Assembly: GCA_038046005.1 (NCBI GenBank)
Contig: JBBSXB010000003.1
Span: forward strand, 1-64,000
DNA from: Nanobdellota archaeon
GTDB taxonomy: Archaea > Nanobdellota > Nanobdellia > Pacearchaeales > GW2011-AR1
Direction of reading: 5' to 3'
Length of the DNA stretch: 64,000 nt
A model generated the notes under the pieces. It was not told the DNA's origin, did no database searches, and saw only the letters and a program-made list of their open reading frames with translations. Positions 1 to 64,000 of this stretch are shown piece after piece. Within the stretch, counting starts at the first letter, position 1. Every line of letters begins with the position of its first letter. The position numbers were made by a program, and so were the translations under genes.

Positions 1-74
1 GCTGCAACACTTCCGATTAAAAGTGCAACAAAAATCGCTCCTACAACGAAAACTCCGAGTTTTGTGTTTTTCAT
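1..74 (-). CDS. N-terminus of a secreted/exported protein (runs off the window edge)
   Basis: Manual translation MKNTKLGVFVVGAIFVALLIGSVAA looks like a signal peptide; AGGAG Shine-Dalgarno-like sequence just upstream. Confidence 0.6.
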   Translation of the reverse strand, partial: MKNTKLGVFVVGAIFVALLIGSVA

Positions 75-177
75 TTTTTCCTCCTATCAGGGTTAATGTT
101 TTTTTCTTTATAAGTGGGATGGAACAGAAGTCCATTACCTTAAAAAAGTTTAAATATTTCCTGTCTTTGAAGAAAAC

Positions 178-882
178 ATGGCTCCACCATTCAAGAAAAT
201 AGAAATTGGAAGACAGATAATTCAACAAGCAGCCCAAGTCAGTTTGGCGACAGAATTCCTTTACTCTTTTACAATCATTGTCATAAGCCTTATGATATAT
301 TTTGGGACAAGAGAATTCTATAACTTAACTTCCCACAGAGGGATAAAATATTTTAGATCAGCCTTTTTGTTTTTTGCAATCGCTTTCTTTTTCAGGTCAT
401 TCATAAAATTCCTCGTGATATTATTCGATGTTCAGAGAATATTGGATTTGAGTCTTCAGACCATCGGAAGCATTTCCTTATTCTTGTTTATGTATGCGAG
501 CGCAATGGCAATCTTCTATCTTTTGTTCAGTGTTATGTGGAAAAAATGGAGTTCAGAAAAAATCCTCTTATTCCATTTACTTGCAGCAATAATAGCATTG
601 ATAACTATCATAATAAAAAATGTGAATGTCATTTTGATAATGCATTTTGTCTTGTTCATTTTCATTGCAGTGGTCACGTGGATATCTTACCAAGAATCTA
701 AAAAAATAAGAAAAGGCAGCCACTTGCACGGGATTTACATCCTACTTTTTGCTTTTTGGATTTTAAATATCATTGACTTATTAACAACAAATGCACTAAG
801 CACTTTCCATCTCTTAATCTACATCGCTTCATTCAGTGTCTTTGCTACAATACTCTACAAGGTTCTGAGGAAGGTGGGATAA
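178..882 (+). CDS. Multi-pass membrane protein (about 7 TM)
   Basis: 234 aa with repeated hydrophobic segments; stop overlaps the start of the next gene. Confidence 0.75.
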   Translation: MAPPFKKIEIGRQIIQQAAQVSLATEFLYSFTIIVISLMIYFGTREFYNLTSHRGIKYFRSAFLFFAIAFFFRSFIKFLVILFDVQRILDLSLQTIGSISLFLFMYASAMAIFYLLFSVMWKKWSSEKILLFHLLAAIIALITIIIKNVNVILIMHFVLFIFIAVVTWISYQESKKIRKGSHLHGIYILLFAFWILNIIDLLTTNALSTFHLLIYIASFSVFATILYKVLRKVG

Positions 883-1151
883 TGGCCAAGCGTGGAAAAC
901 TAGAATTAATAAAAGATATATTAAAAATAATTCAGGAACATCACAATGCAATAAAAATAACGCCTTTGATAAGAAAGTCAAATCTTTCTACAGCAAGATT
1001 TTCAGAATATTTTAAAGAGCTTTCAAGCAAAGGGTTCATAGTGGAAAGAACAAATGACAGTGGAAAATCAATATCCCTCACAGAAAAAGGCTCAAGATAT
1101 ATAGAAAAATATTCTAATATAATTGGTTTTATTGAAGAGTTTGATCTGTAA
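882..1151 (+). CDS. Winged helix-turn-helix regulator (archaeal HTH_45-like)
   Basis: KRGKLELIKDIL...T.LIRKSNLS...Y..EL...G..LTEKG pattern. Confidence 0.8.
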   Translation: MAKRGKLELIKDILKIIQEHHNAIKITPLIRKSNLSTARFSEYFKELSSKGFIVERTNDSGKSISLTEKGSRYIEKYSNIIGFIEEFDL

Positions 1152-1170
1152 AACTATTCAATAATTTTAT

Positions 1171-2916
1171 TTATGCACCATTTCCTATTTGCTGTCTCCA
1201 AAGTGCAGCATAAAGCCCCTTATTCTTCACGAGTTCATTGTGGTTTCCTTTCTCAATTATCCTTCCTTTTTCTAAAACAAAAATCTTATTAGAGTGAATA
1301 ATTGTTGAAAGCCTGTGTGCAACAAGAATTGTTATCATATTAGGTCTTTGCTTTGAAATTTCTTTTATTGTTTTTGTAATCTCTTTCTCAGTTAAAGAAT
1401 CAAGGCTGCTCGTGGCTTCATCAAAAATCAAAAGTTCTGGATTTCTTAAAAGTGCTCTTGCAATTGCAAGTCTCTGTCTCTCTCCGCCGGAAATTTTAAT
1501 TCCTCCCTCTCCTATTTTGGTGTCTATTCCTTTCTCTCCTCTTTCAACAATTGTCATTGCTGAAGCAAGCTTCAGAGCATCACGACAATCTTTATCAGAT
1601 GCTTCTGGATTTGCAAACAAAAGATTTTCTTTAATCGTTCCTGCAAAAAGTTGAGTTTCTTGTGAGACTAATCCAATTTTTTTTCTAAATTCTTCATAGT
1701 CAATTTTTTTCGAATCATTGCCATTAAACAAAAGATTTCCTTTCGTTGGAGAATAAAGTCCTAAAATAAGTTTAATGAGTGTAGTTTTTCCACTCCCAGA
1801 CATTCCAACAAAAGCGGCAACGTCTCCCTCATTTATTTCCACATCAATTCTTTCAATAGAAGGTTGTTTAGATGAATTATAAGAAAACTCAACATTTTTG
1901 AATTTAAGAGTTCTTAATTTTTCTATTTTTACTGGATTTTTTGGTTTTTCTTCTGGTTTAATATTAAGAATTTCGTTAAGCTTTTCATTGCTGGCCTTCG
2001 CCTCTTGATACTGTGAGACAACATTGCCTAATTCACCCAGAGGAAAAAATAGGAAAAATGAATAGAAGTACAAACTCAAAAACTCTCCAACGGTTATGTG
2101 CCTTTTAAAAAGGAGATAAAGCATAAGGAATAACAATAGAGCCCTTACTGCATTCACTAAAGTCCCTTGGACAAAACTTAGCATTCTGATAAGCTTGACT
2201 TTTTTAAGCTCCAGCTCAAGTATCTTTTCATTAGTCACGTTTAGTCTTTTGACCTCTTGAGTTTGAAGTCCCAAACTTTTTACCAATTCAACATTTCTTA
2301 TTGTTTCAGTAGTAGACCCTGAAAGCTCAGTTGATTCATTTACAATTTTTCTTTGTGCATCTTTAATCTTCTTGCTCATGATGTAGATTATAGTTCCCAT
2401 AAAAGGAATAGTGATTATAAAGGAAATCGCAATGCTCCAATGTACTACAAATGCATAAATCAAAACAAACAAGAAACCTATCAAGGAGACGAATATTATG
2501 TTTATAGAGCTGGAGATGATTGTTTGGGTATCAATTCTTGCTTTTTTCATTCTTTCAAGAACTTCTCCAGACCTTTGGTCTTCAAAAACACTGTATGGGA
2601 TGGAGAATGTATGCTCAACGCTTTTAGAGTACATCTCTGTCCCTATTTTTTGGGTTATTACACTTACATAATAATCTTGAATATTTTTAGCTATTCTAGA
2701 AATGAGGGAGACACCAATAAAACCGAGCAATAATATTAAGACTCCTTTTATGAAAACTTCAGAAGATAATTCATTGATTTTTAGAGCATAGTTATCAATT
2801 ATGAGCCTTATAATCTGCGGATCTAACAAAGAGAAAATTTGATTAACTGCTGCGAGAAACAAAGCTAAGAAAAGAATGTTTTTGTGTTTCTTTATATAAT
2901 ATTTTATGTTCAACAT
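1171..2916 (-). CDS. ABC exporter, fused permease and ATPase
   Basis: N-terminal TMD; Walker A GMSGSGKT; signature ISGGERQR; Walker B LIFDEAT; H-loop AHRLST. Confidence 0.95.
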   Translation of the reverse strand: MLNIKYYIKKHKNILFLALFLAAVNQIFSLLDPQIIRLIIDNYALKINELSSEVFIKGVLILLLGFIGVSLISRIAKNIQDYYVSVITQKIGTEMYSKSVEHTFSIPYSVFEDQRSGEVLERMKKARIDTQTIISSSINIIFVSLIGFLFVLIYAFVVHWSIAISFIITIPFMGTIIYIMSKKIKDAQRKIVNESTELSGSTTETIRNVELVKSLGLQTQEVKRLNVTNEKILELELKKVKLIRMLSFVQGTLVNAVRALLLFLMLYLLFKRHITVGEFLSLYFYSFFLFFPLGELGNVVSQYQEAKASNEKLNEILNIKPEEKPKNPVKIEKLRTLKFKNVEFSYNSSKQPSIERIDVEINEGDVAAFVGMSGSGKTTLIKLILGLYSPTKGNLLFNGNDSKKIDYEEFRKKIGLVSQETQLFAGTIKENLLFANPEASDKDCRDALKLASAMTIVERGEKGIDTKIGEGGIKISGGERQRLAIARALLRNPELLIFDEATSSLDSLTEKEITKTIKEISKQRPNMITILVAHRLSTIIHSNKIFVLEKGRIIEKGNHNELVKNKGLYAALWRQQIGNGA

Positions 2917-2919
2917 TTT

Positions 2920-3618
2920 TTAAAGATTTTTCAAAAACTCCTCTTCAACAAAATGCAGTTTTCCTGGAACAATTATGCAAAAAGGTTTTTCAACTTTTTT
3001 TGTTTTTAGCTCAGCAATGTTATTGTAATAAATTTTGGAATTTTTGTTCCCAAGTCTGGAACAAACAACCACTTTTTCAAGATTAATCTCATATTTCTTT
3101 GCTGAATTTTCCAGTTTCTCCAATGCTTTGTCCAACTCCAATCCAATGTCGACCAGCAACAAAGTGTGTGCGTTTATGCTCGAATTTTCTTTTATGATTT
3201 CCCCAAAACTGTCAGCCTCAAATTCAGGGATGCTTGTGGTCTTTCCAAACTTGTACAATTGCAAACCGGTTTCGGAAATCCCGTCAAAAACCGAAGCTCC
3301 TTGTATAACTTTGACTTTTGTTTTGGCTTTTTTAGCTTCTTGAATAAGTGTTATATGTGTTGTTGCAGAAAGCGGAGCTCCATAAACAAGCAGGCAAATG
3401 TCTTCTTTTTTTGCCTCTTTAATCAAACCTAAATTTTCAACTTTATCTCTTTTTAGAATATCAATCTGCTCATTAAATTCTTTCTCCAAAACTTTTATTT
3501 TATATGGGAAATCAACGGTATAACCTTCCAAGTAAATTTTCTTGCATTCTTTTATGGCTTCATAAGCTTCCTTTGAATACCCTTTCTCGCTTAACCCCAA
3601 ACCTATTATATATAGCAT
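2920..3618 (-). CDS. dph5: Diphthine synthase
   Basis: MLYIIGLGL, YLEGYT, G.PL.ATTH, GLQLYKFGKTTSIP, HTLLLVDI, PGKLHFVEEE motifs; start placed at the second Met. Confidence 0.92.
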   Translation of the reverse strand: MLYIIGLGLSEKGYSKEAYEAIKECKKIYLEGYTVDFPYKIKVLEKEFNEQIDILKRDKVENLGLIKEAKKEDICLLVYGAPLSATTHITLIQEAKKAKTKVKVIQGASVFDGISETGLQLYKFGKTTSIPEFEADSFGEIIKENSSINAHTLLLVDIGLELDKALEKLENSAKKYEINLEKVVVCSRLGNKNSKIYYNNIAELKTKKVEKPFCIIVPGKLHFVEEEFLKNL

Positions 3619-3648
3619 ATTAATCATATAAAAAATTACTTTATTAAT

Positions 3649-3915
3649 TTAACCGGCTTTAGTTCTTAATGAACTCATGTATACTAGCGTAGTCATAGAC
3701 ATCCAGTAATAGTTTAGATTCATGAAACGAGTGCTGACTTCTGGAATTTCTTCACGGCAAATTCTATATGTATTATACTTATTTTGGGCCTTTATCATGA
3801 GTTCTCTTGCCTTATCGAGGTCCCTATTATTTTTTATCATGTCTTCGACTTCATCTAAACCTTTAACAATTTCTTTTCTTGTTTTTCTATCCCAAACCAA
3901 GTTATCTAGCCACAT
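3649..3915 (-). CDS. Hypothetical protein
   Basis: 88 aa ORF filling the gap, TATA-like element upstream. Confidence 0.55.
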   Translation of the reverse strand: MWLDNLVWDRKTRKEIVKGLDEVEDMIKNNRDLDKARELMIKAQNKYNTYRICREEIPEVSTRFMNLNYYWMSMTTLVYMSSLRTKAG

Positions 3916-3969
3916 TTTACATCTTAAAAATTAGTTGAAAAACTAAGAACTCTTTTTAAACCTTTGTTG

Positions 3970-4245
3970 TTACTTTTTGGTTTTTCTTCTGTCAACTTTT
4001 TTGTTTTTTTTGCTAATAAGACTCCTGCTTGCCACAACAGCTATAAACAAGAAGCTGAATAAAAGAAAGTCATTCCTAAGAATTAGGCTTATAACTGCAC
4101 CTATACTGCTAAAAAAAATTATCAATTTAAACCACAACTGGCCATCTCTAAGCTCTTCTTTAGTCATCTTTGCAAGAAAATTCCCAATTGGTACACCCAA
4201 AACCAATAAAACTATTCCGACAGCAAAATTAACTACTTCACTCAT
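3970..4245 (-). CDS. Small membrane protein
   Basis: Three hydrophobic segments and a basic tail. Confidence 0.7.
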   Translation of the reverse strand: MSEVVNFAVGIVLLVLGVPIGNFLAKMTKEELRDGQLWFKLIIFFSSIGAVISLILRNDFLLFSFLFIAVVASRSLISKKNKKVDRRKTKK

Positions 4246-4320
4246 GAAATAAAATAGTTTTCTCTATTTTTATAACTTATTATTCACAATCCTTATAAAA
4301 CGACATTATTTTAGAATTAA

Positions 4321-4746
4321 ATGAAACTTGAAGATTTGAACAGATATTCTCCTGCTCTTTTGAGACTTGCAATCTCTGCAGTTTTTTTATGGTTTGGTTT
4401 TTCTCAGATAAAAAATCCTGACGCCTGGACAGGAATGATCCCAAACTATGTCCAGTCTTTGATTCATCTTTCTTCAAAAACTTTGGTTTACCTTAATGGG
4501 GCATTTGAGATAACATTCGCCATCTTGCTTCTTTTAGGGCTTTTCACCAGATTTGTTTCGTTGGTACTCAGTCTGCATTTGCTGCATATTGTTACAATAA
4601 TTGGATATGACCCTGTTGGAGTAAGAGATTTCGCTTTGGCATTGGCGACTCTTGCAATATTCTTACATGGTCCAGATGAATTTTGTTTAGGTGGGGTAAG
4701 GCTCAAGGAAAAAGAAGAAAAACGGGAAAGCACCCCAAATTATTGA
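4321..4746 (+). CDS. DoxX-family membrane protein
   Basis: LLRLAISAVFLWFG...GAFE...LLLGLFTR...VRD pattern. Confidence 0.85.
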   Translation: MKLEDLNRYSPALLRLAISAVFLWFGFSQIKNPDAWTGMIPNYVQSLIHLSSKTLVYLNGAFEITFAILLLLGLFTRFVSLVLSLHLLHIVTIIGYDPVGVRDFALALATLAIFLHGPDEFCLGGVRLKEKEEKRESTPNY

Positions 4747-4805
4747 TAATTTCACTTATTCTCTACCATCAAAAATTTTAAAACCTCTTGAGCATAGGTG
4801 TTTTT

Positions 4806-5633
4806 ATGTATCAAAAATATCTCATAGTGGCATGCAAGAAAAATCTGGCGGCGATGAACATAGTCAACAATCTGCAGCAGTTTAGGACAAATATAATTGC
4901 AGCCATACACTCAACTGCTTCTTTTTTTGACATCTATTTAACTGAAGAAGAAGCTCTTTATAACGAGAATCTTGACATGTCTAAAATAGAAAAATATGAC
5001 TTTATTATTTTTCCATGCACCCACAGGTCCGAAAGCGGAGAAAAAACTCTCTCAATTCACCCTCCTGGAAACTTAGGGGAAGCTAAAATGGGCGGTGATC
5101 CTGGAAAAGTTAGCAGAGTCTCGGCGCTGTTTCAAAAACAAATGTTTGAAAAGCTTCATGCAAATGTTGCCCAATTTGATATGAAAGAGTTTAAAGTTAC
5201 AATGGAAGTGACCCATCATGGCCCCTCAATAGACAAACCATGTGTTTTTATTGAAATAGGTTCAAGCGAAGAAGAATGGAAAAACAGAAGAGCTGGTTTT
5301 ATTATTGCAAAAACAATCTCAGAAACAATAAACACTTTCCAGGAAAACCCTTATAATGAAATAGCGATTGGAATTGGCGGCCCACACTACTGTCCAAATT
5401 TTAACAAAATTCAGTTAAAAAGCAATGTTGCAATTTCCCATGTGATTCCCAGTTATGTTTCCCCAATAACTGAAGAAATGGTCATGGAGGCAATAAGACA
5501 GACAGAGGAAGATGTTGACTTCGTGGTTTTAGACTGGAAAGGATTCAAAGGCGAGGAAAGACAGGAACTCATAAAAATTCTTGAAAAAAATTACATACAA
5601 TGGAAAAAGACGGGAGATATAAGTAAGGGGTAG
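4806..5633 (+). CDS. dtdA: Archaeal D-aminoacyl-tRNA deacylase
   Basis: H.S, LSIHPPGN, EVTHHGPS, FIEIGS, GIGGPHY, LDWKG motifs. Confidence 0.92.
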   Translation: MYQKYLIVACKKNLAAMNIVNNLQQFRTNIIAAIHSTASFFDIYLTEEEALYNENLDMSKIEKYDFIIFPCTHRSESGEKTLSIHPPGNLGEAKMGGDPGKVSRVSALFQKQMFEKLHANVAQFDMKEFKVTMEVTHHGPSIDKPCVFIEIGSSEEEWKNRRAGFIIAKTISETINTFQENPYNEIAIGIGGPHYCPNFNKIQLKSNVAISHVIPSYVSPITEEMVMEAIRQTEEDVDFVVLDWKGFKGEERQELIKILEKNYIQWKKTGDISKG

Positions 5634-5675
5634 TGCAGTCACTAGCTTTAAATATTTCATTTTCTTTATAGTGTA

Positions 5676-6086
5676 ATGGATGAATTACCAATTATTCCAA
5701 GTGAATATGTTTTAAGATCTATTACTTACTCGCAGTATTTTCCAGATAAACATCAAGTAACAAAGAAAAAAACCACTAGGGATAAAAAAGTTTTAACTAG
5801 CTTAGAGTCAGCTTTAAGAGAACCTATGGAACATCTTCATCTTTTTGCAGTAGACCCAAAAGAGGAAAGATATACTTTGTTGTTAAACTCTGGTAGAAAC
5901 CAAATAGGAATGCAAGTTTTTAGGACTTCTCTTATTGTTGTTAATAATGAAGGTTACGAGCCAAAAACAAATAATTTGTATAATATTCTTGACTCTCTTC
6001 CAAAATCTGAAATTCAGAGAATTTCATATCCCAAATTAAAATTTTCAAGAGCACAAAAAGTGCCACAATATAATTTAAAATATTAA
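5676..6086 (+). CDS. Hypothetical protein
   Basis: 136 aa ORF with upstream TTTAAATA box. Confidence 0.6.
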   Translation: MDELPIIPSEYVLRSITYSQYFPDKHQVTKKKTTRDKKVLTSLESALREPMEHLHLFAVDPKEERYTLLLNSGRNQIGMQVFRTSLIVVNNEGYEPKTNNLYNILDSLPKSEIQRISYPKLKFSRAQKVPQYNLKY

Positions 6087-6105
6087 AAATTTATAAAAAC
6101 AAATA

Positions 6106-6696
6106 ATGGATGAGAAAACAAAAAAGAGGCTGGCATCTTTAGATCCAAAAATAAAGAGAAATTTAGATGAACTGTTTAGCAAAATAGACGAATCTATATC
6201 TGCGATTTACGATCTTGCTATTCACGATGAAAAAACCGGGCTTTACAATCATAAATTTTTTGATACAGAACTTGAAATGGAGATTGAAAAAACCGAAAGG
6301 GGCCAGCAAAAATTATCTTTAATGATAACTGACATAGATTTTTTTAAGAAAATAAATGACAAATATGGGCATATAAAAGCTGACGAACTTCTGGCCCAAT
6401 TAGCTAAAGTTTTGCAAAAGCAATTAAGAAAATCAGATGTCATAGCGAGATTTGGGGGAGAGGAATTTTTTATTCTTCTTCCGGAAACAAACTTAGAAAA
6501 AGCAAAAAGACTTTCTTCAAGACTTAAGAGTGCAATTCATTCTGATAGCTTTCTCAAAAAACATAATCTCAATGTTAGTGGGGGAATAACTCAATTTAAA
6601 AAAAACGATTCTAAAAAATCATTTAAGTCTCGTGCAGATAAAGCACTTTATGAAGCAAAAAGAAACGGAAGAGATATGTTTGTTTCTATAAAATAA
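6106..6696 (+). CDS. GGDEF-domain diguanylate cyclase
   Basis: D..TGLYN, DIDFFKKINDKYGH, RKSD (RxxD), RFGGEEF, SGG, ADKALYEAKRNGR. Confidence 0.95.
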   Translation: MDEKTKKRLASLDPKIKRNLDELFSKIDESISAIYDLAIHDEKTGLYNHKFFDTELEMEIEKTERGQQKLSLMITDIDFFKKINDKYGHIKADELLAQLAKVLQKQLRKSDVIARFGGEEFFILLPETNLEKAKRLSSRLKSAIHSDSFLKKHNLNVSGGITQFKKNDSKKSFKSRADKALYEAKRNGRDMFVSIK

Positions 6697-6698
6697 TA

Positions 6699-7115
6699 TT
6701 AAATCCAAATTGCAAGAATAGCTGCAACTATTATAAATCTGACCAAGTCATGTGCAGTGTTTATGTAGAAAAAAGTTACTTTCTTATTCTCCCAAAGAAT
6801 TCCGTTAACAGATGTAGTCAAGTAAAAACCAAGCCAAACCAAAACTCCGACAAAAGCCCCGCTTAATATTGTGCTTGCGCCTGAAGCTTTTATGAAAATA
6901 GCAGTAATGTATGAGGTCACTAGAGTTAAAACAAATGCAGTCAACATTTTGCTGCCCATTCCTTTTTTTGAGTCTTCCATCTCTCTTCTTGTGATTCCAA
7001 CAGCCCTTGTCCATTGCTTACCAAAAAAAGGCCCATACCATAACCATCCAAGAATAAAGCTTATAACAGTCACAACAAGGACGGCAAGAATATTGGCATT
7101 AAATGTTAATGACAT
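6699..7115 (-). CDS. DUF1761-like membrane protein
   Basis: GWLWYGPFFGKQW motif, four TM segments, WE.K...YIN. Confidence 0.85.
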   Translation of the reverse strand: MSLTFNANILAVLVVTVISFILGWLWYGPFFGKQWTRAVGITRREMEDSKKGMGSKMLTAFVLTLVTSYITAIFIKASGASTILSGAFVGVLVWLGFYLTTSVNGILWENKKVTFFYINTAHDLVRFIIVAAILAIWI

Positions 7116-7198
7116 ATTACGTTTAAGAATTTAGAGTTTAAAAATTCATTGTTTTTCCCTATGGAAAAGTTTAAAACATGTGCTGTTAGGTCATATTT

Positions 7199-7780
7199 AT
7201 GGATGAAACATTTCAAAGAAATATTGTATTTTATGAGCACAAAAAATTAGTTGTTGCAGGAACAACTGGAAGTATGGAAAAAAGACTCTCAAGCGTAAGT
7301 GAGCAATTAACTAAAGAATGTTGGCCTGTCGAAGTTGCTGATAGCAGACTTGAGCCTGGATCCAGTCTTAGAATTTTTCAGGCACTTTTCAAATTTAATG
7401 CTGAAACAAAGAAGCCAGAATTTGACATAACTATCGTTCAGTACGATCCTTTCGGCGAATCCAACTTCCCAAACAATTCAATTGTAGGATATGGTTTAGA
7501 CAAGCCAGGATTGGTTGAAACTGTTGAAAAAGTCGCAGAAGCCATTGGATTTGTTTCCTACCCTGTGGAAAGATCAGTTAAAAAGACATGGAGTAAAGAA
7601 TTTGAAATTGAAAAAGAAGGTTATGTTTATTATGAAAAAATTGCAAGAGCACTTAACCAACCTCTTGAAACTGCTTTTGGATTAGTAAGATATACTCATT
7701 TTCTTACTGCATACCAAAGTATGCCAGAAATAAAAGCCCAAATACAAGCGGCAGAAAGATTGAACATTCGTGCAAGATGA
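7199..7780 (+). CDS. Hypothetical protein
   Basis: 193 aa ORF with upstream TATA. Confidence 0.65.
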   Translation: MDETFQRNIVFYEHKKLVVAGTTGSMEKRLSSVSEQLTKECWPVEVADSRLEPGSSLRIFQALFKFNAETKKPEFDITIVQYDPFGESNFPNNSIVGYGLDKPGLVETVEKVAEAIGFVSYPVERSVKKTWSKEFEIEKEGYVYYEKIARALNQPLETAFGLVRYTHFLTAYQSMPEIKAQIQAAERLNIRAR

Positions 7781-7812
7781 AGCTCTATTAAAAATTCTTT
7801 GAAAATAAAAAA

Positions 7813-7990
7813 CGCCGACGCCAGGAATTGAACCTGGGAGCCCCGAAGGGCGCGGATGTTTGCGTTTTACATCTTTAGGAGATGTTCGGAAATCTAATTC
7901 CGAAGGAATCTCTTTTAGGAGATGTCATAAGAAGGACCTAGGTCCTTTTTATTTAGCAATCCGCTGCAATAACCGCTATGCGACGTCGGC
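7813..7990 (-). tRNA. tRNA-Ser(GCT) with a 96-nt intron at 37/38 (intron 7858-7953)
   Basis: Acceptor GCCGACG/CGTCGGC+G; anticodon stem GCGGA/TCCGC; long variable arm GCCCTTCGGGGC; TTCAAT T-loop; TTGC/GCAA 4-bp helix with TAA and ACA bulges. Confidence 0.9.
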
Positions 7991-8030
7991 TTGAAATTAA
8001 ACACAAATTATAGCTTATAAGGTTTTTTGT

Positions 8031-8414
8031 TTAGAACTTATACAAAACACTCTCAAAATCAACTATCTTATTATTCTCAATTTTGATTCCTTCTTTCTTT
8101 AACATTTCAATTTTGTTTTTTGTTCCGGATGCAAAACCTCCAAGATTCCCGTTAGAATTAACAACCCTATGACAAGGCACTAAAAAGAACCCATTGGTTC
8201 TTTTTGAATCTCCTCTAATTACTGAAGGGCGATTTCTAATTGCCTCCGACGAAATCGCATAGCCATAAGGATTTTTGTTCATGGCTGTTCCAACAGCTCT
8301 GTAAGCCTTTGTTTTCAATGCTTTAGCAATTTCTTTGTATGTTGTGACTTTTCCTTTCGGAACTTTTCGCAAGACGGAATAGCATTTTTCGTGGAAGGAT
8401 GTTGGGGGATTCAT
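8031..8414 (-). CDS. ogt: Methylated-DNA-protein-cysteine methyltransferase (MGMT C-terminal domain only) with an in-frame insertion
   Basis: VPKGKVTTY.EIA, RAVG.AM..NP, PCHRVV, LGGF, L..EG; about 24 extra residues between NPY and VPCHR. Confidence 0.88.
   Translation of the reverse strand: MNPPTSFHEKCYSVLRKVPKGKVTTYKEIAKALKTKAYRAVGTAMNKNPYGYAISSEAIRNRPSVIRGDSKRTNGFFLVPCHRVVNSNGNLGGFASGTKNKIEMLKKEGIKIENNKIVDFESVLYKF
8181..8264. repeat. Multi-hairpin palindromic insert inside ogt
   Basis: 10-bp stem AAAAAGAACC/GGTTCTTTTT (8182-8205); 8-bp stem GCGATTTC/GAAATCGC (8229-8258). Confidence 0.7.
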
Positions 8415-8500
8415 AGTTTATTCTAATTCTCAAATTTATATATTTAATGATTTTGAGTTAACTATTAAAATTAATTAAGAACAGTCTATATCAATAAACA

Positions 8501-9784
8501 TTACCAATTCCTTTGAACTAATTCACTTAATTCATCTCTTAATTTTGTAATTTTTACTCTTTCCTGAGAGTCAACTATTCTACTCTTTTTCACTGGGCTT
8601 AAACTAAACGATAGGTAAGGCTTTCCTTCACCTTTTAATTTCATGAATAATTTGTTATCTTTTGTTCTTGATATATCCGGCCTATAATTTTCCTCTTGTC
8701 CAACTCCAAAATCTAAATTTAATTCCATATTATCTAATTTTATTTGAGAAACTTTATCTGATTTTAATTCTCCAGCTACGACTTTTGCTAAAATGTTAAC
8801 CTGCTCCGGCACTAGTATTCCATTTTGCATTATTTTTTCTATGTTTACTCCCATCCAACCAGGAGCTAGGTCTGTTAATTTGTAAGTTGAACCAACTCTT
8901 ACAAGCCCTCTTTCTCTTTCTAAAATTTTAGCTAATTCTCTCTCTGGCTCATCTCCAACATAAGCGGCCGATAATTCCAAAAGATACTTGTCATTAACTT
9001 TTTCAACTCCAACGCTTGTTTTGAAAAAAGCACTACCCATACCATCGTAATCAAAGTGTCGGCTATATTTTCCCTTAGAATCTAATATTTCTTGAACCAA
9101 TCCTTTGACAATTCTACCATTTGCACGTGCCATTAATTCACCTAATGAGATTAATTTGCCTTCTGTAGTGTTTTTAAAGATAGATGGATCGTCTACTCCA
9201 GCGTTTTTATGTGCTGCTCCCCACATATCTGAATAAAGTCTATCTATCGTTGCTGTAGAAGAATTTATAATTCCCATGTCATACATAATCAAAGCCGCTG
9301 CAAGGTTTTCTAATTTTTCAAAAATAATGCCTCTTTCATATTGCGTTTTCTCGGATGAGACAATCTTAGATAAATCAGATGAGTCTCTAAATGCTTCAGG
9401 AATTTTCATTTTTGTATAATAATCAAGCAGTTCTTCAATAGCTACTTTACTATCAATATTTTTATCATTTCTTGTAAATGATTTTCCATCATAATTTATT
9501 CCTAAATATTTTCCAGATGATTGAATCATTTCTTTTAATGGAACTGCAGTTTTTCCTATTTCAACTCCGCAAAAATTAGCCGTGTCAGTATTTAAAGTTG
9601 AAATTGTCATCCACCCCTCACTATCATGTTGCCCTGGCCTTTTACCAGAATTCCCAATTGGATAAACCATGGAGCCCCTTTCATAATTCTTTCCAAAATC
9701 GCATCCTTTAACCATAATCAAAGGATTTTCTAAATCAACAGGACATTTACTTCCGTCAAACCTTTTCAAACAAAATTCTTCCAT
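8501..9784 (-). CDS. Hypothetical protein
   Basis: 427 aa ORF between two tRNAs, no recognised motif. Confidence 0.75.
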   Translation of the reverse strand: MEEFCLKRFDGSKCPVDLENPLIMVKGCDFGKNYERGSMVYPIGNSGKRPGQHDSEGWMTISTLNTDTANFCGVEIGKTAVPLKEMIQSSGKYLGINYDGKSFTRNDKNIDSKVAIEELLDYYTKMKIPEAFRDSSDLSKIVSSEKTQYERGIIFEKLENLAAALIMYDMGIINSSTATIDRLYSDMWGAAHKNAGVDDPSIFKNTTEGKLISLGELMARANGRIVKGLVQEILDSKGKYSRHFDYDGMGSAFFKTSVGVEKVNDKYLLELSAAYVGDEPERELAKILERERGLVRVGSTYKLTDLAPGWMGVNIEKIMQNGILVPEQVNILAKVVAGELKSDKVSQIKLDNMELNLDFGVGQEENYRPDISRTKDNKLFMKLKGEGKPYLSFSLSPVKKSRIVDSQERVKITKLRDELSELVQRNW

Positions 9785-9850
9785 GGAAGATTACTAAATT
9801 TACTATTCTTAAACTTTTCCGTTTGTTATTATTTTATAGTTAAGAAAAAA

Positions 9851-9969
9851 TAGCGGGGGTGGGATTTGAACCACACGACCTCCGGGTTTCCTATGCGAAT
9901 AGCGTAGGAATGAGAATCCTAAGATTCGCTTATGGGCCCGGCGAGCACTCCAGGCTGCTCCACCCCGCT
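9851..9969 (-). tRNA. Initiator tRNA-Met(CAT) with a 43-nt intron at 37/38 (intron 9888-9930)
   Basis: A1-U72 pair (AGCGGGG/CCCCGCT); three G-C pairs in anticodon stem CCGGG/CCCGG; CAT anticodon; TTCAAAT T-loop. Confidence 0.9.
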
Positions 9970-10066
9970 GTACATGATTCTGAGATTTTGGACTCTTTTA
10001 AACTTAACTAAATATACCTTCAAAAAACACAAATCTTTTTTAACTATTTTTGCACTTCTGTTTTTT

Positions 10067-11068
10067 ATGGATGAAAGATATAAGTTTGTAAGAGGCCAGC
10101 CATTTGACGGTCTTGAAGATTATGCTTCTGCACCTATAATAAAGATGAAAAACAAGTCATTGACTTATCCAATCATTCAAAGAGAGAAACAAACATCTTT
10201 TCACGGCTTTTATGACCAAAGGCAATTGAATGAAAATCTGGGCTTTTTCTTTGAATTAATTGCACAGGGTATTTACGGAGGCCAGTTAATAAATAAAGAT
10301 TTTGTAAGCCCACAGCTTGGTCTGTTTAGTGGTAGAGAGGAAATTATCCAACCAGGTTTGATTGTTAAAGAAGGGTATTACAAGGAAGTAAAAAGTTGCA
10401 GAAATGGTAGCGCGTTGAAACTTTTAGTTTTTCAAATGAACAAGTATAGATCTTTCTTACGGTTAAAAACAACTCCTTATTCTGCTCCAGATTTCGAGTT
10501 TGAAATTTTTAGACACGGAATAAAAGATTTAGATGAAAATTTTAAAACAAAATCTCTGGAAGATCTAGTTAAGGCAATTTGTCCAAAAATTAAATCAAGC
10601 GTCTCTCTCCCTGCAAGAGTTATTTATACATTGTACTTTCACGGAAATAATGGTGGAAATCCTTACACTTCTAAATACTCTGGAGAGAAATGGGAGCCAG
10701 CAGTCAACTTCAAATCAACCGGACAAAATATCCTTCTAGCATATCCTCTTGAATTTTTAGAACAGTTAGGTTTAGATACAAATGATTTTGAAATAACAAG
10801 ATATAGATTTCCAACTGACGTTACAATGAACGGCACTCGTATTCCTTCAATCCCCATGTTAAGGATCGAAGATAAGAAACATCATGCATGGCTTCCAGAG
10901 TTTAATGAAAACACCAGATTAGAAGAAATGTCTCTCTCTTACTCTGGCAATCTTGATCCAGAAGGAGGCTCTTCTCTGGAAATAAGACACGGAGATATAA
11001 GTTTCGATCCTGAAGAGCTTGATAACCAACCAATTTCAAAACACGATGATGACGACCTTCCTTTCTAA
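10067..11068 (+). CDS. Hypothetical protein, possibly degenerate PD-(D/E)XK fold, acidic DDDDLPF tail
   Basis: Start moved from 9932 (inside the tRNA) to MDERYK; E...QPGL...EVKS motif. Confidence 0.65.
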   Translation: MDERYKFVRGQPFDGLEDYASAPIIKMKNKSLTYPIIQREKQTSFHGFYDQRQLNENLGFFFELIAQGIYGGQLINKDFVSPQLGLFSGREEIIQPGLIVKEGYYKEVKSCRNGSALKLLVFQMNKYRSFLRLKTTPYSAPDFEFEIFRHGIKDLDENFKTKSLEDLVKAICPKIKSSVSLPARVIYTLYFHGNNGGNPYTSKYSGEKWEPAVNFKSTGQNILLAYPLEFLEQLGLDTNDFEITRYRFPTDVTMNGTRIPSIPMLRIEDKKHHAWLPEFNENTRLEEMSLSYSGNLDPEGGSSLEIRHGDISFDPEELDNQPISKHDDDDLPF

Positions 11069-11100
11069 AACTTTAATAACCAATAAACCTTTTTCAGCAT

Positions 11101-12291
11101 ATGTTAAAGAGGCCTGTAGCTTTTGGAAAAAGAGAGCCGATAAAAAAATTAGGCTTTGTCATTTTCTTTTTGACAATAGCATTTGCTTTAACAAGCAGCG
11201 TCATGGCTTTGTACATAAACTCATTTGTGCACAGCGAAGCAAAAGTAGGATTGACATTTTCTTTTTTCATAGCCTTGTCTTTTCTCTCTTTCTTTCTGAT
11301 AATCCCTTTGATTGAATCTTCCGATAAATATAAACTGACTATAAAATCACTTATCTTTTCAGTGATAGGTTATTTTTTATATTATTTTGTAGGAAATTTT
11401 TATGTGTTTTTGGTTTTAGCATCTGTAATTTCAATAATCTCAACAGTAAGAATATCTGCTATAGGTTTGCTCGTCAGAGAAAACTCAAAAAGAAAAACCC
11501 TTTCAAAAAATGAGGGATACATCTATTCTCTTTCAAATCTCTCTTTCACAATCGGCTCTTTACTGATTATTCCACTGATTTTTTATTTTGGCTTAAGGTC
11601 TGTTTTCTTGGCAGCATCTTTCATAATACTGCTTTCAATGCTTCTAATTCATTTTTCAAAAATTAGCCACGGTAGAAAAAAAGAAAGAGTTGATGGAAAT
11701 GTTTTCAAAAACTTTGTCGCTTTTTTTAAGGACAAAGAAAGAGTCAAGTCATACATTTTAAGATCTGGTGTGACATTTTGGTGGTCCTTGTCTTATGTTT
11801 ATCTTCCTTTACTTATAATAAAACACCTTCCAGAATTTTGGGTTGGAATATTTCTCTCAGCAATAACAGTCCCTCTGATTTTTTTAGAATATCCATTCGG
11901 GAAAATGGCCGGAAAAATTGGCTACAAGAAATTTTTCTTTATAGGATTTTTAATTCCAGCAATAATGTCTTTACTTTCTTTTGTTTTTTACCAGAACATA
12001 TTCTTTATAATGGGTTCAGTTGTTTTCGCGAGCATAGGCCTGGCTATGTTAGAATCAAATACAGAATCATACTTCTTCGATATAGCTAAGGGAAAAGAAC
12101 ATCTAAGATTTTATTCAGCTCACAACACTTCACTAGAAATAGGTCATCTTGCCGGGCAATTCATACCTGCCCTAGTCCTATTATTTCTGCCCTCAAAATT
12201 TGTCTTTCTGGTCTTTGGGCTTGGGACTTTGTTGCTCTCTATCTTAGCTCTTAGTATAAAAAATATAAAAGAATCAAAAAGAAAATCCTAA
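11101..12291 (+). CDS. MFS transporter
   Basis: 396 aa, about 12 TM, GKMAGKIGYKK motif-A-like loop. Confidence 0.85.
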   Translation: MLKRPVAFGKREPIKKLGFVIFFLTIAFALTSSVMALYINSFVHSEAKVGLTFSFFIALSFLSFFLIIPLIESSDKYKLTIKSLIFSVIGYFLYYFVGNFYVFLVLASVISIISTVRISAIGLLVRENSKRKTLSKNEGYIYSLSNLSFTIGSLLIIPLIFYFGLRSVFLAASFIILLSMLLIHFSKISHGRKKERVDGNVFKNFVAFFKDKERVKSYILRSGVTFWWSLSYVYLPLLIIKHLPEFWVGIFLSAITVPLIFLEYPFGKMAGKIGYKKFFFIGFLIPAIMSLLSFVFYQNIFFIMGSVVFASIGLAMLESNTESYFFDIAKGKEHLRFYSAHNTSLEIGHLAGQFIPALVLLFLPSKFVFLVFGLGTLLLSILALSIKNIKESKRKS

Positions 12292-12305
12292 TCTAATCAG
12301 AACTA

Positions 12306-12506
12306 TTAGAATTTCTTATGTTTTTGGTAGCAGTCTTTGCAATAAACTGGCTTTCCTTCTGTTGGTTTGAAAGGAACTTCACAATCTTGCTTACATTCAG
12401 AGCAAACAGCTTTGTGCATTTCTCTTGGTCCAAAACTACCGCTAAATCCGCCACTTCTGTTACCGCCGCCGAATCTTCCCTTGCTTCTATTATCAAATCT
12501 ATCCAT
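12306..12506 (-). CDS. CxxC-x17-CxxC domain protein with Gly/Arg/Phe-rich N-terminus
   Basis: REMHKAVCSECKQDCEVPFKPTEGKPVYCKDCY. Confidence 0.92.
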   Translation of the reverse strand: MDRFDNRSKGRFGGGNRSGGFSGSFGPREMHKAVCSECKQDCEVPFKPTEGKPVYCKDCYQKHKKF

Positions 12507-12635
12507 TTTTATAACTCCTGTTGTTTTATTTGTTTAAGAACTAGTCTTAAAGTTAAGACACAAAAATATCTTGGGTTTAAAAATGTTTGTAGGCAGGATT
12601 TTCAGTGAAAAACTAACTTTTAATCTTTGTTTCCC

Positions 12636-13553
12636 CTAAATATTTGATTGGATAGGCATCTCTCTCAATTTCTTGTTTTTCAGATACTTGGACAGTAAAA
12701 ATATCCCTATTATCCCAAACAATCCTAAAGTCAGATAAACAGCAACTTTTACTGTTCTGGTTGTGCTATCTTCTGCGCTTATGGCTTCTTGAGTGCTGCT
12801 GTTTGTTCCAGTCGTATTTTCAGACGAATTGACACTGGAATTTGAACTGTTACCACTTGATGCGTTTAATGTTTGATTATTGACTGAAGTATTTGTCGTG
12901 TTGACTATACTTGATGTTTCGACAGGCGCATCTGCCACAAAATTTATTCCTGCACTTGCATTAAGGCATTTGCTGATGTCAATGATAGCGCTGCCCTGCG
13001 ATGCTGAAAACAGCTGCAAAACGAATTTTTGGTTATTAAAAGTTATAATGGTGCTATTAGAATTTGGCAAATTAAGTTCATTTTTTCCAACCATGACTTT
13101 CACACTTCCAGTTCCAGGATAATTTCCGCTAGATGTTGCAAGAAAAACCTTGTAACCTCCTATGGTCTCTGTATCCCCGACATAAACGTTTTTTGTTTCT
13201 GAATTTATCCGGATGCCTGCAAGATTAGATGTTAAATTTGCCAGGCTGACATTGTATTTTGTCAAATCAACCAACTCCCCCTCGACTGTGCTATTGTCTG
13301 TAAGCGTAAAACTCTTTGAGTCTAAAAGCAATCTTGCTTCCATCTGTTTTATCACAGGCGTTTCTATACCTCTTGTTAATCCCGCATAAACACCATTCAA
13401 ATTCCTGCTTTTCCAAAGGTCTATTTCCTCCCTGCTTTTTAAAAGACTGCTGCCGTCAGAACAAACATACGAAGCTGAAACGAAACTTACAGTAAATATC
13501 AAAATTATTGTAATCACATAAATACTCTTTTTCATGTCAGGATTAGCAAACAT
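12636..13553 (-). CDS. Surface protein with signal peptide, Asn/Ser/Thr-rich stalk and C-terminal TM anchor
   Basis: Hydrophobic N-terminus, many N-x-S/T sequons, C-terminal TM plus basic tail. Confidence 0.75.
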   Translation of the reverse strand: MFANPDMKKSIYVITIILIFTVSFVSASYVCSDGSSLLKSREEIDLWKSRNLNGVYAGLTRGIETPVIKQMEARLLLDSKSFTLTDNSTVEGELVDLTKYNVSLANLTSNLAGIRINSETKNVYVGDTETIGGYKVFLATSSGNYPGTGSVKVMVGKNELNLPNSNSTIITFNNQKFVLQLFSASQGSAIIDISKCLNASAGINFVADAPVETSSIVNTTNTSVNNQTLNASSGNSSNSSVNSSENTTGTNSSTQEAISAEDSTTRTVKVAVYLTLGLFGIIGIFLLSKYLKNKKLREMPIQSNI

Positions 13554-13583
13554 AGGTTAAAAAATGTGACGATTAAATAGAAA

Positions 13584-13664
13584 CGCCTACTCCAGGAGTC
13601 GAACCTGGGCACCCCGAAGGGTCGGCCTTTCCAGGGCCGTGCAATACCGTTATGCGAAGTAGGC
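13584..13664 (-). tRNA. tRNA-Ser(GGA), no intron
   Basis: GCCTACT/AGTAGGC+G acceptor; CGGCC-CTGGAAA-GGCCG anticodon arm; long variable arm; TTCGACT T-loop. Confidence 0.95.
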
Positions 13665-13761
13665 ATGATTTAACTTTTATAAATTCAATCTTTTTAAAGT
13701 TATTTTAATACATTTCCCAGAGACTAATTAAGTTTAAAAACGAAAAGCATTTTTCCCCTTT

Positions 13762-14433
13762 ATGTTAACATTAGGAATTGATGACGCAGGTCGGGGTCCA
13801 GTCATAGGTCCAATGGTTCTTGCGGGTTGTTTGATTAATGATGAGGCGACAAAAGAATTCAAGAAATTAGGCGTTAAAGACAGCAAGCAATTGACACAGA
13901 AAAGAAGAGAAATTTTAGTTCAAACAATAAAAGAAAAAGCAGAGACCTTTGAGGTCGTTGTCGTCAACCCTGAGCAGATTGACGGAACAGAGGAGACGCG
14001 GATAAAACTGAATGAATTGGAAGCAATTGCGTGTGCAGAGATAATCAACAGGATAAACAAGGGATTTTCAAAAATAAAAGTCATTGTTGATTGTCCTTCG
14101 ACCAACATAACGAAATGGACAGACTTTCTGAAATCTAAAATAAACAACCTTTCAAACTTGGAAATTTCTTGTGAGCACAAAGCAGACATAAACCATATTT
14201 CAGTTTCAGCAGCGTCTATAATAGCTAAGTCTTTAAGAGAAAAAGAAATGGATGATATAAAGAAAAAATATGGGGATAAAGTCGGTTCCGGATATTCTTC
14301 AGATCCTCTGACTAAAAAATTTATTGAAAATCATGGCCGAGAATTTAAAGATCATGGAATAATAAGGAAAAGCTGGGCGACATGGAAAAATTCAATGGCT
14401 TTTAAAGAACAAAAAAAGTTGAATGAGTTTTAA
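13762..14433 (+). CDS. rnhB: Ribonuclease HII
   Basis: GIDDAGRGPVIGP, GVKDSKQL, EHKAD, VSAASIIAK, GSGY.SDP. Confidence 0.95.
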   Translation: MLTLGIDDAGRGPVIGPMVLAGCLINDEATKEFKKLGVKDSKQLTQKRREILVQTIKEKAETFEVVVVNPEQIDGTEETRIKLNELEAIACAEIINRINKGFSKIKVIVDCPSTNITKWTDFLKSKINNLSNLEISCEHKADINHISVSAASIIAKSLREKEMDDIKKKYGDKVGSGYSSDPLTKKFIENHGREFKDHGIIRKSWATWKNSMAFKEQKKLNEF

Positions 14434-14503
14434 TTTGCTGGCTTTGCAAACTCAAAAAACCTTTAAAAATAATGGTTATTTCTTCTTATCATACTTATTT
14501 CAA

Positions 14504-17368
14504 ATGGCTTACATAAAAAGATTGGTGATGTATGGATTCAAGAGTTTTCCAAGAAAAACAGAAATCCCATTTACTCAGGGAATTAACGTAGTTCTTGGCC
14601 CAAACGGTTCGGGAAAATCAAACATTTCAGACGCTTTGTGTTTTGCCCTTGGAAGGCTGAGCATCAAGTCAATGAGGGCGGAAAAAGCACACAATCTGAT
14701 TTTTTTAGGGACTAAAGTGGCATCTCCGTCTAAAGAAGCAAGTGTAGAAGTGGTATTTGACAACTTAGATGAGACATTTTCTGTAAATTCCAAAGAAATT
14801 TCTATAAAAAGAATTGTAAGAAAAAATGGCCAAAGTATCTATAAAATTAACAACGAAACAAAAACAAGACAGGAAATACTGACTCTTTTGGCCCAAGCAG
14901 GAATTGACCCAAACGGTTTTAACATAATCTTGCAGGGGGAAATTCAAAATTTTGTAAATATGCACGCAGAAGAAAGGCGTAAGGTTATAGAGGAAGTTTC
15001 AGGAATTTCAGTTTACGAGCTGAGAAAAGAAAAATCACTGAAGGAAATGGAGAGAACTGAAGAGAAACTTAAAGAAGTTCAGGCAATTCTTAGAGAAAGA
15101 ACGGCTTATCTCGCCAATCTGGAAAAAGAAAGGCAGCAGGCTTTGAAATTTAAAAAACTTGAAGAAGACATAAAAAAATTCAAAGCAAGCATAATTAATT
15201 CTGATCTTATAAAAAACAATAAGGAAGTTGAAAGAATAATTTCAGAAATTGAAAAGAAAAATAAGGAGCTGGAAAATTTGAGAAAAATTATTTCAAGTTT
15301 AAGGGCTTCAATAGACAACTTTCATTCCAAAATAAATTCAATAAACTCCGAGATACAAAAATCTACAGGTCTTGAGCAGGAAAGATTAAATCAGGAGATT
15401 GCTAACATTCGGGCAGAAATTGCAGGCACTTCGGTCAGAATTGAAAACTACGAAAACAAAATCACTAATATCTCAAAACAAAAACAAGATCTTGAAGACA
15501 ATATAAAAGATAATGAATCCTCAATAAAAAACCTGAGAAAAGAATCAGGATTTGATATTATCAAAGGAAGCCAAAAGGCCTTAGAGGCAAAAAAGCGTGA
15601 GCTTGAAGTTCTTGAAGAGCAGAGAAAAAAATTCTACACTTACAAATCTGAATTTAAGTCTATAAAAGACAGAATTGACGACAAGAAAAATTTATTGCAG
15701 AGTTACTCAACAGAATCTGATTTCCTTCTGAATCAAATGAAATCTTTATCCCATGATCTTTTTGACAGAAATACTGACGACAGTTTGCTTTCATCTTTAA
15801 GAATATCATTTTCTGAGAAAAAAACAATTTTAGAAGATCTTAACAAAAAAGAAAAAGAGTTTGAAAAATCATCATCGACAAAAGAATATGAAATAGAAAA
15901 GCAGGGCTCTCTTGTTTCAAATATTGCAAAAATGGACATATGTCCAATTTGTAAAAGCAAAATAACTAAAGACCACATCCATAGTATAGACAAAGAAGTC
16001 AAGGAAAAAATAGCTCTTCTTAAAAAACAAATTGAAGAAGTTGATAAAGGACTTTCAGAAGTTTACAAGAAAAGAGATTTTGTTATAAAAGACTCAGAAC
16101 AAATATCCATAGAAATATCAAAAAGAGAAACTGATTTGGTTAAGCTTTCTACAATAAATGAAAAAAAGGACCAAATTAAAAACCTTAGGGAAAAAATAGA
16201 AAGTTTGAAGAGTGAGATTGCGGAGTTGGAAAAGATAAAAAAAAGATTAGAGGAGAACATAGAGCAAAATTTAAGCATTGAGCAAAAGTGTGAAACAGCC
16301 AGGGTTGAGTTCCAGGAAATATCAATAAGAAGCGACGAGACAGTTACTTCTGAAATTTCATATAAGCAGAAAGAGTTTGAAAGGGCTAAAATTTCTTTGA
16401 AACAATTGATAAGGGAAGAATCAGAAATCGGGGAAGAACTCGATGTTGTGAAGAAAGATTTGGAAGAAAATGAGGAGCTCCTGGCTAAAAAAAGAAAACA
16501 GGAAGAAGAACTGACAAAAAAATTCGAATCTTTGCTCTCTCAAAGAGATGGGCTGCAGAATAAAATTCGAGACACAGAAGTCGAAATCTCAAGAAAGCAG
16601 AATGATTTACATAACATTGAAATTTCTATAAACGATTTTAAAATAGAAAAAGCTAAATTTGATGCTATGGTTGAAAACCTCGAGACAGAAATGCTTGGAT
16701 TTCCTGATGTTGAAATAATCAAGACCCCCAAAGAGTCTCTCTTGTCAAAATTAAGCAGCGCGCAAGACACTTTGTCTAGTCTTGGAACAGTCAACTTGAG
16801 GTCACTCGAAGTTTATGATTCTGTAAAAAAAGAATATGATACTGTTCAGGAAAAAGTTGACATAATAACAAAAGAAAAAGAGGGCGTATTAAGAATAATC
16901 CATGAGATTGATGTTAAGAAGAAAAAAACTTTCTTGAAGACTATTGACTCATTGAACGAGATTGTTTCCAGAAATTTTTCTCAATTAAGTTCAAAAGGGG
17001 ATGTTTATCTTGAGCTTGAAAACAGGAAGGAGCCGTTTGAAGGTGGAGTCAACATAATTGTCAAAACAGGCCATGGAAAATATTTTGATGTAAAATCTCT
17101 CTCTGGCGGAGAGCAGACTCTTATAGCCTTGTCTTTGATATTTGCTATTCAGGAATACAAGCCTTATTCGTTCTACATTCTTGACGAGATTGATGCTGCC
17201 TTAGACAAGAGAAACTCAGAAAGGCTTGCTGGATTGTTGAACAAGTACATGCAGAAAGGCCAATATATAATTATAACGCACAATGACGAAGTCATATCAA
17301 AAGCCACAACACTCTATGGTGTCAGTATGCATGAGGGAGTTTCCAAGATAGTAAGTCTTAAGTTGTAG
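14504..17368 (+). CDS. smc: SMC-family chromosome ATPase with central CxxC hook
   Basis: GFKSF, GPNGSGKSN, LQG Q-loop, long coiled coils, LG.VNLR, LSGGE, ILDEIDAALD, ITH; CPIC at residue about 480 of 954. Confidence 0.9.
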   Translation: MAYIKRLVMYGFKSFPRKTEIPFTQGINVVLGPNGSGKSNISDALCFALGRLSIKSMRAEKAHNLIFLGTKVASPSKEASVEVVFDNLDETFSVNSKEISIKRIVRKNGQSIYKINNETKTRQEILTLLAQAGIDPNGFNIILQGEIQNFVNMHAEERRKVIEEVSGISVYELRKEKSLKEMERTEEKLKEVQAILRERTAYLANLEKERQQALKFKKLEEDIKKFKASIINSDLIKNNKEVERIISEIEKKNKELENLRKIISSLRASIDNFHSKINSINSEIQKSTGLEQERLNQEIANIRAEIAGTSVRIENYENKITNISKQKQDLEDNIKDNESSIKNLRKESGFDIIKGSQKALEAKKRELEVLEEQRKKFYTYKSEFKSIKDRIDDKKNLLQSYSTESDFLLNQMKSLSHDLFDRNTDDSLLSSLRISFSEKKTILEDLNKKEKEFEKSSSTKEYEIEKQGSLVSNIAKMDICPICKSKITKDHIHSIDKEVKEKIALLKKQIEEVDKGLSEVYKKRDFVIKDSEQISIEISKRETDLVKLSTINEKKDQIKNLREKIESLKSEIAELEKIKKRLEENIEQNLSIEQKCETARVEFQEISIRSDETVTSEISYKQKEFERAKISLKQLIREESEIGEELDVVKKDLEENEELLAKKRKQEEELTKKFESLLSQRDGLQNKIRDTEVEISRKQNDLHNIEISINDFKIEKAKFDAMVENLETEMLGFPDVEIIKTPKESLLSKLSSAQDTLSSLGTVNLRSLEVYDSVKKEYDTVQEKVDIITKEKEGVLRIIHEIDVKKKKTFLKTIDSLNEIVSRNFSQLSSKGDVYLELENRKEPFEGGVNIIVKTGHGKYFDVKSLSGGEQTLIALSLIFAIQEYKPYSFYILDEIDAALDKRNSERLAGLLNKYMQKGQYIIITHNDEVISKATTLYGVSMHEGVSKIVSLKL

Positions 17369-17397
17369 TTCATGACTTCGTAAACTTCGTTTCCGTC

Positions 17398-17441
17398 GTA
17401 TGCATGAAGGTGTAAGCAAAATTGTGAGTTTGAAACTATAG
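17398..17441 (+). repeat. Second, synonymously recoded copy of the smc 3' end (MHEGVSKIVSLKL*)
   Basis: Encodes the same 13 aa and stop as 17325-17368; 10 of 13 codons differ. Confidence 0.92.
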
Positions 17442-17858
17442 ATCACAACATAAAGGATATTTATCAAGTTCAGCACATTTTCCCTTTGCTAAATTTCCAA
17501 AAACTTGACTAACTAATTTTCTTGCTCTTGGAGAAGTTGTAATTTTATCTAATGCACCGTCAAGAGTTTTTTTGAGCTTTGGAATATCATGCGCATTTAT
17601 TACTCTTCCTCTAATCGCATTTATTGTAAAAAATTCCCAGTCTAATTCTTCTAAATCAAACGAGTGTCCTTTTCCCATGCTAAAATTGTAAAATCCTTCT
17701 AGATTATTCAAATATTTTTTGGCAGATTCTATAATATGGGCTTTTCTTATAATGTAGTCTGGTTTTGCATCAGCTAAATCTGCAATAGCAGCATAGAGAA
17801 AGCCAAAGTGATAAATTTCAGATCTTTTTTCTAAAGCCGATACAGTGCAAGCACCCAT
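17436..17858 (-). CDS. Hypothetical protein
   Basis: 140 aa ORF; its stop lies inside the repeat. Confidence 0.6.
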   Translation of the reverse strand: MGACTVSALEKRSEIYHFGFLYAAIADLADAKPDYIIRKAHIIESAKKYLNNLEGFYNFSMGKGHSFDLEELDWEFFTINAIRGRVINAHDIPKLKKTLDGALDKITTSPRARKLVSQVFGNLAKGKCAELDKYPLCCDL

Positions 17859-17917
17859 AAAAAGAATAGTTCATTTGATTTTATAAAAATATGTATCTTT
17901 TATTATAGAAACCTTTA

Positions 17918-17933
17918 TATATCAATTGATATA
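17918..17933. promoter_or_regulatory. Palindromic operator overlapping the TA promoter
   Basis: Perfect 16-bp palindrome TATATCAATTGATATA between the TATA box and the ATG at 17943. Confidence 0.6.
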
Positions 17934-17942
17934 CACTATATT

Positions 17943-18224
17943 ATGGAAACAGAAACATCGAATCCAATTGCGAGAAGCCCAACTTTAGATACTGTGATAA
18001 TGGTGGAGAAAGCAATAGAAAAGTATAGTGGAGATTTTAACAGGACTGAATTATGGAAAAAACTGCCTAAAAAAGTTATGTGGCAGACATACTTAGTTAT
18101 CTTAGATTATTTAGAAAACATAAACAAAATAGGAATTGCTCGAAACGGAATTTTAGTTTATATCTGGAGTCCGGAAGTTGCAAAAAAGTTTATGAACATG
18201 AAAGGTGTTGATTATAAAGATTAG
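17943..18224 (+). CDS. Small winged-helix protein, putative antitoxin
   Basis: PTLDTV.MVE...TELWKKLPKKVMWQT...ILDYLE; sits upstream of a RelE-like gene. Confidence 0.65.
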   Translation: METETSNPIARSPTLDTVIMVEKAIEKYSGDFNRTELWKKLPKKVMWQTYLVILDYLENINKIGIARNGILVYIWSPEVAKKFMNMKGVDYKD

Positions 18225-18226
18225 AA

Positions 18227-18556
18227 ATGGACAAAAAAGTAATTGTTAAATTCAAAAACCCTTTGTTAAAAAAGAATTTCGATGAGCTTTCTGAAGATGA
18301 TCCTTTAAAAAAGAGGATAAGGAGAACAATTGAGGGAATTAAACAAAATCCTTTAAGTTATGGCCAGCCAATAAATAAGAGCAAAATTCCTAAAATTTAC
18401 TTTAACGAAGGTTTTACAAATGCTTTTTGGGTTGATTTAAGCAAGTCTTGGAGGTTAATTTATACTCTCACTTCTACTAGCGAAGTTGAGATATTAGCAA
18501 TTATTTTAGAATGGTTTACAAGTCACAAAGATTATGAAAAAAGATTTAACTACTAA
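18227..18556 (+). CDS. RelE/ParE-superfamily toxin-like protein
   Basis: Basic 109 aa; NP..G..I...IP..Y...W..DL...WRLIYT...H.DYE.RF.Y. Confidence 0.75.
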   Translation: MDKKVIVKFKNPLLKKNFDELSEDDPLKKRIRRTIEGIKQNPLSYGQPINKSKIPKIYFNEGFTNAFWVDLSKSWRLIYTLTSTSEVEILAIILEWFTSHKDYEKRFNY

Positions 18557-18557
18557 A

Positions 18558-18848
18558 ATGAAAATAATAACCAAATATTATGATAAGGGTGGAAAACTAA
18601 AAATATTAAAAAATATTGGAAGCAATAATGTTAACTCTACTATAAGATTTAAGATTTTAAAAAATAAAAGAGAGTTTCCATGTTGTGATTTTCAGGGAAA
18701 ATGCACAAATAAAGCATGTGCAGAGGTTTATCCCAGTCTTATGAAAAACAGTAATAAAGGTTGGAGTTATCTTTGTAAGAAACATTATTACCAAGAACAA
18801 AAAAGATTGAAATGGAAACTCCCTTCATGTTTAAATGTTGAGTGGTGA
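18558..18848 (+). CDS. Small Cys-rich hypothetical protein
   Basis: CCD...C...AC.EVY...WSYLCKKH, possibly Zn-binding. Confidence 0.55.
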   Translation: MKIITKYYDKGGKLKILKNIGSNNVNSTIRFKILKNKREFPCCDFQGKCTNKACAEVYPSLMKNSNKGWSYLCKKHYYQEQKRLKWKLPSCLNVEW

Positions 18849-18928
18849 TTGAAATTGGCCATAGAAAAAATATCTATAAATGAGTTTGAAACTATAGCAT
18901 CTAATCTCCACTAATTATTTATATTCGG

Positions 18929-19552
18929 ATGTCTTCTTTTTACATGGAAAAAACTGAGCTTTTGGCTTCCTTGAAGAAACAAGGTTTTTCTGAGAAAATA
19001 ATAAATGCTTTTGCTGCAGTTGATAGAAAGAACTTTATTCCTCCTCTGATTAAATTCTTGGCTTATGATGACAACGCTTTGCCTATTGGCCACGGCCAGA
19101 CAATTTCACAGCCGCATACAATTGCAGTGATGCTGGATTTGTTGCATCTAAAAAAAGACCAAAAAGTTTTGGAAGTTGGATGCGGAAGCGGTTATGTTCT
19201 GGCTTTAATGTCTGAAATAGTTAGCGAGAACGGAAAAGTCTATGGTTTGGAGATAATACGGGATTTGGTAGAGCGGTCAAAAAAACCTTTGTATAAATAT
19301 CAGAATGTTCAGGCTCTTTACGGAGATGGCCGATTTGGCATGCACGAAAAAGCCCCATTTGACAGGATTTTGATAAGCGCGGCTCTCACCACTATTCCGG
19401 AATATTTGGTGAACCAGCTCAATAATGATGGAATCATTGTTGCTCCTATTGGTAATGAGAGCATGCAGTCTTTAGTTGCCTACAAAAAATCAGAAGATGG
19501 TTTATCCATCATAGAACAAGTTCCGGGCTTTGCCTTTGTGCATTTTGTTTAA
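18929..19552 (+). CDS. pcm: Protein-L-isoaspartate O-methyltransferase
   Basis: LPIGHGQTISQP, VLEVGCGSGY, APFDRIL, QL...G..V.PIG, FV. Confidence 0.95.
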   Translation: MSSFYMEKTELLASLKKQGFSEKIINAFAAVDRKNFIPPLIKFLAYDDNALPIGHGQTISQPHTIAVMLDLLHLKKDQKVLEVGCGSGYVLALMSEIVSENGKVYGLEIIRDLVERSKKPLYKYQNVQALYGDGRFGMHEKAPFDRILISAALTTIPEYLVNQLNNDGIIVAPIGNESMQSLVAYKKSEDGLSIIEQVPGFAFVHFV

Positions 19553-19571
19553 CAGAGCTCTCGCACGTTAT

Positions 19572-19621
19572 AAAAAATAAAGAATAAAAAGTAAAATAAA
19601 AAAAGAAAATTAAAAATAAAA
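19572..19621 (-). terminator. Oligo-T archaeal terminator of the surface-protein gene
   Basis: Long multi-T tract on the minus strand directly after the stop at 19626. Confidence 0.6.
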
Positions 19622-19625
19622 GACT

Positions 19626-20885
19626 TTAGTAATAACTTTCTCCGAATTCTCCAGATTTTTCAGGCTTCTTTCCAATTAATACAATCAAAACAATTAACAA
19701 TACGATAAAGATTATCGCAAGGACAACTGTTAAGATAACAATTGGGCTAGTTTTTGTTGCTGATTCTGTTGCTGTTTTTCCAGATGTGTTTCCGCTGAAC
19801 TCTATTGAGTTTAGGGTTTCACCTTTCAAGCTGAATACATTAACTTTGAAGTTGTATTCTCCTTGTGTATTTGGATCGACAGTAACGGTTTTACTTCCGC
19901 CAGCAGGCACGAAAACGATTGTATCGCTTAGTGTAGCCGGTGATTCTGCAACAAGTCTGTAACCAATAACGCTGTCAGTTGGGTTTACAAGCCAGATGCT
20001 GTTTCCAGATTTGAAAACAGTGCTGTCAAAATCGTTTTGGACAACAACTTCAACATTTTGTGTTGATGTAGTGTCTCCGTTTTGGACAGTTATTTCTAGG
20101 TTGTACTTACCAGCTTGAACGTCGTATGGTAATGCTAGGTTCAATGTACCGCTTACGCTTTCAACGCCGTCTTTAACACACTTTCTGTGAAGTGTATCAT
20201 ATCCATATGGAAGATCAGCTGCGTCACCCTCAAGTTGACCATAATCAGCATTGTCATTGCAAGTTATTGCAACAAGATCTCCAAAGTAGCTGCTCTTTTG
20301 AAGTCCGAGAGTAGCTATTTTAGCTGTTACGTAAAGGTCGTTTAAGTCATTGTAACCAATGTTTTTCAAAACAATTTGAACTGGGAATGTTTTTCCAGCT
20401 TGTAATGTTTGATCAACACTTACAGACTTTATAGCAACATCGTATGTAGCTCTTTGGATTCTAAGTGGTATTACGATTTCGTCATTTGCATACTTATCGC
20501 CTTCAATCTTTATCTTAAGACTGAATTCGTTACTTAGATCATCCTTAAGCTCGTTAGGGACAGTTATTGTCAATGTCTTTTTGTAGCTCTTATTCTGTTC
20601 AACATTGAAAAGAGTTGAGTCTACATTAGCATTGGCACCATGTCCTCTGATTTCAGCGTTTATCATGACATTTCTGTCATATTGAAGGGCAGTAAACCAC
20701 ACGTCAACTTGAACACTGTCACCAGCTTGGACACTTAAAGAATCGCTTGATGCAGTACCGTAAACAGTAGTTCCATCAACATCAACTCTTACACTGTTAG
20801 CTAAGTCACTAGCGCCTACGCTAGAAACTACAACCAATATTGCCACAACCGCTAGGAAAGAAACCAAATATTTTTTGGCTTCCAT
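19626..20885 (-). CDS. S-layer-like surface protein (Ig/CARDB-like repeats, C-terminal TM)
   Basis: Signal peptide, beta-rich domains (LKNIGYNDL, AGKYNLEITV), TM plus KKPEK..EFGESYY tail. Confidence 0.7.
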   Translation of the reverse strand: MEAKKYLVSFLAVVAILVVVSSVGASDLANSVRVDVDGTTVYGTASSDSLSVQAGDSVQVDVWFTALQYDRNVMINAEIRGHGANANVDSTLFNVEQNKSYKKTLTITVPNELKDDLSNEFSLKIKIEGDKYANDEIVIPLRIQRATYDVAIKSVSVDQTLQAGKTFPVQIVLKNIGYNDLNDLYVTAKIATLGLQKSSYFGDLVAITCNDNADYGQLEGDAADLPYGYDTLHRKCVKDGVESVSGTLNLALPYDVQAGKYNLEITVQNGDTTSTQNVEVVVQNDFDSTVFKSGNSIWLVNPTDSVIGYRLVAESPATLSDTIVFVPAGGSKTVTVDPNTQGEYNFKVNVFSLKGETLNSIEFSGNTSGKTATESATKTSPIVILTVVLAIIFIVLLIVLIVLIGKKPEKSGEFGESYY

Positions 20886-21059
20886 TTTTTGTTTCATTAG
20901 ATTTAATTGCACAAAGAATCTTTATTCTTTGTTAAAAATATGACCTAAAAATCATTTATAAACTTTATGGTGACAACACAACATACTGATTATATGGTAT
21001 TAATTTATTCACTGGAAGTACTGACATTTAGTGGTCGAAAATCCGGTTTTCACTGCGTG

Positions 21060-21839
21060 TCATAATTTGTTATAAATTTTCAGACTTTTGACAGCATCAC
21101 CGACGGTGTCTGGAGCCTCGTTTATTATGAAATAGCTGTTGCTTTTCGGCAGATTGTTCAACAGCTTTTTTATCTCTGATTCAGAAGTTTCTTTGTGTTT
21201 TTTCTCTCCTTTTTCTCCATATTCAATTCCCGAAAAATGAATATGCCACTCTTTTTCTTTGTTGAATAATTTTGCAGCTTTTTCAAAATTGTAATCTTTT
21301 TCTCTGGCTAAAATATGTGCAAAATCAATGCAAAAACTACACCCAGTTTCATCAACAAGTTTCTGTATTTCTTCAAGACTCCCAAAAACATTTATTTTTC
21401 CGGTTGTTTCTGGAGCAAGTTCAGGAGTGTATTTTTTCTCTTTCCTTATTTTTTGCAATTCAATGATTTCATTCTTTATTTTTTCATATGTTTCATTTTT
21501 TTCAGATTTCCCATAATAACCTGGATGAAATATGACTCTCTTAGCCTTTAGCCATGTGCCAACTTTCAAGCATTCCAGTATTCTTTCTTTGCTTTTCTCT
21601 ATTTTATCTTTTTCAGCAGAATTCAGATTAATCCAGTATTGTGCATGAATGCTCAAATAAATTCCAAGCCTTTCTGCAGCTCTCCCAATTTCTTCAGCAT
21701 CTTTTTGTTCCTTAATGTATGCACCATAAGTGAATGCAATTTCACAAGCTCTTAATCCTAATTTATGATACTCTTCCAGATTTGAAATTGCTTCATTAAC
21801 TCCCCCTAATCCAGATGGTCCGAATTTTATATTGAACAT
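21060..21839 (-). CDS. nfo: Endonuclease IV / AP endonuclease family 2
   Basis: SIHA.YWINL, FHPG, PETTGK...FG, CIDFAH, HIHFSG..Y...GE.KH. Confidence 0.9.
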   Translation of the reverse strand: MFNIKFGPSGLGGVNEAISNLEEYHKLGLRACEIAFTYGAYIKEQKDAEEIGRAAERLGIYLSIHAQYWINLNSAEKDKIEKSKERILECLKVGTWLKAKRVIFHPGYYGKSEKNETYEKIKNEIIELQKIRKEKKYTPELAPETTGKINVFGSLEEIQKLVDETGCSFCIDFAHILAREKDYNFEKAAKLFNKEKEWHIHFSGIEYGEKGEKKHKETSESEIKKLLNNLPKSNSYFIINEAPDTVGDAVKSLKIYNKL

Positions 21840-21889
21840 TTTTTAGAAAGATGAAAATAGTTTAAAGAGGTTTTGATTTGAAAATCAAA

Positions 21890-22396
21890 CTATTTTGTAT
21901 GCAATCTTTTCCATACTTCAAGTTCTTGAAATGGAATTACACAATACTCTTTATCTGGGTCTAAAATTCCATCACAAACAACTCTTAATTCTAGCCAACC
22001 ATTTTTAGATGGACTGAAAGCATGTTTTCTTTTTACAGGGATTTCAATTCCTGAGTGGTCTGTGTGAATAAAATAACCTTGGCTTTCTCCATCTTCAAGT
22101 ATACTAAAGTAACAGCCTCCTCCCCAAATTATTTTAACAAATTCTGTTACATCGTCATGAAAGTGTAAATCAGATGGTCTCAGAAATCCAACATCTATTA
22201 TTGTTCTGCCTATTTTTTGTATATTTTCATCACTAAATTGCTTTCTAAGAAACAATCCCGATTTTGAGTCAGCAACATATCCTTTAGACTCAAGCTCAGT
22301 AGCCATTTTGTTTATTTTACGAATAGAAGCATGTTCGTCATACCATCTTGCGAGATGTTTGTTTCCCCTAATTTTATCAAAATAGTCCACCATCAT
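21890..22396 (-). CDS. Cupin-like protein
   Basis: LHFH...TE followed by IP...KHAF metal-ligand pattern. Confidence 0.5.
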   Translation of the reverse strand: MMVDYFDKIRGNKHLARWYDEHASIRKINKMATELESKGYVADSKSGLFLRKQFSDENIQKIGRTIIDVGFLRPSDLHFHDDVTEFVKIIWGGGCYFSILEDGESQGYFIHTDHSGIEIPVKRKHAFSPSKNGWLELRVVCDGILDPDKEYCVIPFQELEVWKRLHTK

Positions 22397-22437
22397 TTCT
22401 TCAATTTCTCTCTCTTTTTAAGAATTATTGTAGTTAA

Positions 22438-23625
22438 CTACAAACTGAACAATTGTATATTCGTGTCAGCCGTTGAGAAATTGTTTGCTACTATGACTTT
22501 TACTCTGGCGTTTTCCGCAGCCCTTATTATCGGTGTTGTGGCTGCTCCGTCAATTATGATTACTGCCGGTTCAATCCTGTTCTTGTTTATGTATAAGGTT
22601 AATGTTTTTAATGATATTCTTTTGATTTCCTTGAAATTTTCATCAAGCAATATTGCCTGTTTTGAGCCTTGATTTTCTTCTGAAAGTTTTTTTAATTTTT
22701 CAAGATTTTCCTCGCTAAGGATTTCTTTTTTTTGTTCAGGTTTATGTTCTCTTCTTTCTTCTCTATGATTATTATCTCTGGAAAAGCCAGAGAAGCTTCC
22801 ATTCCTTTTTTCCCTTGAAAAATATTCTTCCGGTGTCAGTCTTTTTCTAAGGCTCATAAGGATTTCTTTTCCGGCAAGCTCCTCTACTTCTTTTCCTTCA
22901 GGCGCAACACATATGTATTTGACTTTTGCGTTGTCAACAACATTCTGTGCAATGAGTTTTCCGCCTCTATCGCCATCTATAAATAAAATAATATCTTTTT
23001 CATTGCTCAGTCCTTTTATTTCTTCAGGAAGCTTTGTTCCATTCATTCCAATGACATTTTTTACGCCATTTTTCAGCAAGTTCAAAACATCTGCTCTTCC
23101 TTCAACAACGATAACTTCTGGATCAGATAAATCTCCGCATGGAAGTTTTCCCTCTCCATACTCTCTGAGTTCAGCCATTTTGGTTGACTCTTTTATCTGG
23201 GTTGTTATGTCTCTGCTGTTTGTACCTTCTTGAAGTCCCTGCATGAGTTTTTTCGCCCTGTCAATTATGTATTCTCTCTTGCTGCCTCTTACGTCCTCAA
23301 TCTTTGTGACTTCGATTTGGGAATCGCAAGGCCCTATTCTTTCAATAGTCTCTACGGCAGCGGCTATCAATGTTGTTTCAGACTGGTCCAAAGCTGTCGG
23401 AATCAATATTTTTCCAGTAGTCTTCTTGTCGCTTCTTTCAAGCTCTACTTCAATCCTTCCGATTTTCCCTTCTTTTTGAAGCTCTCTCATTTCAAGATCT
23501 GAACCCAAAAGACCCTCTGTCTGTCCAAATATGGCTCCGATTATGTCTGGTTTTTCCAAAGCGCCCTCAGCAATAAAGGTTGCATGTATCATGTATTTTA
23601 TCGATACCGGGCTTATTTTTGCCAT
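22438..23625 (-). CDS. dnaG: Archaeal DnaG (TOPRIM, exosome-associated)
   Basis: KPDIIGAIFGQTEGLLG..L..RELQK.G.IGRIEV, VVEGRADV, DGDRGG. Confidence 0.95.
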   Translation of the reverse strand: MAKISPVSIKYMIHATFIAEGALEKPDIIGAIFGQTEGLLGSDLEMRELQKEGKIGRIEVELERSDKKTTGKILIPTALDQSETTLIAAAVETIERIGPCDSQIEVTKIEDVRGSKREYIIDRAKKLMQGLQEGTNSRDITTQIKESTKMAELREYGEGKLPCGDLSDPEVIVVEGRADVLNLLKNGVKNVIGMNGTKLPEEIKGLSNEKDIILFIDGDRGGKLIAQNVVDNAKVKYICVAPEGKEVEELAGKEILMSLRKRLTPEEYFSREKRNGSFSGFSRDNNHREERREHKPEQKKEILSEENLEKLKKLSEENQGSKQAILLDENFKEIKRISLKTLTLYINKNRIEPAVIIIDGAATTPIIRAAENARVKVIVANNFSTADTNIQLFSL

Positions 23626-23766
23626 GTTCTACTCCTATGTTTATTTAATTTGAAATCTATGATTTCACTAGAAAAATATCTTGTTTACTAACTAACTGAC
23701 TTAAACTTCTCACGAGAAATGAATGTGAGTGTGAAAGTGATTGTGATAATATGATGATATTTTCCT
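23626..23766 (-). promoter_or_regulatory. Structured 5' leader of dnaG (possible cis-regulatory RNA or sRNA)
   Basis: TATA at about 23785-23793; terminal stem AGGAAAATATC/GATATTTTTCT; periodic TCA array; hairpin TGAAATC/GATTTCA; AGGAG Shine-Dalgarno. Confidence 0.5.
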
Positions 23767-23803
23767 AAACTACAAGGCTTGGTGCTTTTTTAAGGGTTTC
23801 GGT

Positions 23804-24121
23804 TTAATATCTTTCTACATTAATAGGAATAAGACCACACAAATTGTCTTTATTATAAACAGAAATAACTGGTTTTCCTATAAGATACTCTGATCCTTTG
23901 ACCCCATACATTTTTAAGAATTTCTGGAAATCCTCAAACTCTAGATACATACTGTTGCGTAAGCCAAGATTTGCTACACCAATTTCTGTGACTCTTCCTT
24001 CTCCCACGAAAACTATTTTTTCGATAAATCCTGTTTTTCCTTCCAAATCCCATGGATGCTCAGGAAAAATTTCCGTATTGCTAATGTTTACTTCTATCTT
24101 TTTATTTTTCTCTCTTACCAT
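23804..24121 (-). CDS. Hypothetical protein
   Basis: 105 aa with AGGAG Shine-Dalgarno and its own promoter. Confidence 0.7.
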   Translation of the reverse strand: MVREKNKKIEVNISNTEIFPEHPWDLEGKTGFIEKIVFVGEGRVTEIGVANLGLRNSMYLEFEDFQKFLKMYGVKGSEYLIGKPVISVYNKDNLCGLIPINVERY

Positions 24122-24167
24122 AATCTCCTTAGAAAATCTCTGTTTATAAGAATTATTGTGGTGGATT

Positions 24168-24479
24168 TTATTTTGTCTCTTTATTTATCCATTTCTCGTA
24201 ATCTTCGTTAGCTTCAACGTCAAATTTCATTATACAAGGCGTTTCATAAGGATGGATCTGTTTAATTTCACTCTTTATTTCATTCCAGTTCTCTTTTTTT
24301 GACTTAACAATAGACACTACCTCATTAGCACTATCTATCTTTCCCTTCCACCAATATGCACTCTGAATTGGAAAATAGTTGACGCAGGCAATAAGCTTTC
24401 TTTTGAGTAAATGTTCACACACTTTTTTAGCTTCACTTAAACTTTTATGTGTTATATAAACAATGATAAAGCCCATCAC
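24168..24479 (-). CDS. cutA: Divalent-cation tolerance protein CutA
   Basis: LIACVN...S.YWW.GKI...E...K...HPYETPCI. Confidence 0.93.
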   Translation of the reverse strand: MMGFIIVYITHKSLSEAKKVCEHLLKRKLIACVNYFPIQSAYWWKGKIDSANEVVSIVKSKKENWNEIKSEIKQIHPYETPCIMKFDVEANEDYEKWINKETK

Positions 24480-24512
24480 TTTCAGAAATAATCATTCTAT
24501 AAAAATCTATCT

Positions 24513-25181
24513 TCACAAACCCAGTTCTTTGTTCAAATCAAAACTATCTGTATATTCTGGTTTAACGGACCTTTCAGTCCTTTTTTGTTCTGTTCTTGCT
24601 CTTGATTCAGTTTTGTTCTCTTTTAGTGTGAAATATTCTTTTATCTTCCCAGTCTGCTCGTAAAGGCTCATCAATTTGCTTTTTATGTCCTGTCTTTCAG
24701 CTTCGGAAAGTCTCATCTGCAAAAGCTTTTCATAAAGTTTTATTGCGTTAGCTCTTCTTCTTTCTTTAACATAAACTTCTGCCTGCCTTTTGCAAAAATC
24801 TTTCACTGCAGAAAAAATTCCCTCTCTTTCCTTAAGTTGCGCCTCTCCAAGAGCTTTTTTTAAAGCCTCATCAAGCATCATCAAATCTCCACCCTTCACA
24901 TAAAATTCAACTTCTTTCATGTGCGCATTTATTTTTTCCTTAAAAGTTGTTGAAAGAATAGAAATATTGTTGTACATTTTAGCAGCCTCGACAAACATGC
25001 CTTTTTTGTCATAAAGCTCAGCAAGTTTCTGATACAAAAACTTTTTTTTGTCAGTCGCCAAATCTCTTTCTTTAACCATTCTCGACAAATGATCAATTTG
25101 AACAAAATCTCCTTTACCTTTCAAGAAAGCTTCAACCTCGGTTTTAGACATGTCCCCCTTTAATATCTCTCTTTTTAACAT
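24513..25181 (-). CDS. Alpha-helical TPR-like protein
   Basis: KLAELY.K.GM..EAA.MY repeats. Confidence 0.7.
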   Translation of the reverse strand: MLKREILKGDMSKTEVEAFLKGKGDFVQIDHLSRMVKERDLATDKKKFLYQKLAELYDKKGMFVEAAKMYNNISILSTTFKEKINAHMKEVEFYVKGGDLMMLDEALKKALGEAQLKEREGIFSAVKDFCKRQAEVYVKERRRANAIKLYEKLLQMRLSEAERQDIKSKLMSLYEQTGKIKEYFTLKENKTESRARTEQKRTERSVKPEYTDSFDLNKELGL

Positions 25182-25234
25182 AACTAGATTAATTGTGCCG
25201 GCTTTTTAAGCATTACTGATATTGAGAATATGAA

Positions 25235-25621
25235 TTAATTTTTTTGAGCGTATTTTCTATTTATGAAATTTTCTATACTTGAACTAAATTCAGGAATAAT
25301 TTCTTTCCATTTATCTGCTCCAATTGGTACAGTGATTACTTTTGCACCAAGTTCCATTGCTTCCTTTTTGAAGGCTTCAGACAAACCTTCACCAACAAGG
25401 ACAATAGACCCAATACCTTTTTCATTAGCTTTTCTTAAAATCTCAACCTTTCTTTCGCTTAAGTCCTCCATAACAAGTACGTCATAATCTAACCTTCTTA
25501 ATCTGCCATTTACTTTATTTTGTTTAGACACAACATCATATTTAAAATCTCCAACTTCTCTTCTTAACATTACTCCTAAAACAGAATTGTAAACGCCAAA
25601 ATAAAGTACATTTTCATCCAT
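25235..25621 (-). CDS. Hypothetical protein, possibly a degenerate receiver (CheY-like) fold
   Basis: YDVLVMED...IVL.G...KEAMELGA..I..P pattern. Confidence 0.55.
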   Translation of the reverse strand: MDENVLYFGVYNSVLGVMLRREVGDFKYDVVSKQNKVNGRLRRLDYDVLVMEDLSERKVEILRKANEKGIGSIVLVGEGLSEAFKKEAMELGAKVITVPIGADKWKEIIPEFSSSIENFINRKYAQKN

Positions 25622-25631
25622 TTTTCAAGAA

Positions 25632-26909
25632 TTATTTGTGTTTGACAATCTCAATGCAAACACCTGCAGCAACAGTTGCTCCAGCATCTCTTACAGCGAA
25701 CCTGCTCATGTATGGATTGTTCTTTTGTGTTTCCAAAGCAAGGTTTCCTTGTGGCTTTATTCTTACCTTAGCAACATCTCCATTTTTCAAGAAGTCAGGA
25801 TTTTCCTTTATGACCTGTCCTGTTTTTGGATCAATCTGTGCTATAAGCTCAGTGAACTGGCATGGCACTTGTGCTGTGTGAACGTGAAATACTGGTGTGT
25901 AACCTTTAGCCAAAACAGTTGGGTGGTTTATTACTGCAATCTGTGCAATGAATTCCTCAACAATTGGAACCGGGTGGTCAGCTGCGCATATAACATCTCC
26001 TCTTGCAATATCTTTCTTTCCAACGCCCCTTATGTTTATTCCAACATTGTCTCCTGCAACTGCTTCAGGAAGTGTTTCATGGTGAGCTTCTATTGTTTTT
26101 ATCTCGCCGTCAATTCCTTTTCCTGTTCTTCCAGGCAAGACTTTGATTTTCATTCCAACTTTCATTTTTCCAGTTTCAATTTTTCCTACAGGCACTGTTC
26201 CAATTCCTGTGATTTCATAAACATCTTGGACAGGCATTCTCATTGGAAGGTCTGTTGGAGGTTCTGGTTGTGGGAACAAGTCCATTTGCTCTAGGATTGT
26301 TGGCCCAGTGTACCAAGGCATGTTTGCAGATTTATTCTTAACATTATCTCCTTTAAGTCCAGCGCACGCAATGTAAGCAGCAGCAGTAATCCCAACCTGG
26401 CTTAAAAGTTTTGTAACATCTTCCTTGACTTTGTTGAATCTAGCTTGATCATAACTCACAGCATCCATTTTGTTGACTGCTATGGCTACATTCTTAACTC
26501 CCATTGTTCTTAAAAGCCACAAGTGTTCAGTTGTTTGAGGTTCGACTCCTGAAGGTGCAGAAACAACAAGGAATGCGCAGTCAGCCTGCGAGGCTCCAGT
26601 TATCATGTTCTTGACGAAGTCTCTGTGTCCTGGTGCATCAATGATTGTGATTTGGAATTTCTGAGTCATAATCTTTCTATAAGCCAAGTCAATTGTAACT
26701 CCTCTTTCTCTTTCTTCTTTAATCTTGTCCATAACATAAGCGAATTCAAAACCAACTTTGCCATGCTTTTCAGCTTCAGCTCGTAACTTTGTCATTTCTT
26801 GTTCAGTAACAGCTCCAGTGTCGAAAAGCAATCTTCCGACTACGGTTGACTTTCCAGCGTCAACGTGACCGACGAACACAACGTTCATATTTGGTTTTTC
26901 TCTTGCCAT
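25632..26909 (-). CDS. tuf: Elongation factor EF-1alpha
   Basis: GHVDAGKST, ERERGVTID, DAPGHRDFVKNMITGASQAD, NKMD. Confidence 0.98.
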   Translation of the reverse strand: MAREKPNMNVVFVGHVDAGKSTVVGRLLFDTGAVTEQEMTKLRAEAEKHGKVGFEFAYVMDKIKEERERGVTIDLAYRKIMTQKFQITIIDAPGHRDFVKNMITGASQADCAFLVVSAPSGVEPQTTEHLWLLRTMGVKNVAIAVNKMDAVSYDQARFNKVKEDVTKLLSQVGITAAAYIACAGLKGDNVKNKSANMPWYTGPTILEQMDLFPQPEPPTDLPMRMPVQDVYEITGIGTVPVGKIETGKMKVGMKIKVLPGRTGKGIDGEIKTIEAHHETLPEAVAGDNVGINIRGVGKKDIARGDVICAADHPVPIVEEFIAQIAVINHPTVLAKGYTPVFHVHTAQVPCQFTELIAQIDPKTGQVIKENPDFLKNGDVAKVRIKPQGNLALETQKNNPYMSRFAVRDAGATVAAGVCIEIVKHK

Positions 26910-26990
26910 TTGTTATAACAATTTTCCGTAGAAAATTTGATATTTATGTAAAAAAAATTAGGTTTATAAAGTTTTTGGTAACAATGAATT

Positions 26991-27230
26991 TTAACCTCTT
27001 GTTTGTTCAGGCGCTATCGTCAAATCTTTTGCGTTGTACCACAACCAATAAGGCTCTTCTTTATAATAAAAATGAGCTCTGACTCTTTTTTTACTTTCAT
27101 CAATATTTGTTACAAGACCTATCATTCTATTTGGAAAAGTTTTTCCATCCTCTTCTCTATCTGGCAAAGATTTAACTCCTCTTTTTATTACGACTTTTTC
27201 CTCCAAGACCAAATCATTTATTTTTAACAT
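26991..27230 (-). CDS. Small hypothetical protein (SH3-like beta pattern)
   Basis: Start placed at MLKIND, downstream of a BRE/TATA. Confidence 0.6.
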   Translation of the reverse strand: MLKINDLVLEEKVVIKRGVKSLPDREEDGKTFPNRMIGLVTNIDESKKRVRAHFYYKEEPYWLWYNAKDLTIAPEQTRG

Positions 27231-27331
27231 GCAAATACTTAGAAAAATCTCTTTAAAAATTTTTGTGATTACTGATTTTGAATAACCCTTAATATACATA
27301 TAATTTTTAAATTCTATTCCCATCTTGTATT

Positions 27332-28090
27332 ATGGTCAATATCATTTATTCTGACAAGTTTACAGATGAAGAAGTAAATTTATTAAATAAAAAATTTAAA
27401 ATAATTTTTACCAAATTCAAAGAATTTGATTCTTTAAGCATGGAAATTGGTTATAAAGAAAAAAGAAAATATACGATTGGTAAACCTATTGGGACTTTGT
27501 TTATTGAAAGAATTTCTAAAAAAACTCCAAATTTTGCGCAAGCAAGCGCTAATATTCACAGATTAATTTTGTCTGTTAAACCTTATGAAGAAATTAGTTT
27601 TTATAACCTCGGCCATGAATTATCTCATTTTTTGCAGTATAATAATACAATTCCATTTGGTGAGCTAAACTCTGATATTTTTGTGTTATCAAAAGGAGAA
27701 CCTTTTTTGGATGATATTCCTGTTTACTTTTTCTATTCATTAATACTTCTTAACAATAAAATTAATGAGGAAAAAATTGATTCTACTCTAAAATTTGAAG
27801 AATTAATAGATTTTATAGAAAAATATTTTAAATCTAAGGATAAACACACTGATTTTAGATTACTAATCTCTGATGGATGCAAGAAATTATTACAATCAAA
27901 AAAATTTAACGATGACTTTATTTTTTTATTGGCTGAAACTTACGATTTGATTTTAAAATATTTAAAAAAATCAGCAACAACTTATAGGGAAATATCTAAA
28001 ATGGAAGTGCATAAAAGGGAAGAAATTTCACTAGATATAATTAACAAAGTTGAAAATTTACCCAATGATATTGTTAATGCTCTAAACTGA
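27332..28090 (+). CDS. Hypothetical HExxH protein (zincin-like)
   Basis: LGHELSH...E motif; very AT-rich; opposite strand to its flanking genes. Confidence 0.6.
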   Translation: MVNIIYSDKFTDEEVNLLNKKFKIIFTKFKEFDSLSMEIGYKEKRKYTIGKPIGTLFIERISKKTPNFAQASANIHRLILSVKPYEEISFYNLGHELSHFLQYNNTIPFGELNSDIFVLSKGEPFLDDIPVYFFYSLILLNNKINEEKIDSTLKFEELIDFIEKYFKSKDKHTDFRLLISDGCKKLLQSKKFNDDFIFLLAETYDLILKYLKKSATTYREISKMEVHKREEISLDIINKVENLPNDIVNALN

Positions 28091-28124
28091 TTTTAATAAT
28101 TTTGTTTGTAACACAAACACCTTT

Positions 28125-30314
28125 TTACTGATTCTCAGCCAAACCTTTTCTGCTTCTTATTTTCCTTATTACTTCATCCTGCAATGAGGTGGGTGTTTTT
28201 TCGAAGAACTGATCAGATAAAGATGAAACTCCTCTTCCTTCTGTTGCAGATCTTAAATCAGAACTCCATCCAAGCATTTCAGCGACGGGAAGTTTTGCTT
28301 CTATTGTGACTCCAGAATCATCTTGCTTGACATCTAAAAGTTGTCCTCTCTTGCTGGATATTAACTTATTCACTTCTCCCAAAAATGAAGTTGGCGCTTC
28401 TATTATGTGAACTTGAATAGGCTCAAACATTGAGGGTGATGCTTCTTTCATTGCTTCTTTGATTGACTCTCTCACTGCTGGATAAACTTGAGCCGGACCT
28501 CTGTGAATTGCATCCTCGTGAAGTTTTATATCTGCTAAAGAAATTTTCATTTTCATGCATGGCTCTCTTGCCAAAGGTCCTTGGTTTATAACCATTTCAA
28601 ACGCGTCTAAAATCATATCTATTACTTCTCCAAGATGGACTTCTCCTCTTGTTTCATCCACTAACATATTCCCTTTATAGACATCTCTTATACCTCTTAT
28701 AGAATCTCCATCCCATCCTAATTTTGACAGCACATCAAACGCTTCCTGACTTTTCTTTTTTATTCTTCCCTCTCTCAATTCTCCGTTTCTTATCGCCTGA
28801 TAAACATCATCTTCTAATGGCTCAACGCTCATAAAGAAGCTGTTATGTTTGTTTGGGCTTCTTCCTTCAACAGCTCCTGATTTTTTTAAAACTGTTTCTC
28901 TATAAACAATAATTGGTGAAGAAGTCCTTATTGATAACCCTTTTTCAGTCCTTATTCTGTTTTCAATTATTTCAAGATGCAATTCTCCCATTCCAGACAT
29001 AAGATTTTCTCCCGTCTGCTCATTGATTTCAATTTTTATAGACGGATCTTCTTTTCCAACTTTTTTCAATATTTCAACAAGCTTTGGCAAGTCAGCTGTT
29101 TTTTCAACTTCAATGGCTTTAGTGATAACCGGTTCAAAAATATGTTTTAATTCTTCGAATGGAGTTTGTGGCTCTAATGTGATTGTTTCTCCGGCTTCTC
29201 CCGCAATACCAGAAATAGCCAAGACATTTCCTGCAACAATTTCATCAATTTGTTCTGGTTTTATTCCATTATACACAAAAAGCTGTTGAATCTTTTGTCT
29301 TTGTTTTGCAAGATTAAGATAAACTTCCGTGCCAGGTTTTAATGTTCCTGAGAAAAGTCTTCCGGCAGAAATTTCTTTTCCAGATCTTGGCTCAATAACA
29401 ATTCTTGTAACAACAAACGCAATCTCTCCTTTTGGATTGCAATTTTTTAAATCTTTTCCGAAATCAGTTTCAGAATCTCCATGCCATATTTTTGGAATTC
29501 TATACTTCTGAGCTTCAATTGGATTTGGAAGATGCTTTACTACCATGTCTAAAAGAACTTCGTAAAGAGGCGCGTTTTTCCAGCACCACTCTTTTCTATC
29601 CTCTTCACTCATTTCATAAAGTGCTAAAATGTCCTTGAAATTAATTCCCTTTTTTTGCATGAATGGAACAGACATTGCCCAGTTTTCCCTTGCTGATCCG
29701 AATGCAACGCTTCCATTTTTGATGTCAACAGCCCAACTTTCTTTAAATTCACTCTCCGCCACTTTTCTTATTAATTCATTGAATTCGTGGAAAATTTCAA
29801 CAAATCTTTGCTGCATTTGTTCCGGAGTCAGTTTCAATTCTTTTATTAATCTGTCAACTTTATTTATGAACAAAACAGGTCTTACTCTTTCTCTTAATGC
29901 TTGTTTGACTACTGTTTCTGTTTGTGGCATTATCCCCTCAACAGCACATACCAAAACAATAGTTCCGTCTATGGCCCTCATAGCTCTTGTAACATTTCCG
30001 GAGAAATCGACGTGACCAGGAGTGTCAATCAAGTTAATCAGATATTCTTCCCCATGATAGTCATGAACCATTGAGACATTTGCAGCGTCAACTGTCATAA
30101 GTCTTTCCTGTTCATCAGAATGTTGCCATGTTGCCATTCCTGCTTCAAGGTCTCCTGCAGATTTCGAGGCCATGTAACCGGATGCGGCAAGAAGATTGTC
30201 TGTCAAAGCAGTTTTACCATGATGAATATGTGCCGAAGTCGCAATATTCCTAATATTCTTTTGGTACTTATTGATTCTCTTTATCTTGTCAAATTGTGAT
30301 TCTTTTTCTGCCAT
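28125..30314 (-). CDS. fusA: Elongation factor EF-2
   Basis: IRNIA, INLIDTPGHVDF, NKVD, GMGELHLE, SPNKHN, diphthamide site LHEDAIHRG. Confidence 0.97.
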   Translation of the reverse strand: MAEKESQFDKIKRINKYQKNIRNIATSAHIHHGKTALTDNLLAASGYMASKSAGDLEAGMATWQHSDEQERLMTVDAANVSMVHDYHGEEYLINLIDTPGHVDFSGNVTRAMRAIDGTIVLVCAVEGIMPQTETVVKQALRERVRPVLFINKVDRLIKELKLTPEQMQQRFVEIFHEFNELIRKVAESEFKESWAVDIKNGSVAFGSARENWAMSVPFMQKKGINFKDILALYEMSEEDRKEWCWKNAPLYEVLLDMVVKHLPNPIEAQKYRIPKIWHGDSETDFGKDLKNCNPKGEIAFVVTRIVIEPRSGKEISAGRLFSGTLKPGTEVYLNLAKQRQKIQQLFVYNGIKPEQIDEIVAGNVLAISGIAGEAGETITLEPQTPFEELKHIFEPVITKAIEVEKTADLPKLVEILKKVGKEDPSIKIEINEQTGENLMSGMGELHLEIIENRIRTEKGLSIRTSSPIIVYRETVLKKSGAVEGRSPNKHNSFFMSVEPLEDDVYQAIRNGELREGRIKKKSQEAFDVLSKLGWDGDSIRGIRDVYKGNMLVDETRGEVHLGEVIDMILDAFEMVINQGPLAREPCMKMKISLADIKLHEDAIHRGPAQVYPAVRESIKEAMKEASPSMFEPIQVHIIEAPTSFLGEVNKLISSKRGQLLDVKQDDSGVTIEAKLPVAEMLGWSSDLRSATEGRGVSSLSDQFFEKTPTSLQDEVIRKIRSRKGLAENQ

Positions 30315-30388
30315 GAAATTTGTCCTAATGCATATTTAGAATATACTTTAATTGAAAAAATGCTTTTTAAAGTTGTTGGTAAGAAAAA

Positions 30389-30823
30389 CTATTTGTGCTC
30401 ACAATTATCTGGCACTCTGATATGATTAACATGATATTTCTTCATAAATTCAATAGTTCTCGAATCTTTATCAAATGGTCCACCAAATCCAACATAACCA
30501 TGTGGGCATCCACCCATTTCTTCACTTATTATTTTTCCATCGCCTGTTTTTAACTCCTCTACTTTTATAACCATTCTATTCAGTTCAGGCTCGTATTCTA
30601 CACTAAATGCTTCTATAGTTGCGCTAAAGTTTGCATATTTTGACGAGTGTTTTATTGGACCAACCTGATTTACCAGAATTTTAAATTCATCAGAAACAGA
30701 TTTTTCCAATTCGGAGACTTCATCTTTAAAGCCTTCCCAAATTTGTTTTCTTACTTCTTGTATTCTTTTCACTCTCTCTTGATAAGAATTATTAACTGCT
30801 TTAAGTTGTTCTTCGAAACCCAT
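30389..30823 (-). CDS. Hypothetical protein
   Basis: 144 aa with its own promoter. Confidence 0.7.
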   Translation of the reverse strand: MGFEEQLKAVNNSYQERVKRIQEVRKQIWEGFKDEVSELEKSVSDEFKILVNQVGPIKHSSKYANFSATIEAFSVEYEPELNRMVIKVEELKTGDGKIISEEMGGCPHGYVGFGGPFDKDSRTIEFMKKYHVNHIRVPDNCEHK

Positions 30824-30961
30824 ACTAAGATTATAAGATTGTTATTTATAAGAATTATTGTACTAAGTTATCTAAATTCAAGAGGACTTGTACCTAAATT
30901 CAAAACCATTAGGTATATTCTTTTGTATTTTTGAAATATAGTCTAAATTCTTTTGCCAGGC

Positions 30962-31369
30962 CTAGACTTCAATTATGCTATCTAAAAGATTTATATCTAT
31001 CTTTGCTCCACCATTAGAAGCAGAAGCATTGAGATTCTGGAAATTTATTTTTTCAATTTTTAATGTTTTTCTGCCCTGCCATGGTAGAGGAACATCTCTG
31101 TCAAGATTTTTATTTCTGTCAATTTCAGAATTAAACCACTCTGAATATAATCTTAAAACCTCCTGTTTAGTGCAACAAACATCGCCTCGGATTTTTGTAC
31201 CAAGTAAACTAACTGATGTTTGAGTAGATGTAGCGATTTCACCAGCCATTTGATTTATGGGTGAATAATCAAAACCTGAGTCCTTATCTACTGAGAAATA
31301 TGCTGTTGCGTTTTTAATCGGAATAAAACTTAATATCTTTTCTAAATCAGAAATTTTTATGTCACTCAT
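30962..31369 (-). CDS. Hypothetical protein (3' end possibly degraded)
   Basis: 135 aa with its own promoter; about 95 nt of coding-like sequence follows the stop. Confidence 0.6.
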   Translation of the reverse strand: MSDIKISDLEKILSFIPIKNATAYFSVDKDSGFDYSPINQMAGEIATSTQTSVSLLGTKIRGDVCCTKQEVLRLYSEWFNSEIDRNKNLDRDVPLPWQGRKTLKIEKINFQNLNASASNGGAKIDINLLDSIIEV

Positions 31370-31414
31370 GTCTAATTTTATAATTTCACCCTTTAAAAGA
31401 ATTATGGTGATGAT

Positions 31415-32026
31415 TTACCTTGCGCTGTCAGCCTGAGCTTCAGCTTCTTTTTTCTTTCTGACAGCAAAACTATCTCCATTATTGTCTGCAGCAAGCATTA
31501 TCTCTTCAGCTAGTCCTTGAACAATAGTTTTCTTTTTTCCGAAAGCTTTATCTGATGCGCCATGAACAATGTGTTTTACTGCAAGGTTAACTCTTCTTAA
31601 AGGTGAGACATCAACAGCTTGGGGATATCTTGCCCCACCATATTCTATGACTGTTATTTCATCTCTGGGTGCAGAATTTTCTATCGCTTTAATAAGAACT
31701 TGCACTGGATTTTTCCCAGTTTTTTCGGCAACTATCTTTAGTGCATCCAAAACAGTTCCCATGTTTTTTGTATACTTTCCGCTTGATCTTCCAAACATTA
31801 TCCTGTGCTTTTTACCTCTATGCCCAGCAACGGCAAGCTTATTCATAAGCCTTTCAACAATGTTGACTTTTAACTGCCCCATTTTCTGGACATTTCTTCC
31901 ATAGCTTTTTAGGATTAATTTTGGCTCAAGGTTTATTACATCTTTTAGCCCCGGATCTTCTACTACAATTTCTTGCATATCATAAAGATCAAATATCTTA
32001 AAAATTGGAAGTTTAGTTTGTATCAT
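31415..32026 (-). CDS. rps7: 30S ribosomal protein S7
   Basis: IVERL.N.L, NP.QVL..AIENSAPR.E...I.YGG..Y..AVDVSP.RR, KK.E.E..A..AR. Confidence 0.96.
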   Translation of the reverse strand: MIQTKLPIFKIFDLYDMQEIVVEDPGLKDVINLEPKLILKSYGRNVQKMGQLKVNIVERLMNKLAVAGHRGKKHRIMFGRSSGKYTKNMGTVLDALKIVAEKTGKNPVQVLIKAIENSAPRDEITVIEYGGARYPQAVDVSPLRRVNLAVKHIVHGASDKAFGKKKTIVQGLAEEIMLAADNNGDSFAVRKKKEAEAQADSAR

Positions 32027-32027
32027 T

Positions 32028-32183
32028 TTATTTTTTGTATTCTATATAGACAGTTCCTGATGGAGTAGTCTTAACTGTAGCATTATCTTCATTTAGCCTT
32101 AAACCAAGTTTTAAAACTAATCCCTTTCCCAATACAACAGTTGTTACTGTGTCATATCTTGGTTGATATTTATTTTCTATCAT
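32028..32183 (-). CDS. Small hypothetical protein (51 aa, not in the ORF track)
   Basis: MIENKYQPRYDTVTTVVLGKG...VYIEYKK* fills the gap with 1-nt spacers on both sides. Confidence 0.6.
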   Translation of the reverse strand: MIENKYQPRYDTVTTVVLGKGLVLKLGLRLNEDNATVKTTPSGTVYIEYKK

Positions 32184-32184
32184 T

Positions 32185-32415
32185 TTAATCTAAAAGTTCC
32201 CCGCTTCTTGCTAATGGTGTAACAATCATAACCAATTTTCCATCTTTTCTTTTTTTTATCTCAACAGGATTATCAAACTGATGGGTTTGATAATCCCCTC
32301 CTCTTATTCTTGTTTGACCGTCCTCACCAAGATATTTTACTTCTCCCCATACATTTTGTTTATCTGTAAATAATATATCATTAGGTATTCTGTCTCCAAC
32401 TTCGTATTCTGTCAT
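32185..32415 (-). CDS. Small hypothetical protein
   Basis: 76 aa, tightly coupled to rps12. Confidence 0.65.
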   Translation of the reverse strand: MTEYEVGDRIPNDILFTDKQNVWGEVKYLGEDGQTRIRGGDYQTHQFDNPVEIKKRKDGKLVMIVTPLARSGELLD

Positions 32416-32416
32416 T

Positions 32417-32839
32417 TTATCTTCTACCCTTTTCTATTTTTCCTCTAACTAAAAGATGCAGAGGTTGATCATTTACTTGAATTACCTGATATCTGACTCC
32501 AGGAATGTCTCCCTTACTTCTTCCTTGCTTTCCACCAATTCTTTCTATAAGAACTTCATCGTGTTCATCAATAAATTTTTGTGCCAGATTACCTGGAATA
32601 AATGCTGTTACAGATTTTCCATTTTTCTTTAGCTGAACTTTGCAGCATTTTCTCATTGCTGAGTTTGGCTGTTTTGCTTCTTTTTGAATTTTTGAAAGAA
32701 CAATTCCCCTTGCTTGATTTGCCCCCTCTAATGGGTCAGATTTTGCGTAAAGATTTAGAGTCTTAACTATGTAATGTCTGTCACTCCATCTAAATTTTTT
32801 CCTATCTTTGACTTTCTTTTTTGCAGCTTTTAATGACAT
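32417..32839 (-). CDS. rps12: 30S ribosomal protein S12
   Basis: [31 protein letters not shown]. Confidence 0.97.
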
Positions 32840-32885
32840 ATGATTATACGAGAAAATTAGTTTTTAAACCTTATTGTGGAGGAAT

Positions 32886-33164
32886 TTATCTTAACAATGA
32901 ATAGTGCAAGAACTCATTTAAACTGTAATCTCTTTCTTGTTTCTTTTCTTTTTGCCCACCCCATTCAGAAATAAATGAAGTTAAAACATCTGTTAGAGAT
33001 TTTTTTCTTGGTGGATTATTACTAATTCTTATTTTATCTCCTTGAACTCTACTTACATAACCAACAACGAATTTTTGCGGGCCTCGCAAGACTACTTTTT
33101 TCCCAATATCCTTTTCGGAAATATCTACTGCAAGTTTTTGAGGATACGAAGGAAAGTCTTTCAT
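32886..33164 (-). CDS. Small hypothetical protein
   Basis: 92 aa with its own TATA. Confidence 0.65.
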   Translation of the reverse strand: MKDFPSYPQKLAVDISEKDIGKKVVLRGPQKFVVGYVSRVQGDKIRISNNPPRKKSLTDVLTSFISEWGGQKEKKQERDYSLNEFLHYSLLR

Positions 33165-33206
33165 AGAATCATTACTCGCCTCTCCCCTTTAAATATTATT
33201 CGTTTT

Positions 33207-33623
33207 TCACTGAATCCTAAACTCTTTTCCAAAAAAATCCTTTATGATTTTTTGCATCTCTAAAAGTCTTCTCTTGTTTCTTCCTATAAGTGCGGCTTTG
33301 TTTTGTGAACTTGCATTCAACACAATCTCTCCTTCATTAATACTCAGGTCTTTGAATGTTACAGGGTCAACAATATTCTGCACAAATTGTTTGGCGTATT
33401 CAATTCCTTCAGGCATGGGAATGATTCTAATCCTTCTCCCAAGAATTTCACTAATTCTTCTTATGTTTCTGGCCTTTTCTCCCAAAGCTCTAGGTATTAG
33501 TGGTTTAGGGATGCAATAAAAAATTGTTTCATTATATTTAAAACAGAAATTAGTTCTGACACCTGTGACTTTCTCAAACAAGTTGAGATGTCTCATAATC
33601 TGCATGTCAATAGTTGTATCCAT
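33207..33623 (-). CDS. nusA: Archaeal NusA (KH domains)
   Basis: LFEKVTG, A.G....NIRR, ALIGRN; position after rpoA. Confidence 0.88.
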   Translation of the reverse strand: MDTTIDMQIMRHLNLFEKVTGVRTNFCFKYNETIFYCIPKPLIPRALGEKARNIRRISEILGRRIRIIPMPEGIEYAKQFVQNIVDPVTFKDLSINEGEIVLNASSQNKAALIGRNKRRLLEMQKIIKDFFGKEFRIQ

Positions 33624-33695
33624 AGTGTATTATTCTCTTAAAAAAAATTTCTTTATAAATTTATGCTTAATAAGTTTATTTGAGAAAACAAAGAT

Positions 33696-36600
33696 TTATT
33701 TATTTGCCCTGTCAACTATCTCGCTTTTGGCAGTTTTCAATTCACTATCTTTCTTTTTCAAAGGTCCGACAATTTGAACAAGCAGTCCAGGTAATCCGGT
33801 TCCAACCGGAACAGGCTGATTCAAAATTATGTTTTCTATTACACTTGTTAATTTATCCTTGCTTCCTTTTATCGTCGCATTTACAAATTGTTTTACAGGA
33901 GTTTCAAAAGTCGCTCTTGCCAAAATCGAGGCTTTTTGCGCTATGATTCCTATTCTTGTAACTCCCTTAACATCTCCAGTATTAGTCATCGCATCTGCAA
34001 CAAGCTTCAAGTGTCTCTGATCAATGTCAAGTCCTTGAGGTTTTATAACAGCCTTGATTTCCTCAATAATCAGCTGTCTTGCAACTTCAATTCCAAAAAC
34101 TTCCGCAACTTCATGAAGGTCATTTGAAATTGTTTTATTAGGGTTTACTTCTTTGAACAACAAAACTTTTTTCAAGTTAGTTCCCAAAGTTACAATAACA
34201 TAATCTCCTTCTCTCTTGACAATCAACACTTGCTTGACTCCTTTTATTCCAGAAATGATTGTGTCTTTTACCTTTTCTTTAAGATTATAAATTTCCTTGA
34301 AACCTTGATCTTCCAAACTCAAAGTTATAGAATCACTTTTCTCTTTAACCTTAAATCCAAGTTCATTCAATCTTGACACAACACTTCCAATAGACATATG
34401 GACTCTTTTTAATCCTTCTTTGTCAATTTTTATTTCAATTTTCTTATCGGTAAAATCAAGATTAACTTCAGAAGCTATTTCTTTCATAGTGACTTCTTTT
34501 ATTTTTTCAGCAAGAACTTTGGCATCTTTTTCATTGTCATATTCTTTTTTCAAATATATCTCCATTTTTGGTGAAGAAGGTTTTTTTCTCGCATCAAATA
34601 TTTCAATAAGTCTTGGAAGTCCTTGAGTTACCTGCATTTCAGAAACCCCTGCATAGTGGAATGTTCTCAAGACCATTTGTGTTGAAGGTTCTCCAAAAGA
34701 CTGTGCAGTTATGATTCCAATAGCTTCTCCCGGCTCAAGCTCTTTCTTGTCATATTGCTTTGCTACGTCTATTCCATCATCTCCATAAATGAACTGTATT
34801 ATATTATTATTGCTGTCTCTTATTGTTCCGTCATATTCTTTTCTTAAATCTTGCAGCGCATTTGCCAATCTTCTGTACAAATAACCGGACTTAGGAGTTC
34901 TCAAAGCCGTATCCATAAGTGTTGCTCTTCCGGTTATTGCTCCAAAGAAAAATTCGCTAGGCCTCAGTCCTTTGATAAATGAACTTGCAATGAACCCTCT
35001 TGATTGTGGGGAAAGATCTCCTTTCTTGAAAAAAGATAAAGTTCTTCCAGTGTAACCAATATCAATTCTTTTTGCTTCCAAGTCCTGTTGTCCGACGCAA
35101 CAAGCCATCTGCGTTATGTTAAGTATGTTTCCGCCACCACCACTTCTTATCATGTATGTAACTGGATTTTCTTCAGGGAACTGATCTTTGATTAATTCCC
35201 CAATTTTTGTTCTTACTTCATTCAAAGTCCTGAGTATCTTTATTTCCCTTGATTCTTCAATACTTTTTCCAGGAAGCAATTCAAGCGTTCCGTTATTACA
35301 TTCATCTATTATTTCATAAGCTTTCTTTTCAGCCCTCTCTATAACTTTTTTAGATTCGTCAGCTATTTTTTCATCAACATCAAAATCTTCCAAGGCGATT
35401 GTGATTCCTTTGTCGTTCAAATAATTCTTCCCAAGATTGAATGCTTTTTTTATTGTCTCAAAAGTTTCATATCTGCCAAATTTTCTGTCAAGCTCCCTTA
35501 TCAATTCTCCGTCTTCTTGCCCAAACAATGTCTTATCAATGATTCCTTTAATTACTTCCCCATCTTTTATTGTTATAGAATTGTTTGAAAAGTTGACTTT
35601 TGGAAGTATGTTTGAGAAAATTTCCATGCCTGAAATTGTTTTTTTTGTGAAAACATGGTCAATTCCAGATTGATAAAACAATTGATTAACATACTCTTTT
35701 GAAAAATTCTCTAGCCCTAAAAGATAATTCCCTGTTATTGAATCTGCGATGCAACCTATCTGATTGGTCCCATTCTTTGAAGAAATCAGATTTTCTTTTA
35801 CGTCCAAAAGCACTTTTGCTTCTGCTCTTGCTTCTTCTGTTTGAGGAGAGTGGATGTTCATTTCATCTCCGTCAAAATCAGCGTTATAAGGAGCAGCAAC
35901 GGCTGGATGGAGTCTGAAAGTTCTTCCAGGCAAAACTCTTACATAATGTGCCATCAGACTTCCTTTGTGAAGGCTCGGGTGTCTGTTGAATAAAACAATG
36001 TCCCCATTTCTCAAATGTCTCTCGACTTGGTATCCCGGTGTCAATTCACTTATTATTTCATCCTTTAAATCCGGCGTTATTTTTTTTCTTTTTCCGTCGG
36101 GTCTTATTACATAATTTGCTCCAGGATATTCTTCACCCTTTTTTATTAGTGCCTTCATGTTCTCAAAATTAAGATCGTTGACAGTCTCTGCAACAGTAAC
36201 AACTCTTGCAATTTCGTAGGGAATTCCAACCTCATTAATCTGGATTGAGGGGTCAGGCGAAATAACTGTTCTTCCAGAATAATTTACTCTTTTACCTGCA
36301 AGATTTTTTCTTATTCTTCCTTCTTTTCCTTTTATTCTTTCTGAAATTGTTTTCAATGGCTGGCCGCTTCTGTGCCTTGCAGGAGGAATTCTTGCAACAG
36401 TGTTATCAAAAAAAGTTGTTATATGGAATTGCAGTAAATCCCACAAATCTTCTATAATTACTTCCGGTGCTCCGGCATTCAGATTTTCCCACAATCTTTG
36501 ATTTGCTCTTATAATATCAGAAAGCTTGTGTGTTAAGTCATCTTCACTTCTTTCTCCAGTTTCAAGAATGATACTTGGTCTGACTGTTACAGGAGGAACT

Positions 36601-37184
36601 AAAAGTCCTGTTAAGACTCCCCACTCTGGTCTGCATGAACTAGGTTCAACCCCAATTTTTCTTAATTCAGCGTCTGGAATATTAGATAGAATTTCTCTTA
36701 TTTCCGTTGGGAACATTCTTGACTTTCCCTTGTAGAAAGTTGTTGGCTTTTCAAGCTTTACTTTTTCATTGGCTGTTTGACAGTATGGGCATTTTTTAAC
36801 ATCTTTTGCTCTCTTTACTCTTTGACTTGGGGGATATTTTGTAAGATCTTTTTCTTCAAGCATAAGTTTTCCACAGGCTCTACAAAAACATCTTAAACCC
36901 ATTTCTATTAAAGGTACATAATTAAGATGAATAACTGATCTTGCAAGGTCAATACTTCCTGGATGCCCTAAACATTCTTTTATTCTTCCCCCACAAGTCC
37001 TGCATCTTACTCCCGGATCAATTGCTCCAAGTCTTAAATCCATCAAACCACCGTCGACAGGATAGCCGTCAATATCATAAAGTTCTGGAGTCACAATTTT
37101 TGCAGAAGATAATTTTTTAATCTGCTCCGGACTAAATAAGTTGAACCTTATTTCCCCGATTTTTTTTCTTAGTCTTTTTTGCAT
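33696..37184 (-). CDS. rpoA: RNA polymerase subunit A, fused A'+A''
   Basis: GLMDLRLG, C.GHPG, LAGKRVN, NADFDGD, SGYLYRRL, then directly EPGEAIG..AQS.GEP.TQM, GLPRL.E, RATFE, VGTG. Confidence 0.97.
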   Translation of the reverse strand: MQKRLRKKIGEIRFNLFSPEQIKKLSSAKIVTPELYDIDGYPVDGGLMDLRLGAIDPGVRCRTCGGRIKECLGHPGSIDLARSVIHLNYVPLIEMGLRCFCRACGKLMLEEKDLTKYPPSQRVKRAKDVKKCPYCQTANEKVKLEKPTTFYKGKSRMFPTEIREILSNIPDAELRKIGVEPSSCRPEWGVLTGLLVPPVTVRPSIILETGERSEDDLTHKLSDIIRANQRLWENLNAGAPEVIIEDLWDLLQFHITTFFDNTVARIPPARHRSGQPLKTISERIKGKEGRIRKNLAGKRVNYSGRTVISPDPSIQINEVGIPYEIARVVTVAETVNDLNFENMKALIKKGEEYPGANYVIRPDGKRKKITPDLKDEIISELTPGYQVERHLRNGDIVLFNRHPSLHKGSLMAHYVRVLPGRTFRLHPAVAAPYNADFDGDEMNIHSPQTEEARAEAKVLLDVKENLISSKNGTNQIGCIADSITGNYLLGLENFSKEYVNQLFYQSGIDHVFTKKTISGMEIFSNILPKVNFSNNSITIKDGEVIKGIIDKTLFGQEDGELIRELDRKFGRYETFETIKKAFNLGKNYLNDKGITIALEDFDVDEKIADESKKVIERAEKKAYEIIDECNNGTLELLPGKSIEESREIKILRTLNEVRTKIGELIKDQFPEENPVTYMIRSGGGGNILNITQMACCVGQQDLEAKRIDIGYTGRTLSFFKKGDLSPQSRGFIASSFIKGLRPSEFFFGAITGRATLMDTALRTPKSGYLYRRLANALQDLRKEYDGTIRDSNNNIIQFIYGDDGIDVAKQYDKKELEPGEAIGIITAQSFGEPSTQMVLRTFHYAGVSEMQVTQGLPRLIEIFDARKKPSSPKMEIYLKKEYDNEKDAKVLAEKIKEVTMKEIASEVNLDFTDKKIEIKIDKEGLKRVHMSIGSVVSRLNELGFKVKEKSDSITLSLEDQGFKEIYNLKEKVKDTIISGIKGVKQVLIVKREGDYVIVTLGTNLKKVLLFKEVNPNKTISNDLHEVAEVFGIEVARQLIIEEIKAVIKPQGLDIDQRHLKLVADAMTNTGDVKGVTRIGIIAQKASILARATFETPVKQFVNATIKGSKDKLTSVIENIILNQPVPVGTGLPGLLVQIVGPLKKKDSELKTAKSEIVDRANK

Positions 37185-37191
37185 TTTTTAT

Positions 37192-40100
37192 TTATTCATA
37201 TTTATTTTTTAATCCAAACGTTGTATGAATGTGCAATCCTTGTAATTCTTCAACAAGTAATTTGAACGCATATGAGATTTCAACAAATTCTATTTTCTCG
37301 CTGCTGCATATAGGGCAGGAGACTTTTTTCCTTATATTATCATCAACGGCTGTAGCGCCACATTTGACGCATATTGGCAAAACAACTTTGTCGGAGCTGT
37401 ATCTTTCTTTTAACAACAAAGCCGCTCCATGCGCAACTAAAACTTGTTGCTCCATTTCTCCAAGCCTTAAAGCTCCCCCTCTTGATCTTCCTTCTATAGG
37501 CTGTCTTGTCAGCAAGGCGATTTTTCCTGAAGCTCTTCCGTGAAGCTTGTTTCCAACCATATACTTTAATTTCAAATAATAAAGATTCCCAACAAATATT
37601 TTTGACTCTATCTTTCTTCCAGTTACTCCATTATACATTGTTTCTTTTCCATCATATCTAAACCCTAAAGCTTTAAGTTGTTCTTCAAGTTCTTTTTTAC
37701 TTTCTCCGGCAAAGCAAGTTCCGTCGATAACTTTTCCCCTTAAACATCCAACCTTTCCTGCAAGCAGTTCTAAAAGATAACCAACAGTCATTCTGCTTGG
37801 AAGTCCGTGAGGATTAAAGATTACGTCTGGTTTCACTCCTCTTGCTGTGAATGGGACATCTTCTTCAGGCACTATCAGCCCAAGAACTCCTTTCTGTCCG
37901 TGGGAAGTTGCAAATTTATCACCAACTTCGGGAATTCTTTGATCCCTTGTTTTTACTTGGGCAATCTTATTTCCTTCATTATCTTCAGTAATAAAAACAG
38001 ATTCTACAGTCCCCTTTTCTTCTTGTCTCATAGTCACGCTTGATTCTTTTTTTGTTCTAACGGAAATTTCTCTAGCTTCTGACAGGAATTTTGGTGGTGA
38101 GACTTTTCCAATTAAAACATCTCCCTCAGAAATTTCGGCTTCTGGATGTGTTATTCCGTCATCATCTAAAAGTCTGTAGCTTGATTCTGTCTTATATCCT
38201 GAAGAATCTTTTTCAGGAATTCCTATTTCATCTCTTAACCCTCCAGCATAATGCATTTCAACTGCTGAATATGGCCTGTAATAGAAGCTTCTTCCAACTC
38301 CCCTATCAACACTTCCTTTATTGAAAACAAGTGCATCTTCCATATTGTAACCATCGTAAGTCATGATCGCAACAACTAAATTTTGTCCTGCGGGATAAAT
38401 GTTTAAAGTGTCATAAACAAAGCTTTTAACAATTGGTTTTTGAGGGTATTGCAAAATGCTGACATCAGTGTCAATCCTACACAGATAATTTGCGGCATAA
38501 ATTCCCAAAGCCTGCTTTTGTGTTTTACTTCCTCTGTTCAGTCTGGAACTCTGATCGTGATTTGCATAAGGTACAAGGCTTGTAACAACTCCAAATACAT
38601 CTAAAGGATCTATTTCGAGATGGGTGTGCTCCGACGTTATTTCTTCTTCATAAAGTGCAACTAATGTATTTTCCTCTTCAGAGGCGTCTAAATATTCAAT
38701 AACTCCACTCTCAACTAAATACTGCCAATCGATTTCTCCCTGTTCTATTCTTACAATATGCTCATTTTTTAATCTTGAAGATCCGTTGTCAACAATTATT
38801 AAAGGTCTTAAAACTCTCCCAGCTTCCGTTGATATCAAAATGGTCTGGAATTTTTCGTTATCTCTGACATTAAGCTGAACGGGAAGCTGATTGTTCCTTC
38901 TTTTTTCTCTTATTTTAGTCACAAAATCTTTTGGATTTTCAATCGTTCCAATAAACATTCCATTTAAGAAAACATCAGTCTCTTTATTATTATTATTATC
39001 TTCTGTTCTCAATCCAAAATTTTGAAGATCTTTTATGAATTTTTCTTCGTCAAGGTCAATTCTTGTCGAGACTCTGCTCAATATTGCGAGATTCTTTCTA
39101 AGACCAATTTCTGTTCCTTCTGGAGTTTCTATGGGGCAGAATCTTCCGTAGTGAGTTGGATGCAAAGTTCTCGCCTTAAAATTTTCTTGGTCGCTTGAAA
39201 GCATACTTGAAACTCTTTGAAGCTGTGAAATTGTTGCAAGATAATTTGTTTTGTCCATGTTCTGTGTTATTCCAGATCTTTCCCCTGTCCAACTTCCTGT
39301 TGCAATTGCTGATTCGACTCTATGCGAGAATAATGTAGACTTAGCAATTATCTTTATGGAGAAAAACTTTTTTCTCTTGGAGGATTTTTGCAGAGAGTAT
39401 TGTATGTCTCTAATTAAAATTCCCAAGTTAACTCTGAATAAAGTTGCTAAAAGATCTCCAGAAAGTCTTACTCTCTTATTTGCATAATGGTCTTTGTCTG
39501 TTCTCAATTCAGGATTTTCTTTAGAAAGCAAAAATTGTTTTATTAATTTGCACAATGTAACTCCTTTCTTTATTCTGTCTTCTTTTTTCTGTCCAATGTG
39601 TGGAAATAAGTATGAGTCAATTCTTTGTTTTACTCTATCAAGAATTTCTTTTTTTGTTCCCTGTAAACTGGTTTTTTCAGCAATAAACATCATAGCATCT
39701 TCTTTGGTTGCAATATTGACAAACTCATACAAGTTAACAATAACACTGTCTGTTTCTTTTTTTATGTATCTTGCAATGTCAGATTCTTTTATTAATCCCA
39801 AAGCTTTAAGCAAAACAATTGCAGGAATATTTTTGAATTTACCGAATGAAACTTCAAAAAGTCCTTTTTTATCCTCTGTGATTGTTGTTGGGATTCTGTA
39901 TGTTCCTTTTAATGAGAAAAGTTTTAAGACTAAATTTCCTCTTGAATCTGTTTCAACAAAAGGCTGGTTTTCAGCTAAGTCCTCAGCCATTACCATAACC
40001 CTTTCATTTCCTTTTATTAAGAAATATCCCCCAGGGTCTAGAGGGTCAACATAATTTGCAATCATGTCATCTTTTTGCATACCCCAAGTGTTGCATATCT

Positions 40101-40458
40101 TGCTTCTTACCATGACTGGAATTTTCCCTATTTCAACTTCCTCAGAATCAACTTGTCCATCTTTTTTAACAGTCATTTCTAAATGTATTGGGGCAGCATA
40201 TGTAAGATTTCTAATTCTTGCATCAGACGGCATTACCATAGAAGAACTTCCATCGGCCTCCGTTATTACTGGTCTGCCGGTTTTTATTTTTCCCAAGGTT
40301 ATTTCAAAATCATTGTTTTCTATAGTTGAAGCAATTTCGTCAACAATGTCCTGCATTCTTTTCTCTATAAAATTATTAAAAGAAATTATGTTTGACTCTA
40401 CGAGTGAGTGCTTTTCAAGGTATTTTTTCACAATTAAGTGCTGTGTGTCCTTAGGCAT
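37192..40458 (-). CDS. rpoB: RNA polymerase subunit B (unsplit)
   Basis: DPGGYF, ETPEG..GL.KNL, GYNMEDA, GDKFA..HGQKG, PSRMT, RLGEME, C-terminal Zn finger. Confidence 0.97.
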   Translation of the reverse strand: MPKDTQHLIVKKYLEKHSLVESNIISFNNFIEKRMQDIVDEIASTIENNDFEITLGKIKTGRPVITEADGSSSMVMPSDARIRNLTYAAPIHLEMTVKKDGQVDSEEVEIGKIPVMVRSKICNTWGMQKDDMIANYVDPLDPGGYFLIKGNERVMVMAEDLAENQPFVETDSRGNLVLKLFSLKGTYRIPTTITEDKKGLFEVSFGKFKNIPAIVLLKALGLIKESDIARYIKKETDSVIVNLYEFVNIATKEDAMMFIAEKTSLQGTKKEILDRVKQRIDSYLFPHIGQKKEDRIKKGVTLCKLIKQFLLSKENPELRTDKDHYANKRVRLSGDLLATLFRVNLGILIRDIQYSLQKSSKRKKFFSIKIIAKSTLFSHRVESAIATGSWTGERSGITQNMDKTNYLATISQLQRVSSMLSSDQENFKARTLHPTHYGRFCPIETPEGTEIGLRKNLAILSRVSTRIDLDEEKFIKDLQNFGLRTEDNNNNKETDVFLNGMFIGTIENPKDFVTKIREKRRNNQLPVQLNVRDNEKFQTILISTEAGRVLRPLIIVDNGSSRLKNEHIVRIEQGEIDWQYLVESGVIEYLDASEEENTLVALYEEEITSEHTHLEIDPLDVFGVVTSLVPYANHDQSSRLNRGSKTQKQALGIYAANYLCRIDTDVSILQYPQKPIVKSFVYDTLNIYPAGQNLVVAIMTYDGYNMEDALVFNKGSVDRGVGRSFYYRPYSAVEMHYAGGLRDEIGIPEKDSSGYKTESSYRLLDDDGITHPEAEISEGDVLIGKVSPPKFLSEAREISVRTKKESSVTMRQEEKGTVESVFITEDNEGNKIAQVKTRDQRIPEVGDKFATSHGQKGVLGLIVPEEDVPFTARGVKPDVIFNPHGLPSRMTVGYLLELLAGKVGCLRGKVIDGTCFAGESKKELEEQLKALGFRYDGKETMYNGVTGRKIESKIFVGNLYYLKLKYMVGNKLHGRASGKIALLTRQPIEGRSRGGALRLGEMEQQVLVAHGAALLLKERYSSDKVVLPICVKCGATAVDDNIRKKVSCPICSSEKIEFVEISYAFKLLVEELQGLHIHTTFGLKNKYE

Positions 40459-40497
40459 TTTTTAAATGAATTTGATATTTATTCAGTTTATACTCAA

Positions 40498-40707
40498 CTA
40501 AACAACAACTCTGTAGTAGGATACAGTTTTTTCTTCGAACTTTCTTTCAATTTTTATCATATCTCCAACTTGGCAGCCTTCTGGCAGCCCCGGATCAGTT
40601 GAAAGAATTTTTGGAATTTGTGCTTTTGAAATATTCAGTCTTGCTGTGAATTCTGCGACTTCTTTTTCAGATAATTTCACGTGTTTTGGTTGTAGAATAT
40701 GTGGCAT
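40498..40707 (-). CDS. rpoH: RNA polymerase subunit H
   Basis: HILQPKH..L, PKI...DP, GD.IKI.R, YYRVVV. Confidence 0.95.
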   Translation of the reverse strand: MPHILQPKHVKLSEKEVAEFTARLNISKAQIPKILSTDPGLPEGCQVGDMIKIERKFEEKTVSYYRVVV

Positions 40708-40847
40708 GTTAGGGGCAAATGGGAAATTTTAGCTAGTTCTCCTTGAATTTATTTAGCAACTCTAGGATAATAAAAGATAACAAAAATTGGTTTAAAAAGC
40801 TTTCTGTCTAATGGATTTTTTGAGAAAATATCTCCTTAGTGCCAAAG

Positions 40848-41549
40848 TCATTTAGGTATGACTGCTATTCCATCAAGTATTTCCATGATGTATTGGTCAT
40901 CCTTATTCAGGCCTAAAAATCCAACAACCTGAAGAGTATCCGGATTAACTGACTTTGTTGGATAATGTATTGCATGAGGATCTCCAAATTTATCTCCATT
41001 TCTCCTGTAACCTTTAGTTAATCCGACTTGCGGGTCAGCTTTTGTTTTCAATAATAAAGTTCTTCCATAAACATCTGGAATTTGACCTAACCAGCCTAAA
41101 AGATTTATACCAAATCTATTCCCTTCTTTAGTAGTTGACAATTCTTCCAAACATATAGCATTCTCACAAACATCATTTCCACGAATAGAAAACAAAGGGA
41201 AAAAAGCCTCCATAACAACCTCTTTTTTACTTCTAGGAAAAACTCTTTCTGGCTTTATTCTAAATTGATATTCTTCTGGAACAATTAATTCTTGCGCAGA
41301 ATAAAGTGAAGTGTCTCCTGTTCCATCTCCCGAAACAAAAGCAATTACACTCATTATTTTTGCTGGTCCTTTACGAATATTTACTTTAATCTCAGCTCTA
41401 GCAGTATATGCTTTTTTTTGGATAAAAGTAAACTGAGATGGATCAAAAAACTGTAAATCATTTCCAAAAAGTCCTTGATACGTTCCACAAGCGTTTGGAA
41501 GCTCGTTTTCTGCAAGTTTTAAACACTTAACTAATTTTGATTTTTCCAT
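40848..41549 (-). CDS. Hypothetical protein
   Basis: 233 aa with its own promoter. Confidence 0.7.
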   Translation of the reverse strand: MEKSKLVKCLKLAENELPNACGTYQGLFGNDLQFFDPSQFTFIQKKAYTARAEIKVNIRKGPAKIMSVIAFVSGDGTGDTSLYSAQELIVPEEYQFRIKPERVFPRSKKEVVMEAFFPLFSIRGNDVCENAICLEELSTTKEGNRFGINLLGWLGQIPDVYGRTLLLKTKADPQVGLTKGYRRNGDKFGDPHAIHYPTKSVNPDTLQVVGFLGLNKDDQYIMEILDGIAVIPK

Positions 41550-41580
41550 AGATTTAATATAAACTAATTATATTTAAGGA

Positions 41581-42141
41581 TTATTGTACTTCCTTATATC
41601 TAAAACAAGAAGTTATATGGTCATTTACCATTCCAGCAGCCTGCATAAAAGCATAGCAAATAGTGCTTCCAACAAACTTAAAACCTCTTTCTTTCAAATT
41701 TTTACTCATTTCATCAGACTCTTTTGAGGTTGCAGGTAATTCTCTAGTTGTTTTGAACTTATGTTTTATTGTTTTGTGTTTTGTGAACTGCCATATATAT
41801 TTGTCGAAACTCCCAAATTCTTTCTTGATTTCCAAGAATTTTTGAGCATTTGTTATTGTTGCTGTGATTTTCTGTCTGTTTCTTATAATGTTAGCATCAT
41901 TCAGAAGCCTATTCATGTCTTTTTCACCATATTTTGAAACTTTTACAGGGTCAAAATTACTAAATGCTTTTTCAAAACCCCTCCTTTTTTTAAGGACAAT
42001 TTCCCAACTCAATCCCGCCTGGAATGCGTCCAGGACTAAAAATTCAAAGAGTTTTCTATCATCATAAAGCGGAACTCCCCATTCTTTGTCATGATAGTCA
42101 ATCATCAATTGATTTTGGCCAGGCCATTCACATCTTTTCAT
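41581..42141 (-). CDS. tag: DNA-3-methyladenine glycosylase I
   Basis: RC.W, YHD.EWG, LFE.L.L..FQAGLSW, IIRN..KI, GFKFVG.TICYAFMQAAG.VNDH...C. Confidence 0.95.
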   Translation of the reverse strand: MKRCEWPGQNQLMIDYHDKEWGVPLYDDRKLFEFLVLDAFQAGLSWEIVLKKRRGFEKAFSNFDPVKVSKYGEKDMNRLLNDANIIRNRQKITATITNAQKFLEIKKEFGSFDKYIWQFTKHKTIKHKFKTTRELPATSKESDEMSKNLKERGFKFVGSTICYAFMQAAGMVNDHITSCFRYKEVQ

Positions 42142-42148
42142 TTTGATT

Positions 42149-42706
42149 TTAGACAATTTTTCTTTCTCCAATAAAATTGACTTTAGAAGGATTGTGAACT
42201 ACCCAAGAATCATGAATCTTACGATATTTTCCTTCTCCCCCTTCAAGTGCAAGTAGCCCATCATACCCTAGAGATTCTATATGTCTAGAAAAAATATCTC
42301 CATGGCTAAATGTTATTTCTTTAATTCCAGATTTAATATATTTCTTATTTCTTATATCTTCAATAGCTTTTTTTGTTGATGCTACAACATACCATTTTTT
42401 AGCATGTTTTAATTTGTCGGTTAAAACTTCTAAAAAGCTAGCCATTACTATATCCAGAGTCTTTATTTCTCTAAAATCTAAAAAATTTAATCCATCCACA
42501 CTTACAGAATAAACAACTGGCGTTTTTGTATTTTGTGATCTAAGTTTGGCATAACCCTCAGCAGATTCTATATCAGAAGTAAGGTAGATGCCCTCTCCAA
42601 TAGTGTCATCATATGCCTTTCTAAACACTCTAATTCCCAATTCTCCTGAGCCATGATATAGGGGTTCTATTCCTCTTACGATTGAAACCAAATTATTTTT
42701 TAACAT
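42149..42706 (-). CDS. ADP-ribosyltransferase-like protein (H-Y-type)
   Basis: LYHGS, GEGIYLTSD..SA..YA, GYDGL, WVV.NP; start moved out of the tRNA. Confidence 0.65.
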   Translation of the reverse strand: MLKNNLVSIVRGIEPLYHGSGELGIRVFRKAYDDTIGEGIYLTSDIESAEGYAKLRSQNTKTPVVYSVSVDGLNFLDFREIKTLDIVMASFLEVLTDKLKHAKKWYVVASTKKAIEDIRNKKYIKSGIKEITFSHGDIFSRHIESLGYDGLLALEGGEGKYRKIHDSWVVHNPSKVNFIGERKIV

Positions 42707-42717
42707 ATTCAAAAACA

Positions 42718-42791
42718 TGGCCCCGATGGGATTTGAACCCACGACACCCGGATTAAAAGTCCGGTGCTCTACCAGGCTGAGCTACGGAGCC
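42718..42791 (-). tRNA. tRNA-Lys(TTT)
   Basis: GGCTCCG/CGGGGCC acceptor; CCGGA-CTTTTAA-TCCGG; GTGGG-TTCAAAT-CCCAT. Confidence 0.96.
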
Positions 42792-42856
42792 GTCTAAATT
42801 AAGGATTAAAAATAGTTTATAAAAGTATTTATAATTCCTTTTTATAAACAGATCAT

Positions 42857-43120
42857 ATGGCCGAAAGTTTAGTAGATTATCACACATATAGAAGAAAGAG
42901 GAGAGGATTATTGACAAAAAAAGGATTCGATTTAGTTGCTAATACAAACCCAAATAATGATCAATATAGAAGATCGCAAGAAGAATTATCAGAATTGAAC
43001 TTCGTAGATTTGTCCGAAGAAGTTATTTCTCTTTATACAAAAATTTCAATCGCATTTCCAAATGAGGCTAAAATATGGAAATTGGAGCAACTTTGCCTAA
43101 TGTCTAAAACACTAGGATGA
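42857..43120 (+). CDS. Hypothetical protein
   Basis: 87 aa ORF. Confidence 0.55.
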   Translation: MAESLVDYHTYRRKRRGLLTKKGFDLVANTNPNNDQYRRSQEELSELNFVDLSEEVISLYTKISIAFPNEAKIWKLEQLCLMSKTLG

Positions 43121-43122
43121 TC

Positions 43123-43449
43123 TTATAAGAAATGTTTTAATTCGTCCTCAAAGTCTTCCTCAGATCGTGAACCTACAAACTGTTTAGAGACTTTTCCATC
43201 TTTGAAAAGGACGAAGTTAGGAATTGACCTCACACTGAATTTGTTGGCGAGTATCTGATTATCTTCAATGTTAACTTTGCCGAATTTTATTTTTCCCTTA
43301 AATTTGTCATTAAGCTCTTCAATAACAGGAACCATCATAACACAAGGCATACACCAATCTGCGAAAAAATCAACAAGCACAGTTCCACTTTTTATAAATT
43401 TTTCAAATTCTCCGTTAGTCAGTTCAGGAATCTCATGATTTTTAGCCAT
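43123..43449 (-). CDS. trxA: Thioredoxin
   Basis: VLVDFFADWCMPC, V.SIP, FKDG. Confidence 0.93.
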   Translation of the reverse strand: MAKNHEIPELTNGEFEKFIKSGTVLVDFFADWCMPCVMMVPVIEELNDKFKGKIKFGKVNIEDNQILANKFSVRSIPNFVLFKDGKVSKQFVGSRSEEDFEDELKHFL

Positions 43450-43505
43450 TTTAATATCCATATACATGTTCTAAGAAAGACCTATATTTATAAAAGTTTT
43501 GGGGA

Positions 43506-44168
43506 TTATCTTAATATCTTTTTTAATGGGCCAAGCGCACTTCTTGACCACGCTTCAACTTCAACGCCGTTTTGTGCACAGAGTTTTTCCAAGTCACTTA
43601 TTGAAAAAGGCTTTATCCATGCAATTTCTTTGTCTTTAGGTAAAACAAGTTTCGCATTAGTTTTTATTAAATAGAGCATCCCAAAATGAACTTGGTGTAC
43701 GTCATGATCATGATATATGTATCCTAACAACTCTTCCCCTAAAATTTCTCCCCTTACATCAACTTCTTCTGAAATTTCTCGCCTCATACTTTCTCTAATA
43801 GGATTTTTAACACCATCTTTAGGTTCTACATGCCCTCCAAAACCCCAACTTACTTTTCCTTGAAGTCGGTCTTCGGAATAATTCTGTTTTTCACTGGATC
43901 TTTGATATCCAAAAATTCTTCCAGTTTCAGGATTAGCAATAATAACATAAGCAATAGGCTGTTTGTAATTTGGATTTCTTTCAGCATTGCCATTTGGATA
44001 ATCTGCAGGCTCACTCGTGCTTCCTCTTCTCATAACGCTCATATTTTGTAAGATTCTGGATTCGTAATCAAGGCTCTTTGCAGGTCTGAATCCTTCAAAA
44101 AAATCTTTTCCATTATCAAACAGAATATCTTTGTTAACAACAATTATCTTCTGATCTGCTTTTGACAT
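43506..44168 (-). CDS. NUDIX-family phosphoesterase (YmaB-like)
   Basis: AE.NP.YKQPI.Y, Y.R, E.RL, S.GFGGHV, REI.EE, VH.G. Confidence 0.85.
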   Translation of the reverse strand: MSKADQKIIVVNKDILFDNGKDFFEGFRPAKSLDYESRILQNMSVMRRGSTSEPADYPNGNAERNPNYKQPIAYVIIANPETGRIFGYQRSSEKQNYSEDRLQGKVSWGFGGHVEPKDGVKNPIRESMRREISEEVDVRGEILGEELLGYIYHDHDVHQVHFGMLYLIKTNAKLVLPKDKEIAWIKPFSISDLEKLCAQNGVEVEAWSRSALGPLKKILR

Positions 44169-44228
44169 TCTTAATTTAATGATTTTTGTTTTATAAAGAA
44201 ATTTGTTATGCAAAATATATTTCTATTT

Positions 44229-47200
44229 TTAACATTTATTATAAGTACAACCGCTGCATTTAACACATCCTTCTTCATGAATTAATCTTCCAGAACAATT
44301 TGGGGTGGGGCACTTTTCTGAGTAAGCCCTCTTTTTGTTACCATTTGTTTCTTGAGGTTTATTCTTGTCTAAATTTAAATGTTCAATTTCCTCTGGAAGT
44401 CTTCTTGTTTCATAATTATCCTTTCCTTTTCTTAAATAGTCGGAAGCTTCTCTATCTGCGTGATCATAGTCAATCTCTCCAAGAAGTATAGATCTTATTC
44501 CAAATAATTCCTTCATAGCATTAAACTTCATTATGGCTCGTGCAAATCCCATAGGTAGAGATTCAACCGCCCCCCCTCTTGTTGCAAGTGCAACTCCAGA
44601 TCCAATATCTTTAAGCTGGGCAATTATTTCATCGGCAGGCAGATGGTTTCTCAAGAACAAAGAAGTCAATCTTCCAAATCCTTCCATTGTTGCAGTTTCT
44701 TCTTTTCCCGAGTTTCCAAGTTGGGCAAAAACTTCAACAGGGGCAAAATTTCTGTGGGGATCAACAATAACTTCCATATGTATATTTCCATACGGTGTTT
44801 CTTGTCTAATTTTTACTGCAGGCATTACTGGGGGGACCTTTATAGGCTCTCTTCTGATAATTTCCACTTTATCTTCAAGACTTTTTCCCTTGTCTCCATC
44901 ATAATTAACCCCTTTTACTTTGAGGGGTTGATCTTTTCTTGTTCCGTCTCTGTAAAAAGTTACACCTTTAATCCCAAGCTCATGAGCTAATAAGAACGCT
45001 CTCTCAACATCTTCAAGAGTCGCATTGTGCCTGAAGTTTGTTGTTTTGCTTATTGCATCGTCAACATGTCTTTGCACAACAGCTTCCATCTTTAAATGGT
45101 CCTCCGGAATTATGTCATAAGATGTTACAAATATCTTTTTTATTCTGCCAAGATTTCTTTGTCTTGATTTAAATGAATCTTCACTTTCTCCCCCTTGTCT
45201 TGTAATCTCATATCCTTGAAGAGACCCACCAGATAGAGCTACACTTTGAGCACTATCGATAAATCTGTGTAATTTGTCTTTGTTATCTTCTTTGAAAAAG
45301 AAAGGATATTTCTCAAGTTTTTCATTTAAAACAGAATTGAATATGTCAATTTTTGTTCCTTGAACTGTAGTTCTTTCATATGCCAAGGCATATTCAGGTT
45401 CCATCCCTCCAGTGGTTTGTGCGACAGTTCCTGTTGTTCCAGTAGGTGCAAGAGTCCTAACAATGGCGTTTCTTTTTGGTCTTCCATGCCTATGATGACT
45501 ATATTTGAAATTGGGAAATGCGCCGAATTTTTCCGCTTTTCTGAAAGATGCTTCATCACTTTCCTTTTCCCAGAATGTGAGAAGTTCATCAACAAAATCT
45601 CTCCCCTCTTTAGAATCATAAGGAATTTCTAATCTGTAAAGCATATTTGCTAATCCCATAAATCCCAACCCAATTTTTCTGTTGCTCTTCTGGGTTTGTT
45701 CAATCTCAGGAGCCGTAAACTCATTTTGGTCTATTGCATTATCCAATATTTCGTACATTAAGTTAATATCTTTTGCAAATTTTTGTTCGTCAACTAAGTA
45801 TCCTGATGGGGCATTTTGATCTTTTACTAAAATTTTTTCTAAATTTATATGCCCTAAAACACAAGCCTCATAAGGAAGTAATGGTTTTTCTCCGCAAGGG
45901 TTTGTCGCTCTTATAACTCCGACTCCAATTGGTACATTTGCTAATTTTCCCTCATAATCTCTTTCCCAAACATGCTCTCTAACTAACTCCTCTAATGGTG
46001 CGTCTGGGCTTTTTGTTCTAAGTTTGTCAACAGTAGTTTTTGCTTCTTCATCAGCTTGTTCAATAAGATATTTGGCGTAATGATCTGGGTGTGTTGGATT
46101 ATGGTCATTAATGTGTCCTGTAAAAATTGCACCGGGTTCTCCATTGAACCACGCTCCGAATGCAAGATGTCTTAAAACTTTTTTAGCATCTAGGTAAACA
46201 AAATTATTTTCTCCAACTTTTCCAATAATTCTGTCCGACTCATCTAACCCCTCAGGAACCCACGGACTTAGTACATCCACACCATTTTCTCCTATTTCCA
46301 AAGATGCAATCTGTTTTTTGTTTGTTTTTGTGATGTCTATGGCTTGTTTCAATTGATCTCCAGTATAAAATTCTTTGATGTGCGGTCTTCTGCTTGGATT
46401 ATAATGTGTATTTCTTAATTTGTAGAATCTTCCTTCTCCATCGTTTTTTGCTGCTTCAACAAAATCATGGTCAATAGCAACAGAAATATTTGCGGCAGAA
46501 ATCTCCCCATCTTGTCTTTTTGAATATAGAAATCTCATAATGTCCGGATGATTCCAATCAAGCATGAACATATTTGCTCCATCTCTCTTTCCTCCCTGAT
46601 TCATTGTTTTTCCAAGCACCTGTCCTACCATCTTCATGAAAGATATAGGGCCGTCGGTGATTCCTCCTGTTGAATGAACTGCCTCATTTGCGGGTCTTAA
46701 TTCAAAGTTAAATCCAGTTCCTCCAACTTCTGCTTGGATATCTGCAGCCATCTTTAGCGTTTTGAAAATTGAATCTCTTGAGTCATACATAGGAAGCACG
46801 AAGCATGCAAATAGCTGTTCTCTTATTCTTTTCTCTAAGCCTAAATCATTTGTAATCCGCTGAGAAACATTCTGCCCTTCAAGAGATTTCTCAATCTGAC
46901 TTGAGATAAGTGTGTGGCCCCCATTTGCCATGTAAGGAGTATTTGGGAAGACCTCTTTATTGATCATCTTGTAAAAAACTTCTTGTGTTGTTTGATCCAA
47001 ATTCACAGAAGGATCGTTTTGTTTAAGCCCTTGAGCAACATTTAACGCTACCCTATAAAAAATAACTTCTGGGGTTTCTCCAAATCTTTTGGTCTCAGGA
47101 GATTTTCTTCCCCATTTGTCTAAAACTATCTTATTATAATTTCTGTCTATTGTTGGGTCACTCATTGATTTGTATACTTCGTTAGCAACATACCTCGGAA

Positions 47201-47351
47201 GACCTCTCAATCTTCCCACCAAAACGTCATGGTCATAGAGTTTTACTTTTTCTGTTTTTTCATCTCTCTTAATTTCAACTTCAAAGTTTGCAACTAAAGG
47301 TGAAATTTTATCATAAACACTTTGTTGACTTTGTGAGTATGTTTCTCCCAT
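44229..47351 (-). CDS. nrdJ: Class II (adenosylcobalamin-dependent) ribonucleotide reductase with C-terminal TSCPD/Zn-ribbon
   Basis: FPNTP..N, QLFACFV, GGTG, QGG.R.GANM, GEPG, ATNPCGE.PL...ACVLG, R.IGLG.MG, APTGT, ISKT.N, KG.T.YRDG. Confidence 0.93.
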   Translation of the reverse strand: MGETYSQSQQSVYDKISPLVANFEVEIKRDEKTEKVKLYDHDVLVGRLRGLPRYVANEVYKSMSDPTIDRNYNKIVLDKWGRKSPETKRFGETPEVIFYRVALNVAQGLKQNDPSVNLDQTTQEVFYKMINKEVFPNTPYMANGGHTLISSQIEKSLEGQNVSQRITNDLGLEKRIREQLFACFVLPMYDSRDSIFKTLKMAADIQAEVGGTGFNFELRPANEAVHSTGGITDGPISFMKMVGQVLGKTMNQGGKRDGANMFMLDWNHPDIMRFLYSKRQDGEISAANISVAIDHDFVEAAKNDGEGRFYKLRNTHYNPSRRPHIKEFYTGDQLKQAIDITKTNKKQIASLEIGENGVDVLSPWVPEGLDESDRIIGKVGENNFVYLDAKKVLRHLAFGAWFNGEPGAIFTGHINDHNPTHPDHYAKYLIEQADEEAKTTVDKLRTKSPDAPLEELVREHVWERDYEGKLANVPIGVGVIRATNPCGEKPLLPYEACVLGHINLEKILVKDQNAPSGYLVDEQKFAKDINLMYEILDNAIDQNEFTAPEIEQTQKSNRKIGLGFMGLANMLYRLEIPYDSKEGRDFVDELLTFWEKESDEASFRKAEKFGAFPNFKYSHHRHGRPKRNAIVRTLAPTGTTGTVAQTTGGMEPEYALAYERTTVQGTKIDIFNSVLNEKLEKYPFFFKEDNKDKLHRFIDSAQSVALSGGSLQGYEITRQGGESEDSFKSRQRNLGRIKKIFVTSYDIIPEDHLKMEAVVQRHVDDAISKTTNFRHNATLEDVERAFLLAHELGIKGVTFYRDGTRKDQPLKVKGVNYDGDKGKSLEDKVEIIRREPIKVPPVMPAVKIRQETPYGNIHMEVIVDPHRNFAPVEVFAQLGNSGKEETATMEGFGRLTSLFLRNHLPADEIIAQLKDIGSGVALATRGGAVESLPMGFARAIMKFNAMKELFGIRSILLGEIDYDHADREASDYLRKGKDNYETRRLPEEIEHLNLDKNKPQETNGNKKRAYSEKCPTPNCSGRLIHEEGCVKCSGCTYNKC

Positions 47352-47788
47352 TACAGCTCCTTTATCTCTCGTTTAAAATCATTTATATCCTTGAAGTCTC
47401 TATAAACAGAAGCGAATCTTATGTACGCAACATTGTCTAATTTTTTTATTTTTTTCATTACAATCTCCCCTATAACAGAACTCTGCACCTCTTTTTTCCC
47501 CCTCTTTCTCATTTGTTCTTCAATTTCGTTTATCATTTTTTCAATTTCCTCTTTTGGCACGGGCCTTTTCTCAAAGGCTCTATGAATTCCGGTCTCGAGT
47601 TTTTCCCTCTCAAATCTTTCTCGTCGACCATCTTTCTTTACCACATAAAAGTCACCTTTAGTTATTTTTTCGTAAGTTGTGAATCTTTTTCCGCATTTCA
47701 GGCATTCCCTTCTCCTCCTTGTTCCCTCAGGCGAGTCTCTCTTATCTGTAACTTTTGAATCTGAATGTGAGCAGTATGGGCAAATCAT
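47351..47788 (-). CDS. nrdR: Transcriptional repressor NrdR
   Basis: CPYC...RRRRECLKCGKRFTTYE, ATP cone VVKKDGRRE.F, VAYIRFASVY. Confidence 0.96.
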   Translation of the reverse strand: MICPYCSHSDSKVTDKRDSPEGTRRRRECLKCGKRFTTYEKITKGDFYVVKKDGRRERFEREKLETGIHRAFEKRPVPKEEIEKMINEIEEQMRKRGKKEVQSSVIGEIVMKKIKKLDNVAYIRFASVYRDFKDINDFKREIKEL

Positions 47789-47809
47789 GTTTTTTGTAAC
47801 ATACAGTCT

Positions 47810-47857
47810 ATACAACAGGTTGTATGTTCGTTTCTCCTAAACACCTATAGGTTGTGT
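47810..47857. promoter_or_regulatory. Tandem NrdR boxes
   Basis: ATACAACAGGTTGTAT (47810-47825) and CACCTATAGGTTGTGT (47842-47857) resemble acaCwAtATaTwGtgt; starts are 32 bp apart. Confidence 0.8.
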
Positions 47858-47977
47858 TTGCTATTCCTGAATACCTAAAGCGTATTTAAAGATTTATGAT
47901 TATTTTTAAGTGATAAGATTTTAATTTTCATTTTTTACAACAATAATCCTTAAATACCAAACATAAATCAAGAAAAC

Positions 47978-48487
47978 ATGGAACTTGACATACTTACGAG
48001 ATTCAAATCTGATGATGGTAGAGTCTACGTATTCAATCATAATTTTGATAGTGTTTACAAAAATATTCCAAACGCAGTAAGGCATTTTAATGACACAATT
48101 CACAAGGAGAGCCTGGAAGAAGTTCGAGGCCGTGCATTTAGCTTAGTCAATGCAATAATGTGGGGAAGTGATGAGGGAGATAAAATGATAGACTTTTTTG
48201 GAATAGGTCCAAATTATTCTTTAGATGGTGATTGGAATTCAAACCCTGATGTTTTTTCTTGGGTGACTAGAAATGGGTTAATTGTTCCCGGTAAAAATAT
48301 TTCGGAAGTTACATGTGGTAAAGGATTAATTATCTTGGGAGAAGAAGAAAGATATAGAAGATCAACACTTGAGGACAGTTATCTTTCAATACCTCCAAAA
48401 ATAGGAGAGTTAAAGTTAATGATTGGTGACTATGCGACGCCGGAAGAAAGAGAAAATTTGCTTAGCCTAATTGCTTCTCAAAAATAA
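47978..48487 (+). CDS. Hypothetical protein
   Basis: 169 aa; promoter ACAATAATCCTTAAA at 47940. Confidence 0.7.
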   Translation: MELDILTRFKSDDGRVYVFNHNFDSVYKNIPNAVRHFNDTIHKESLEEVRGRAFSLVNAIMWGSDEGDKMIDFFGIGPNYSLDGDWNSNPDVFSWVTRNGLIVPGKNISEVTCGKGLIILGEEERYRRSTLEDSYLSIPPKIGELKLMIGDYATPEERENLLSLIASQK

Positions 48488-48879
48488 ACAGCGTCATAAA
48501 CTTTTGAAAGAACATTATTTATTATCATTTCTTTTGCAGCAGTCATTCCTTCTTCATTCATAATCAAGCTTTCTTTCGGTCCTATGCGGTATTTGTCAAT
48601 AACTAAAACAAGATTGTCGCAGTTTTTCGGCAAATTTTCAGAAATTTTATTCATCAAGTCAAGATCATTCACTCTTATTGTAAAAAACAATCTGTAATCA
48701 ACAATGCTAACGTCAATATTGTCTATTGGAAAATCAACAAAATCAATGACATTCCTTAAATGGTTGTGTTGTGTATGCTTAAATTTTATTTTATGGAACT
48801 TAGCCCAGTGTTCTATTTGTGCTATCAAAACTAAAGCGTGTTTTTTTATAAATAACTTTTGACAAGGTTTATAAATCAT
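48478..48879 (-). CDS. Hypothetical protein (true start probably about 15 codons downstream)
   Basis: The 5' part of the ORF contains a TATA-like element. Confidence 0.5.
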   Translation of the reverse strand: MIYKPCQKLFIKKHALVLIAQIEHWAKFHKIKFKHTQHNHLRNVIDFVDFPIDNIDVSIVDYRLFFTIRVNDLDLMNKISENLPKNCDNLVLVIDKYRIGPKESLIMNEEGMTAAKEMIINNVLSKVYDAVYF

Positions 48880-48940
48880 AAAAAATTTATTTACTAACTT
48901 CTCTTATCAAAATTAAGAAATTAAATAAGAGGGATTTAAC

Positions 48941-49192
48941 ATGGATGACAAAAAATATCAAATGCCAGAAGATAGAGGCCATAAAACTATAGATAAAATA
49001 CCTGAAGATCTTAGACCAGCCTCCACTAGAGAAGTTTATCCTCTTGGACAGCCAGGTGCAGCAATGCGGGAAGCCCACAATTACTTTTTTAGCACACTTA
49101 AAGGAATGGGTCTTATAACTTTTGATTATGAGACCTATACTAGAAAACACATGGGGCAGCCTAAAGGCGGAAAAGACGATGACGATAAATAA
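48941..49192 (+). CDS. Small hypothetical protein
   Basis: 83 aa with GAGGG Shine-Dalgarno-like sequence. Confidence 0.6.
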   Translation: MDDKKYQMPEDRGHKTIDKIPEDLRPASTREVYPLGQPGAAMREAHNYFFSTLKGMGLITFDYETYTRKHMGQPKGGKDDDDK

Positions 49193-49257
49193 CCAATAGC
49201 TTCAATTACCTTTGAACCCTTCGCTTCATTTATAAATAAGTTGTTCTTTAGTTTGTC

Positions 49258-51549
49258 ATGGCCGACGACAAAAAATTCATACTGATGAATCTTGATGATG
49301 AAAGATCAAAGAAAGTTGCAGAAGTAATAAGCAATCCAACTTGCAAAAAGATTCTCAATTATCTTGCAGACAATAAAGAAAAGTCTGAGGAAGATATCGC
49401 CAAGGATTTAGGTATTCCTTTGAATACTGCAGAATATAATTTAAAGAAATTAGTTGAGTCTGGCCTTGTTGAAAAATCAAAAAACTTTTTCTGGAGCAAA
49501 AAAGGCAAAAAAATAAATCTTTATAAGCCTGCAAACAGACATATAGTCATATTCCCAAAAAAGAGGCCCGACATGAACCTATTAAAGACAATTGTCCCGA
49601 TACTGATAATTGGGGCTGCTTTAATTGCAATAATTGCTTTACTTTCCAATAATGACCAAACTTCAAGCCAGGAGCTAAACAAATTTTCTTCATTAGATGA
49701 CCTTAATAAATTTTTGAAAGACAATCAGGTTGAGCAGGGAAGAGGATCAATGTTTGAGTCTGCTGGTGTAGCAAAAGGAACAGTAGCATCTGCATCTGGT
49801 GCGGCGGATTCAGCAGCACCTAGCGCACAGGGTGCAAGCGAGTATTCTTCAACAAACATACAGGTAGAGGGAGTAGATGAATCAGATGTAATAAAAAACG
49901 ATGGAAAATACATTTATGTTGTTTCAGGAAATAAGGTTGTAATTGTTGATGCTTTTCCAGCAGACAGCATGAAAGTTTTAAGTGAAATAAATCTTAGTGA
50001 TTCTGTAGGGGAAATTTTTGTTAATGGGAATAGGCTTGTTGTTTTTACAAGACAGTATTCTCCAATTCTTTATGGGGGAATAAGATGCATGGCAGTAGGA
50101 TGTATAATGCCCCCTTATCGTGATGAATCAAAGACGGGAGTTTTTATTTATGATATTTCAAACAGACAAGATCCTGTTTTAGATGATAATATCTCTCTAA
50201 CTGGAGATTATGTTTCATCAAGAATGATTGATAATTACGTTTACTTAGTCGCAAACCAGTATGCTTATCCAGAAGGTGTTCTTCCAGCCTATGATAAAAA
50301 TGGAGAAACAAGTGTTGTTAAAGCAGATGAAGTTTACTACTCTCCTATAAGAGATCAGTCTTTCCAATTTACAAACATACTCACGATTAACATTAATAAT
50401 GGGGAAACATCTGAAAAAACAGTTTTAACAGGTTCTTCTCAGACAATTTTTGTTTCAAAAGAAAACATTTACACAACCTATACCAAATATCCTTATTGGT
50501 ATGGTGGAAGAGAGTCAGATTTAGAAAAAACAATAATAAATAAATTTTCAATAGATAAAGACGAAGTTCAATTTTTGTCTAGTGGAGAAGTTTCTGGGCA
50601 TTTATTAAATCAATTTTCAATGGATGAAGACAAAGATTATTTTAGAATTGCAACAACAATTTCAGGATATGTCAATAACAGAGACACTTCAACAAACAAT
50701 GTTTACGTTTTAGATAAGGAATTAAATGTTGTTGGAAAAATAGAGGGAATAGCCCAGGGTGAAAGCATTTATTCTGTAAGATTTATTGGGGACAGGGCCT
50801 ATATGGTTACATTCAAGCATGTTGATCCTTTATTTGTTATAGGATTGGAGGATCCAACAAACCCAACCCTTTTAGGAAAGCTAAAAATTCCGGGTTATTC
50901 AGAATATCTTCATCCTTTAGATGAAACGCATCTTATAGGTGTTGGTAAAGAAGTTGATGAAAGCATTGATGCAGACAAAGTTCATACAGAGGGGGCTGTT
51001 TACTACACAGCCATCCAAGGAGTAAAGCTTGCAATATTTGATGTTTCTGATGTCAATAATCCAATAGAAATGTACAAAGAGGTTATAGGGGACAGGGGAA
51101 CACAAAGCCCTGCAGAAACAGATCATAAAGCATTTTTGTTTGACAAGAAAAGAAATTTGTTAGTTATACCAATAACTGTAGCAGAGCTTAAGCCTGGCCA
51201 GTCAAAAGATATGGAGGGTGAGTTCACATTCCAAGGACTTTATGTTTATAATGTAAACCTTGAAGAAGGGTTCAATCTTAAAGGAAAAATAACCCACTAT
51301 GAAGATGACGCGGCATTTAAGAAATCAGGGTATTACTTTTATGGCGGAGATAAAAGCATTTCAAGATCTTTATACATGGATGATGTTTTGTATTCATTCT
51401 CCCCTTCAATGATAAAGGCAAATGACCTTAATACGCTAGACAAGATAAACTCTGTTGATTTGCCATATGAAAGCACAAACTACTATAATTACTGTGGTGG
51501 TGGAGGAATTGCAGTAGCAGAAGTCGTTACTGGTGTTGCTGTGAAATAA
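49258..51549 (+). CDS. ArsR-type HTH + TM + extracellular beta-propeller (Beta_propel-like) fusion
   Basis: N-terminal ..NPT..KIL..L...S..DIAK.L.IP..T..YNLKKL...GL; one TM; YS.TN.QV.GVDE.D..K.DG, LLNQFSMDE, ESIYSVRF, VDPLFVI, LKIPGYS.YLHP. Confidence 0.88.
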   Translation: MADDKKFILMNLDDERSKKVAEVISNPTCKKILNYLADNKEKSEEDIAKDLGIPLNTAEYNLKKLVESGLVEKSKNFFWSKKGKKINLYKPANRHIVIFPKKRPDMNLLKTIVPILIIGAALIAIIALLSNNDQTSSQELNKFSSLDDLNKFLKDNQVEQGRGSMFESAGVAKGTVASASGAADSAAPSAQGASEYSSTNIQVEGVDESDVIKNDGKYIYVVSGNKVVIVDAFPADSMKVLSEINLSDSVGEIFVNGNRLVVFTRQYSPILYGGIRCMAVGCIMPPYRDESKTGVFIYDISNRQDPVLDDNISLTGDYVSSRMIDNYVYLVANQYAYPEGVLPAYDKNGETSVVKADEVYYSPIRDQSFQFTNILTININNGETSEKTVLTGSSQTIFVSKENIYTTYTKYPYWYGGRESDLEKTIINKFSIDKDEVQFLSSGEVSGHLLNQFSMDEDKDYFRIATTISGYVNNRDTSTNNVYVLDKELNVVGKIEGIAQGESIYSVRFIGDRAYMVTFKHVDPLFVIGLEDPTNPTLLGKLKIPGYSEYLHPLDETHLIGVGKEVDESIDADKVHTEGAVYYTAIQGVKLAIFDVSDVNNPIEMYKEVIGDRGTQSPAETDHKAFLFDKKRNLLVIPITVAELKPGQSKDMEGEFTFQGLYVYNVNLEEGFNLKGKITHYEDDAAFKKSGYYFYGGDKSISRSLYMDDVLYSFSPSMIKANDLNTLDKINSVDLPYESTNYYNYCGGGGIAVAEVVTGVAVK

Positions 51550-51569
51550 TTTTATTATTTTTATTTATT

Positions 51570-52148
51570 TTATAATTTCATTACTCTTTCTCTAATTTTT
51601 AGAGGATATTTTTTTAAATAATTTAGCAATTTTTGCTTATCAATTTTCTTTTTTATTGTATTCAAGGTTTTTTTATCCATTTTCTGATGGAAAACAACCA
51701 TATCTATAAAGGTCTTTTCTAAATCTGAATAAGGAAGATAAAAATTACCTTCTTCTATATAATCTGATCCAAAAAAATATTTTTTATTAATATTCCTTAA
51801 CAAAATATTTCTGCCCATTAAACTTCGTACGCCTCTTCGAACTTTTTTTGTGGTGATGATAACTGGAATTGTTTCTTGCTCCCAAATTCCATAATGGCTC
51901 AGAGCACTTTGCAAACCAAGATAAGCCGGCTTAAAAGAGAAAACTGCCAAAGATATTTCATTATGTTTAGTGTAAACTCCCTTGCCTATTTTTTTTATTT
52001 TTCCCTTTTTTAACAGATTGTAAACCAACAATTTAGCGTAATTGCTATTTTTGGATTTGCCAATTATTCTCTCTAACGACTTAAAATCTAAAATCGGGCT
52101 TTTCTCAAATAAGGCTTCTATTTTTTCTAAATGTATTTGTTTTCCCAT
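51570..52148 (-). CDS. AbiEi-like type IV TA antitoxin
   Basis: N-terminal wHTH (L.KKG.I..I.KG.Y), Y.GL.SAL..YG...Q, EKT.ID. Confidence 0.8.
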   Translation of the reverse strand: MGKQIHLEKIEALFEKSPILDFKSLERIIGKSKNSNYAKLLVYNLLKKGKIKKIGKGVYTKHNEISLAVFSFKPAYLGLQSALSHYGIWEQETIPVIITTKKVRRGVRSLMGRNILLRNINKKYFFGSDYIEEGNFYLPYSDLEKTFIDMVVFHQKMDKKTLNTIKKKIDKQKLLNYLKKYPLKIRERVMKL

Positions 52149-52780
52149 TTTCGTTTTATGTAATTAATCATTTCATCTGCAGAAGGAACTATTCCTTCAA
52201 GCAAAATAACCTTTAAATCTTCCTCGTCAATTGGTTTTTTATAATTATTAATCAAGTTCCCGACTTCTTTTATTGTTCCAGGATTCTCTACAATTTTTAG
52301 CAAAAAGAAAACATCCCACAAATCCCTGACTTTAAATCTCTTCAAATATGTGTTGGATTTTTCAGATAAAAAAGATTCAGGAGTTAGGCTGTAGATCGAC
52401 ACAATATTTCCATCAGACATTTCATAGTCACAAATTATTCCAGAAATTTTTTGAAAAGTTGCTTCTAATCTTATCAACAGCCTGTTTAACTCTAATTCAG
52501 AATAAACGCTTGTTTCTGAAATTTTTCTCTTTTTAATCTCAAATCCCGCTTTTTTTAAATTTTCAAATAAAATATCTATTTTTTTCCTGTCTTTAGGGAG
52601 ATAAAAATCCAAATCTTCTGAGAACCTCTTTCCATCATAGCATCTCCAAATAGCTGTTCCTCCATGCAAAACAGCCTTATCAAAAACAGAGTAAACTTCT
52701 TTTACAATCAAATCCTGAGCATAAGCTATCTTCCTATGGATTTCTCGTTTTAACTTTGTTTGCAAAGGTATCTTTATCAT
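52127..52780 (-). CDS. AbiEii-like nucleotidyltransferase toxin
   Basis: LHGGTAI...Y...RFSEDLDF, EK....L.R...RDLWD. Confidence 0.9.
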   Translation of the reverse strand: MIKIPLQTKLKREIHRKIAYAQDLIVKEVYSVFDKAVLHGGTAIWRCYDGKRFSEDLDFYLPKDRKKIDILFENLKKAGFEIKKRKISETSVYSELELNRLLIRLEATFQKISGIICDYEMSDGNIVSIYSLTPESFLSEKSNTYLKRFKVRDLWDVFFLLKIVENPGTIKEVGNLINNYKKPIDEEDLKVILLEGIVPSADEMINYIKRKWENKYI

Positions 52781-52827
52781 ACTATCTACAAAAGGTATAC
52801 ATTTATATATCTTTCGTTAACATCACA

Positions 52828-52865
52828 TTTCAGCAAGTGTAACAGCAGTGTTCAAAATCAAATAA
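52828..52865 (+). repeat. Orphan copy of the SIMPL gene 3' end (SASVTAVFKIK*), followed by a T-rich terminator
   Basis: 36 of 38 nt identical to 55201-55238; both mismatches are synonymous Val codons. Confidence 0.92.
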
Positions 52866-52898
52866 TTTTTTATTATTTTTATTTATTTTAAAATCTTA

Positions 52899-53597
52899 CT
52901 AATTTTTTTGGTCGTGATACATCACCCATCTATTGAGATACATAAAAGGAATGTCTATAATACCAACTAGCCACTTAACCAATGTTAATCCAATAATCAA
53001 TGGAAGTATTGGTTGAACCCCTGCAAATGCAATAGTAACAAATAAAATTGAATCTATCGCCATTGATGGTATGGAACTAAGCGCATTCCTTGCCCATAAA
53101 TGTTTACCTTTAGTTACTTTTTTAAAAATAGAAAAGATGTAAGCATCTAAATTTTCACTTATCAAGAAAGCTATCCATGATGCGAAAATAATTCTCGGAA
53201 CTTGGCCGATTATTAATGATAATGCGTTTTGGTTGGTCCAAAACGGAGCAGAAGAAAAAGAAAGAACTAACCATGAAAAAAATGCTACTGCAACTTGAGC
53301 TATGAATGCAATAAAAATCATTTTATGTGTTTCTTTCCTTCCAAATTTTTCATTTACAATATCCGTCATCAAGAATGTAACAGAAAAGATCAAAACTGCC
53401 GCTGGTGCATAAAAAGTTGCAAAGCCTAAATCAAAACTTGCAATTTTAACTGCAGCAATATTACTAAATGTTATAAAGGCAATATAAAAGCCAATTATTG
53501 CATCTGGCCTCTGATATCTTCTAACATATAAAGAACCAATAATTGTAACAGCGCTAATCAAAATTATCCAAAGAATAATTAATATTAAGTCATTCAT
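52899..53597 (-). CDS. yhhQ: Queuosine/archaeosine precursor transporter (YhhQ/VUT family)
   Basis: SNI.A.K, F..TFL.TD.VNE.FG, RI..AS..AFL.SE.LD, W.RN..S, DS..F..IAF.G. Confidence 0.88.
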   Translation of the reverse strand: MNDLILIILWIILISAVTIIGSLYVRRYQRPDAIIGFYIAFITFSNIAAVKIASFDLGFATFYAPAAVLIFSVTFLMTDIVNEKFGRKETHKMIFIAFIAQVAVAFFSWLVLSFSSAPFWTNQNALSLIIGQVPRIIFASWIAFLISENLDAYIFSIFKKVTKGKHLWARNALSSIPSMAIDSILFVTIAFAGVQPILPLIIGLTLVKWLVGIIDIPFMYLNRWVMYHDQKN

Positions 53598-53631
53598 TGT
53601 GGATTAAACAAAATAGTATTTATTAACTTTA

Positions 53632-54285
53632 TCATTCCAAAACATAGAGTTTCCAATTAAGTTTTTGAAATTTCTCTTCAGAAACTTGAGCTATCTTATA
53701 ATTATATTTTTTGATCAATTCTAAAAGTTTCTTTTCATTAGCCACATCACCACTAGGGATAAAGACTTTTCCATTTTTAGTCAAGTGATTTTTTACATCT
53801 TTTAACAATCTTTCATGAAGTTTAAAACCCGTGTCAAACAAAAAATGTCCAACTTCACTTTTATAATCTACATCCGCAAAAGGCAATTGAGAGATTATTA
53901 AGTCAAATTTTTCTTCCTTTTTAATATTTTCAAACAAGTCACTTTTTCTTACTTCAATTATTTTATTTAGTTTATGAAAAGTGACATTTTCTTTTGCATT
54001 TTGTAAAGAATTATTGTCAATGTCTATTGCTAAAACTTTTCTTGCACCCCTTTTGGCAGCGATTATGGCTTGAACACCAGTCCCTGTCCCAACATCTAAA
54101 ACAACGCCTGCATTTCCTGGAATTCTTTTTGCAGTCATTTCAGAAGAAAATGAAAATGGTGAATCAACAGGAAAAACATTTTTGTGAATAATTATCTTAT
54201 ACCCTAAAAAATCAACAATTCGCTTTTTCTGCGTTTGAATGTCTTTAATAAAATTTAACGTAATTTCTTGTGGTTGTTTAGCCAT
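53632..54285 (-). CDS. HemK-like SAM-dependent methyltransferase
   Basis: VLDVGTGTG, DID, SDLF, FDLIISQLPF in place of the usual NPPY. Confidence 0.8.
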   Translation of the reverse strand: MAKQPQEITLNFIKDIQTQKKRIVDFLGYKIIIHKNVFPVDSPFSFSSEMTAKRIPGNAGVVLDVGTGTGVQAIIAAKRGARKVLAIDIDNNSLQNAKENVTFHKLNKIIEVRKSDLFENIKKEEKFDLIISQLPFADVDYKSEVGHFLFDTGFKLHERLLKDVKNHLTKNGKVFIPSGDVANEKKLLELIKKYNYKIAQVSEEKFQKLNWKLYVLE

Positions 54286-54397
54286 TTAATACCTAAATGT
54301 TTATGATTTATAATATTATTCTCTTATAATTTCTTCTCAACTTAAGTACTATAAACATCAATTGGCCTTCCACCAAAAACTTTAAAAACTATGGCTT

Positions 54398-54412
54398 CTA
54401 TAGTTACTATAG
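54398..54412. promoter_or_regulatory. Putative operator CTATAG-TTA-CTATAG
   Basis: Direct and inverted repeat between the TATA and the start of the RHH gene. Confidence 0.5.
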
Positions 54413-54418
54413 GGTAAA

Positions 54419-54631
54419 ATGGAAATAACAACAATTCAATTAAGCAAGGAAACTAAAGACAAAATATCCTCTTTTGGGACAAAAGGAGAGAGTTATGATG
54501 AAATTATTAGAAGGATTTATTCTATAGCAGTTAAAGAGCAGTTGAGAGATTTTCTGATGTCTGATGAGGGATTTGTTCCTATTGAAGATGCCATAAAAGA
54601 GGCAGAGAAAAAATGGCCAAGCAACAATTGA
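54419..54631 (+). CDS. RHH-type antitoxin-like protein (no toxin follows)
   Basis: TTIQLS.ETK..I...G.K.ESYDEII.R...IEDA.KE..KKW. Confidence 0.75.
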   Translation: MEITTIQLSKETKDKISSFGTKGESYDEIIRRIYSIAVKEQLRDFLMSDEGFVPIEDAIKEAEKKWPSNN

Positions 54632-55238
54632 TGCAACTCCAGATTTAGTAAAAGTTTATTTTAATGCTGAGACAAGTGGAGCAACAAGCCAGGAAGCTAA
54701 AGACAAAAATTCTGAAATTGTTGATAACATGATAACAGCTCTTGTTAAAGATGGATTTGAAAGAAAAGACATCCAGACGCAGGGGTTCAACATTTATCCA
54801 GACTATTCTTGGGATAACAACAAACAAACTCTTAAAGGATACAAAGCTACACACTCAATCGTTGTACAGCTATCAACAGCCCAGACAGACAAGATAGGCA
54901 AAGTGATAGATGATGGGGTTGATTCTGGTGCTTTGATAAGCTACATAAATTTTGAGCTTAGCACTGAAAAGCAGAATGAATACAAAGCTCAGGCAATAAA
55001 ACTCGCTGCAGAAGATGCAAGAGTAAAAGCAACGGCACTTGCAAGTGGATTGCAAAAAGAACTTGGAAGTCTTGTATCTGTGTCGGACAACAGTTTTGAT
55101 TATAGGCCTTGGCCAATGTATGCTTCTGCAGATTCTGGAGGAGCAAGTGTTGCAATGGCAAAAGAAGCCGCAACAAATATACAGCCAGGAACACAACAGG
55201 TTTCAGCAAGTGTGACAGCAGTATTCAAAATCAAATAA
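54612..55238 (+). pseudogene. 5'-truncated SIMPL (DUF541) protein
   Basis: Frame is open from NGQATIDATPDLVKV through IQT..FNIYP.Y.W, DAR.KA..LA, PG.Q.VSASV; an in-frame TAA lies just upstream; no start codon or signal peptide. Confidence 0.75.
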
Positions 55239-55261
55239 TTTATTTTTTATTTTTATTTATT

Positions 55262-55699
55262 TTATAATTTTTTTTCAATAAGAACACCTTTTTCACTAGG
55301 AACAAGCCCGACTTTTTCGTACAATTTCATTGGCCTAGAATCTTTTTCAACAATTCCCATAAATTTTTTGAATCCTCTTTCTTTATAGATCTCAAATATT
55401 TTATCTAAAACAATTGGAGTAATATATTTTCCTTGAAATCTCTCTGCAATAGCTAGCTCTTCTCCAAATGCAACCTCTCCAGGACACATGAAATTGGGAT
55501 TTATAGCTATAAAACCAGCAACCTGGTCGTCATACCTTATTACATAAAGATCACAATTTTTATTATAAAATTGAATTTTTTTCATTGCCTTTTCAAGAGT
55601 CCAACTCTCATCATATGGTGGTTTTGAAAATTCACTTGCATATATTTTAGCAATTCTTTCAAGCTCATTTTGAGCAGCTATTCTTAATTCTGTGACCAT
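55262..55699 (-). CDS. GNAT acetyltransferase
   Basis: F..PP..E.W, ELAI...FQGK.I, LYEK.G. Confidence 0.85.
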   Translation of the reverse strand: MVTELRIAAQNELERIAKIYASEFSKPPYDESWTLEKAMKKIQFYNKNCDLYVIRYDDQVAGFIAINPNFMCPGEVAFGEELAIAERFQGKYITPIVLDKIFEIYKERGFKKFMGIVEKDSRPMKLYEKVGLVPSEKGVLIEKKL

Positions 55700-55704
55700 C
55701 TTGT

Positions 55705-55821
55705 TTATCTCTTATAATTTTTACTAGCTTCAATTGTTTCTGCAAATAGATCTGCAATCTTATCAAAGAAATGCATGCTTTCTTTTAGGTTGATAATAGA
55801 AATTGGTTTGGCTACACCCAT
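55705..55821 (-). CDS. Possible 38-aa protein or gene remnant
   Basis: MGVAKPISII...NYKR* fills the gap between co-directional genes. Confidence 0.35.
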   Translation of the reverse strand: MGVAKPISIINLKESMHFFDKIADLFAETIEASKNYKR

Positions 55822-55822
55822 T

Positions 55823-56188
55823 TCACTGCCGGCTCTCAATTTCTATACTCCTATCGCTTGAAAGATAAAGTTTTGTATTGGTGTCATAGTCCAATGCTTT
55901 AAAATAGAAATTTGGTTTTTTTAATTCTAAGTTATAATCTTCATTCTGTGGGCTAACCCATAAAAATGCCTGTTTTTTACCAAATAAAGGGCCAATATAC
56001 CTCAATCCATCAAGCCAATCAAAATTATCTCTACTATATTTATGTAAGTTAGTTGCTTCATAGAACTTATCAATCATTGCGGCCTCTAAACCACCAATAT
56101 TTTCTCTTATATACTGAACATAAAGCTCTTCACTATTAAGGATTCTGTTTATTTCTTCTTCACTTAATCTATTTGTCTTAGTTGTCAT
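55823..56188 (-). CDS. Hypothetical protein
   Basis: 121 aa with upstream TATA. Confidence 0.65.
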   Translation of the reverse strand: MTTKTNRLSEEEINRILNSEELYVQYIRENIGGLEAAMIDKFYEATNLHKYSRDNFDWLDGLRYIGPLFGKKQAFLWVSPQNEDYNLELKKPNFYFKALDYDTNTKLYLSSDRSIEIESRQ

Positions 56189-56316
56189 GAAAAATGGTAT
56201 TACCTCTTCTTTAAAAATCTTTCTTCCTCCGTTACACCACCCTCTTTTTCTTAATATAACAAATTTTATATAGTTACACTACCTTGTAGAAAAAGACAAA
56301 AAGAGAGGTTTTGAAA

Positions 56317-58947
56317 ATGAATTTTTATAAGAGGTACATACATAAAAACGGCAAGAAGCTTGGTCCATATTATTATTCCAACAAAAAAGTTGACGGAAAA
56401 GTAATATCAACTTATCTTGGAACAGAACCGCCGAGCAAATTTAGGCAATTAAAGCTTCCTAAAAACACGTTGAAGTTTGCGATAATAACTCTCTCTACGA
56501 TAAGTCTAGTCTTATTGGTCAATCTTATTTTTCATTTACAGTTATTCTCAACAGGAAACATTCCATTATCAACAATAGATGAGCAAAAAACTCCAAAAGA
56601 CATAGTTAGCGGATTAAATAATACAAACATAACAAATAGAACTCAGTCTAATCCCATTCAGCCAACAATTAACACTATTCAAAGTCAAGCAGTTATTAAT
56701 CAGCCGGTAAAATGGTCGAAAGAAATTCAGCTTGAAAAACCAGGAAAAATTATAGTTCAATTGCCAAAAGAAGCCCAAAATATATTAGTTTACAAAGTAA
56801 ACTCAGATGGTCAAAAAGAAAAAGTTGACGATAAGCAAATATCAATTACAGCAAAAGTCTCATCTGAAATAAACATCGATCAAACACGTGAAAAAAAAGA
56901 AAGCCCTATTTTAAAATTCTTTAAAAAAATAATAAGCTTCATAACAGGAAAAGCAGTTACAATTCAAGACACTAAAGAAATAAAAGAAATCACTATAAAT
57001 GAAAACGCAAAAGAATACGTAATTGAATATGAAACATCTTCTCCTACAATAACAGAGCACGAATCAGCAAATGGTAAGACAATTATGCTCTCTAATGCTG
57101 GCAGCGTAAGCTATCAAAACGTTTTAGTTTTTACAAATATTCCAGAAACTCTGAATGTAAAAAGTCCAGAAAATATAAGGGTGTATTGGAATGAACAAAA
57201 TAAATTTATCCAGCCTGAAAAAATTGAAGATAAGAACAGCAACGGAATTTATGACTACATAGAATGGATTGCTCCTTCTTCAGATAACCAAACTTTTGAG
57301 ATAATTGTAATAACAAAAGCAGAACATCTTGACGGCAATAGGCAATTCATCTCAGATATTTACGAACAAGTTAAAGATATTGATGATGTCTGGAGTGAGG
57401 AAATCCCTAGCCAAGATTATGTTAGGATCACATTTGAAAAAAATCTCACAAACCAAAACGATATTACAATTTTCCCTAGAATTATTAAGGGAAACCCAAG
57501 AATAGAAGTTTATGAAGAAAATACAAATAATTTAATCGCAGAATTCACAAATTTAACAAATGAAGAATACAATACAATTTATCTAACAAACTTGCAAGGA
57601 GAACAGGATGTCTTTGACTTAAAAATTATTGGAGGCAGTTTAGAATTTGACCATATGATTGATCCGACAGCACAGCCAGGAGGAGCTCCAAGTTTAATGG
57701 CTCAAGTTTGTTCAGCAGAAGACAACGCAGCACAAGGTTCTTTTGCTGGAACTTGTGATGGAGTTTATCCAAGAGCTTGCGGTACTGGAAATGACCTTGT
57801 AAGTTGCAACGACAATATAAGAGAAACCCATACTTCAGGCAACACTGCAAATTGGGGAGGAATTAAAATTCAAACCTTCAACAGTTCAGTAACTAACTGC
57901 CAATCAATAAGCCAGGTGTTTTTCTGTTACGAAAGATGGGTTTCTGCAGCAACAATAACGCAGTGTGATATTTCAGTGGACGCAAACGGCGGAGCCTCTT
58001 ACAGCGTAGTTACCTCAATATGCCCCACAACATTAATCAATTCTGGAATTACATGTACTGATGTAACTTCTTTGGAAAGCTGGGCATGTTCAAATTTCTT
58101 TGGTGCTTCCGGAACAAGAGCTTTGGCAAAATCAGAATTCAGGAAGTCTGGGGGCGGAGGAACAAGAACAATGAATTGGGATGTTTTTTACTTCAATATC
58201 ACATATACGCAAGCAAATCAAGCTCCAACAATAGACTCTATAAGTTCTATTCCTTCTTTGCCGCCTATTGAAAATAGTATGAGGCCGGTGACATTCAATG
58301 TTTCAGTTTCAGATCCAGATGGGTACACAGACATAACAAGTGTTTCCGCACAATTCAGCATGGCGGGAGAACCAACAAGAATAAACTCGTCATGCACATT
58401 ACAAAACGGAGCAGGGAACAATGCAAACTATTCTTGCACTATCAACATGCAGTACTATGACAAAGATGGGAACTGGAATGTAACGATTAACGTGACAGAC
58501 TCGCAATCACAGCAGGGCACAAACAACTCACAAATATTTGTCTACCAACTTCTGAAAGCAATTGTGATAAATTCTCCAACGACTGGATTGACTTGGCCAG
58601 GTTTATCCCAAGGCCAGACAAATATTTTTTCCAACAACGACCCGACAGTAATTGAAAATACTGGAAATTATCAAGGGCCAATTTTAATAACAGCATTTGA
58701 TCTTTTTGGGCAGACAAATCCAGCCCAGATAATTTCAGCATCTAACTTCATTGCAGGTCCAGCATCAGGTTTAGAGTGTACTGCAACACAACTCTCCAAC
58801 AATTTCCAAATTTCAATAGCAGGAAGTAATTTGCTAAGAGGTCCTGGAGCACAAACACAAATTTATTATTGTTTAAATTCTGTTCCGTTAGTTTCATCTC
58901 AAGATTATTCAGCATCAGGAGCAAGCAGCTGGATTATTGCAGTATAA
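56317..58947 (+). CDS. Large membrane-anchored surface protein with a basic N-terminal GPYYY domain
   Basis: Basic N-terminus, one TM, beta-rich and Cys-rich extracellular domains, many sequons; C-terminal domain paralogous to the next gene. Confidence 0.8.
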   Translation: MNFYKRYIHKNGKKLGPYYYSNKKVDGKVISTYLGTEPPSKFRQLKLPKNTLKFAIITLSTISLVLLVNLIFHLQLFSTGNIPLSTIDEQKTPKDIVSGLNNTNITNRTQSNPIQPTINTIQSQAVINQPVKWSKEIQLEKPGKIIVQLPKEAQNILVYKVNSDGQKEKVDDKQISITAKVSSEINIDQTREKKESPILKFFKKIISFITGKAVTIQDTKEIKEITINENAKEYVIEYETSSPTITEHESANGKTIMLSNAGSVSYQNVLVFTNIPETLNVKSPENIRVYWNEQNKFIQPEKIEDKNSNGIYDYIEWIAPSSDNQTFEIIVITKAEHLDGNRQFISDIYEQVKDIDDVWSEEIPSQDYVRITFEKNLTNQNDITIFPRIIKGNPRIEVYEENTNNLIAEFTNLTNEEYNTIYLTNLQGEQDVFDLKIIGGSLEFDHMIDPTAQPGGAPSLMAQVCSAEDNAAQGSFAGTCDGVYPRACGTGNDLVSCNDNIRETHTSGNTANWGGIKIQTFNSSVTNCQSISQVFFCYERWVSAATITQCDISVDANGGASYSVVTSICPTTLINSGITCTDVTSLESWACSNFFGASGTRALAKSEFRKSGGGGTRTMNWDVFYFNITYTQANQAPTIDSISSIPSLPPIENSMRPVTFNVSVSDPDGYTDITSVSAQFSMAGEPTRINSSCTLQNGAGNNANYSCTINMQYYDKDGNWNVTINVTDSQSQQGTNNSQIFVYQLLKAIVINSPTTGLTWPGLSQGQTNIFSNNDPTVIENTGNYQGPILITAFDLFGQTNPAQIISASNFIAGPASGLECTATQLSNNFQISIAGSNLLRGPGAQTQIYYCLNSVPLVSSQDYSASGASSWIIAV

Positions 58948-58981
58948 AAAACTTTAAAAACAACTAAATCTTTGGCTTATC

Positions 58982-59872
58982 ATGAAGAGTAAAAGAGGTT
59001 TGTATTTTGCAATTTTAATATTCAGCGTTTTAATATTGTCTTCTGTGGTTTCTGCAAGTTTTTGGGACTCGATTCAAAAAGTTTTCACAGGAAAAGCGTC
59101 TTCACAATCTCAAAATGTTTCTGTGACTGTTGCAGGAGGAAATCCTGTGACAATTGAAGTTCCAACACTTTCTGCTTTTCCAATAGAAGACAATCTAGTT
59201 GCTATCGTCTTCACAGCAAATGTTTCTGATGTTGACGGCATTAATGATATAAATGATTCAAGCGTAGCATCCAAACTTACAAATGGGGCAACAACAAGAA
59301 ATGGGGTCTGTTCATTAATTGGAAGCATAAGCTCTACAGCAAAGAGTTATTCCTGTTCAATTGACTTATGGTATTTTGACTCATCAACTCCTTGGGCATT
59401 AAATGTTTCTGCAAAAGATTTTGGTAATGGAACTTTAATAAGCAACACTTCAGTTTTCACATACAACCAACTAAAAGCAATGGTCATTTCTCCACTAACT
59501 TTAACCTGGCCAACAGTTGTTACAGGAGCCGTAATTCAGCAGTCAAACAATGACCCAACAATAATAAACAACACTGGAAATTACAACGGAGTTATTTCGG
59601 TAACAGCCAGAGATTTGATTGGAGAGACCAATCCTCTTGAAATATTGCCTACAAATTCATTCAGGGCAGGCCCAACATTAGGAACAGAATGCACAGCAAC
59701 CGCGTTGGTTAATGACACTATGGTCTCAATAACAGGAAGCAACTCAAACCCCGGAAATTTAAGTGCAGGAGGAGGACAGGCAAATCTTTATTATTGCATT
59801 CCTTCTGTCCCATTAATATCTTCACAAGTATATTCAACTACAGCAGGAGGAAGCTGGGCTGTACAATATTAA
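58982..59872 (+). CDS. Secreted surface protein, paralog of the preceding C-terminal domain
   Basis: Shared VSD.DG, YSC.I, LKA.VI, LTWP, SNNDPT.I.NTGNY, ECTAT.L, YYC..SVPL.SSQ.YS, SW. Confidence 0.85.
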   Translation: MKSKRGLYFAILIFSVLILSSVVSASFWDSIQKVFTGKASSQSQNVSVTVAGGNPVTIEVPTLSAFPIEDNLVAIVFTANVSDVDGINDINDSSVASKLTNGATTRNGVCSLIGSISSTAKSYSCSIDLWYFDSSTPWALNVSAKDFGNGTLISNTSVFTYNQLKAMVISPLTLTWPTVVTGAVIQQSNNDPTIINNTGNYNGVISVTARDLIGETNPLEILPTNSFRAGPTLGTECTATALVNDTMVSITGSNSNPGNLSAGGGQANLYYCIPSVPLISSQVYSTTAGGSWAVQY

Positions 59873-59873
59873 A

Positions 59874-60404
59874 ATGAAAAAAACAATTTTACCCGTGCTA
59901 ATTGTCCTTTCTCTATTCAGTTTTATTAGCTCAGCAGGAATCGCCTCTCCTTACTGGGAAAATAATCCCCTAAACATGAATTATGGGGAAACAAAAACAA
60001 TTGAGCTGAATCTTCAAAACATGGTTGGAGATGAAGACATTACTGTCAAAGTGATTATCAAACAAGGAGAAGATATAGCAACTCTTGACAAAGATACTTA
60101 TACTGCTGCAGCAGGAACATCAGATACATTAATTCCTTTGACAATAAAAATTCCTGAAAATTACGGAAAACCATCTCAAACAGTTGAGATAGAGACAAAA
60201 ACAGTGACGCAAGACCAAGGAGGAATGGTCACATTAGGGACAGGATGGACAACTAAGTTTGATGTTTTGTTATCAGAAAAATCAGATTCAGCTTCTGGAG
60301 GAGAATCTGGCTCTTCAACAGCAAAGATAATTGCTTTGGTAATAGCTATTATAGTCTTGATCTTAATAATCTTTTTTGTTATGAAAAGAAAAAGAAAGGC
60401 ATAA
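59874..60404 (+). CDS. Small surface protein with signal peptide and C-terminal TM
   Basis: GIASPYW..NPL, LQNMVG, TM plus KRKRK. Confidence 0.8.
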   Translation: MKKTILPVLIVLSLFSFISSAGIASPYWENNPLNMNYGETKTIELNLQNMVGDEDITVKVIIKQGEDIATLDKDTYTAAAGTSDTLIPLTIKIPENYGKPSQTVEIETKTVTQDQGGMVTLGTGWTTKFDVLLSEKSDSASGGESGSSTAKIIALVIAIIVLILIIFFVMKRKRKA

Positions 60405-60452
60405 ATCTTTTTCAACCCCAAAATTTATAATCTATTTTATCTATTTTAATTA

Positions 60453-61646
60453 ATGAAAAGGGTTATCTCTATACTGGCAATATTCTTTGTGTCAATTTTA
60501 ATATCAAATTATGTTAAAGCAGAAATAACGGGGGGAGCAGCCTCTCAACCCCAAAATGTTTCCATATTTGTATTGCCTGGTCTGCCCGTAATTAACATAT
60601 ATTCCCCACAAAACATTACCTACACAAACACAAGTGTCTTGTTAAACTATTCAATATCAAATAACTTTAGTTCTGCTTGGTATAATATAGACAACTCAGA
60701 TAATGTAACACTTCCAAACTCATCAAATTATTCAATAACACTAGCTTCTTTTTTAGGAAGCCATTTTCTTTATTTATATGCTAACAATAGCCAAGGGCTT
60801 AGTTTTTCAAAAATTGATTTTAGTATTTCAAGCCAGCCTACACAACCGCCAAGTTCTGGAGGCAGTGGAGGAGGTGGAGGTTCCGGCGGAGGCATTTCAG
60901 GCATAACTGCATTTGACTTGGAAAAAAATTTACTCCAAGTTTCATTAACACAAGGAGAAACCAAAACAGAGAATATTAAAATAAGAAATGTTGGGACTTC
61001 AAGAATAACGGTATCTATAGAGACTTTAGACTTGGAAAATTTTATACTAATTGAAGAAAAAAATTTAACCCTTAACGTAGGGGAAACAAAAGAGTTAGAA
61101 GCCCATTTTTTTGCATTATCTAATTTTCCCCCAGGAGTGTACTTTGGTAAAATAATATTCACTTCTGGAAGTTTTAGGGAATCAGTTGTTTCGGTTGTTG
61201 ATGTGAAGCAGAAGAACGCTCTTTTTGATGTAAACCTCGAAGTTCTTCCCAACTATAAAACAACTTCTCCCGGGAAAAAGATTTCTACTCTTATAGACAT
61301 GACCAATATTGCATTCAGAGGAACACCAATTGATGTTGACCTGTCTTTAAGGATAACTGACGTTGACAAAAAAATAGTCTATGAATCTTCAAAAGAGACA
61401 ATTGCTGTAAGAGACAATTTATCCATAACAAGGCAGCTTCAGTTGCCAAAAAATCTTGCGTCAGGAACATACTTTGTTTTGGGGGAAATTTTGTACAATA
61501 ATGTTTCTGCAAGTTCTTACGATACGATTGATGTAAAAAGTGATAAGCTTTCTATCTGGATTATCTTATTGGTTGTTCTGGCTTTTATTATATGGGCATT
61601 TTTGATTTGGTGGAAGATTCATAAGAACAGGAAGAGAAGAAGATAA
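60453..61646 (+). CDS. Surface protein with Ig-like domains, Gly/Ser linker and C-terminal TM
   Basis: IYSPQNITY, SSGGSGGGGGSGGG, PGVY.GKI, LFDV, TM plus RKRRR. Confidence 0.8.
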   Translation: MKRVISILAIFFVSILISNYVKAEITGGAASQPQNVSIFVLPGLPVINIYSPQNITYTNTSVLLNYSISNNFSSAWYNIDNSDNVTLPNSSNYSITLASFLGSHFLYLYANNSQGLSFSKIDFSISSQPTQPPSSGGSGGGGGSGGGISGITAFDLEKNLLQVSLTQGETKTENIKIRNVGTSRITVSIETLDLENFILIEEKNLTLNVGETKELEAHFFALSNFPPGVYFGKIIFTSGSFRESVVSVVDVKQKNALFDVNLEVLPNYKTTSPGKKISTLIDMTNIAFRGTPIDVDLSLRITDVDKKIVYESSKETIAVRDNLSITRQLQLPKNLASGTYFVLGEILYNNVSASSYDTIDVKSDKLSIWIILLVVLAFIIWAFLIWWKIHKNRKRRR

Positions 61647-61703
61647 TCCTAAATCCTTTTTCTTCCTTTCATTTGGATTTATACGAATGAATGAAACAAA
61701 AAA

Positions 61704-63701
61704 TTATATTTTTTTGTTTCTTAATAAATTAGCATTCATCACAACAGTTATACTTGATGCAGCCATTGCTATCTCAGCAATTATAGGATGCAACACTCCC
61801 GCAATTGCGGCCGGAATTGCAACAACATTATATGCAAAAGCCCAGAATAAATTTTGTTTTATCTTAGAGAATGTGGCTTTTGATAACCTTATTGCAGCTA
61901 CAACTCCAAGCAAAGAACCTCTTACTAAAACTAAATCTCCTGCCTCGATTGCAATATCCGACCCAGTTCCAATCGCAATTCCAACATTCGCCTGTTTCAA
62001 TGCAGGAGCATCATTAATTCCATCTCCAACAAATGCAACCATTCCGTATCTCTGAAGCTCTTCAACTTTTTTTGCCTTGTCTTCTGGAAGAACATTTGCA
62101 ATAACTTCTTTAATTCCCACTTGAGAAGCAATAGCTTTAGCTGTTCGTTCATTGTCCCCAGTAATCATCACAGTTTTGTATCCTTGTCTGCTTAAAAGCG
62201 AAATAGCCTTAACAGAATCTTCTTTAACAGCATCGGCAACTCCAATAATTCCTAAAACTTTTTTATCCTGTGAAACAATTACGGCTGTATAAGCTTTATT
62301 CTCAAATTCCTCAATTTTTCCATTCAAACTGTTCAACTTTATTCCTTTTTCTTTCATTAGTGTTGAATTTCCTATAACAATATTTTTGTTTTCTATTTTT
62401 CCTTCAACGCCTCTGCCTCTTAAAATCTTGAAATTTTTAACTCCTTTATATTTTTTCAATCCAGCTTTTGCAACAATTGCCTTTGACAAAGGATGCTCAC
62501 TTAACTTTTCAAGGCTTCCTGCAATTTCCATTAAATAATTTTCTTTAACACTAGAATAAATTTCTCTAACTTCTGGCTTGCCTTTTGTTATTGTTCCTGT
62601 TTTATCAAAAACAATAATCTTGACTTTCTTCATTGTTTGTATTGCCTCCCCTTTTCTTATTAAAATTCCTTTTTTTGCACCAATTCCGCTTCCAACAGTC
62701 AAGGCAATTGGTACGGCTAATCCTAAGGCACATGGGCAGGCAATAACCAAAACAGAAATTGCAACTCCAATAGATCTTCCTAGTTCTCCGTTAAAATACC
62801 ACCATCCCAAAAAAGTTAGGATAGTAATGACCAAAATTGTTGGCACGAAAATGCTTGTAATTTTGTCAGCAAGTTTTTGTATTGGGACTTTGGTTCCCTG
62901 AGCTTCTTCAACTAATTCAATAATATGTGCAAGGAAAGTATCTTTTCCAATTTTAGTTACTTTAACATATAAAATTCCATCCTGATTTATAGTTGCTCCA
63001 ATAACATTGTTCCCCTTTGTTTTATCTACTGGAAGGCTTTCCCCAGTTACCATAGATTCATCAACAGCACTCTCTCCTTTAACAACAATCCCATCTGTTG
63101 GAATTTTTTCTCCAGGCTTTATTATAATTATGTCTCCAATAACAACTTCAGAAATTGGTATCTCCACTTCATTTTTCCCTCTTAAAACTCGAGCGTTTTT
63201 TGCTCCAAGCTCTAAAAGTTTTTTTATCTCTTGAGTCGCTCTTCCCCTTGCTTTAGCTTCTATATATTTTCCAGTCACAAAAATAGCCATTATCATTGCG
63301 GCAACTCCAGAATAGTCATTTATCTTCATAAAAAATGTTAAAATTCCTGTTAGATAAGCAATGATTGTTCCCAAAGAGATCAAAGAATCCATATTGAAAT
63401 AAAAAGTAAACAACCCTCTTAATCCAGACTTTAATGTAGAAAACCCGAATATAAACACAACTGGGAATCCAAGAACCAACAAAATTATTATTGAGATTTG
63501 TTCATTAATTATAAATATGTCAAAAAACCTCATTAGAATCATAAGTATTGCTATTGGGGTCGCAAAAATCCAGCTTCCAACAAGTTTCTTTTTCCAATCT
63601 TTAATTTCAGAATCTTCCGCTGGTTTCGAGTGGTCATGCTCATCCATATTTTTTATTTTATTATGTTCATGATTGTCACTCATATTATGTTGATGTTCCA
63701 T
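61704..63701 (-). CDS. copA: Copper-translocating P1B-type ATPase
   Basis: [26 protein letters not shown]...P, MAASS; His-rich N-terminus. Confidence 0.95.
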
Positions 63702-63707
63702 TATAAA

Positions 63708-63920
63708 TTAGTCTATAGAAATAGCTCTATACCCTGCTCTTGCAACAGCTTTTTTAAGATCTTCCTGATTTGTTCTTTCATCAATCTCAACAAATGCTTT
63801 TTTTCCTATAACACTTACATTAACTTCTTTTACTCCAGGAACTTTTTTCAGGCTTCTCTCAATATTACTGGCACAGCTTGCGCAGTGCATTCCGTCTATA
63901 TTTATTTTAATTTTTTTCAT
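63708..63920 (-). CDS. copZ: Heavy-metal (copper) chaperone, HMA domain
   Basis: GMHCASC...L.KVPGV...AGY. Confidence 0.9.
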   Translation of the reverse strand: MKKIKINIDGMHCASCASNIERSLKKVPGVKEVNVSVIGKKAFVEIDERTNQEDLKKAVARAGYRAISID

Positions 63921-63927
63921 TTTTCCC

Positions 63928-64000
63928 CTATTTTTTTTGTATTTGTTTAATCAGCCAAAATATAAGTAAAATTATTGCTACTGTTATTAAAATCATAAAA
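63928..64000 (-). CDS. C-terminus of a small membrane protein (partial)
   Basis: ...FMILITVAIILLIFWLIKQIQKK*. Confidence 0.55.
   Translation of the reverse strand, partial: FMILITVAIILLIFWLIKQIQKK

What the first reader, a model, noticed from the sequence alone, without database searches (positions are those of the whole stretch)
17325..18897. The smc 3' end occurs three times: a synonymously recoded twin plus a 17-bp repeat around a TA islet
Seen: the active end GTATGCATGAGGGAGTTTCCAAGATAGTAAGTCTTAAGTTGTAG (17325-17368) is followed 29 nt later by GTATGCATGAAGGTGTAAGCAAAATTGTGAGTTTGAAACTATAG (17398-17441). Both encode MHEGVSKIVSLKL*, yet 10 of 13 codons differ, and only the first 10 nt (GTATGCATGA) form an unbroken match. 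The last 17 nt of copy 2 recur exactly at 18881-18897 and enclose a RelE-like TA pair and two orphan genes. Known: elements that integrate into coding 3' ends often carry a replacement terminus. Inference: this is a hotspot used at least twice, with no integrase in the window. It could reflect a trans-acting recombinase with tiny cargo, or acquisition anchored by homology in a conserved gene and closed at a microhomology.
Basis: partly seen in the sequence, partly recalled or inferred. Interest (0 to 1): 0.8.

Follow-up and report, generated by a model that had tools for sequence, protein, structure and literature searches.

The report
Reused insertion slot behind smc
The end of the chromosome-condensing gene smc in this tiny groundwater archaeon has been hit repeatedly by a miniature repeat and by small toxin-antitoxin gene cassettes, and each hit left a spare copy of the gene's last codons, one of which has stayed intact for an unexplained reason.

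Summary
The last 13 codons and stop of smc occur twice, 31 nt apart. Ten codons differ and all differences are synonymous. The last 17 nt of the second copy recur exactly 1,456 nt downstream.

The reading as a reused, integrase-free hotspot is partly supported.
- A same-genus genome has the twin but no islet.
- Relatives carry other toxin-antitoxin cassettes at the same junction, bracketed by 14-21-nt tail repeats.
- The window's islet ends in a stub of an older ParE-type toxin gene.

The twin is not an islet scar. It surrounds a roughly 30-nt insert, seen at the same codon in 13 of 79 metagenomic and 5 reference smc loci. In relatives this insert holds a 17-nt core that is dispersed at other gene boundaries and is usually flanked by a diverged duplicate of that boundary, as with MIRU repeats.

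The unexpected result is conservation. Between two species with 49% divergence at four-fold sites, the spacer has no substitution. The spare tail has 8 changes, all at third positions and all synonymous. Why it stays coding is unresolved.

No RNA data or raw reads were available. This scan has noted similar spare gene ends on other DNA.

The parts
14423..17368 (+). smc gene (ORF as listed; the true start may lie a few codons in)
   Evidence: One search lists the ORF. SMC_N 1.7e-61. G001 has an ortholog with 94% identity over the last 322 aa.
17327..17368 (+). Copy A: the active last 13 codons plus stop of smc
   Evidence: It differs from the G001 copy at 7 sites, all third positions and all synonymous.
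17369..17399 (.). 31-nt spacer, a variant of the roughly 30-nt mini-insert found at this codon in relatives
   Evidence: Searches show shared ends with the spacers of L024, L026 and L058; the centre differs. Against G001 there is no substitution in 30 aligned nt plus a 1-nt length difference. Against G079 there are 2 differences in 31 nt.
17400..17441 (+). Copy B: displaced spare tail with the same 13 residues plus stop, in the +1 frame and with no upstream start other than its own ATG
   Evidence: It differs from G001's copy B at 8 sites, all third positions and all synonymous (one is the stop codon).
17425..17441 (+). Left copy of the exact 17-nt direct repeat (the end of copy B)
17436..17858 (-). 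ORF1, 140 aa, no family found; absent from the ORF2-4 modules of relatives
17909..17934 (+). Promoter-like stretch ahead of ORF2, conserved in G166 and G041
   Evidence: One search shows near-identical stretches ahead of the ORF2 homologs in L134 and L133.
17943..18224 (+). ORF2, 93 aa, a widespread small protein of Pacearchaeota/Nanoarchaeota; possible antitoxin, role unverified
   Evidence: 1,523 homolog clusters, those listed named hypothetical or unnamed. No Pfam family.
18227..18556 (+). ORF3, 109 aa, toxin-like member of the RelE/YoeB/ParE superfamily
   Evidence: ParE_toxin E 0.051, below the cut-off; 49 homologs; the distant ones carry PF05016 or PF06769, or are named Txe/YoeB or RelE by a source.
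18534..18848 (+). ORF4, 104 aa, cysteine-rich small protein; a conserved family that often lies next to pcm or smc
   Evidence: present in 22 of 151 genomes of the family.
18846..18883 (+). Stub of an older toxin gene: the last 12 codons plus stop of a ParE/RelE-type toxin
   Evidence: One search gives the translation. One search aligns it with the end of the ParE_toxin gene of L044 (Pfam 8e-06), which sits in the same place before a tail repeat.
18881..18897 (+). Right copy (C) of the exact 17-nt repeat
18929..19552 (+). pcm (protein-L-isoaspartate O-methyltransferase); the likely start is the ATG at 18944
   Evidence: PCMT 2.5e-59. The G001 ortholog starts 33 nt after its copy B.

Best explanation
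The end of smc is a recurrent insertion slot with no recombinase gene nearby, and the window shows three layers.

Layer 1. A roughly 30-nt mini-insert landed on the internal Met codon 13 codons before the smc stop. That codon and the next form a six-base palindrome. The stretch from this codon to the stop became duplicated. As a result smc keeps a complete tail (copy A), and a displaced spare tail (copy B) lies behind the insert. In relatives the insert holds a 17-nt core that is dispersed at other gene boundaries, in the manner of MIRU repeats. This layer is older than the split of the two species of the genus.

Layer 2. A ParE-type toxin-antitoxin cassette was inserted behind the spare tail, bracketed by a repeat of the tail's last 17 nt.

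Layer 3. Most of that cassette was replaced by ORF1 and the movable three-gene module ORF2-ORF4. Only the toxin stub and repeat C were left.

Inferred, not shown: cassettes come and go by recombination anchored on the conserved tail sequence, through host homologous recombination or a recombinase acting in trans. Also inferred: copy B stays coding-like for one of two reasons. Such exchanges may overwrite it with working tails, or deletion between A and B may make it part of the gene.
For: Shown:
- The twin, with an unrelated spacer before copy B, starts at the same Met codon in all 16 loci compared. It was found in 13 of 79 metagenomic smc loci whose gene end was recognised and in 1 of 18 further reference loci. 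It is also present in G000, G001, G079 and G123.
- There are at least three spacer families.
- The core of one family is a dispersed 17-nt pattern found in 6 of 61 relatives, with about 9 copies in G013 and none for the reversed control pattern.
- In the contexts, copies of this core sit on gene ends, starts, ribosome-binding regions and a tRNA trailer. They are flanked there by a diverged duplicate of that boundary, or they lie in frame inside ORFs.
- A second close twin with such a spacer follows a 141-aa gene of G000 on contig C6. It is absent from the G001 ortholog.
- G001 has no islet.
- Relatives carry ParE, PemK/MazF, PBECR2+DUF2283 and HicAB cassettes behind the smc tail. Exact tail repeats of 14, 14 and 21 nt lie on their far side.
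- The window has a toxin stub before repeat C.
- The ORF2-4 module also lies behind a tRNA gene in G041 and behind a 21-nt smc-tail remnant in G166.
- The recombinase genes of G000 all lie on other contigs.
Against: - No mechanism is shown. No excised, circular or empty form was seen; only contigs were available.
- The window's own spacer lacks the dispersed 17-nt core. It shares only both ends, its length and its position with the spacers that have it.
- Simple decay of a scar is contradicted. Between G000 and G001, four-fold sites of smc differ at 49% and third positions at 41.5%. Yet the spacer has no substitution, and copy B has 8 differences, all third-position and synonymous.
- Over 16 loci, A and B differ at 91 codons synonymously and at 16 non-synonymously. 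This points to a constraint that my explanation covers only by inference.
- ORF4 lies next to pcm in several genera. Part of the 'islet' may therefore be old, and G001 may have lost it rather than never had it.
Confidence: 0.5

Rival explanations
1. These are scars of site-specific integration. A tyrosine or serine recombinase encoded elsewhere integrates small circles at two attachment cores in the smc tail, namely the palindrome at the tail start and the 17-nt end. The twin and repeat C are then attL/attR pairs.
For: - The 17-nt repeat is exact and brackets the islet.
- Copy B starts at the same codon in all 16 loci compared.
- The spacer's 3' end together with the start of copy B forms an imperfect inverted repeat around the palindrome (read).
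- G000 encodes two Phage_integrase-family proteins and one Resolvase-family protein on other contigs.
- The ORF2-4 module lies behind a tRNA gene in G041, a classic integration site.
Against: - No recombinase gene lies in or beside any of the cassettes seen.
- The tail repeats differ in length and position: 14, 14, 17, 21 and about 42 nt.
- A 73-nt unit is very short for excision as a circle (general knowledge).
- The same mini-insert core occurs at unrelated gene boundaries, each with its own local duplicate.
Confidence: 0.18
2. Removal of the unit at RNA or DNA level keeps both tails in use. The 73-nt unit (copy A plus spacer) would be taken out of part of the transcripts, by a bulge-helix-bulge-like intron cut by the host tRNA-splicing endonuclease, or out of part of the genomes by precise excision. 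SMC would then be made sometimes with tail A and sometimes with tail B, and both would stay under protein-level selection.
For: - Copy B and the spacer are conserved as a coding and a functional sequence would be.
- Within G000, G001, G079, L021, L090 and L092, A and B encode the identical peptide, although the peptide differs between genera.
- The palindrome gives a self-complementary 4-bp helix at equivalent places in A and B. RNAalifold pairs the A start with the B start.
- The spacer's ends are complementary to the tail start. This covaries in L021, where the tail start differs.
Against: - The flanking helices of a bulge-helix-bulge motif are weak and are not kept in G001 (my reading).
- The folds are no more stable than shuffles, with z from -1.8 to +0.35.
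- There is no Rfam match.
- The twin on contig C6 has no self-complementary stretch at its start, so this cannot be the general mechanism.
- The frame between A and B differs among genomes: 0, +1 or +2 by spacer length.
Confidence: 0.12
3. This is a homing-endonuclease footprint of the mORF type. An endonuclease cassette carrying a recoded rescue tail invaded the smc tail. The endonuclease gene was later lost, leaving a foreign tail A, a short remnant and the native tail B.
For: - Recoded tail duplicates made by mobile endonuclease ORFs are documented in fungal mitochondria (PMC3630166, passages read).
- The same genome has a recoded tail twin 1,057 nt apart behind a 439-aa gene on contig C9.
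- In the loci with the short spacer family, the tail A copies avoid the spelling of the Ser-Leu-Lys codons that most single tails and B copies share (read).
Against: - No endonuclease remnant is present in the 28-172-nt spacers.
- The spacers are conserved or repeated elements rather than decayed ORFs.
- In the C6 twin, the upstream copy is the one closer to the relative's single tail, with 6 differences against 10 (counted by eye). This is the opposite of the mORF pattern.
Confidence: 0.1
4. The twin is an assembly artefact joining two strains.
For: In run X5 the contigs break inside the spacer, at 17375-17399.
Against: One contig of 8,590 nt spans everything without a difference, although that run may be the source. 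The same architecture stands in independently assembled G001 and G079 and in 13 metagenomic loci.
Confidence: 0.02

Closest known systems
Mobile endonuclease ORFs (mORFs) that make 'gene hybrids' with a carboxy-terminal duplication in fungal mitochondria (Glomus atp6, atp9, cox2, nad3; Allomyces atp6). Source: PMC3630166, passages read.
   Same: A gene's 3' end is present twice. One copy is in use and one is displaced downstream. The two differ mostly at synonymous sites, and the host gene stays intact.
   Different: There an endonuclease gene of about 1 kb lies between the copies, and the upstream copy is foreign. Here the copies are 31 nt apart with no ORF between them. The displaced copy has stayed intact since before a species split. 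Gene cassettes lie behind the second copy, not between the two.
Prophage e14 (and phage 21) in the 3' end of icd in E. coli.
   Same: An insertion into a coding 3' end with a replacement terminus that differs synonymously, and a displaced original end.
   Different: e14 brings its own integrase and is about 15 kb. Here no recombinase is adjacent, the cargo is 0.3-1.5 kb, and the repeats vary in length.
MIRUs, mycobacterial interspersed repetitive units. Source: one passage of PMC12548453; the primary paper was not read.
   Same: A short dispersed repeat sits exactly on gene boundaries and is tolerated because the flanking genes stay expressed. Tandem copies occur (3 tail-plus-spacer units in G021).
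   Different: According to that passage, MIRUs insert at start codons and carry a coupled mini-ORF. Here the insert sits on an internal Met codon near a stop and is flanked by a 42-nt duplicate of the target. The passage read does not mention such a duplicate for MIRUs. Coupling is not evident at smc.
Rickettsia palindromic elements and integron gene cassettes. Both recalled, not read.
   Same: As with the palindromic elements, the 17-nt core also lies in frame inside ORFs. As in chromosomal integrons, small toxin-antitoxin cassettes pile up at one site.
   Different: There is no integron integrase or attC-like site next to the slot. The cassette borders are copies of the host gene's own tail.

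Membership tests
Integrase-borne integrative element at a gene 3' end (e14/icd type) | Recombinase gene inside or next to the inserted DNA | tested here: not met
   PF00589 hits lie only on C4 and C11, and the PF00239 hit only on C1. None is on the window's contig. None of the four islet ORFs has such a domain.
Integrase-borne integrative element at a gene 3' end (e14/icd type) | Identical direct repeats at both borders and an empty site in a relative | tested here: met
   There is a 17-nt exact repeat. G001 has copy B followed directly by pcm.
mORF / homing-endonuclease gene hybrid | Endonuclease ORF between the two tail copies | tested here: not met
   The spacers are 28-172 nt and hold no such ORF in any of the 16 loci.
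mORF / homing-endonuclease gene hybrid | Upstream copy foreign, downstream copy native | tested here: inconclusive
   At smc, A and B both diverge like the gene body between G000, G001 and G079. In the C6 twin the upstream copy is nearer to G001's single tail.
MIRU-like dispersed boundary repeat | Multiple dispersed copies in a genome | tested here: met
   The pattern was found in 6 of 61 relatives, with 4 forward and 5 reverse matches in G013 and none for the reversed control. The window's own spacer lacks this core.
MIRU-like dispersed boundary repeat | Sits on gene boundaries with the flanking genes kept intact | tested here: met
   One search shows copies on tails, starts, ribosome-binding regions and a tRNA trailer, each with a local duplicate, and some copies in frame inside ORFs.
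MIRU-like dispersed boundary repeat | Own mini-ORF coupled to the downstream gene | tested here: not met
   At smc the only ORF is copy B itself. It ends 33 nt before pcm in G001 and before unrelated genes in G000 and G079.
Archaeal bulge-helix-bulge intron | Two 3-nt bulges around a 4-bp helix with flanking helices at the splice sites | tested here: inconclusive
   The central helix is possible through the palindrome. The flanking helices are weak and not conserved (read). The folds are not unusually stable.
Archaeal bulge-helix-bulge intron | Spliced or circular RNA product | not testable with these tools
   No RNA run was listed.
Type II toxin-antitoxin pair (RelE/ParE superfamily) | Toxin matches the family model | tested here: inconclusive
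   ORF3 scores ParE_toxin E 0.051 and 14.6 bits, against a cut-off of 23. Its distant homologs carry PF05016 or PF06769.
Type II toxin-antitoxin pair (RelE/ParE superfamily) | Small antitoxin gene directly upstream | tested here: inconclusive
   ORF2 ends 2 nt before ORF3. However, it has no family and 1,523 homolog clusters, far more than ORF3's 49.

The most novel reading that the evidence does not exclude
The 73-nt unit (rescue tail plus conserved spacer) is a new kind of archaeal mini-element that is taken out again at RNA or DNA level. The cell would then really use both tails. That would explain why a seemingly silent 13-codon copy and a 31-nt spacer have stayed unchanged in all but synonymous positions across species and genera. 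It would be a protein-free 'insert with its own rescue exon', moved and removed by host enzymes.
Probability: 0.12. Interest if true: 0.85.

Novelty: new variant of a known kind. Interest (0 to 1): 0.6.

Why it matters
DPANN archaea have tiny, tightly packed genomes, and little is known about how they gain and lose genes. Here an essential, conserved gene end serves as the fixed address for swapping small toxin-antitoxin cassettes, with no recombinase gene beside it. A miniature repeat inserts on gene boundaries and leaves duplicated boundaries behind. If tail copies are the homology handles for cassette exchange, this would be a simple route of gene flow that needs no integrase and is easy to overlook. 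It would also be a source of 'fossil' gene ends that record past events. The codon-level conservation of a copy that should be silent can be tested directly. It may point to removal of the insert at RNA or DNA level.

Tried and rejected
- Rfam at gathering thresholds on 9 twin loci gave no match.
- Single-sequence RNA folds of five A-spacer-B stretches gave z-scores of -0.08, -1.80, +0.35, -1.28 and -0.41. RNAalifold gave only the palindrome pairing for 7 short-spacer loci, and weak hairpins with no double-sided compensatory change for 4 long-spacer loci. A stable structured RNA was therefore not supported.
- Read-through, frameshift or hopping into copy B was rejected. The frame offset between A and B differs between genomes, and G001 has two stops in between.
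- A diversity-generating retroelement was rejected by eye. The A/B differences are not adenine-specific.
- No RNA holder was listed for the stretch. Only contigs could be laid. No joint matching a collapsed twin or an islet-free form was listed. Contigs drop rare variants, so this says nothing either way.
- PADLOC and NCBIfam gave nothing for the four islet ORFs.
- Y1 transposase (PF01797) and the TnpB zinc-ribbon domain (PF07282) were not found in G000.
- A pattern scan of genome contigs for the spacer found only the G001 record. A scan of 401 family genomes found it only in G000, G001 and G079, plus one unchecked 3-mismatch hit in G209.
- Look-ups of earlier notes by sequence found nothing.
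- Literature searches listed no paper on such repeats or tail duplicates in DPANN archaea. Only the search listings were seen, and subscription journals are not covered.
The counts were then made from stored loci by coordinates.
- Structure prediction, the complex predictor, the protein atlas and the representative search were not used.

Full report
WHAT IS THERE

The window lies in an 875-kb, 15-contig genome. The record of its same-genus relative is titled a Nanoarchaeota MAG.

The smc ORF ends at 17368. Its last 13 codons and stop (copy A, 17327-17368) are followed by a 31-nt spacer. A second copy (copy B, 17400-17441) then encodes the same 13 residues and a stop in another frame. A and B differ at 13 bases in 10 codons, all synonymously. 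Only the first 10 nt, counted from two bases before the Met codon, match without a break.

The last 17 nt of B recur exactly at 18881-18897. Between these repeats lie four ORFs, and pcm follows.

NOT AN ASSEMBLY ARTEFACT

Only contig-level DNA runs were on offer, and no RNA run was listed. One contig of 8,590 nt at depth 72.5 spans 16900-19100 without a difference, although that run may be the source of this DNA. Two independently assembled genomes carry the same twin with the same spacer, which is the stronger evidence: G001 of the same genus and G079 of another genus.

THE TWIN IS RECURRENT AND HAS NOTHING TO DO WITH THE ISLET

G001 has copy A, a 30-nt spacer and copy B, and then pcm 33 nt later, with no islet.

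I fetched 80 metagenomic smc loci that are 76-85% identical in the last 200 residues. The gene end was recognised in 79 of them. Thirteen of those carry a second tail copy 28-172 nt behind the stop; two of the 13 are the same sequence, and one locus has a third copy. Among 18 further reference loci, 1 (G017) has a twin. G079 and G123 turned up later. Many loci had little DNA behind the stop, so these counts are lower bounds.

In all 16 loci compared, copy B begins at the Met codon and the bases before it are unrelated to smc. The Met and His codons form a six-base palindrome.

The spacers fall into at least three families:
- A short family of 28-34 nt, with one locus of 63 nt.
- Two longer families of about 47-103 nt and 91-172 nt.

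In the longest family, A and B are almost identical in sequence. In the short family they are synonymously scrambled.

Each spacer starts, a few bases after the stop, with the reverse complement of the tail start. This covaries in G017, whose tail start is spelled differently.

THE SHORT SPACER BELONGS TO A DISPERSED MINI-REPEAT

Three short spacers contain a 17-nt core that I also found elsewhere. It occurs in 6 of 61 related genomes, about nine times in G013, and never as the reversed control. In the contexts printed, the core sits in these places:
- On gene ends.
- On gene starts.
- On ribosome-binding regions between overlapping genes.
- Behind a tRNA gene.

In most of these cases it lies between two diverged copies of the local boundary. 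In some cases it lies in frame inside an ORF.

G000 has a second close twin of this kind behind a 141-aa gene on contig C6. The G001 ortholog has a single tail. In G021 the same gene carries three identical tail-plus-spacer units in tandem.

The window's own spacer shares position, length and both ends with these spacers, but its centre differs and lacks the core. This exact variant occurs only in G000, G001 and G079 among 401 genomes of the family.

The closest described thing is the MIRU repeat of mycobacteria, which inserts at start codons with little harm (one passage of PMC12548453). Earlier notes of this scan describe MIRU-like start-codon repeats with long duplications in DPANN genomes, including this one. 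I treated them as leads only.

THE UNEXPECTED PART: THE SPARE COPY AND THE SPACER ARE CONSERVED

Between G000 and G001, the 809 smc codons ahead of the tail differ at 6.9%, 4.3% and 41.5% of first, second and third positions. Four-fold sites differ at 49%.
- Copy A differs at 7 sites, all third positions and all synonymous.
- Copy B differs at 8 sites, all third positions and all synonymous, counting the stop.
- The spacer has no substitution in 30 aligned bases and one base of length difference.

About 20% of random point changes in copy B would be synonymous.

Against G079, smc is only 73% identical in protein and 54% different at third positions. Even so, the spacer differs at only 2 of 31 bases.

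Over the 16 loci, A and B differ synonymously at 91 codons and non-synonymously at 16. In six of the loci the two copies encode the identical peptide, although the peptide differs between genera. In G079 the first 26 bases of A and B are identical. That suggests gene conversion or a fresh duplication.

A decaying scar does not fit these numbers. I could not find how copy B would be translated:
- It has no start other than its own ATG, and I saw no ribosome-binding motif ahead of it.
- Its frame relative to A varies between genomes.
- The folds are not unusually stable.
- No known RNA family matches.

A bulge-helix-bulge intron that would remove A plus spacer is geometrically possible through the palindrome. 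However, its flanking helices are weak, and the C6 twin has no such palindrome.

THE ISLET AND THE SLOT

ORF3 is a member of the RelE/YoeB/ParE superfamily by its distant homologs, although its own Pfam score is below the cut-off. ORF2 is a very widespread small protein with no named family. ORF1 and ORF4 have no named family. ORF4 is present in 22 of 151 genomes of the family.

ORF2-ORF4 is a module that also lies behind a tRNA gene in G041. In G166 it lies between an unrelated gene and pcm, and there it is preceded by a 21-nt remnant of an smc tail.

The gene order behind smc in other relatives is as follows:
- G079: smc, A, spacer, B, a HicB-like fragment, ORF4, pcm.
- G011: smc, ORF4, pcm.
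- G123: smc, A, spacer, B, HicB, HicA, pcm, ORF4.

Metagenomic relatives carry other cassettes directly behind the smc tail: a ParE pair, a PemK/MazF pair, and a PBECR2 plus DUF2283 pair. On the far side of three of these cassettes there is an exact repeat of the last 14 or 21 nt of the tail.

In the window, the 38 bases before and into repeat C translate as the last 12 residues and stop of a ParE-type toxin. They align with the end of the ParE gene that sits in the same place in locus L044. So an older ParE cassette, bracketed by the 17-nt repeat, was mostly overwritten by the present genes.

The slot has therefore been used at least three times in this lineage. Whether G001 never had a cassette or lost it between the 17-nt repeats cannot be told.

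MECHANISM

Shown so far:
- Recurrent insertions at two places in the tail.
- Tail copies at the borders.
- Changing cargo.
- No adjacent recombinase.

G000 encodes two tyrosine recombinases and one serine recombinase on other contigs. Neither a Y1 transposase nor a TnpB domain was found.

Inferred: the conserved tail acts as the homology or attachment handle, so a cassette with a tail fragment can enter any relative's smc tail. The differing repeat lengths favour homology or microhomology over one fixed enzyme, but a recombinase acting in trans is not excluded.

The conservation of copy B may come from repeated overwriting during such exchanges. It may come from selection, because deletion between A and B makes B part of the gene. 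Or it may come from real use of B after removal of the 73-nt unit. I rank these in that order, with low confidence.

COMPARISON WITH WHAT IS KNOWN

The nearest documented case is the mobile endonuclease ORFs of fungal mitochondria, which leave an inserted and a native carboxy-terminus differing mainly at synonymous sites (PMC3630166, passages read). No endonuclease lies between the smc copies.

Prophage e14 in icd, Rickettsia palindromic elements and integron cassettes are recalled comparisons that I did not read.

My searches listed no paper on such repeats or tail duplicates in DPANN archaea (listings only).

This scan has noted recoded spare gene ends before, on other DNA and elsewhere in this genome. 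Those notes are unchecked by me, except that I saw the twin on contig C9 myself.

Noticed in passing
G000 contig C6, gene end at 27962 (outside the window): A 141-aa gene is followed after a 27-33-nt spacer by a synonymously recoded copy of its last 13-14 codons. The spacer resembles the dispersed core. The G001 ortholog has a single tail.
   Followed up: partly
L123 (G021 contig C26), about 1660-1900 on the reverse strand: The ortholog of that 141-aa gene ends in three nucleotide-identical tail copies with a 93-nt period. Each is followed by a spacer whose first bases are the reverse complement of the local tail start.
   Followed up: partly
G000 contig C9 (minus strand, gene end 31301) and contig C3 at 84486 (beyond the window's end): Two more genes, of 439 and 913 aa, each have a recoded copy of their last codons 1,057 nt downstream.
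   Followed up: no
G000 contig C8, 164296-164312; also L105, L114 and L115 (G013): The 17-nt repeat core lies in frame inside ORFs, where it adds about six to nine hydrophilic residues. This recalls the Rickettsia palindromic elements.
   Followed up: no
L107 (G000 C2:9571) and L108 (G001 C3:85531): An orthologous copy of the mini-repeat between two genes differs at only about 3 of 60 bases between the two species. This is far less than synonymous sites, so other copies of the repeat are also unusually conserved.
   Followed up: partly
L112 (G001 contig C11, about 1400-1560): A copy of the mini-repeat sits just behind a tRNA gene and is flanked by two copies of the tRNA's 3' end and trailer.
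   Followed up: no
L134 (G166), 838-880: A 21-nt remnant of an smc tail with its stop lies between an unrelated gene and the ORF2-4 module, although smc is not the neighbour there.
   Followed up: partly
window 17820-17841 and 18854-18875: A 22-nt imperfect inverted repeat (82% complementary) links the start region of ORF1 with the toxin-gene stub. It may be chance.
   Followed up: no
window 17375-17399: In run X5 the contigs break inside the spacer with a 25-nt overlap. A contig of run X8 carries other sequence before 17394. Relatives with another spacer at the same place probably share the sample.
   Followed up: no
L094, 3674-4300: One metagenomic locus has three tail copies: A, B after 29 nt, and a third full-length copy behind a PBECR2 plus DUF2283 pair.
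   Followed up: partly
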